Positions 1-17,929 of a DNA stretch of 17,929 nucleotides are shown here, one piece after another. Source of the DNA: a virus (taxonomy: Duplodnaviria > Heunggongvirae > Uroviricota > Caudoviricetes). The notes beneath the pieces were generated by a model. It saw only the letters and a list, made by a program, of their open reading frames with translations. It ran no database searches and had not been told where the DNA came from. The position numbers and the translations under genes were made by a program. Positions within the stretch are counted from its first letter, which is position 1. Every line of letters starts with the position of its first letter. The stretch spans positions 1-17,929 of the IMG/VR virus record IMGVR_UViG_2548876946_000015; one strand, given 5' to 3'.

Positions 1-10422: not shown

Positions 10423-10455
10423 GCAAGCATACATCACAACAAAGGTGCTTGCATT
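10420..10455. repeat. Operator-like inverted repeat IR2 (AATGCAAGCAT ... TGCTTGCATT)
   Basis: Second copy of the 12-bp TAATGCAAGCAT at 10419-10430 (first copy at 10363-10374) with an inverted partner TGCTTGCAT at 10446-10454, ending 1 nt before the ATG at 10456. Confidence 0.45.
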
Positions 10456-11424
10456 ATGACTGAAAAGAAAAGTGGCGAAGGGAAAGCTAAGGGCGGGATC
10501 GCTCGCGCAAAGTCGCTGACTAAAGAGCAGCGTTCTGAAATAGCAAAGAAAGCAGCTGCTGCAAGATGGAAAAGTAAGATTCTCAGGGCAACTCATCGTG
10601 GTAACTTTTTAGATGATTTTGGCATTGACGCTGAATGTTATGTACTGGATGACGAGTCGAAAACTGTCGTTGTTACGAAAACTGGATTATCTCAGTTGCT
10701 AGGGATTGGTGAACATGCCAGGGATTTAGATCAACTGCTTGGCGCTCAGTATATGAGCAAATACCGAGATCTAGAATTGCAGCGAAAAATGGAAAATCCC
10801 TATAAATTTCAACTTACTTCGAAGTCTAAAACCGTTCATCAAGCGTTAGGTTATGACATTACAGCAATTGTTGATATTGGTAGGGCACTAATAGAAGCCA
10901 AAGATAATGACGATCTACCACAATCACGGTTAAAGGCAGCCGCCGCAGCACAGAGACTTATTAATGCCTCCGCTAAGGCGGGAATTAAGGGGGTTGCGTA
11001 TGCGCTTGCTGGTTATCGTCCAGAAGTTCAGGCTGTCATTGACGAGTTCAAAGCGTTTGTTCGTGAAGAGGCTCGTCAATATGAAAAGGAATTTCCAGAT
11101 GAGCTATACGAGGAGTGGTATCGACTGTACGGCCTGAATAGGCCAGAGAAAGGACGGCCTATTCGTTTTGGGCAGCTAACCAACATGCAGATATATACCC
11201 CGCTAGCAAAGAGCAAAGGTAAAATTCTTGAACAGATTCGAGCCAGCCGAGACGAGAACGGAAAACAATCTGATAAGTTGCATCTGTTCCTTTCTGAAAT
11301 TGGTGTCAAGGCTTTGCGTCAGCATATCGGTAAGCTTCTTGGTGTCGCAGCGATGAGTGAGACAAGAGAAGAATACGAAAAAGGAATAGAAAAGGTTTTC
11401 GGAAGAATGAAACCAGAAATCTAA
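10456..11424 (+). CDS. Hypothetical accessory (moron) protein, 322 aa; basic N-terminal segment; function unknown
   Basis: Start preferred at ATG 10456 (MTEKKSGEGKAKGGIARAKSLTKEQRSEIAKKAAAARW...) with AAAGG 8-9 nt upstream; the track's 10393 start lies inside the promoter/operator region. Lys/Ala-rich N-terminus followed by a segment (CYVLDDESKTVVVTKTGLSQLLGIGEHARDLDQLL) loosely reminiscent of KilA-N/Bro-N-type folds. Ends at a strong terminator. Confidence 0.6.
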   Translation: MTEKKSGEGKAKGGIARAKSLTKEQRSEIAKKAAAARWKSKILRATHRGNFLDDFGIDAECYVLDDESKTVVVTKTGLSQLLGIGEHARDLDQLLGAQYMSKYRDLELQRKMENPYKFQLTSKSKTVHQALGYDITAIVDIGRALIEAKDNDDLPQSRLKAAAAAQRLINASAKAGIKGVAYALAGYRPEVQAVIDEFKAFVREEARQYEKEFPDELYEEWYRLYGLNRPEKGRPIRFGQLTNMQIYTPLAKSKGKILEQIRASRDENGKQSDKLHLFLSEIGVKALRQHIGKLLGVAAMSETREEYEKGIEKVFGRMKPEI

Positions 11425-11428
11425 TTAT

Positions 11429-11456
11429 GAAACCCACCTTCAGGTGGGTTTTTTGT
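11429..11456 (+). terminator. Rho-independent terminator after the 322-aa gene
   Basis: AAACCCAC-CTTCAG-GTGGGTTT hairpin followed by TTTTTTG. Confidence 0.7.
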
Positions 11457-11503
11457 ACAAATCCTTCAGCCAGTACATAACTACTGACAGATAACCAACG
11501 CAA

Positions 11504-11530
11504 CGACCCAGCTTCGGCTGGGTTTTTTTA
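11504..11530 (+). terminator. Second tandem Rho-independent terminator
   Basis: ACCCAGC-TTCG-GCTGGGT hairpin (UUCG tetraloop) followed by TTTTTTT. Confidence 0.7.
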
Positions 11531-11535
11531 TGCCC

Positions 11536-11667
11536 AAAATTCACCGTGTCCACGCTTAGGTAATGAGCTTGAAGGAGAGCACTACACAAAAAGTGTAGTG
11601 CAAAAAGCGAACAAAATAACTTCCTAAAAAGTTGTTTTATCACAAAAAAATTCACCGTAGCCATGCT
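11536..11667 (+). promoter_or_regulatory. Tailspike upstream region with a 21-bp direct repeat pair flanking a perfect 9-bp palindrome
   Basis: AAAATTCACCGTGTCCACGCT (11536-11556) and AAAATTCACCGTAGCCATGCT (11647-11667) are 18/21 identical. GCACTACAC-AAAAA-GTGTAGTGC lies at 11579-11601. Confidence 0.4.
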
Positions 11668-11699
11668 GCGGCGATTCCTTGTATCTGGAGCAAATTAAA

Positions 11700-13940
11700 A
11701 TGACAGATTCAATAAATGCCAATGTTGTAGTGAGTATGCCTTCGCAACTCTTCACTATGGCGCGTTCTTTTAAAGCCGTAGCCAATGGTAAAATTTATAT
11801 CGGTAAAATTGACACTGACCCGGTAAATCCTGAAAACCAGATTCAGGTTTATGTGGAGAACGAAGATGGCTCTCACGTTCCTGTTTCTCAACCAATCATC
11901 ATTAACGCTGCTGGCTACCCTGTATATAACGGACAGATTGCTAAGTTCGTTACTGTACAAGGGCATTCTATGGCTGTTTATGATGCGTACGGTGCTCAGC
12001 AGTTCTATTTTTCGAATGTGCTGAAGTATGACCCTGACCAACTCAGGCAAGATCTTGCATCTCAAGGAGGTGTTAATCTGGTAAACGGAGCTATCTCACA
12101 GGAAGATCTTGTTTTGCAGTCGATCACAAAAATTCCAAGTTATGATAATTCTAACGTAGTCCAGGCGTGGCGCGATAGTGTTGCGACCTACGGGTATGTT
12201 TACTTCTCTAATCATTCAAAAAATCAGATGGTGTACACCGTACCGTCTACAGCTGCTAACGCTTCTTTCCTTGCGAACAGTAAAGTAATCATTGATAAAA
12301 ATGTCACCCTGAGATTCGACAGTGATCTGTACTCACTGTTTAAATCGTTGCAGTACGAGGGGGAGGGTACGTTTGAATTTACGCACCTGAACTTTAAAGC
12401 AACCGGTGGAGAAGTGGATTACCTGGCTAAGCAGGCCATCCTCAACCGAAATCCTATTCGCATGAAGCGAGTGGAATGGTCAGATTGTAAAGTTTATTCC
12501 ATAAATGGTGACACGTTCTTCTATGAAGGTGAAGTCACCATATCCTCAGATAGCGCAGCTATCTTCCCCTTAACTACTGACCGTACAACAGGCCTGTTCG
12601 CACCAATAGATATTGGAGAGCATATTTCTGCACATATTCGTATGGAGTCTCAGGCCGCCTCAGAAGTTGGGATTGTTCTGCGATGCTCTGGTGGTTGGAT
12701 GATGTTCTATGGGGCACCAGGTGCTACACAGTGGTCTTATAGACAGAAACCAATTGGTGGTCCAGTAGCAGAAGGAACTCCATTCCCGCTGCCAGGAGGT
12801 TTACTGTCGTACGCCCCGGGCAAAGCAACCGTTGGCGTATCACTGCAAGGTAAAAACTGGGCGCAGATAACGATGAATGGCGTTGGGATACGTTTGCCCT
12901 TTGATACTGCTGATGTAGGGGATGTATACGAAGTTGGGTTTGTTGCACTGACCACGGCATCTGGAGGTTCTGCGCGTGTAACTGGATTATGCAGCTACAC
13001 CTCTGATAATGGCGTGCACGGTAAGCCTCCACTTAATATCCTTATCCACGGTGATAGTACAGCTGAGGATTTCATTTCCGCGTTCAGCTCGTACATTCCG
13101 CAATTAATGGATGGAGCGAACGGCCACCGTTCATATAGCATTGTAAACAAGGCAGTTGCCGGACAGACAATGAGGCAACAGTTAGATCTCCTGAAGGCTC
13201 AGGGGCCGGGTGATGCTTACATCGTTATTATGGTTGCCGGAACTAACGAAGGGCAGGCAAACCAAAACGGCGATTATATGGCGGCACTGATAGATGAGTT
13301 TGTCTTATATTGCAATGGCCTTGGTCGTATCCCTGTTTGGGTTGAGCCGTGGATGTGGTATAGCCAGTCATTTATTGGAGGGGCTGGCCAGCCATCTTCT
13401 AACTACGACGGTGTCGCAGAGTTGCGAGAAGCTGGTAAACGCCAGATGATGAAATATGGCAATAACGTCATTTGTGTAACAACAACTCACCAGCTCCCGG
13501 CCCCATATCCAGAGTATTTCAATACGCAATACGACCCACTTCTGCGTGATGACATTCACCAAAGCCAGTTAGGGTATCGTCTGTATGCGGAAATTATCTG
13601 CTCTGCCATTATCGACTGGTGGTCGCGTGTTGATTACACGCCAAGAGCAGCTGTTCAATGGTGGGCTGGAACAAACGTAACAGTACAGGCACCGTCAAGT
13701 TTAACTGCCAATTCAATTAATATTAAACTGGCAGCCACTTCATTTGCGAATGGTAATACTGTTCTAACGCTGCCAAGGTGGTGTAGACCAACAGTAACAA
13801 AAAATGTCCCTGTACCGTTCACTGCTGATGGAATATCTTACGGTATGGCGATGGCAACAATAAGCGCATCAACCGGGTCGATAACAATTAATGGATCTAC
13901 TACAGCCTCACCAATATTTTACATTGATGCTTCCTGGTAG
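11700..13940 (+). CDS. Tailspike protein: P22-type N-terminal head-binding domain plus SGNH/GDSL esterase-type domain, 746 aa
   Basis: Start preferred at ATG 11700 ([12 protein letters not shown]...) with GGAG upstream; the track's 11679 start is a TTG. The N-terminal ~110 aa ([39 protein letters not shown]...[15 protein letters not shown]...NVLKYDPDQ) closely resemble the P22 tailspike head-binding domain as recalled. The C-terminal half has SGNH blocks: GDS at 13050-13058 ([14 protein letters not shown]), a Gly block (AVAGQT), GTNE ([11 protein letters not shown]) and DxxH at 13548-13559 ([10 protein letters not shown]). Confidence 0.85.
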
Positions 13941-13967
13941 AAAAAGGCCGCAATGCGGCCATCTTTT
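13941..13967. terminator. Bidirectional terminator between the convergent tailspike and SGNH genes
   Basis: AAAAA-GGCCGCA/TGCGGCC hairpin-ATCTTTT; A-tract on one side and T-tract on the other. Confidence 0.55.
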
Positions 13968-14661
13968 ACTTCACATGTTTATTAATCTCTCTCATCCAAA
14001 CGGCATAGCCATTTTTATTTAAATGCACTCCATCATCAAAGTACAATTCAGATTTTTTATCAGATAAAAAATCTGCAGGAACTTCTATTATATTGCAGTT
14101 AACTATGCGACTACATGTTCTATCAATAATAGAGTTAATCATGCTTATTCTTGAATTGACATGGTCTACGTCTTTTCTTGCCCCGCTTATGATTGGCAAA
14201 ACTTTTAATGCATAAATATTATCAACCTTTGATACACTCTTAAGCAGTTTGTCATAATCATCAAATATTTCCTCTTCGGTTTTCGCACCCATCGCATCGT
14301 TAACTCCACCTTCAATTATCGCAGCTTTATATCCAGACGCCCCATAATTTTCTGATAGAGTTAGGATCTGATGTATAGAGTATCCTCCGACCCCCATATT
14401 AACATATTTAAAGTTTAACCCATATGGTGACATTCCTTGTATGAGCGAGTCGCCATAAACCACAATGTCGCCGTCAGCTTGATTAGCATTCATTTTTTTA
14501 AAATCTAGCATCACAGCCTGAAAGTCGTTAACTTTTTTTTGAGATAAATAATTTCTAATTGAACGAACAGACAATACTATAATAACTATTGCAATCAGAA
14601 TAAACAGCATTGCCAAATATTTATTTGCTTGAGACTTTCTATTTGTTTGTTTTGACTTCAT
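13966..14661 (-). CDS. Membrane-anchored SGNH/GDSL-family hydrolase (esterase or acyl-transfer accessory domain), 231 aa
   Basis: ATG at 14661 with AAAGGA 7 nt upstream. One N-terminal TM helix (YLAMLFILIAIVIIVLSV). SGNH blocks I (VVYGDSLIQG), II (NMGVGGYS), III (EGGVNDA) and V (DDGVHLNKNGY). Very AT-rich. Confidence 0.8.
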   Translation of the reverse strand: MKSKQTNRKSQANKYLAMLFILIAIVIIVLSVRSIRNYLSQKKVNDFQAVMLDFKKMNANQADGDIVVYGDSLIQGMSPYGLNFKYVNMGVGGYSIHQILTLSENYGASGYKAAIIEGGVNDAMGAKTEEEIFDDYDKLLKSVSKVDNIYALKVLPIISGARKDVDHVNSRISMINSIIDRTCSRIVNCNIIEVPADFLSDKKSELYFDDGVHLNKNGYAVWMREINKHVK

Positions 14662-14745
14662 TGCATTTTCCTTTTAATAAGGTTTAAGGTTAAAAATATA
14701 TTTACGCTTCAAATCAACGAATTGAGAAAATTATTCAGCCAACCA

Positions 14746-15024
14746 CTAACTAGACTTGCAATCTAATCTTATATATGATCTGAGTAAGAGTGTAAAAATC
14801 CGCTTAATCCTTCTTAAGTAAAAATCGGAAAAAGAAAATTTACCGCTATTTAAATTTTTAAAAATAATACTTGAAATTAAAAGGCTAGATATTATGAAAA
14901 ATAAATCAAACCCATTGAACTCTCCAGAAAATGCGCTTGGGAAAGCGTGAAACATCACAACAGCGACTGCTCTTAAACCATCTATACCAGCTCTATACTT
15001 TATCATTTTTATTGTCCAATTCAT
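14746..15024 (-). pseudogene. Remnant of an acyltransferase-3 (AT3) gene: N-terminal ~90 codons only
   Basis: Translation MIKYRAGIDGLRAVAVVMFHAFP...FNGFDLFFIISSLLISSIIFKNLNSGKFSFSDFYLRRIKRIF matches the conserved N-terminal signature of AT3/OafA/OatA-type acyltransferases (R...H motif, VDxFFxISGxLI, FYxRRxxRI). The ORF stops after 92 codons, 85 bp before the SGNH gene, and is in the same reading frame as the SGNH ORF. Confidence 0.55.
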
Positions 15025-15313
15025 CTACAGTGAAAGAGCAAAGAAAAACAATGCAATATATCTCATGTGACTACTCCTAAAATAAATTTAATGATAATAA
15101 CATCATGAGGATAAATTTAGAAGTGGGAAGATCGGAAATGCTCATTGAGCAGCAGAAAAAATATCACTGACTCTGTATACACATACAGTATTTTTTGTCT
15201 GTTATTGATCATTGGATACTTGAGCCTAGCGTAAAAGTAATATGAATGATACAGTATGCTTATATAATTGATTTTTGCTCTCGGTGTAAGTTCGGATTGT
15301 ATTATATAACCAG

Positions 15314-15339
15314 AAAATATCCCCAGAACTAAGCTGGGG
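15314..15339 (-). terminator. Terminator after the AT3 acyltransferase gene (minus strand)
   Basis: Minus strand reads CCCCAG-CTTAGTT-CTGGGG followed by ATATTTT, immediately after the stop at 15354-15356. Confidence 0.5.
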
Positions 15340-15353
15340 ATTCATGTCATATG

Positions 15354-16394
15354 TCAGCTTGCTAGTGCGATCTTCCTAAGCCTGTGACCTATATTTATAG
15401 ATGGTTTTTCAATTACCTTATAAGAAATAGTTGCTAGTGCGATCGTAGCTAATAGGTATAAAACAAAAATAATAAAATTAAAATCTGTGTCCATGTCTAT
15501 ACTGACAGATACAATCTCTAAAAAGAATGGGTGAATCAAGTATACAGAGTAACTTATCGATCCCAGGAAAACCAATAATCCTACATTCAATTTTACCCGT
15601 GTAGTGAGCAATAGCGTCAATACTATGCCTGTAAGATAGCTAGCAATATAGGAGGAAGCATTTTCCCCATGCCCATAGTCTTTATTGTAGGACATTAAGC
15701 AAATCGGAGCAATCGCCACTAGGAATGTTATTAAAAATACAATGCACATATTTCTTTCTGATCTCGATGCAATCCCAATGCTCACTGAACGCCATAAGCT
15801 ACCAAAGAACATTAATGACATAGCTAGCGGTATTGCCACAGGAACTTTTTTATCAAGAACGAATCTCACGTATGAGAAAGCAAGAGCGGTTGCAATAAGT
15901 CCTATAGAAATTAAAAATAAAGAAACCTTACTCTTTAATAAATTTACTTTGAAAAGAAACGCACAGGAAGCATAGAAGAACAACTCAATTATTAGCGTCC
16001 AATAAACACCAAACATATCTGGAGATCTCAGTAAAGATTGAAGCATGGTAATATTAGACAACAGAGTTCTTATATCAAGTGGTCTATGAGTTACAAACAA
16101 AAAAGTAAAGGCCGCCAGAAATACTGAAAACCAGTAAGCGGGATATAGTCTAAAAAACCTTGATATAATGAACCCGGATATCGCTCTTTTCCCTTCCTTT
16201 AGGCTGTAAGGTATTACCATGCCACTTAACACAAAGAAGCAAACAACACCAACCTGACCAAAGTTAACATGCTTAAATAAAAAACTGTTATGCAATGGTG
16301 TTCGCTCTATGAAATGTGCACATGCAACCATCAGGGCTGCAAGTCCACGCAAAGAGTCTAGGAATTCTAGACGATTTCCATTTCTTATAGACAT
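15354..16394 (-). CDS. Acyltransferase family 3 (AT3) integral membrane O-acyltransferase, 346 aa; candidate O-antigen acetyltransferase for lysogenic conversion
   Basis: ATG at 16394. N-terminal LDSLRGLAALMVACAHF (R...H catalytic signature), FGQVGVVCFFVLSGMVI and about ten hydrophobic helices. AT-rich. Located between tailspike and integrase, where the Sf6 oac-type gene lies. Confidence 0.8.
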   Translation of the reverse strand: MSIRNGNRLEFLDSLRGLAALMVACAHFIERTPLHNSFLFKHVNFGQVGVVCFFVLSGMVIPYSLKEGKRAISGFIISRFFRLYPAYWFSVFLAAFTFLFVTHRPLDIRTLLSNITMLQSLLRSPDMFGVYWTLIIELFFYASCAFLFKVNLLKSKVSLFLISIGLIATALAFSYVRFVLDKKVPVAIPLAMSLMFFGSLWRSVSIGIASRSERNMCIVFLITFLVAIAPICLMSYNKDYGHGENASSYIASYLTGIVLTLLLTTRVKLNVGLLVFLGSISYSVYLIHPFFLEIVSVSIDMDTDFNFIIFVLYLLATIALATISYKVIEKPSINIGHRLRKIALAS

Positions 16395-16710
16395 TAAAGA
16401 TACCTAAGTTAAGTGTAGTAATAGGATTAATTTTAACAGCATGATTCTGTTGATCAATGGATAAGCAGCGTGTTTTGAAGTTGATCTGATTTTTACTATG
16501 ATTATATTGTGTTCTCGCACAGTATTTTATCGTAAGTGCACCATGGGCTTCTATCTCCAGCAGCAGAACTAGTTGAAGATAGTGTGTCAATCGACAAGAG
16601 CCTTATTGCTCCAATCTCAGTCACGTACATGATGATATCCGTCAGGTCATTATCAACGAAGAGTGTTATGGTTAGTTTGATTATTGTGCGGTGATGTGAG
16701 AAAAACTTAG

Positions 16711-16740
16711 AAAAACAAAGTCTTGCACTGGATTGCAAGG
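16711..16740 (-). terminator. Terminator downstream of the integrase gene (minus strand)
   Basis: Minus strand reads CCTTGCA-ATCCAG-TGCAAG followed by ACTTTGTTTTT, about 30 nt after the integrase stop. Confidence 0.45.
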
Positions 16741-16771
16741 CTTTGCGCTATTCGATTGTGGTTGAGGCTGA

Positions 16772-17929
16772 TCACTTCACCTTTTCATCAAGCCAATCCG
16801 CCCACCACTGCATCATTTCTCTGCGCTTATCGAGATACTGAGCGTGGTTGTAAATCCCGCGCACAGATCCGCCGTTGGCATGTGCCAGTTGCACTTCAAT
16901 AGCGTCAGCAGGCCATTCGTGCTCGTTCATAATCGTGCTGAATTCATGCCTGAATCCGTGACCGCTTTCCAGACCTTCATAGCCGATTTGTTTGATCACA
17001 AGCAGTACAGCGTTCTCGCAAATTGGCTTCTTCTTATCGTTGCGCCCGGCAAAAACAAACTCTGACACTGGTTTAGTGATTGAGCTTAGCGTAGTGAGAA
17101 GTTCAATCACCTGGTCTGACATAGGAACCACATGAATTTTGCGTCCCTTCATCACACTGGCGTCGATGGTGATAATCCTGTTTTCAAAATCGACGTTCTT
17201 CCATAGCATGGAACGAAGCTCTTTCGTTCTTAGGGCTGTGTAGCGTAAAACTTTGGTCGCAATGAGCGATACGATACTTCCTGAAAATGTTGCCAGTGCT
17301 TTGTTGAATGCCGGGATCTGGTCTGCAGGAAGAAACGGGAAGTTCTTCTTGCGGTATCCCTTCATGGCGTCAGCAAGGTCAGGTGCCGGGTTATATTTAG
17401 CCCTACCAGTGACAATAGCGTAACGGAAAACCTCGCCGCATCTTCTGCGGGCTTTATTTGCTCGCTCCATTGCACCGCGATCTTCAAATCTGCGGATTAC
17501 TTCCAGTAGTTGCATCGGCTCAATATCCTGAATTTCAAGACCGCCGATGATGGGTAAAATGTCGTCATCAAACATTTTTGCAAGTTCATTTGCATAGCCT
17601 ACTGACCAGACTTGCTTCTTGTGCTCGTACCATTCCTTGTAAATGGCGCTAAAGGAATTGTTGTTAGACGAAGCCTTTTTCGCCTTTACCGGATCGATGC
17701 CAACCGAGATGTCTTTCCTCGCAGTCCATGCCTTATCCCTTGCTTCCTGCAAAGTCATAAGCGGATATTTTCCGATGGTCAGGATTTTCTCCTTACCGTC
17801 AATCTTGTAGCGAAGCTGCCATACCTTTTTCCCTGATACAGGGACATAAAGGTACAGGCCATTACCATCGAGAAGGCGGTATGGTTTTTCTTTCGGCTTT
17901 GCTGCTTCAATCTGCTTAACGGTGAGCAT
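16772..17929 (-). CDS. int: Tyrosine recombinase / phage integrase, 385 aa
   Basis: ATG is the last three bases of the window. N-terminus MLTVKQIEAAKPKEKPYRLLDGNGLYLYV is typical of the P4-type integrase arm-binding domain. C-terminal catalytic signature HGFRHEF ... RGIYNHAQY (HxxR and Tyr). Confidence 0.85.
   Translation of the reverse strand: MLTVKQIEAAKPKEKPYRLLDGNGLYLYVPVSGKKVWQLRYKIDGKEKILTIGKYPLMTLQEARDKAWTARKDISVGIDPVKAKKASSNNNSFSAIYKEWYEHKKQVWSVGYANELAKMFDDDILPIIGGLEIQDIEPMQLLEVIRRFEDRGAMERANKARRRCGEVFRYAIVTGRAKYNPAPDLADAMKGYRKKNFPFLPADQIPAFNKALATFSGSIVSLIATKVLRYTALRTKELRSMLWKNVDFENRIITIDASVMKGRKIHVVPMSDQVIELLTTLSSITKPVSEFVFAGRNDKKKPICENAVLLVIKQIGYEGLESGHGFRHEFSTIMNEHEWPADAIEVQLAHANGGSVRGIYNHAQYLDKRREMMQWWADWLDEKVK

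What the first reader, a model, noticed from the sequence alone, without database searches (positions are those of the whole stretch)
10456..11424. 322-aa protein with a Lys/Ala-rich N-terminal motif and a possible KilA-N-like segment
The N-terminus (KAKGGIARAKSLTKEQRSEIAKKAAAARW) is strongly basic and predicted helical, like a small DNA/RNA-binding element. It is followed by CYVLDDESKTVVVTKTGLSQLLGIGEHARDLDQLL, which has the strand-strand-helix pattern of KilA-N/Bro-N folds, and a long mostly helical C-terminal domain (...FPDELYEEWYRLYGLNRPEKGRPIRFGQLTNMQIY...). A KilA-N-like N-terminus plus an uncharacterised C-terminal domain is, as far as I recall, the architecture of the prophage-encoded abortive-infection protein BstA; my vague association with the Pfam P63C family is unverified. 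Both are hypotheses from memory, not search results.
Basis: inference. Interest (0 to 1): 0.65.

Follow-up and report, generated by a model that had tools for sequence, protein, structure and literature searches.

The report
Prophage P63C protein with conserved operator
This is an ordinary member of the uncharacterised phage 'P63C' protein family, carried as a stand-alone accessory gene in a P22-like E. coli prophage; its DNA-binding middle domain is a distant relative of that of the phage-defence protein BstA, and a 10-bp DNA motif is repeated around its promoter in family members from many bacterial phyla.

Summary
The ORF (10456-11424, 322 aa) is real and identical to RefSeq WP_000136767.1, annotated 'P63C domain-containing protein'.

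The middle domain (aa 41-190) models at pLDDT 96. It is remotely homologous to the N-terminal domain of BstA (hhalign 90-93%, E 3e-7 to 2e-6; reversed controls about 1% or less).

The gene is a self-contained cassette in the sieA/immI slot. It has its own promoter and terminator, and here it replaces mnt-arc-ant.

The new observation is four ATGCWWGCAT sites at 10365-10454. They bracket the -35 and -10 elements, the ribosome-binding site and the ATG. The motif recurs upstream of family members from Proteobacteria, Actinobacteria, Chloroflexi, Planctomycetes and Verrucomicrobia. It was found only with genes that encode the basic N-terminal module (201/222 against 0/20).

Most likely this is an autoregulated DNA-binding prophage accessory protein. 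A BstA-like defence role is inferred, not shown.

The parts
10456..11424 (+). ORF of 322 aa, P63C-family protein (identical to WP_000136767.1)
   Evidence: (phrog_2384, E 1.7e-104)
10480..10572 (+). N-terminal basic helical module, aa 9-39 (GKAKGGIARAKSLTKEQRSEIAKKAAAARWK). Conserved across phyla; no Pfam or NCBIfam model matches it.
10576..11025 (+). Central alpha/beta DNA-binding-like domain, aa 41-190: beta-hairpin plus helix-turn-helix core. Remote homologue of the BstA N-terminal domain.
11050..11313 (+). P63C domain (Pfam PF10546 match, aa 199-286) inside the all-helical C-terminal region, aa 190-320
10365..10374 (.). Site O1, ATGCAAGCAT, upstream of the -35 element
10389..10398 (.). Site O2, ATGCTTGCTT (one mismatch), containing the -35-like TTGCTT at 10393-10398
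10417..10422 (+). Consensus -10 hexamer TATAAT, 18 nt after TTGCTT. Its last two bases are the first two of O3. The promoter is predicted, not mapped.
   Evidence: Read from the sequence. The same arrangement occurs in 53 distinct enterobacterial upstream regions and in distant loci with 30-31 nt O2-O3 spacing.
10421..10430 (.). Site O3, ATGCAAGCAT, overlapping the -10 element and the expected transcription start
10445..10454 (.). Site O4, GTGCTTGCAT, between the Shine-Dalgarno sequence (AAAGG, 10441-10445) and the ATG at 10456
11430..11455 (+). Intrinsic-terminator-like hairpin AAACCCACC-TTCA-GGTGGGTTT followed by a T run, 6 nt after the stop codon
   Evidence: Read from the sequence. The simple scanner missed it.
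11471..11699 (+). Right boundary of the cassette: remnant of the 3' end of P22 ant, its terminator (11505-11524) and the leader of gene 9. mnt, arc and most of ant are absent here.
   Evidence: 93% identity to P22 at the ant/gene 9 junction; terminator found. Relatives keep mnt-arc-ant after the P63C gene.
9657..10295 (-). Left neighbour: divergently transcribed SieA-like superinfection-exclusion gene (start as annotated by PGAP)
   Evidence: phrog_7745, E 2.8e-20; PF26849 SIEA in the Salmonella relative

Best explanation
The gene is a self-contained accessory cassette (a 'moron') of a P22-like prophage. It encodes a three-module protein of the P63C family.

Shown by computation:
- A basic helical N-terminal module (aa 9-39).
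- A well-folded central domain (aa 41-190) with a beta-hairpin plus helix-turn-helix core. It is homologous to the N-terminal domain of the abortive-infection protein BstA.
- An all-helical C-terminal P63C domain with no recognisable catalytic signature.
- The cassette's own sigma-70-type promoter (TTGCTT-18-TATAAT), embedded in four copies of the near-palindrome ATGCWWGCAT that cover the -35, the -10/start site and the ribosome-binding site/ATG.
- Its own terminator.
- The same site array upstream of N-module-bearing family members across bacterial phyla.

Inferred:
- The protein binds these double-stranded sites as a dimer or oligomer and represses its own promoter. This would give low, steady expression from the lysogen whatever the host or the flanking phage.
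- Its working role is to act on DNA through the BstA-like domain, with the P63C domain as effector or interaction surface.
- The most likely biological role is protection of the lysogen against other phages (BstA-like interference or exclusion). The site array might then also serve as a self-recognition or decoy element.
For: Family and architecture.

BstA N-domain homology with controls.

Cassette structure.

Accessory slots in different phage types, with no conserved partner gene:
- gp16/sieA | P63C | mnt-arc-ant in Salmonella and E. coli.
- Next to a cI-like S24 repressor.
- Between the Q antiterminator and the holin.

Site array:
- All 3 exact ATGCAAGCA copies of the 17.9-kb window lie within 90 bp.
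- There is no cluster elsewhere in the roughly 46-kb prophage.
- The array is conserved in 53 distinct enterobacterial upstream regions.
- In species-level genome loci of many phyla, the 7-mer GCAAGCA occurs in 49/78 upstream windows against 7/78 in-gene controls. Recurrent spacings of 20-21 and 30-31 nt are phased with the -35 and -10 elements.
- Association with the N-module: 201/222 against 0/20 loci, p 3e-18. On 51 cluster representatives the p value is 4e-6.

Double-stranded DNA rather than RNA:
- Single-arm changes are not compensated.
- 30 independent loci show no sense/antisense folding asymmetry.
- The predicted transcription start lies inside O3.
Against: - No binding, expression or phenotype data exist for any P63C protein in the literature held here.
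- No PADLOC defence model hits it.
- The BstA link is remote and covers only the DNA-binding half. BstA's functional C-domain is absent.
- The promoter is predicted by eye; the consensus scanner did not call it.
- The N-module/site association could reflect physical linkage of a 5' cassette rather than function. The same module in stand-alone small phage proteins is not accompanied by the motif.
- 21 of 222 N-module loci lack a recognisable site, although some of these have variant inverted repeats.
- The region also folds into a very stable hairpin as a single strand (z -5.9).
Confidence: 0.5

Rival explanations
1. It is a regulator of phage development of the Ant/Rha/Bro/KilA type (antirepressor or transcription factor). 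In this reading it acts on the prophage's own lysis-lysogeny circuit or on co-resident prophages, not on invading phages.
For: It sits in the immI neighbourhood and in this window occupies the place of mnt-arc-ant. The weak structural neighbours of the central domain are Bro-N, Ant-N, 'repressor domain' and KilAC-annotated phage proteins. A relative lies beside a cI-like repressor and an ORF6N gene. From my own memory, unverified here because the paper could not be fetched: P63C was first described in a survey of transcription regulators of DNA viruses.
Against: The only cluster of its candidate binding motif in the whole prophage is at its own promoter. It co-exists with intact mnt-arc-ant in relatives, so it does not substitute for Ant. 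It occurs in unrelated phage backbones and in many phyla with the same cis motif, which does not suit a regulator tuned to one phage's circuit.
Confidence: 0.22
2. The repeated motif works as RNA (or single-stranded DNA), not as a double-stranded operator. A hairpin pairing O3 with O4 (and O1 with O2, or O1:O4/O2:O3) would hide the start codon and control translation, possibly with the basic N-terminal module binding its own mRNA.
For: The 121-nt region folds at -46.4 kcal/mol, z -5.9. In many loci the last site lies exactly between the Shine-Dalgarno sequence and the ATG, so it is in the mRNA. Both arms change in concert in some lineages, for example ATGCACGCAT/ATGCGTGCAT. Over all 94 unique clusters the sense strand folds better than the antisense (62 against 31).
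Against: The -10 hexamer overlaps O3, so transcripts from the cassette's own promoter should lack the 5' arm. In 30 independent species-level loci there is no strand asymmetry (15 against 15, p 0.98), so the pooled asymmetry is a lineage effect. Single-arm substitutions are uncompensated. Concerted change of both arms is equally expected for a homodimeric DNA binder. No Rfam family matches.
Confidence: 0.15
3. It is a true member of the BstA abortive-infection family with a KilA-N domain.
For: Similar size (322 against 307 aa). A homologous N-terminal-type domain. Carried by a prophage as a single gene. A repeat-bearing DNA element overlaps the 5' end of the gene, as aba does in bstA (PMC8585504).
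Against: The PADLOC BstA model does not hit it, whereas BstA scores 1.9e-124. It lacks PF26567. C-domain against C-domain gives hhalign 0.2%. BLASTP shows nothing. The KilA-N tests are negative. It has an extra N-terminal module that BstA lacks. The cis element is an inverted-repeat array conserved across the family, not a cognate, variant-specific element with terminal direct repeats.
Confidence: 0.03

Closest known systems
P63C domain family (Pfam PF10546; PHROG 2384), named after the C-terminus of Myxococcus phage Mx8 p63
   Same: Full-length membership. The Pfam domain scores above its gathering cutoff, and the PHROG 2384 match is end to end at E 1.7e-104. The identical protein is already annotated this way in RefSeq.
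   Different: Nothing differs. It is a typical member. The family has no assigned function, no solved structure and no functional literature in the library searched.
BstA, prophage-encoded abortive-infection protein of Salmonella phage BTP1 (Owen et al. 2021, PMC8585504)
   Same: A single-gene prophage accessory cassette of about 300 aa, with a DNA-binding-type domain followed by a helical domain. The DNA-binding domains are homologous at the profile level. A short repeat-bearing DNA element lies at the 5' end of the gene. One homologue sits next to the prophage repressor, as bstA does.
   Different: The C-terminal domain is unrelated (P63C against PF26567). There is an extra basic N-terminal module. 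It is not recognised by the BstA model. The cis element is a four-site inverted-repeat array that is nearly invariant across phyla, whereas aba is a 63-bp element with terminal CCCGCC direct repeats specific to each BstA variant. Here the gene lies in the late-region sieA/immI slot, not beside cI. No phenotype is known.
KilA-N (PF04383) / Bro-N / Ant-N modules of phage regulators
   Same: The same general design: an N-terminal beta-hairpin plus helix DNA-binding module joined to a variable C-terminal domain. Weak Foldseek neighbours are Bro-N and Ant-N proteins.
Autoregulated repressor/operator cassettes such as HrcA-CIRCE or LexA boxes, where the operator travels with the gene (comparison from general knowledge)
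   Same: Near-palindromic sites overlap the -35, the -10/+1 and the translation start of the gene itself. They are conserved together with the protein across phyla.
   Different: Binding has not been shown. No regulon beyond the gene's own promoter was found in the prophage.

Membership tests
P63C (Pfam PF10546) | Match to the family HMM above the curated gathering score | tested here: met
   52.7 bits against a cutoff of 26.1, aa 199-286, profile positions 3-92 of 93. All 73 diverse relatives also match.
P63C (PHROG 2384, full-length family) | End-to-end similarity to the full-length phage family | tested here: met
   E 1.7e-104, aa 6-321 against profile positions 4-328 of 338
BstA | Recognition by the family model used for defence-system annotation | tested here: not met
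   PADLOC PDLC02356 hits BstA(BTP1) at 1.9e-124. The window protein has no hit at E <= 10.
BstA | N-terminal 'KilA-N(-like)' DNA-binding domain (BstA aa 32-147) | tested here: met
   hhalign aligns window aa 45-190 with BstA aa 9-152. Probability is 90% (E 1.6e-6). Domain-only comparison gives 93% (E 2.8e-7) against a reversed control of 1.2%; reversed full-length controls give 0.3%.
BstA | BstA-like C-terminal domain (PF26567) | tested here: not met
   The precomputed Pfam annotation of the window protein's cluster lists only PF10546, while all BstA relatives carry PF26567. C-domain against C-domain gives hhalign 0.2%.
BstA | Cognate anti-BstA (aba) DNA element overlapping the start of the gene | tested here: inconclusive
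   A repeat array does overlap the promoter and start codon. However, it is an inverted-repeat array conserved family-wide, unlike the variant-specific aba with terminal direct repeats. Its function is untested.
BstA | Abortive-infection phenotype with block of phage DNA replication | not testable with these tools
   Requires phage challenge experiments
KilA-N (PF04383) | Match to the family HMM or profile | tested here: not met
   No hit at E <= 10 for the whole protein or its N-terminal pieces. None of 73 relatives hits at E <= 1. hhalign against a profile of P1 KilA-N and 35 PF04383 homologues gives 0.05% and 0.1% for the domain alone. The BstA profile also scores 0.09% against it.
KilA-N / APSES fold | Structural similarity to solved APSES-type domains | tested here: not met
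Bro-N (PF02498) | HMM match or clear fold match | tested here: inconclusive
   There is no Pfam hit. Foldseek against viral models gives several Bro-N/Ant-N proteins, but only at E 0.03-0.5 and TM 0.3-0.4.

The most novel reading that the evidence does not exclude
The P63C family would be a very widespread, so far unrecognised single-gene phage-defence or interference family. It would be built like BstA: a homologous DNA-sensing domain joined to a different effector domain. The ATGCWWGCAT array, conserved across phyla, would act both as the autoregulatory operator and as a self-recognition or decoy element equivalent to aba. A replicating prophage could then switch off its own copy of the protein.
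Probability: 0.2. Interest if true: 0.8.

Novelty: new variant of a known kind. Interest (0 to 1): 0.55.

Why it matters
P63C proteins are common. This allele or close relatives occur in 73 of 5,426 complete E. coli genomes. There are more than 1,300 clusters at 50% identity, spread across many bacterial phyla. Yet they have no known function.

This work gives the family a concrete, testable anatomy:
- a DNA-binding domain shared with a proven abortive-infection protein;
- a separable basic module;
- a 10-bp motif that can go straight into gel-shift, reporter and phage-challenge experiments.

If the defence reading holds, it adds a new effector domain to the BstA-type design. It would also explain a recurrent accessory gene in P22-like, lambdoid and other prophages. 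If only autoregulation holds, the result is still an unusually deeply conserved operator-gene pair on mobile elements.

Tried and rejected
- **KilA-N and Bro-N by Pfam.** I scanned the whole protein, aa 1-45, aa 45-110 and aa 1-199 at E <= 10. Nothing was found.
- **NCBIfam and PADLOC.** No hits.
- **Sequence search of solved structures.** Two family profiles gave nothing meaningful.
- **AlphaFold-database fold search.** The library was not available.
- **BLASTP and a shallow profile against BstA.** Not significant. The similarity only became clear with a diverse profile.
- **Rfam on the repeat region.** Only sub-threshold miRNA-like hairpin noise.
- **Specificity-residue analysis.** I looked for residues in the helix-turn-helix that track motif variants (AAGC against ACGC). 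There was no clear pattern.
- **Module implies motif.** I tested whether the N-module always brings the motif with it, using stand-alone small proteins that carry the same module. They have no sites.
- **Sense-strand RNA structure.** The pooled strand asymmetry vanished in independent loci.
- **The 74-aa minus-strand ORF at 11440-11664.** It is not Mnt. It has no Pfam hit and lies on the P22 ant/terminator remnant.
- **Literature.** Searches for P63C, PF10546 and the motif gave nothing functional. The paper I recall as first defining P63C could not be fetched.

Full report
**The object**

Homologues are numerous. 1682 have E <= 1e-3 in the word-indexed search. In the exhaustive search, 1363 representatives at 50% identity pass the same threshold.
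- The N-terminus is strongly basic (14 K/R against 4 E in aa 1-45), with invariant G13, G14, A16, R17, A30, R37 and W38.
- The CYVLDDESKTVVVTKTGLSQLLG segment is predicted as strand-strand-helix at pLDDT above 90.
- The C-terminal third is helical.

**Surroundings**

The window is the late end of a P22-like (Lederbergvirus-type) prophage at a tRNA-Arg/yfdC site. The gene order is as follows:
- gp4/gp10/gp26-type head-completion genes;
- ejection proteins gp7, gp20 and gp16;
- a SieA-like gene on the minus strand (9657-10295);
- the P63C gene;
- a tailspike with a P22 head-binding domain;
- a GDSL esterase, an acyltransferase fragment and an intact acyltransferase on the minus strand;
- the integrase IntS.

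In P22 the interval between sieA and gene 9 holds mnt-arc-ant. Here window 11471-11699 is 93% identical to the 3' end of ant, its terminator and the gene 9 leader. The P63C cassette therefore stands where mnt, arc and most of ant would be.

In phage vB_EcoP-611R6 and in Salmonella and E. coli relatives, the P63C gene lies between sieA/gp16 and an intact mnt-arc-ant. It is an insertion in that slot, not a functional replacement of Ant.

More distant homologues occupy other classical accessory positions. One lies beside a cI-like S24 repressor and an ORF6N gene in a siphovirus-type prophage. Another lies between the Q antiterminator and the holin in a lambdoid prophage. A third is in a metagenomic phage-like contig. 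No neighbouring gene is conserved across these contexts.

**Family assignments**

Pfam P63C (PF10546) matches aa 199-286 at 52.7 bits against a cutoff of 26.1. PHROG 2384 (unknown function) matches end to end at E 1.7e-104. All 73 members of a diverse alignment hit P63C and no other family consistently. NCBIfam and PADLOC give nothing. No relative has a solved structure detectable by sequence. The literature library holds no functional work on P63C.

**Structure**

The full-length AlphaFold model has mean pLDDT 76.6:
- a low-confidence helical N-terminus (aa 9-39);
- a confident alpha/beta domain (aa 40-170, pLDDT 86-94);
- a helical C-terminal region at pLDDT 55-86.

- Dachshund 4.9 and Ski 4.4;
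- SoxR and other MerR-family proteins, about 4;
- RacA 4.2;
- excisionases, about 3.

Foldseek against predicted viral structures gives nothing below E 1e-3. Its weak hits are enriched in Bro-N, Ant-N, 'repressor domain' and KilAC-annotated phage proteins.

**The BstA and KilA-N tests**

I took BstA from phage BTP1 (NC_042346), as identified in PMC8585504. I then built a 48-sequence profile of its family.

- BLASTP shows nothing. A shallow profile of close P63C homologues gives only 14%.
- A diverse 73-sequence profile aligns window aa 45-190 with BstA aa 9-152 at 90% probability, E 1.6e-6.
- Reversing either alignment drops this to 0.3%, E 0.2.
- Domain by domain, middle domain against BstA N-domain gives 93.3%, E 2.8e-7, with a reversed control of 1.2%. 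P63C C-domain against BstA C-domain gives 0.2%.
- BstA relatives all carry PF26567. The window protein's cluster carries only PF10546.
- PADLOC's BstA model scores BstA at 1.9e-124 and does not see the window protein at E <= 10.

For KilA-N, I built a profile from the P1 KilA N-domain and 35 PF04383 homologues. It shows no similarity to the P63C family (0.05%) or to its middle domain (0.1%). It shows none to the BstA profile either (0.09%).

So the protein shares a homologous DNA-binding-type domain with BstA. It is neither a BstA family member nor a KilA-N protein by any test available here.

**The cassette and its repeats**

The 160-bp divergent intergenic region holds four copies of a 10-bp near-palindrome:
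- O1, ATGCAAGCAT, at 10365;
- O2, ATGCTTGCTT, at 10389;
- O3, ATGCAAGCAT, at 10421;
- O4, GTGCTTGCAT, at 10445.

All three exact ATGCAAGCA copies in the 17.9-kb window fall within 90 bp. The rest of the prophage, fetched as L176, has no cluster.

A -35-like TTGCTT lies inside O2. A perfect TATAAT (10417-22) follows 18 nt later and overlaps O3. O4 fills the gap between the Shine-Dalgarno sequence and the ATG.

Six bases after the stop codon there is a hairpin plus T-run terminator (11430-11455). The gene is thus a self-contained transcription unit. The promoter is a reading of the sequence, not a mapped one.

**Conservation of the repeats**

53 distinct upstream sequences from enterobacterial viral contigs (61-100% protein identity) keep the same O1-O2-promoter-O3-SD-O4-ATG layout, although the flanks differ.

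A scan of one genome per species with a profile of distant relatives (27-35% identity to the window protein) returned 80 loci. They come from Alpha-, Beta- and Gammaproteobacteria, Actinobacteria, Chloroflexi, Planctomycetes, Verrucomicrobia, Nitrospirae and others.

- In their upstream windows, GCAAGCA occurs in 49 of 78 loci against 7 of 78 in-gene controls. ATGCAAG occurs in 37 against 0.
- 46 of 78 have at least one 10-mer site with at most one mismatch, against 2 of 78 controls.
- The recurrent start-to-start spacings are 20-21 nt (+ then -) and 30-31 nt (- then +). The latter places TTGCAT of one site as a -35 and the next site directly after a -10.
- In many loci the last site ends in the start codon itself, for example aaggaggATGCAAGC[ATG].
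- Some lineages carry variants in which both arms changed together, such as ATGCACGCAT/ATGCGTGCAT, ATGCTTGACA/TGTCAAGCAT and ATACTTGCCGG/CCGGCAAGTAT.

**Which part of the protein goes with the motif**

Some family members lack the basic N-terminal module and begin directly at the central domain. I used an HMM of the module over 242 loci.
- With the module: 201 of 222 loci have a site.
- Without it: 0 of 20 loci have a site (Fisher p 3e-18).
- On 51 representatives at 60% identity the counts are 29/39 against 0/12, p 4e-6.
- In-gene controls: 4 of 242.

Module-less proteins whose central domain is of the enterobacterial type (L184, L185, L188, L189) also lack sites.

This may mean that the module reads the motif. 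It may equally mean only that promoter and module are lost together as one 5' block.

The module also forms the C-terminus of a 75-95-aa protein. That protein is encoded convergently just downstream of the P63C gene in about 21 of the 80 distant loci. It matches no Pfam or NCBIfam model. In viral contigs this small protein mostly stands alone: only 6-7 of 80 loci have it next to a P63C gene. It has no motif nearby unless a P63C gene is present. The module alone therefore does not predict the motif.

**DNA or RNA**

As a single strand the region folds into one long hairpin at -46.4 kcal/mol, z -5.9. Pooled over 94 unique clusters, the sense strand folds better than the antisense. Four points argue against an RNA structure:
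- The 30 independent species-level loci show no such asymmetry (15 against 15, p 0.98).
- Single-arm substitutions in the enterobacterial set are uncompensated.
- The predicted transcription start lies inside O3.
- Rfam has nothing.

Double-stranded operator sites are the better reading. An RNA role for the site at the start codon is not excluded.

**Mechanism**

Shown by computation:
- the three-module architecture;
- the homology of the central domain to BstA's N-domain, and its winged-helix-like fold neighbours;
- the cassette structure;
- the phylum-spanning association of the gene with a site array phased on its promoter.

Inferred:
- The protein binds that array and represses itself.
- It is expressed from the lysogen.
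- It acts on DNA, with the P63C domain as effector or interaction surface.

Most speculative is a BstA-like role in interference with other phages. The support is the shared domain, the single-gene accessory nature, and neighbours such as sieA or cI.

The main rivals are a developmental regulator or antirepressor role, and an RNA-level function of the repeats.

**Verdict**

What is new is its link to BstA and the deeply conserved promoter-embedded motif, which make the family directly testable.

Noticed in passing
window 11679/11700-13940 (+): The tailspike combines the P22 head-binding N-terminal domain (PF09008, E 2.5e-65) with a C-terminal part that weakly matches GDSL lipase/esterase (aa 458-635, below the cutoff). 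This suggests an esterase-type (deacetylating) rather than a glycosidase-type receptor-destroying tailspike.
   Followed up: no
window 13966-16394 (-), G+C 31-40%: Low-G+C O-antigen modification block next to the integrase: a GDSL esterase (13966-14661), a 92-aa N-terminal fragment of an Acyl_transf_3 O-acetylase (14746-15024, probably a pseudogene remnant) and an intact 346-aa acyltransferase (15354-16394).
   Followed up: no
window 11471-11699: Remnant of the 3' end of P22 ant with its terminator (11505-11524). The immI region (mnt, arc and most of ant) is deleted in this prophage but intact in relatives that also carry the P63C gene.
   Followed up: partly
L013:3604-3861(-), L101:5047-5280(-), L108:4987-5220(-), L102:5011-5307(-) and about 17 more distant loci: A 75-95-aa protein (for example MPTGPKGEKRPADVIGNAVRVMRIATG...GGAARAKAMTAERRAEIAKAAAEKRWKKD) whose C-terminus is the same basic module as the N-terminus of the P63C protein. 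In about a quarter of distant genome loci it is encoded convergently right after the P63C gene. Elsewhere in viral contigs it mostly stands alone. It matches no Pfam or NCBIfam family.
   Followed up: partly
family-wide; window aa 181-190 (AYALAGYRPE): Most distant family members have a nearly invariant (L/I)(V/I)DEATGYQ motif at the junction of the central and P63C domains. The enterobacterial clade, including this protein, has YALAGY there and so has lost both acidic residues. If the motif is catalytic or metal-binding, the enterobacterial proteins would lack that activity.
   Followed up: no
window 9657-10430 (-): The SieA-like ORF can be read as 257 aa from ATG 10430, but PGAP annotates a 212-aa version starting at 10295. 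The longer reading would run through the P63C promoter/site array, so the shorter start is more plausible.
   Followed up: partly
L176 (rest of the same prophage, NZ_CP148579 1441709-1443786): Immediately beside the prophage repressor gene lies a block of DUF3024, a hypothetical gene, a serine/threonine kinase and a small ORF. This looks like another accessory or defence-type insertion.
   Followed up: no

Follow-up and report, generated by a model that had tools for sequence, protein, structure and literature searches.

Immediately upstream of the tailspike gene of a P22-like prophage, two near-identical direct repeats enclose a perfect palindrome, and the question raised by this locus is whether these elements control the tailspike gene. 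The original prediction had proposed that they might be relict or functional regulatory sites by which the tailspike would be expressed independently of the late operon, or an RNA structure affecting read-through, on the grounds that the corresponding region of P22 was said to hold the ant promoter and the Arc/Mnt operators. Here, we analyzed the whole stretch of DNA containing the locus (17,929 nt; hereafter, the window) together with the related loci of other phages and prophages.

The locus and its repeats

The window was the late region of a P22-like (Lederbergvirus-type) E. coli prophage, with the gene order scaffold, coat, tail, ejection proteins, a SieA-like gene (minus strand), a P63C-domain gene, tailspike, O-acetyltransferase, and integrase; the 221 bp around the repeats and the palindrome were 100% identical to the E. 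coli chromosome NZ_CP148579.1. The stretch from the ejection genes to the tailspike gene is the "ant moron", which the relevant passages of Villafane et al. 2008 (PMC2629481) describe as the sole place of the late operon in which gene flux is very high and degraded immI/ant genes are found. The window resembles the P22-like ant moron of these passages in the locus (between gene 16 and the tailspike gene), in the gene flux, and in the degraded immI genes. The features assigned to the region are listed in Table 1.

Table 1. Features assigned around the repeats and the palindrome (coordinates of the window)
Feature	Coordinates	Strand	Basis
Intrinsic terminator 3' of the P63C-domain gene, corresponding to tMNT annotated in HK620	11430..11454	+	Perfect 10-nt arms followed by T6; HK620 annotation; alignment
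Remnant of the 3' end of the P22-type ant, ending where P22 ant has its stop codon (TGA, 11485-11487)	11461..11487	+	Alignment with P22, CUS-3, and HK620; P22 ant coordinates
tANT, the ant terminator, identical in P22, CUS-3, and HK620	11505..11530	+	Terminator scan; P22/HK620 annotation; alignment
R1, 29 nt, apparently duplicated from the start of the tailspike leader and decaying (AAAATTCACCGTGTCCACGCTTAGGTAAT); small hairpin broken	11536..11564	+	Repeat search; comparison of loci
Putative antirepressor gene remnant (P1 Ant1/Ant2-like, codons ~50-67); frame: ELEGEHYTKSVVQKANK	11565..11616	+	DNA homology; intermediates; intact genes with the same allele
Perfect palindrome GCACTACAC-AAAAA-GTGTAGTGC, a family-wide stem-loop within the antirepressor N-domain codons	11579..11601	.	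Sequence and comparison of the family
AT-rich hairpin AAAATAACTT-CCTAAA-AAGTTGTTTT, reported within the stretch 11617-11646	11613..11638	+	Fold; comparison of forms; missing from medium forms
R2, presumed working copy of the 5' part of the leader, with the conserved hairpin CCGTAGC-CAT-GCTGCGG (11655-11671)	11647..11675	+	Leader conservation; counts of intact hairpins
Remainder of the tailspike leader, Shine-Dalgarno GGAG at 11687-11690	11676..11699	+	Sequence; conservation
Tailspike gene, 746 aa, HK620/P22-type head-binding domain	11700..13940	+	ORF list; PHROG matches; BLAST matches

The 21-mers that had been reported as direct repeats were read as AAAATTCACCGTGTCCACGCT (R1, 11536-11556) and AAAATTCACCGTAGCCATGCT (R2, 11647-11667); as claimed, they were identical at 18 of 21 positions, with a start-to-start distance of 111 bp. 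When up to 3 mismatches were allowed, the R1 and R2 sites alone were found in the 17.9-kb window, and a 21-mer match occurred in 0 of 200 dinucleotide shuffles. The repeats are real, although their length was underestimated; the true unit is 29 nt, not 21 bp (Table 1). The perfect palindrome was also found as described, and so was the position of the whole arrangement between two terminators and the tailspike start. Inverted repeats with perfect arms of at least 9 bp and loops of 3-8 nt were present at 3 loci in the window, whereas 0.43 were expected from the shuffles; the palindrome of the window alone is mildly unexpected, and it is the comparative data that make it real. In the predicted fold of 11531-11710 (-48.4 kcal/mol; z = -4.6 against shuffled sequence), the palindrome forms a 9-bp stem, and a second, AT-rich hairpin is formed besides it (Table 1).

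Distribution of the 111-bp segment among relatives

The loci that share the tANT-repeat junction were compared (124 loci, mostly from IMG/VR). The short form, with 63-64 nt from tANT to the ATG, was found in at least 95 of the 124 loci. The medium form has an additional 78 nt, with the palindrome present and the AT-rich hairpin absent, and the long form, to which P22 and the window belong, has an additional 111 nt. In the ant-gene 9 spacer of P22 (BK000583, 16036-16203), tANT, R1, the palindrome, the AT hairpin, R2, and the leader follow each other in the same order as in the window and align with it at ~93% identity; the P22 records examined annotate no feature in this stretch. P22 differs from the window in having an intact ant gene upstream, of which only the last ~27 nt are left in the window, and in its palindrome (GACCTACAA-AAAAA-TTGTAGGTC), which shows three symmetric pair differences.

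The alignment with relatives, which had been suggested as a check of the original prediction, largely did not bear out the conservation of the repeats. In the alignment, the repeat occurs once in HK620 and CUS-3, and precisely the 111 bp are missing there, as they are in the short-form loci of IMG/VR; when complete E. coli genomes were searched, the region was matched in 547 of 5426, with the long form in 27 and the 111 bp missing in ~520 of the 547. Because HK620, CUS-3, and most of the relatives lack it, the 111-bp segment is dispensable for a working tailspike gene. BLAST against the phage collection placed the inner segment, outside antirepressor genes, essentially only in P22-type Salmonella phages. 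In CUS-3 (CP000711), the "boundary sequence" bsq1, the meaning of which is taken here from the annotation, spans the same ant-tailspike spacer (tANT and the leader) and is marked as a module junction; unlike the window, CUS-3 has a short-form spacer in which the repeat occurs once.

The repeats as copies of the tailspike leader

The 29-nt repeat (AAAATTCACCGTAGCCAYGCTGCGGCGAT) corresponds to the 5' part of a leader found conserved ahead of the tailspike start in every context, that is, after tANT, after the relic, or after an mnt-like gene. The 7-bp hairpin of R2 (CCGTAGC-NNN-GCTGCGG) was intact in ~155 of 161 loci, with variable loops, single changes of the G.U type, and one compensatory pair, whereas the hairpin of R1 was broken in 44 of 46 loci. 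These different fates fit a history of leader duplication, and R2 is, as judged from this conservation, the working leader of the tailspike mRNA and R1 its decaying duplicate.

Homology of the inner segment to antirepressor genes

A sensitive BLAST search with the inner 101 nt revealed 86-91% identity over 44 nt (11563-11606) to the antirepressor coding DNA of Erwinia phage Midgardsormr38 (ORF19) and of APSE-7. The match is centered on the palindrome, and the palindrome region of these two phages encodes ...DELEGE-TYTKSVG-RKNG.... When read in the antirepressor frame, the window gives NELEGEHYTKSVVQKANKITS and then a stop; a start codon is lacking, the ORF list has no + strand entry at this place, and coding capacity has been lost in the relic, which comprises ~17 codons with the stop after codon ~71. 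The source family is of the P1/P7 Ant1/Ant2 type (PHROG 1726 / 63); the C-terminus of its members is often KilAC (PF03374), and no Pfam model covers the N-terminal domain. Ant1/Ant2 of P1/P7 are genes, whereas the window holds a fragment, not a gene.

Intermediates between the intact gene and the relic were also found. In the IMG/VR locus L149 and in the prophage of E. coli FDAARGOS_1288, tANT is followed by an R1 identical to that of the window and then by the remainder of the gene, in frame from ~codon 50; the gene of this type is flagged by PGAP as a pseudogene missing the N-terminus. The window is identical to this 5'-truncated gene up to 11616 and divergent beyond; the alignment gave no homology of 11617-11646 to the antirepressor gene, and the origin of that stretch (decayed codons or filler) is uncertain. 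In the medium, long, and truncated-gene forms alike, the 29-nt R1 is directly followed by codon ~50 (GAT/AAT GAG CTT), so that the forms have a common junction, while the 3' junctions of the medium and long forms differ.

A pattern scan of IMG/VR with CTACANAAAAANTGTAG gave mostly non-specific matches, yet it yielded P22-like phages with intact genes; L095, which came from the first scan, was a chance match in an unrelated AT-rich genome. An intact gene between ant and the leader-tailspike unit was found in the P22-like L315-317, L143, L145, L161, L165, L191, and L204, and those of L161, L191, and L315 have the allele of the window. The intact gene is usually followed by a minus-strand mnt-like gene, a designation that comes from our own reading of the ORF translation and not from a family-library scan. 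As judged from these alignments, the interior of the 111-bp segment is the remnant of a second, Ant1/Ant2-like antirepressor gene of the immI-type module. The class of scar is already known, namely, the gene remnants of the ant moron, and the HK620 record annotates terminators tied to remnants of the P22 mnt and ant genes; the duplicated leader and the Ant1-like relic are absent from the record annotations examined and from the passages of Villafane et al. 2008 (PMC2629481) that concern this locus.

Proposed origin of the segment

From the homologies, the intermediates, the shared junction, and the presence/absence polymorphism, we infer the following order of events. An illegitimate crossover would have joined the leader, just after ...GCGGCGAT, to codon ~50 (GAT GAG CTT) of an Ant1/Ant2-like gene, the genome of which would also have carried the leader and the tailspike gene downstream, so that the product would have had two leader copies around a 5'-truncated gene. 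Later, independent deletions would have shrunk the dead gene to ~50-80 bp. The 3' junction of the medium form would be a deletion between AACAAA repeats, one in codons 65-68 and the other in GCAACAAAT just 5' of the leader; the sequence immediately 5' of the leader in the intact-gene phages is GCAACAAAYRCCAACCGT, which would account for the junction in this way. Recombination or slippage between R1 and R2 would excise the segment cleanly and would leave the single-copy form of most relatives. The 111 bp would be transcribed passively, by read-through of the late operon into the tailspike gene, and the palindrome would have been inherited from the dead gene, in which it was codon-embedded and conserved.

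On this view, the feature is probably a scar left by recombination in the hypervariable "ant moron", and it probably serves no dedicated purpose in the expression of the tailspike. We infer the lack of function from the fact that relatives dispense with the segment, and the 111 bp as such are most likely without a dedicated regulatory role. There are observations that count against a pure scar. The medium-form relics showed 0/23 changes in the palindrome versus 6/33 in the flanks (our own count; hypergeometric p ~0.03), and the palindrome was intact in nearly all relic-bearing loci, with variants that mostly mirror the coding alleles. Since the palindrome remained unchanged while its flanks drifted, something maintains it; this could be selection, self-correction by template switching, or conversion/patch recombination from intact copies. 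The symmetric inner-pair variant of P22 (CAA...TTG), which was seen in no coding allele examined, would fit a continuing constraint on the relic, and the strong predicted fold of the leader region also counts against a pure scar. Nevertheless, we regard it as rather unlikely that the stem still matters as an RNA or as a DNA site.

The palindrome in the antirepressor family

All family members examined, among them the P1/P7 ant genes, the genes of Stx phages, and those of Pseudomonas prophages, had the palindrome at an identical codon position; that of P7 ant, for example, is a perfect palindrome with 10-bp arms (GGGTTACGAA-ATC-TTCGTAACCC). Codons 54-61 of 38 distinct N-domain sequences showed almost no synonymous variation, against an entropy of 1-1.9 bits in the flanking codons; the codons used were TAC (38/38), AAA (38/38), AGT (38/38, out of the six possible Ser codons), GTA (34/34), and ACC (21/21). 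The alleles differ by reverse-complement codon pairs, such as ACC...GGT (T..G), CAC...GTG (H..V), and TTT...AAA (F..K), and the pair GGT...ACC (G..T) occurs in P7 and in the Stx-phage genes. When one genome per species was scanned, homologues down to 31-40% protein identity were found in Pseudomonas, Proteus, Xenorhabdus, Shewanella, Pseudovibrio, Alkalilimnicola, and others, and the stems that the distant ones have at the palindrome position are unrelated in sequence (for instance, CTGGGGGAGTGCAAATTTGTTGCACACCCCCAG and GGGGTGGGGACAAAAATTCCCCACCC).

The longest perfect stem of the N-domain was located at the palindrome site in 72 of 94 distinct sequences, and most of the others had an interrupted stem there. 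For 60 distinct sequences, 85% of the cells were paired, versus 68% in the shuffles (0/500 as high), the covariation score was 0.427, versus 0.129 in the shuffles (0/500) and 0.02-0.10 in the slid controls, and double-sided changes were seen in 7 of 11 pairs. The palindrome of the coding family shows the covariation by which a structured nucleic-acid element is recognized. In the AlphaFold2 model of the N-domain (pLDDT 75), the palindrome residues form a loop and the first strand of a beta-hairpin. No relative of the N-domain was found in the PDB by sequence, and Foldseek with the model gave nothing significant (E >= 0.26, TM <= 0.33), a result that is neutral on DNA binding. The whole P7 genome (101 kb) contained no further copy of the P7 palindrome, which indicates a single cis site and no regulon of sites. 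A link to the internal start of Ant2 of P1/P7 was also considered and was rejected, as ant2 starts upstream of the entire homologous domain. Neither Rfam nor the searchable literature on antirepressor stem-loops or palindromes, P1 ant1, and the CUS-3 boundary sequences contained a description of the element, and the codon-embedded palindrome of the Ant1-like family appears to be undescribed.

As for the level at which the palindrome is constrained, one-sided (G.U) intermediates were nearly absent in the coding family, and on the + strand both U.G (in the EYY..VV alleles) and A.C (in the alleles with GTA changed to GCA) occur. In many coding alleles, the symmetry extends to the central base, with 11-bp arms and a central codon A-N-T in which all four middle bases are found. 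A hairpin does not require symmetry to the central base, and this, together with the scarcity of G.U intermediates, leans toward a constraint at the DNA level; in contrast, the leader hairpin of R2 shows an RNA-like pattern of variable loops and G.U-type changes. Such a constraint may reside in a dyad-symmetric site or a cruciform, or it may consist in concerted conversion of the arms by template switching. Template-switch mutagenesis at quasipalindromes is a known mutational mechanism in E. coli, as described in parts of Klaric et al. 2020 (PMC7202029). As characterized there, it resembles what is seen in the palindrome, in that arm complementarity and concerted change arise free of selection, which matches the near absence of one-sided intermediates. 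However, template switching in the sense of these parts (PMC7202029) is a mutational mechanism, not a function, and alone it leaves unexplained the survival of the palindrome at one codon position across homologues of 31-40% identity.

We tentatively entertain, without holding it to be the likelier case, that the palindrome is a selected cis-element within the N-domain codons of Ant1/Ant2-like genes, the upkeep of which continues in the relic of P22 and the window. Such an element may extend over P1/P7 ant, the "antirepressor/Roi" genes of Stx phages, the P22-like phages, APSE, and the prophage genes of Pseudomonas, Proteus, Xenorhabdus, Shewanella, and Pseudovibrio. It may dictate, as reverse-complement codon pairs, the amino acids on both sides of the beta-strand/loop, and its action may be that of a dyad DNA site or of an mRNA hairpin restricting the expression of an antirepressor whose leaky synthesis would trigger prophage induction.

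Alternative explanations

In P22, Pant, Oarc, and Omnt are in fact located ~1.2 kb upstream, between mnt and arc, and not in the region corresponding to the repeats as had been supposed. The best ungapped match to Oarc in the region was 11/21, which was equalled in 1879 of 2000 shuffles, and that to Omnt was 13/23, equalled in 384 of 2000. It could be argued from the location in an immI-type moron, and from the GTCCACG of the window R1 (a 7-mer common to Omnt), that the repeats and the palindrome represent Arc/Mnt-type operators, whether relict or functional, or a promoter for independent expression of the tailspike. However, GTCCACG is present in the R1 allele of the window only and not in the common R sequence; the similarity to the operators is at chance; no sigma-70-like promoter was scored on either strand of 11450-11700; the window has no arc or mnt gene (SieA-like and P63C-domain genes are present instead); and P22 has the repeats besides its real operators. 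This explanation is very improbable, and of the "relict or functional regulatory sites" the word relict stands, but for a relict of an antirepressor gene. Equally hard to credit is that the 111 bp are a small MITE-like mobile insertion with the repeats as its target-site duplication. Although the presence/absence polymorphism is precise and bounded by direct repeats, the interior is collinear with antirepressor coding sequence, and the longer intermediates hold the remainder of the gene; moreover, no terminal inverted repeats were found, an imperfect duplication of 29 nt is atypical, and the inner segment was seen only at the ant-tailspike locus of P22-like phages or inside antirepressor genes, with no copies at unrelated sites.

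Read-through had been a further part of the original prediction. An intrinsic terminator or attenuator at the palindrome was rejected, as no U-tract follows it (the next bases are AAAAAGCG) and the scan reports only 11505-11524 in this stretch. The Rfam 15 covariance models gave no match at or above the gathering threshold in the window region or in one intact gene, the best sub-threshold match over the palindrome being RT-6 (14.5-15.3 bits versus a threshold of 46.7). There may be a minor RNA-level effect on the tailspike leader. A role of the palindrome, alone or together with the AT-rich hairpin, as an RNA element acting in the tailspike 5' UTR (by stabilization, processing, or modulation of read-through) would agree with its transcription as the sense strand downstream of tANT and ahead of the tailspike start, with the strong fold and its palindrome stem, and with the retention of the stem in almost all relics, including the U.G-compatible single changes in L346 and L348. 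We nevertheless consider it unlikely, given that the element is missing from most P22-like phages with the same leader and head-binding domain, that it has no U-tract, that the stem pre-existed in coding sequence and hence needs no UTR function, and that, in contrast to the R2 hairpin, G.U intermediates are all but absent from the coding family, in which both arms change together. The dyad symmetry to the very center of many coding alleles, with 11-bp arms around a single free base, and the concerted arm changes would instead agree with an active double-stranded DNA site or cruciform in the relic, bound by an Ant1-like protein of a co-resident prophage or by a host protein, and acting as a decoy or roadblock 5' of the tailspike gene. 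An analogy may be drawn with HK022 Roi, an antirepressor-like protein that reportedly binds a site inside its own gene. However, Roi has an N-domain of the Rha type that is non-homologous to the Ant1-like family (as a homologue it was rejected, with no tblastn match and only a weak 16-bp palindrome elsewhere in its gene), no PDB relative of the Ant1-like N-domain that would support DNA binding was found by sequence or by fold, the P7 palindrome is unique in its genome, and the window encodes no Ant1-like protein; an active DNA site in the relic is thus highly doubtful.

Implications

With the recombination scar as the preferred reading, the unannotated 170-bp spacer of P22 and its relatives is explained as a gene remnant and a duplicated leader, a candidate regulator of tailspike expression is removed, and the turnover of the ant moron is documented stepwise, from the intact gene through the truncated gene, the medium relic, and the long relic to clean loss. 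The scar itself matters little. The palindrome of the family matters more and is worth an experiment; it is a palindrome of 19-33 bp, fixed in codon position across a widespread antirepressor family that includes P1 ant, kept through complete sequence turnover and constraining the protein. Both of its possible outcomes are directly testable in P1 or in a P22-like phage. If functional, the palindrome would be an unrecognized control point for antirepressor synthesis and hence for prophage induction; if not, it would be an unusually clear natural case of a self-perpetuating palindrome that shapes protein sequence.

Ant1-like genes

In the Ant1-like genes (the P1/P7 Ant1/Ant2-type antirepressor family from which the relic upstream of the tailspike gene derives), synonymous variation was also very low across codons 1-13 (about 13 codons; for example, positions 3001-3040 of the compared locus L315), where ATG ACT ... 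AAT TTA GCA ... GTT GTC were each represented by one codon. Because variation in these codons was so low, a second nucleotide-level constraint is suggested, acting on the 5'-terminal part of these genes. Many of the protein-database matches to the Ant1-like N-domain came from genomes of Salmonella, Klebsiella and E. coli, as short ORFs that encode 56-110 aa. Part of these were labelled partial because the contigs were short; others, located on multi-megabase contigs, look like truncated, N-domain-only copies.

Possible instability at the palindrome

The Ant1-like gene copy of APSE-7 (L239, LR794147; about 2852-3280), which carries no annotation, looks frameshifted. Immediately 3' of the palindrome, this copy has a run of A8 (GGTCAAAAAAAACGG), whereas the relatives have A7, and thus the adjoining A-run may be a slippage site. 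In L335 (IMG/VR 2534681875_000018), of which the relic is of the medium form (the +78-nt length class), the right arm of the palindrome and its 3' flank were partly and messily duplicated in tandem (...CGAAATTTTCGTTTCGTAGTTCAAAAACCAAACAAATACGAAATTTTCGTAGTTCAAAAACC...), a pattern that either replication slippage at the palindrome or template switching there could have produced.

Flanking features and the tailspike leader

The palindrome in the ORF of phrog_14008 is a second coding-region palindrome in the window (see table). In window 9657-11424, a SieA-like gene and a P63C-domain gene, overlapping by about 38 nt at their 5' ends, were found in place of the immI genes. The two terminators upstream of the relic are direct repeats of each other (87%, 74 bp apart), and a remnant (about 27 nt) of the ant 3' end is enclosed by them.

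Features of the window
Feature	Position	Strand	Description
SieA-like gene	9657-10430	minus
P63C-domain gene	10393-11424		343 aa, phrog_2384 (unknown function)
Terminator repeat copy	11432-11454		ACCCACCTTCAGGTGGGTTTTTT
Terminator repeat copy	11506-11528		ACCCAGCTTCGGCTGGGTTTTTT
Tailspike-leader hairpin	11655-11671		CCGTAGC-NNN-GCTGCGG, 7 bp
ORF	13966-14661	minus	231 aa, phrog_14008 (unknown function)
AT-rich palindrome	14050-14074		AGATTTTTTAT-CAG-ATAAAAAATCT, perfect arms, 11 bp; within ORF 13966-14661

The tailspike leader, the conserved stretch 5' of the tailspike ATG, contains a conserved hairpin, and the same leader was present in about 160 loci. Across these loci, the loops of the hairpin varied, and the stem had G.U-type changes and one compensatory pair. 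Within the tailspike 5' UTR of every P22-like phage, this hairpin is a candidate functional RNA element.

Follow-up and report, generated by a model that had tools for sequence, protein, structure and literature searches.

The block between the tailspike and integrase genes of a P22-like prophage from an E. coli O88 host may serve lysogenic conversion as a modular cassette for editing the O-acetylation of the host's O88 O-antigen, in which a membrane-anchored SGNH protein (TM-SGNH) would erase acetyl groups and a stand-alone AT3 acyltransferase would write them. We put this reading forward tentatively, as coming close to an even chance. The window, i.e., the whole stretch of DNA analysed (17,929 nt), carries the following features:

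11700-13940, + strand: tailspike, 746 aa; P22 head-binding domain followed by a predicted beta-sandwich/SGNH esterase receptor-binding part
11700-12041, + strand: P22-type head-binding (particle-attachment) domain of the tailspike (Pfam PF09008, E=2.5e-65)
12042-13940, + strand: receptor-binding part of the tailspike, predicted beta-sandwich, SGNH esterase, and C-terminal beta-sandwich
13946-13960: GC-rich hairpin, GGCCGCAATGCGGCC, each strand having T-runs; putative bidirectional terminator where the tailspike and SGNH genes converge
13966-14661, - strand: TM-SGNH, 231 aa, predicted membrane-anchored periplasmic SGNH protein, N-in/C-out
14709-15006, - strand: relic of an AT3-SGNH (OafA-type) gene, the deletion remnant of a second acyltransferase gene
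15319-15341, - strand: terminator-like hairpin immediately 3' of the AT3 stop codon
15319-16483, - strand: mobile cassette of the AT3 gene together with its promoter-like site and terminator, upstream of the relic
15354-16394, - strand: AT3-only acyltransferase, 346 aa, intact, putative O-antigen O-acetyltransferase
16772-17929, - strand: IntS-type tyrosine integrase (Pfam), prophage end at the argW tRNA site

The SGNH gene, the relic, and the AT3 gene all lie on the strand opposite to the tailspike, and the tailspike-to-integrase block forms a low-GC island (31-36% GC versus 47-48% for the phage), with tRNA-Arg, yfdC, and mlaA next to the integrase according to the RefSeq annotation. The initial annotation had placed three genes for acyl decoration within 5 kb (11700-16394), and all three are present at exactly these coordinates; the AT3-SGNH relic at 14709-15006 (-) is a fourth element that it overlooked. 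The position between tailspike and integrase, beside the former, is the usual place of O-antigen conversion genes (PMC10408124), in agreement with the lysogen-side role suggested earlier. Since the synteny of the cassette genes is conserved across many independent prophage and viral contigs, their grouping is not due to chance.

Tailspike and restriction to O88

The N-terminus of the tailspike shares 94% nucleotide identity with that of the HK620 tailspike and matches the N-domains of the Sf6 and P22 tailspikes in the PDB. Conserved motifs together with a structural model show the remainder to be a predicted SGNH receptor-binding protein of the carbohydrate-esterase type, which takes the place of a glycanase. 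The GDS (S453, codon 13056-13058), G488, GTN (N516), and D617-x-x-H620 motifs were invariant in an alignment of 32 homologues with 31-93% identity; the Pfam match of the window's own protein was sub-threshold (Lipase_GDSL_2, 20.4 bits against a cut-off of 32.9), and remoter members of the family passed the PF13472 threshold. The AlphaFold (AF2) model of the receptor-binding part reached a pLDDT of 85, its top Foldseek matches being the CE2 esterases 2WAA/2WAB/2WAO and the acetyl-xylan esterase 7TOG, so that the earlier description of an esterase-type tailspike is upheld. This receptor-binding family occurs on N-terminal adaptors of four or more kinds. All 12 of the E. coli genomes carrying the receptor-binding part are O88, and all 12 are among the 25 genomes, out of 5,426 E. 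coli, with the O88 wzy. The O88 gene cluster is annotated with two acetyl/acyltransferase genes, and on the strength of this annotation the native O-antigen is probably O-acetylated.

The SGNH protein, the acyltransferase gene, and the relic

TM-SGNH matched Pfam PF13472 (E=9e-14) as well as PF00657, and was predicted to possess a single N-terminal hydrophobic helix (approximately residues 17-35), preceded by a basic N-terminus containing five K/R and no D/E. In the family alignment, S72 (codon 14446-14448), G90/G92/G93, N121, D210, H213, and the Cys183/Cys189 pair were invariant, in keeping with the TM-anchored stand-alone SGNH hydrolase that had been proposed. The AF2 model (pLDDT 88) was structurally nearest to PAF-AH-type esterases and sialate O-acetylesterases, the class that also gave the best profile match, at only 16-19% identity. 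TM-SGNH belongs to PHROG 14008, labelled 'unknown function', and by sequence its family is a conserved, uncharacterised, phage-borne one of about 220-245 aa; among the 150 best-scoring relatives from 1.84 billion representatives, 149 were short stand-alone proteins (94-322 aa, mostly 200-270 aa), the only exception being the fusion fragment P0109. It retains Gly in block II and Asn in block III, the canonical oxyanion-hole residues, both of which OafA/OafB lack (PMC7448272), and the block II Gly is replaced in PatB and S. pneumoniae OatA (PMC12148441). The protein thus looks autonomous and hydrolase-like, with the qualification that SGNH motifs cannot discriminate hydrolysis from transfer. Two other assignments were rejected: the AT3-attached PF19040 type, given the PF13472-type match with hydrolase-type oxyanion residues, and a broken-off OafA domain, given its membership of a distinct, conserved phage family. 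The hairpin at 13946-13960 coincides with a recombination breakpoint between cassettes, an identical tailspike being followed there by a different SGNH allele.

The AT3 gene covers positions 2-325 of the 326 profile positions of PF01757 (E=2e-30) and matches PHROG 3333, 'O-acetyltransferase' (E=5e-56). It carries the R16-X10-H27, FFxxSG, and R79xxR82 motifs and has a dN/dS of 0.06-0.12, which confirms the intact AT3 O-acyltransferase of the initial annotation, and the GG-F/Y-xGV-D motif of AT3-SGNH proteins was absent from it. All its homologues are AT3-only proteins of about 350 aa, some of which are situated behind tail genes without any SGNH (loci L031, L033, L049). The cassette as a block shares 83% nucleotide identity with L032:601-1765, the homology stopping exactly at the 15319-15341 hairpin, and a promoter-like TTGATC-16-TAAAAT is located upstream of the gene at 16457-16430. 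Taken together, the promoter-like site, the terminator, the mobility of the cassette, and the SGNH-free relatives make this AT3 look autonomous.

The relic derives from an OafA-type AT3-SGNH gene of about 660 aa, from which about 1.67 kb was lost by deletion at an ATTT microhomology. On either side of the gap lies one blastn block: the 5' part, 15006 to about 14797, and the final ~90 bp, 14800 to about 14709. The remnant matches Pfam AT3 positions 2-81 and shares 74% amino acid identity with the N-terminus of the L013 AT3-SGNH; the frame is lost at the junction, internal stops are present, R-X10-H is broken by a 3-aa deletion, and GG->GE and SG->SS changes have occurred. TM-SGNH was originally located behind a complete AT3-SGNH gene whose remnant is still in place. 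Flanking the AT3 cassette, 16510-16434 corresponds to sequence found upstream of the AT3-SGNH gene of L013, and we infer that the stand-alone AT3 replaced an AT3-SGNH at this locus.

Eraser and writer, or parts of one enzyme

Under the cassette reading, the tailspike would bind and hydrolyse O-acetyl groups of the O-antigen for adsorption. In the lysogen, TM-SGNH alone would act as a periplasmic O-acetyl esterase, stripping acetyl groups needed by its own tailspike or by rival phages and so leading to superinfection exclusion, while the AT3 would independently add an acetyl group at another position; the eraser would be the constant component, with writers exchanged beside it. E. coli 4s without O-acetylation is fully resistant to phage G7C, which has an esterase tailspike (PMC10743462), so an eraser would be expected to protect the lysogen. 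Precedents exist for a writer-plus-eraser operon (PatA/PatB/Ape1; PMC12148441) and for phage-driven loss of O-acetylation (epsilon15; PMC9558356).

TM-SGNH occurs by itself, next to an AT3-SGNH gene that is complete, 11 bp downstream of an AT3-only gene, or as part of a fusion with an AT3. The last two arrangements speak for another reading, a realistic though somewhat doubtful one, in which a two-component O-acetyltransferase would have TM-SGNH as its periplasmic transfer domain; the TM helix of TM-SGNH would take the part that TMH11 has in fused AT3-SGNH proteins, and the donor in the window would be the neighbouring stand-alone AT3. An unknown partner of stand-alone AT3 proteins has been explicitly postulated in the field (PMC9558356, PMC9833829). 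In L041, an AT3-only gene is followed after 11 bp by TM-SGNH, with an RBS inside the AT3 3' end, and the two are orthologous (61% and 52% amino acid identity) to the halves of a single 595-aa in-frame fusion (L003, L023-26, L052, P0109) in which the AT3 C-terminus leads into the N-terminal anchor of the SGNH and the topology is correct. This Rosetta-stone pattern, with the fusion present in at least two phage backbones and both halves at a dN/dS of 0.11-0.15, is what would be expected of components of a single enzyme rather than of antagonists. The AT3 lineage of L041 and the fusions was seen only linked to TM-SGNH, and it differs from that of the window's AT3. The window's own SGNH subtype keeps an intact AT3 domain upstream in four of four arrangements, from three different AT3 lineages; in L032, a small secreted SGNH comes after an AT3 orthologous to that of the window (89%), and in a polysaccharide biosynthesis cluster (L057) a distant anchored SGNH (GDSLIQGM-type) overlaps an AT3-only gene and is accompanied by a second AT3-SGNH gene pair. 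However, in most arrangements no AT3 occurs within 5-6 kb of TM-SGNH (L004, L005, L008, L028, L029, L039/40, L006/7, L035-38), which stands alone in three of its four subtypes, and a transfer role would be redundant beside complete AT3-SGNH genes, which already include such a domain (L012-14, L009-11). The periplasmic-loop motif (GG-F/Y-xGV-D) specific to AT3 domains that hand over to an SGNH is missing from the AT3s involved, the oxyanion hole of TM-SGNH is of the canonical hydrolase type and the protein itself does not belong to PF19040, the window's AT3 family occurs in SGNH-free loci, and in the window the two genes are separated by 690 bp containing a terminator and a pseudogene. The split OafA-type system of the initial annotation gains comparative support from the L041 pair and the fusions, but not for the window's AT3, which forms a separate cassette ending in a terminator of its own: the relic was the original neighbour of TM-SGNH, and both genes occur unpartnered elsewhere. 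Of that interpretation, the esterase-type tailspike, the lysogen-side placement, and the non-relic state of the genes stand.

It is unlikely, but worth weighing, that TM-SGNH acts on a target other than the O-antigen (enterobacterial common antigen, colanic acid, another glycan, or a lipid) or trans-acetylates between positions, its location merely reflecting the usual moron slot. The gene does occur beside non-esterase, AV101-like tailspikes (L004, L028/29, L039/40) and, in Aeromonas and N15-like prophages, at sites with no tailspike nearby; the proteins closest to it in structure cleave acetyl esters of lipids and sialic acids; and the same tailspike exists in loci without any cassette. Nevertheless, 11 or more of 13 arrangements place TM-SGNH tail-to-tail with a tailspike gene, 12-33 bp apart, within the conversion slot, and the gene co-occurs with O-antigen-type AT3 genes. 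It is highly improbable that both genes are decaying leftovers of earlier conversion modules that are no longer expressed: one acyltransferase gene of the block is indeed a relic and no promoter consensus was found directly upstream of TM-SGNH, but both ORFs are intact, all catalytic residues are invariant, and both proteins are identical in two other complete E. coli genomes with the cassette, three viral contigs, and two metagenome contigs. Purifying selection (dN/dS 0.08-0.16 for TM-SGNH, near 0.1 for its family, and 0.06-0.16 for the two genes over 11-50% protein divergence) indicates that they are not relics.

Comparison with known systems

As in G7C gp63.1 (PDB 4QNL) and gp55 of Pectobacterium phage PP99, the window's tailspike is predicted to be of the SGNH deacetylase type instead of a glycan depolymerase, with an O-acetylated O-antigen as the presumed receptor (PMC10743462, PMC6989608). 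In contrast to the virulent G7C and PP99, our phage is temperate with a single tailspike type; its esterase part shows no sequence similarity to that of gp63.1, of which profiles matched only the N-terminal adaptor, and is modelled as a CE2-like beta-sandwich plus SGNH on a P22 head-binding domain. The window's AT3 resembles the Sf6 Oac class in being stand-alone, with about 10 TM helices and the R-X10-H, FFxxSG, and RxxR motifs, and in lying, within a P22-like prophage, between the tailspike and integrase genes (PMC9558356). Nonetheless, it is remote from Sf6-type Oac (best isolated-phage match 35% identity, from an Erwinia phage) and, unlike it, lies beside an esterase-type tailspike and a separate SGNH.

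OafA/OafB (GtrC-BTP1) represent the class from which the relic derives, and their architecture (AT3, one extra TM helix, periplasmic SGNH) is shared by the fusion of the sister phages. Compared with them, TM-SGNH is of the PF13472 and not the PF19040 type, the AT3 lacks AT3-SGNH-specific motifs, and the window's genes form separate transcription units. A system of AT3 plus separate SGNH has not been described (PMC9558356, PMC9833829, PMC12148441). PatA/PatB/Ape1 and other MBOAT plus SGNH systems likewise combine a membrane acyl-translocase with a separate anchored periplasmic SGNH, and the former encodes writer and SGNH eraser together, as proposed here (PMC12148441); they differ in using an MBOAT, with peptidoglycan as the target of PatA/PatB/Ape1, whereas the window has an AT3, a prophage carrier, and presumably the O-antigen as target. 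TM-SGNH has the block II G-x-G-G in common with PAF acetylhydrolase Ib alpha and bacterial sialate O-acetylesterase, and is distinguished from this class by its N-terminal anchor, conserved Cys pair, and phage context. Finally, epsilon15 of Salmonella group E1 is a temperate phage that removes O-acetylation in serotype conversion, proposedly by inhibiting the host AT3 with no esterase involved (PMC9558356), whereas in the window this step would fall to TM-SGNH.

Prophage setting and O88 host

The window comprises the late genes and the right end of a P22-like (Lederbergvirus-type) prophage. The late genes encode the scaffold, P22 coat, gp4, gp10, gp14-like (DUF2824), gp7, and gp20 proteins and are followed by the tailspike gene, a low-GC block, and the IntS integrase gene. 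Among isolated phages, close relatives were found for the tailspike N-terminal domain only. The initial annotation had recognized an esterase-type tailspike, a membrane-anchored SGNH hydrolase, and an intact AT3 O-acyltransferase; all three genes were recovered at the same positions, their span being delimited exactly by the ATG codons of the tailspike (11700) and AT3 (16394) genes. A fourth element, overlooked at that stage, lies between the SGNH and AT3 genes and is the remnant of an AT3-SGNH gene. The features are as follows:

11700-13940, plus strand: tailspike, 746 aa, with its receptor-binding part at 12042-13940
13966-14661, minus strand: predicted membrane-anchored periplasmic SGNH protein (TM-SGNH), 231 aa
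14709-15006, minus strand: relic of an AT3-SGNH gene
15354-16394, minus strand: AT3-only acyltransferase, 346 aa

This block has the placement of a conversion module in P22-like phages, i.e., it occupies the tailspike-integrase interval on the strand opposite the late genes and has an atypical GC content. Searches of NCBIfam and PADLOC yielded no matches for any of the proteins, and a promoter scan of the window gave match counts at background level; our functional statements on the locus are based on sequence, predicted structure, and synteny. Elsewhere in the window, the place of the P22 immI region (ant/arc/mnt) is occupied by 9657-11424, which encodes a multi-pass membrane protein without family match (9657-10430, minus strand; annotated 212 aa) and a P63C-domain protein at about 10456-11424; neither had a match in PADLOC.

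O-antigen O-acetylation sets serotype, vaccine epitopes, and phage sensitivity. The O88 wzy gene (at least 99%) was present in 25 of 5,426 complete genomes, and all 12 genomes bearing the tailspike receptor-binding part fell within these 25 (chance expectation about 4e-30, assuming independent genomes; three represent one clone). Because all 12 carriers have O88 wzy, the tailspike is O88-specific, which provides a host and a substrate for testing the locus. The O88 cluster (L060, NZ_CP148579.1, 1004000-1025500) contains rfbBAC, an oxidoreductase gene, manBC, and two cytoplasmic-type acetyl/acyltransferase genes. In the L060 strain, ISEc1 adjoins galF. Considering the gene content of the cluster and the structure of the O88 antigen, which we take to contain 6-deoxytalose, the native antigen is probably O-acetylated.

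The tailspike and the acyltransferase genes

The 746-aa tailspike showed a strong Pfam match to the P22 head-binding domain, while its SGNH score was 20.4 bits, under the threshold of 32.9; more distant members of the family passed the PF13472 threshold. Across 32 sequences with identity down to 31%, G451-D-S453, G488, G514-T-N516, and D617-x-x-H620 were invariant. The best Foldseek matches of the AlphaFold model (pLDDT 85) were CE2 carbohydrate esterases and an acetyl-xylan esterase, all composed of a beta-sandwich plus an SGNH domain. The domain thus displays blocks I, II, III, and V, the Ser-Asp-His triad, and the alpha/beta/alpha fold of the SGNH/GDSL superfamily, and the invariant blocks and CE2-like model bear out the earlier prediction of an esterase-type tailspike. 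A paralogous relationship between the tailspike SGNH domain and TM-SGNH was ruled out, as no BLAST similarity was found between them. The receptor-binding part is mobile and occurs with at least four kinds of N-terminal adaptor (PF09008, PF18668, PF03906, PF12571). In the compared proteins P0029-P0108, the adaptors included the P22 head-binding, TSP1/Gp66 N-terminal, T7 tail-fibre N-terminal, and tail-collar domains. The part was found in taxa as diverse as Escherichia, Enterobacter, and Shewanella, and an Aeromonas phage encodes a remote homologue (28% identity).

The window AT3 is covered over its full length by PF01757, has about 10 TM helices, and carries R/K-X10-H in TMH1 (here R-X10-H), an FFxISG-like motif (FFxxSG), and RxxR in loop 2-3, in line with a stand-alone AT3 as defined in PMC7448272, where R-X10-H, FFxxSG, and RxxR are essential in OafA and Oac. 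The gene is intact, as initially annotated, and has a dN/dS of 0.06-0.12. All of its relatives were AT3-only proteins of about 350 aa. Close relatives lie behind tail-fibre or tailspike genes with no SGNH gene (L031, 81%; L033, 56%; L049, 53%), and in L032 an 89% orthologue is located upstream of a signal-peptide SGNH protein (227 aa) that is 26-32% identical to TM-SGNH. The latter locus (L032:690-6048) holds four acyl-editing genes in about 5.4 kb, including a convergent AT3-SGNH (639 aa) and a TAT-signal SGNH (378 aa). The GG-F/Y-xGV-D/P/V motif of the TMH1-2 periplasmic loop, specific to and partly essential for SGNH-fused AT3 domains (Pearson et al., PMC7448272), was absent from the window AT3 and from the fusion-type AT3 described below, whose longer loop carries F/Y-GQ-x-GV-x and lacks the Asp. 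The motif (GG-F/Y-xGV-D) was present in the AT3-SGNH proteins of L013, L009, and L032 (639 aa), and a degraded copy was found in the relic.

The relic appears as a 92-codon ORF (14746-15024; orthologous start at 15006) whose product shares 74% identity with residues 1-78 of the 660-aa AT3-SGNH protein (PF01757 + PF19040) of L012-L014. In those loci the 660-aa gene is located 55 bp upstream of a TM-SGNH gene whose product is 76% identical to that of the window, and the receptor-binding part of the tailspike is 87% identical. By blastn, window 15014-14795 corresponds to the first 220 bp and start region of the 660-aa gene, and the sequence from 14800 onwards corresponds to its last ~90 bp, followed by the spacer, SGNH, and tailspike; therefore, a deletion of about 1.67 kb occurred at an ATTT microhomology. 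The reading frame is no longer kept, stop codons interrupt the 3' piece, and at the N-terminus a 3-residue deletion breaks R-X10-H, accompanied by GG->GE and SG->SS changes. The AT3 cassette (16483-15319), which opens with a promoter-like site and closes with a hairpin terminator, aligns en bloc with L032 at 83% identity. The sequence just outside it, at 16510-16434, matches the stretch that precedes the AT3-SGNH gene of L013. Judging from these alignments, the intact AT3 is a cassette separate from the relic. In the likeliest history, an ancestral AT3-SGNH gene and TM-SGNH stood behind the tailspike; the AT3 cassette was later acquired upstream of them, and the older acyltransferase gene degenerated.

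The TM-SGNH family and its genomic arrangements

TM-SGNH passed the PF13472 threshold and displays the four conserved blocks and catalytic triad of the SGNH/GDSL superfamily. Its basic N-terminus is followed by a single hydrophobic helix, and the Ser72/Asp210/His213 triad, Gly90, Asn121, and the Cys183/Cys189 pair are invariant among 26 relatives, features that fit a predicted N-in, C-out anchored periplasmic enzyme. PF19040, the OafA/OafB-type AT3-attached SGNH family, did not match TM-SGNH at E<=0.01 and matched the neighbouring AT3-SGNH genes of L013 and L009. Profile comparison gave matches to PAF-AH-type/sialate O-acetylesterases (E 1e-10 to 1e-5) and to OatA/PatB (0.01-0.03). A search of 5.8 billion proteins detected 28 relatives, almost all of 212-245 aa. 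Among the best 150 of 1,540 matches in 1.84 billion representatives, 149 were short stand-alone proteins (94-322 aa, mostly 200-270), the exception being a fragment of an AT3::TM-SGNH fusion. The window's subtype was present in 6 of 5,426 complete E. coli genomes, and a profile scan of species-representative genomes for TM-SGNH found nothing. The family corresponds to PHROG 14008, labelled "unknown function". It is under purifying selection, with dN/dS values mostly of 0.08-0.16 and a maximum of 0.29 across three subtypes in free and fused forms.

About 13 distinct arrangements of the gene were distinguished, at least 11 of them tail-to-tail with a tailspike gene and 12-33 bp from its 3' end.

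Arrangements of the TM-SGNH gene in the compared loci
(a) Alone, with no AT3 within 5-6 kb: L004, L028, and L029 (Enterobacter and others); L005 and L008; L039/40; Aeromonas L006/7; N15-like telomere phages L035-38
(b) Behind a complete AT3-SGNH (PF19040) gene: L012-14 (660 aa); L009-11/L030/L055 (611 aa; 41% identical to the 660-aa protein)
(c) With the relic and a stand-alone AT3: window type
(d) After an AT3-only gene (377 aa) ending 11 bp before the TM-SGNH start: L041
(e) As a 595-aa AT3::TM-SGNH fusion: L003 (E. coli SRY149, P22-like); L023-26/L052 (different phage backbone); P0109

In L041, GGAGG lies within the AT3 3' end, and the next gene encodes a tailspike with a 62%-identical C-terminus. 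The fusion joins the natural C-terminus of an orthologue (61%) of the L041 AT3 to the entire TM-SGNH from residue 4, anchor included, and both halves have a dN/dS of 0.11-0.15; L027 bears a broken copy. The 595-aa protein of SRY149 had suggested that TM-SGNH might be what remains of the C-terminal end of a broken OafA-like gene. This was rejected because the relic is a different, PF19040-type gene upstream of an already separate SGNH, and because the L003 fusion joins an AT3-only C-terminus to a complete anchored SGNH. In the N15-like linear-plasmid prophages (L035-L038), a TM-SGNH subtype is situated between primase (PriCT_2) and telomere resolvase (ResT/TelK) genes, with neither a tailspike nor an AT3 gene nearby.

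Three kinds of tailspike adjoin TM-SGNH, namely the window's type, an unrelated second SGNH-tailspike architecture (L005, L008, L009), and AV101-like tailspikes without SGNH signal (L004, L028/29, L039/40). The same esterase tailspike as in the window also occurs without any cassette in L016-L019; these loci and the AV101-like neighbours led us to reject an exclusive tie of TM-SGNH to esterase tailspikes. Two of these loci, L016 and L017 (E. coli GPEC1240 and A30; tailspike 96-97%), are degraded prophages at the lambda attachment region (ybhB-bio site) with IS66 insertions, truncated late genes, and no conversion cassette. Moreover, L013 and L023 share identical receptor-binding parts (dS 0.016) and carry different cassettes (SGNH dS 0.9; one free, one AT3-fused), which places a recombination breakpoint at the shared bidirectional terminator (window 13946-13960). 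The cassette-free tailspikes and this exchange show that the link between tailspike and TM-SGNH is facultative and modular.

Two more distant settings were observed. The isolated Lederbergvirus Escherichia phage vB_EcoP-683R2 (L015, ON470594, 1275-5182) has a small SGNH gene tail-to-tail with its tailspike gene (178 aa as annotated, 28% identical to TM-SGNH), followed by a DUF1796 papain-like protein before the integrase. In the metagenome contigs L057 (823-7207) and L058, a polysaccharide biosynthesis cluster with GT4 and Wzy-like genes contains an anchored SGNH gene with the family's GDSLIQGM motif, which overlaps an AT3-only gene by 8 nt, and a second AT3-only gene that abuts a 295-aa SGNH on the other strand; these are therefore two pairs of AT3 and separate SGNH genes outside any phage.

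Proposed roles of TM-SGNH and comparison with known systems

The analyses establish an O88-tied, esterase-type virion tailspike, an intact AT3 and an intact periplasmic SGNH of a separate family, both under selection, and a dead AT3-SGNH gene. The tailspike would use O-acetyl groups as its receptor and remove them, like G7C gp63.1, and the genes behind it would be expressed in the lysogen and alter O-antigen acetylation. For TM-SGNH itself, we lean, at somewhat short of even chances, towards a function as an O-acetyl eraser. This role explains every context of the gene with no host factor required: it covers the solitary occurrence of TM-SGNH in most arrangements, its position beside acyltransferases that already own a transfer domain, and its canonical Gly/Asn oxyanion hole. 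OafA/OafB lack both the Gly of block II and the Asn of block III (PMC7448272), and the Gly is replaced in PatB and S. pneumoniae OatA (PMC12148441). The stronger profile matches to PAF-AH/sialate O-acetylesterases than to OatA/PatB likewise fit a predicted deacetylase. Precedents include PatA/PatB/Ape1 (PMC12148441) and epsilon15, in which O-acetylation is abolished on conversion (PMC9558356).

The eraser role remains close to a second, tentatively held possibility to which we assign a lower probability, namely that TM-SGNH supplies stand-alone AT3 proteins with the separate periplasmic partner that has long been postulated for them, the two forming a natural two-component O-acetyltransferase. 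Such a system would occur split, tightly coupled, or fused, would be carried by prophages next to their tailspikes as an interchangeable module for specificity, and might draw on a host AT3 where the phage has none. Such a partnership accounts for the AT3::TM-SGNH fusion and for the 11-bp coupling in L041. The split (L041) and fused (L003, L023-26, P0109) forms constitute a Rosetta-stone pair with a dN/dS of 0.1-0.15, for an AT3 lineage only 26% identical to the window AT3. Furthermore, the AT3 domain is always upstream of the window's SGNH subtype across three AT3 lineages, and the distant GDSLIQGM-type anchored SGNH of L057 overlaps an AT3-only gene in a glycan biosynthesis cluster. However, co-occurrence is not obligate: TM-SGNH lacks an AT3 in at least eight arrangements, and the window's AT3 family lacks an SGNH in three. 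The case is weaker for the window pair than for L041 and L003 because 690 bp, including a terminator and a pseudogene, separate its genes and because this AT3 family functions elsewhere without SGNH. The split OafA-type system proposed in the initial annotation stands only in part: the fused and split pairs of another AT3 lineage lend it support, but not for the AT3 gene of the window itself. Action on another substrate or trans-acetylation seems unlikely, and decay of the SGNH and AT3 genes into relics is highly improbable, since both are intact and under purifying selection.

Should the eraser role hold, TM-SGNH would be the first phage-encoded O-antigen deacetylase serving lysogenic conversion and an elegant defence against phages with esterase tailspikes. 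A possible requirement of stand-alone AT3 proteins for an SGNH-like partner is explicitly an open question in the field (PMC9558356, PMC9833829), and the split, 11-bp, and fused loci offer a concrete, genetically tractable pair for this question. A conserved anchored periplasmic SGNH family lying tail-to-tail with tailspikes in many enterobacterial prophages also goes beyond routine annotation.

When compared to G7C gp63.1-type esterase tailspikes, the present tailspike differs in its catalytic part: the gp63.1 (4QNL) esterase region gave no match by phmmer or profile, the N-terminal adaptor alone being matched (E=0.004), and 4QNL was absent from the best 50 Foldseek matches of the model. Its O88 restriction and the acetyltransferase genes of the O88 cluster are consistent with a deacetylase tailspike of that type; host mutants without O-acetylation show full resistance to G7C (PMC10743462). 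The AT3-attached SGNH domain of OafA/OafB has an atypical oxyanion hole (criterion from PMC7448272), with block II Gly and block III Asn not conserved, whereas both are invariant in TM-SGNH. In OafA/OafB the SGNH domain is fused to AT3 via an 11th TM helix, whereas the window TM-SGNH is a separate gene; a fusion of that style is present in the related loci L003 and L023-26, where the SGNH is of the PF13472 type. Recent reviews describe two architectures only, MBOAT with a separate SGNH and fused AT3-SGNH (PMC9558356, PMC9833829, PMC12148441), and our literature search found no description of an esterase tailspike combined with AT3 and TM-SGNH. Already known were tailspikes of the esterase type, converting acetyltransferases that consist of AT3 only (Sf6 Oac), and AT3-SGNH enzymes (OafA, OafB). 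To judge from the literature searched, the TM-SGNH family, its usual place next to tailspike genes, and its occurrence split from, coupled to, or fused with AT3-only proteins add a new variation on a familiar theme, the editing of O-antigen acetylation by phages.

Follow-up and report, generated by a model that had tools for sequence, protein, structure and literature searches.

The window, the whole 17,929-nucleotide stretch of DNA analyzed here, covers the right end of an E. coli prophage of the P22-like (Sf6/HK620-type) group that is inserted at argW. Its integrase and tailspike genes flank a low-GC region for O-antigen modification ("lysogenic conversion") that contains an intact AT3-only O-acetyltransferase gene (AT3-346), a 92-codon open reading frame (ORF) and an intact gene for a membrane-anchored SGNH/GDSL protein (SGNH-231), in addition to a remnant of humD (Table 1). 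The humD remnant (window 16650..16519) matches L091 3515..3645 (75%), and its sequence was also compared with the L099 and L003 loci. No RNA family is detected in 13800–16800 (Rfam, E≤1). The segment 13900–16500 gives no megablast match among 50,697 phage genomes, and the region is thus known only from prophages. The identical arrangement is found in three complete E. coli chromosomes, three IMG/VR contigs, two metagenome contigs and several Logan contigs. The juxtaposition of the ORF and the SGNH gene is not an assembly artefact.

Table 1. Features of the O-antigen modification region and its borders in the window
Feature	Coordinates	Strand	Remarks
P22-type tailspike with SGNH esterase-like receptor-binding part	11700..13940	+	convergent with the SGNH gene, inherited together
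Bidirectional intrinsic terminator of the SGNH and convergent tailspike genes	13946..13960	.	GGCCGC-loop-GCGGCC stem, T-tracts on both strands
SGNH-231, 231-aa membrane-anchored SGNH/GDSL protein gene, intact	13966..14661	-	one N-terminal TM segment (residues ~15–32) and a periplasmic catalytic domain
Ancestral intergenic spacer, 47 nt, with SGNH RBS (AAAGGA)	14662..14708	-	colinear with L003 2685..2730
Pseudogene 3' piece	14709..14797	-	TGA stop (14711–14709) and the ~28 codons before it in the 660-aa gene
92-codon ORF as listed mechanically	14746..15024	-	six spurious codons at the start, then 71 ancestral codons and 15 codons out of frame
Pseudogene 5' piece	14798..15006	-	codons 1–74 of the 660-aa OafA-type AT3-SGNH O-antigen acetylase gene
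Spacer between AT3-346 cassette and pseudogene	15025..15318	-	perfect LexA-box core at 15173–15188
Intrinsic terminator-like hairpin	15319..15341	-	directly 3' of the AT3-346 stop; 3' edge of the cassette
AT3-346, AT3-only O-acetyltransferase gene, 346 aa, intact, Oac-type architecture	15354..16394	-	PF01757 full length, E=2e-30
humD (umuD-like) 5'-end remnant, degenerate SOS box	16519..16650	+	remainder of humD absent
IntS-type integrase	16772..17929	-	prophage end at tRNA-Arg (argW)

SGNH-231 belongs to the SGNH/GDSL superfamily by Pfam threshold, catalytic blocks and fold. Its PF13472 score of 52.8 bits exceeds the cut-off of 32.9 bits, and PF00657 is also matched, while the Pfam search gives no PF19040 match. 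Catalytic blocks I (GDS), II (G), III (GxND) and V (DxxH) are invariant in 26 homologues (G70-D71-S72, G90/G92/G93, G119-x-N121-D122 and D210-x-x-H213), as are two cysteine residues. The AF2 model (pLDDT 88) matches SGNH esterases with a Foldseek probability of 1.0. In the Foldseek ranking, PAF-AH-like and sialate O-acetylesterases come first and the OatA C-terminal domain stands twelfth, and the sequence and structure neighbours in the PDB likewise place esterases first and the OatA transferase domain close behind. The gene evolves with an omega value of 0.15 against L003. Its homologues comprise 27 full-length proteins of 212–245 residues and one fragment of 139 residues, none of which contains an AT3 domain. 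Among the best 150 of 1,540 HMMER matches, almost all are about 175–320 residues long, and the only long exception (P0051) is a 462-residue fragment of the fused type. Judged by these sequence comparisons, SGNH-231 is a member of a conserved family (phrog_14008) of ~220-residue TM-anchored canonical SGNH proteins encoded convergently to the tailspike gene.

The same SGNH module is found behind a third, unrelated AT3 domain in a 595-residue AT3::SGNH fusion of E. coli SRY149. Versions of this fusion in four IMG/VR contigs are 90–91% identical, and the SRY149 fusion and all four versions adjoin the same tailspike receptor-binding part. The natural fusion bears out a proposal of an earlier, sequence-only reading of this DNA, in which the N-terminal TM helix of the SGNH protein was likened to the last helix, linking the two domains, of fused AT3-SGNH proteins; it is equivalent to their eleventh helix. 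No NCBIfam model covers the SGNH protein, AT3-346 or the 595-residue fusion. The neighbouring tailspike consists of a Head_binding domain and a receptor-binding part with a weak PF13472 match at residues 458–635 and GDS, G, GxN and DxxH motifs. The receptor-binding part is 87–97% identical in L004 and L091, and the variants of the SGNH gene track the receptor-binding types of the tailspikes. A test of SGNH-231 as a paralogue of the SGNH part of the tailspike detects no significant BLASTP similarity between them.

AT3-346 contains a full-length AT3 domain (PF01757 over residues 10–325) and an R16-X10-H27 motif and lacks a C-terminal extracytoplasmic domain, which together identify it as an AT3-only protein. 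It also matches phrog_3333 (E=5e-56), has homologues of 346–365 residues, and among its best-scoring 120 homologues most are 330–400 residues long, with a few shorter fragments. The gene is part of a cassette (~15319..16483) that consists of a promoter-like site, the gene and a terminator and that occurs on its own in other prophages (L098 and L099). Homology to the AT3-346 cassettes of other prophages ends at 15319 (L097) or 15281 (L099). The spacer that follows (15025–15318) has no similarity to the relatives apart from a 17–19-nt LexA box and no Rfam match. L091 has an identical box, CTGTATACACATACAG, in front of humD.

The 92-codon ORF and the gene for the 231-residue SGNH protein lie at the coordinates given in the sequence-only reading, and the two ORFs indeed share one frame across a gap of 84 nt ((15024−14661) mod 3 = 0). 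The gap contains multiple in-frame stops, although only two (TAA 14733–14731 and TAA 14676–14674) rather than at least three, the third being reached only by counting the TAG of the ORF itself. The AT3 N-terminal signature noticed in the ORF is genuine but fragmentary. Compared with the full PF01757 domain of ~326 positions and about 10 TM helices, the ORF covers model positions 2–81 of 326 (E=2.3e-4), and its score of 20.8 bits falls below the gathering cut-off of 31 bits, which excludes it from the family. Only one segment exceeds the hydropathy threshold used. A better match is obtained with phrog_6705, "O-antigen acetylase" (E=3e-23, positions 4–80 of a 647-position profile). The ancestral gene began with the ATG at 15006 (MIKYR...); the ATG at 15024 is missing from the variants L009 and L010, and the first six codons of the listed ORF are spurious. 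The last 15 residues (TLLLRSYIRLDCKSS) correspond to the 3' end of the ancestral gene read out of frame. PGAP leaves the ORF unannotated, while gene callers predict an ORF of 86–92 codons on more than 40 contigs.

The origin of the ORF is revealed by six sister prophages (L003–L008). In these relatives, an uninterrupted gene for a 660-residue OafA-type protein (PF01757 and PF19040) is followed by a separate SGNH gene of ~228–231 residues and then by the convergent esterase tailspike gene. The SGNH gene starts 47–56 nt past the stop codon of the 660-residue gene and has its own RBS. The window is colinear with these prophages apart from two deletions, an internal frameshifting one of net 1,676 bp and another of 9 bp. 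In blastn alignments, window 15014..14795 matches L003 693..922 (83%) and window 14800..12066 matches L003 2593..5329 (78%), and L003 ~923..2598 has no counterpart in the window. The 5' piece aligns by tblastn with residues 1–78 of the 660-residue protein (74% amino acid identity), and residues 632–659 match window 14798..14715. Codons ~75–632 are lost, including nearly all of PF19040 (residues 412–649 of the relative). The junction lies in a T-run (14798–14794) with short T-rich microhomology, and the net loss of 1,676 bp (mod 3 = 2), calculated from the anchors, shifts the reading frame of the 3' piece by +1 against that of the 5' piece; the ancestral frame of the 3' piece also has two new stops. 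The 9-bp deletion, between 14965 and 14964, is in frame and affects TM helix 1 of the remnant. Outside these prophages, the closest relative of the 660-residue protein is 47% identical (Massilia and other betaproteobacteria; one genome per species scanned).

These alignments uphold the earlier view that the ORF is what a large internal deletion left of the N-terminal end of an OafA-type AT3-SGNH fusion, and not the product of a single nonsense mutation. The comparison with full-length relatives that the sequence-only reading had proposed locates the breakpoints, and it shows that the SGNH domain of the fusion was deleted outright. The RBS ascribed to the SGNH gene is also real: AAAGGA lies 7–8 nt 5' of its ATG, and both the window and L003 have an RBS. 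The common frame, by contrast, is not a trace of the fusion, since the 660-residue gene and the SGNH gene are in different frames (+1) in the intact relatives; it arose by accident from the 1,676-bp and 9-bp deletions. It is hardly credible that the deletion released the SGNH gene from the C-terminal end of the same ancestral fusion and left it to be translated from a newly used RBS. The shared frame, the fused-type AT3 origin of the remnant and the equivalence of the SGNH N-terminal helix to the eleventh TM helix speak for this model. Against it, the fusion gene and the SGNH gene are neighbours in the intact relatives, in different frames; the window still has, between the two ORFs, the 3' end of the ancestral gene with its stop codon and the spacer that followed it; and the PF19040 domain of the fusion and the PF13472 protein encoded downstream have no significant similarity. 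Instead, we conclude with considerable confidence that the 92-codon ORF is a dead remnant of the 660-residue acetylase gene, that the SGNH gene was always separate and that the AT3-only cassette upstream is independent of both. Next to nothing speaks against the pseudogene reading. The remnant and the downstream gene do not make up an OafA-type fusion either, as they do not provide an eleventh TM helix and PF19040 in one polypeptide.

The remnant drifts like the surrounding non-coding DNA. Compared with L009, it contains 1.8% substitutions, none synonymous and five non-synonymous, while AT3-346 (0.38%) and the SGNH gene (0.57%) each contain three synonymous and one non-synonymous substitution. 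Fisher tests of the remnant against the neighbouring genes give p=0.02 for both contrasts, and substitutions are as dense in it as in the flanking non-coding DNA and 3–5 times as dense as in the neighbouring genes. Against L003, the dN/dS value of the 5' piece is only mildly raised (0.28; SGNH gene, 0.15); the L009 comparison is preferred because most of the L003 branch predates the deletion. The R/K-X10-H motif of TM helix 1 and the fused-type GG-F/Y-xGV-D motif of TM helix 2 (PMC7448272) are both intact in the 660-residue protein and broken in the remnant. R12-X10-H23 of the relative is shortened to R18-X7-H26 through the 9-bp deletion, and GGFIGVD is changed to GEFNGFD. On these motifs and alignments, the remnant is classed as a relic and not a functional member of the phrog_6705 type, with clear descent.

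A conserved functional small membrane protein of 86–92 codons, that is, a neofunctionalized AT3 fragment serving as an independent gene, is very improbable. In favour of such a gene, gene callers predict it, and every window-type locus has this ORF ending at the same stop, even where the protein is a variant of 95% identity, but the deletion is young, with about 2% neutral divergence, which explains the conservation of the ORF among these loci. The non-synonymous nature of all five differences from L009, the non-coding level of substitution, the broken catalytic motifs, the unconserved upstream ATG (15024), the out-of-frame read-through that supplies the C-terminal 15 residues and the absence of a PGAP annotation all oppose it. 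The "protein" of 86–92 residues predicted on dozens of contigs is thus not a gene, and its annotation should be corrected.

The AT3-346 cassette probably replaced the lost acetylase. In the proposed sequence of events, an ancestor with the order humD, 660-residue acetylase, SGNH and tailspike would have gained the AT3-346 cassette by recombination, which would have rendered the 660-residue gene redundant and allowed its deletion in a non-orthologous replacement. The reverse order, in which loss came first and was then compensated, is equally possible. An intermediate that combines the spacer with an intact 660-residue gene was not found in IMG/VR and the JGI metagenomes with the exact 32-mer 15025–15056, for which 5/5 matches are of the deleted window type.

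One tailspike type and one SGNH gene are combined with three unrelated AT3 solutions, namely an OafA-type fusion encoded upstream, an AT3::SGNH fusion, and an AT3-only cassette with a relic of the first. All three arrangements that share the tailspike type (3/3) keep one intact AT3 and the SGNH module. It is plausible that the SGNH gene works with the AT3 gene upstream, as the sequence-only reading had supposed. AT3-346 would carry acetyl groups from cytoplasmic acetyl-CoA across the inner membrane, and the periplasmic SGNH protein would act in trans with it on the O-antigen, in a split version of the OafA/OatA design. The acetylation would change the receptor recognized by the phage's own esterase tailspike. 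This split-transferase mechanism, taken jointly with the altered tailspike receptor, has about an even chance of being correct. A precedent is the AT3-only protein WecH, which feeds the separate SGNH protein PatB (PMC9558356).

Several observations count against a partnership of SGNH-231 with AT3. The ancestral acetylase already had its own SGNH domain. SGNH-231 contains the canonical hydrolase oxyanion hole (block II Gly and block III GxND), unlike OafA and OafB, and its nearest solved relatives are O-acetylesterases. Frameshift-split alleles of the SGNH gene circulate in some E. coli. In several prophage lineages, SGNH homologues of 40–48% identity adjoin tailspike genes with no AT3 gene nearby, and AT3-346 homologues also occur without any SGNH gene. 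In the window, a terminator-like hairpin lies between AT3-346 and the SGNH gene, and a consensus promoter scan detects no minus-strand promoter within 14662–15318.

Alternatively, SGNH-231 may be an autonomous membrane-anchored periplasmic O-acetylesterase that strips the O-acetyl groups recognized by the tailspike, so that conversion would proceed by deacetylation and serve superinfection exclusion or progeny release, with the AT3 genes independent or acting at another position. The constant neighbour of the SGNH gene is the tailspike gene and not an AT3 gene, and the SGNH gene stands alone beside it in L092–L095, L107–L109, L118 and L119. The coupling of SGNH variants to tailspike receptor-binding types, the SGNH esterase nature of several partner tailspikes themselves, the canonical oxyanion hole, the PAF-AH-type and sialate O-acetylesterases that head both the sequence and the structure matches and the SGNH domain of the ancestral acetylase point in the same direction. 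Esterase tailspikes that require O-acetylated receptors are known, such as G7C gp63.1 (cited in PMC13123978). However, a pure esterase would hardly account for a conserved natural AT3 fusion with an OafA-like topology. An AT3 accompanies the SGNH module throughout the clade with the window's tailspike type, and the structural matches also include the OatA transferase domain. A literature search found no published case of O-antigen conversion by prophage deacetylation. On balance, the autonomous esterase is a serious but doubtful candidate.

The 660-residue parent resembles OafA and OafB (GtrC family II, Salmonella) and phrog_6705 proteins (BTP1 GtrC and a Pseudomonas phage O-antigen acetylase) in the possession of PF01757, the eleventh TM helix, PF19040, R-X10-H and GG-F/Y-xGV-D. 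Its gene is located in a prophage conversion region, as are OafA-type genes, and has weak DNA similarity to BTP1 gtrC and the Pseudomonas phage acetylase gene. The window differs from OafA and OafB in that it keeps only ~74 N-terminal and ~28 C-terminal codons, with both motifs damaged. To our knowledge, an extra separate SGNH gene beside the fusion has not been described for OafA or OafB. AT3-346 resembles Oac of Shigella phage Sf6 as a stand-alone AT3 protein of the 10-TM type with R-X10-H whose gene adjoins the integrase gene in the same slot as oac, but it differs in being accompanied by a separate SGNH gene. AT3-346 and Sf6 Oac are not closely related (no tblastn match at 1e-8), and the best phage match of AT3-346 is 35% identical, in an Erwinia phage.

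The split-transferase reading shares with PatA/PatB (with Ape1), AlgI/AlgX and the experimental WecH(AT3)-PatB pairing the logic of a membrane acyl translocase combined with a separately encoded periplasmic SGNH protein. In the PatAB/Ape1 layout, the transferase genes lie beside an SGNH esterase gene. The natural split systems that we know of use MBOAT proteins and not AT3 proteins. SGNH-231 has no sequence relationship to PatB beyond the SGNH fold (E=0.03), and in contrast to these systems, the coupling here is suggested by gene neighbourhood and the natural fusion. With the SGNH esterase tailspikes G7C gp63.1 and the receptor-binding proteins of Klebsiella prophages, the locus has in common an adjacent tailspike with SGNH motifs that is co-inherited with the SGNH gene. 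SGNH-231 itself is distinguished from them by its TM anchor and its lack of a tail-attachment domain and is not a virion protein. SGNH receptor-binding proteins, and SGNH genes that adjoin them, are reported to be common in temperate phages (PMC13123978).

These comparisons lead to a tentative general proposal, for which we see somewhat less than an even chance, in which the phrog_14008-type SGNH protein is a portable periplasmic conversion module that travels with the tailspike receptor-binding part and works fused to an AT3 domain, beside an unrelated AT3 protein or alone. It would then be either the first natural AT3 plus separate-SGNH (split OafA-like) acetyltransferase or a deacetylase that erases the receptor of its own tailspike. 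If the split reading is true, the SGNH protein could plug into different AT3 partners, possibly including host proteins such as WecH.

In itself, the pseudogene is a routine case of decay in the accessory (moron) region of a prophage, and more is gained from the comparison with its relatives than from the pseudogene. A review of AT3 proteins (PMC9558356) lists as an open question whether an AT3-only acetyltransferase depends on a separate partner, an SGNH protein or another, and what a fused SGNH domain contributes, and these prophages provide a small, natural and genetically tractable system to test it. With them it could also be tested whether a temperate phage with an esterase tailspike protects its lysogen through the addition or the removal of O-acetyl groups.

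The window is taken from a P22-like (Sf6/HK620-type, Lederbergvirus) prophage and covers its late part and right end. The virion genes and integrase match those of P22-like phages at 94–96%, and positions 13900–16500 have no such match. This 2.6-kb stretch is identical in three complete E. coli chromosomes, where it lies between the phage tailspike gene and intS with tRNA-Arg (argW), yfdC and mlaA adjoining. Its GC content is 28–39% across 13900–16400 compared with 45–51% in the tailspike and integrase genes, which is typical of an imported accessory region.

Features of the accessory region and ancestral elements kept in it
Feature	Position or extent	Strand	Remarks
intS	16772–17929	−	first in minus-strand order
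AT3 gene, 346 aa (AT3-346)	15354–16394	−	second in order
Terminator-like hairpin	15319–15341	−	directly after AT3-346 stop
92-codon ORF (remnant)	14746–15024	−	third in order; left unannotated by PGAP, which annotates the AT3 and SGNH genes
Ancestral start codon	ATG 15006	−	MIKYR..., kept in the window
Ancestral N-terminal piece	~74 codons	−	kept in the window
Ancestral C-terminal piece	last ~28 codons, original TGA 14711–14709	−	in another frame
Ancestral intergenic spacer	47 nt	−	original; holds the SGNH ribosome-binding site
SGNH gene, 231 aa (SGNH-231)	13966–14661	−	fourth in order
Bidirectional GGCCGC/GCGGCC intrinsic-terminator-like hairpin	13946–13960	both	common to the convergent SGNH and tailspike genes
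Tailspike gene	11700–13940	+	convergent with the SGNH gene

The 92-codon ORF matches the N-terminus of the phage family phrog_6705 'O-antigen acetylase' (E=3e-23, profile positions 4–80 of 647). Its database relatives (55–66% identity) have the motif string YRxDIDGLRAVAV...FHAFP...GGFxGVDxFFVISGxLIS...FYxRRIKRIFPAL. The AT3 signature, called clean in the sequence-only reading, is strong against the phage family but below the Pfam threshold (20.8 versus 31 bits, model positions 2–81 of 326). The ORF coordinates, the 84-nt gap to the SGNH gene, the common reading frame and the AAAGGA ribosome-binding site were all correct on recheck; the gap contains two in-frame stops rather than at least three, a third being obtained only when the TAG of the ORF itself is counted.

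Intact relatives of the locus confirm the large internal deletion in an AT3-SGNH fusion gene that had been proposed. The nearest non-identical homologue of SGNH-231 (P0024, 76% identity) is found on six independent contigs (L003–L008), each of which contains an uninterrupted 660-aa acetylase gene with PF01757 (AT3) and PF19040 ('SGNH domain fused to AT3'). This gene stops 47–56 nt before the separate SGNH gene, which is followed by a convergent tailspike gene. The window is colinear with L003 in two blocks (15014..14795 with L003 693..922 at 83%, and 14800..12066 with L003 2593..5329 at 78%), so it retains four ancestral elements, namely the start codon, the N-terminal codons, the C-terminal codons with their TGA and the spacer. 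The counterpart of L003 ~923..2598 (codons ~75–632) is absent, and the net loss is 1,676 bp by anchor-to-anchor arithmetic (mod 3 = 2). The deletion junction lies in the T-run at 14798–14794, where both parental sequences have GA(A/T)(T/A)TTT.

The remnant has decayed beyond this deletion. TM helix 1 has lost 9 bp, which converts the universal R-X10-H to R-X7-H, and the fused-type motif GGFIGVD is changed to GEFNGFD (motif definitions from PMC7448272). ISG and RIFPAL are replaced by ISS and RIFTLL, and the 3′ piece contains two new stops in the ancestral frame. Two variants, L009 and L010 (98–99% identical to the window over 3–3.7 kb, gap-free), have the same deletion junction. Relative to L009, the remnant differs by 1.8% substitutions, like its flanking spacers (1.5–3.6%), and all five changes are non-synonymous, one of them abolishing the ATG at 15024. 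The AT3-346 and SGNH genes differ by 0.38% and 0.57%, respectively, each with three synonymous changes and one non-synonymous change (Fisher tests, p=0.02 for both contrasts). The remnant is a pseudogene of single origin that has drifted since. It is dead, a relic of an OafA/GtrC-type acetylase that does not qualify as a functional member, and the SGNH and AT3-346 genes are intact. Such gene decay is ordinary in prophage accessory regions, and the pseudogene itself, a result at the level of annotation, is of low interest.

The proposal that the SGNH gene is the C-terminal domain of the fusion, freed by the deletion, is contradicted by four results. The intact relatives possess both the fusion gene and a separate SGNH gene; the Pfam families differ (PF19040 versus PF13472) and have no significant similarity; 27 full-length homologues of SGNH-231 are AT3-free proteins of 212–245 aa (one fragment has 139 aa); and in L003 the SGNH start lies in frame +1 with respect to the 660-aa gene. 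The homologous fused gene exists in relatives, and the frame shared by the remnant and the SGNH gene is a chance by-product of deletions, an outcome with a prior of one in three. Among the best 150 of 1,540 HMMER matches to SGNH-231 (1.8 billion representatives), almost all have about 175–320 aa; only P0051 is long, with 462 aa, and it is a fragment of the fused AT3::SGNH protein (type (b) below). The earlier observation is confirmed, and its interpretation is partly supported.

Near its N-terminus, SGNH-231 has a single strongly hydrophobic segment with five Lys/Arg residues ahead of it. Its GDS, G, GxND and DxxH blocks and a Cys pair are invariant across 26 homologues, and its structure model is a confident SGNH fold (pLDDT 88). 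Among solved structures, the closest in sequence and in fold belong to PAF-acetylhydrolase-like proteins and Bacteroides sialate O-acetylesterases; the OatA transferase domain ranks 12th. SGNH-231 has a canonical SGNH fold and belongs to an uncharacterised phage family (phrog_14008, function unknown). Frameshift-split alleles of this exact gene occur in some E. coli (99+133 aa, P0317/P0324; 56+175 aa, P0318/P0336), so at least two inactivations of it have taken place among prophages of the window type. The 99-aa fragment is found on about 20 contigs and the intact allele on 126, and an E. albertii variant also exists.

The sampled contexts of the SGNH gene were sorted into six types. Type (a) (L003–L008) combines the OafA-type 660-aa gene, the SGNH gene and an esterase tailspike, and type (a′) (L100–L103, L120) contains a different OafA-type 611-aa gene with the SGNH gene and an esterase tailspike in a different, apparently non-P22-type prophage. 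In type (b) (E. coli SRY149 and four IMG/VR contigs, 90–91% identity), an unrelated AT3 domain of the AT3-only type and this SGNH module, TM helix included, are fused into one 595-aa protein, residues 371–595 of which correspond to SGNH-231 residues 7–231 at 72–77% identity. The window represents type (c). The SGNH gene stands without an AT3 gene beside a tailspike in type (d) (L092–L095, L107–L109, L118, L119) and alone in an Aeromonas prophage in type (e). Of 5,426 complete E. coli genomes, only 6 have this gene, and the window type and the fused type account for three each. The fused AT3::SGNH gene in L117 (IMGVR_UViG_2711768184_000001, 224–1769) is apparently frameshifted and C-terminally truncated, which may reflect a sequencing error or another instance of decay within this module family. 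L096 (Escherichia phage vB_EcoP-683R2, 4481–5017), a related P22-like phage, encodes a TM-less 178-aa, distantly related SGNH esterase (28% identity) convergent with the tailspike in the same slot, so SGNH genes recur at this position in P22-like phages.

The SGNH and tailspike genes travel together. A common tailspike receptor-binding part (87–97% aa identity) occurs in types (a), (b) and (c), and its GDS/G/GxN/DxxH motifs define an esterase type. In the window tailspike, these motifs lie at aa ~455–640 with a weak PF13472 match, and no match above 28% identity to the receptor-binding part was found among sequenced phages of the collection. Residues 122–753 are 87% identical to tailspikes with a different N-terminal adaptor (Tail_spike_N, non-P22 virions), which indicates that phage types have exchanged this receptor-binding module. 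The window and SRY149 tailspikes have 96.6% protein identity. Relative to L003/L004-type loci, by contrast, synonymous divergence varies strongly along the module, with dS at 0.36 in the remnant 5′ piece (14798–15006), 0.94 in the SGNH gene and 1.66 in the receptor-binding part of the tailspike (12042–13937). Recombination has made the module a mosaic, with breakpoints close to the SGNH gene.

AT3-346 is a full-length, Oac-type AT3-only enzyme (PF01757, E=2e-30; phrog_3333, E=5e-56; R16-X10-H27), and the clean hairpin directly after it makes it a self-contained cassette. Three further settings contain a homologous cassette (~82% nt identity, about window 16483..15319). In L099 it lies in a P22-like int-humD context that has no SGNH gene, in L098 it stands at the end of a myovirus-type tail module, and in L097 it adjoins an unrelated SGNH gene. 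In L097 (690–6048), the AT3-346 homologue (89% identical) lies 583 nt upstream of this SGNH gene, whose 227-aa product has a signal peptide. A 639-aa AT3+PF19040 gene and a 378-aa GDSL gene run convergently to the SGNH gene, so acetylation-related genes are densely clustered here, outside any tailspike setting. In the window, the cassette and a ~300-bp spacer replace ~200 bp preceding the 660-aa gene in L003 (window 16510..16434 corresponds to L003 419..495, and homology restarts at 15014). The likeliest history is that the cassette was gained by recombination and the 660-aa acetylase was lost afterwards or beforehand; no intermediate between the two arrangements was found in IMG/VR or JGI metagenomes.

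Next to the cassette, ~108 nt of the 5′ end of a umuD-like S24 peptidase gene (humD) is left at 16519–16650 with a degenerate SOS box (ACAG to ACAA). The remainder is absent, and relatives contain an intact 129-aa humD between int and the acetylase gene. The spacer that separates the pseudogene from the AT3-346 terminator contains a perfect LexA (SOS) box core, CTGTATACACATACAG (15173–15188; TACTGTATGTGTATACAGAG on the minus strand), ~165 nt upstream of the former start of the acetylase gene. An identical box precedes humD in SRY149 (L091 3642), and similar boxes are found in L003, L093 and L099. The box may be a leftover humD promoter or may place the remnant/SGNH transcript under SOS control.

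We infer that the region serves as a module for O-antigen conversion. Within the clade that has this tailspike type, one AT3 domain from any of three lineages always accompanies this SGNH and is fused to it in one; both points favor a split OafA-like mechanism, to which we assign about an even chance. AT3-346 would translocate acetyl, and the anchored SGNH would act on the O-antigen in the periplasm. WecH with PatB provides an experimental precedent for an AT3-only protein feeding a separate SGNH (PMC9558356). The main rival, which we regard as possible but less likely, is an autonomous O-acetylesterase removing the group that the esterase tailspike recognizes. It accords with the AT3-less contexts, the esterase-rich list of nearest relatives, the canonical oxyanion hole in SGNH-231 compared with the atypical one in OafA and OafB (PMC7448272), and the SGNH domain that the ancestral acetylase already possessed. 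AT3-346 is separated from the SGNH gene by a terminator, no recognizable promoter was found for the latter, and its alleles include frameshift-split forms, which calls for caution on whether SGNH is indispensable or co-expressed here.

The literature describes AT3-SGNH fusions, MBOAT+SGNH pairs and SGNH tailspikes, and SGNH genes adjoining receptor-binding proteins are mentioned in passing for Klebsiella prophages (PMC13123978). In the literature searched, we found no description of a natural conversion module of AT3 and a separate SGNH, of a prophage O-antigen deacetylase, or of one anchored SGNH gene used modularly with three unrelated AT3 solutions and in solo forms. The SGNH/AT3 module is of moderate interest as a testable variant of the O-antigen acetylation systems already known.
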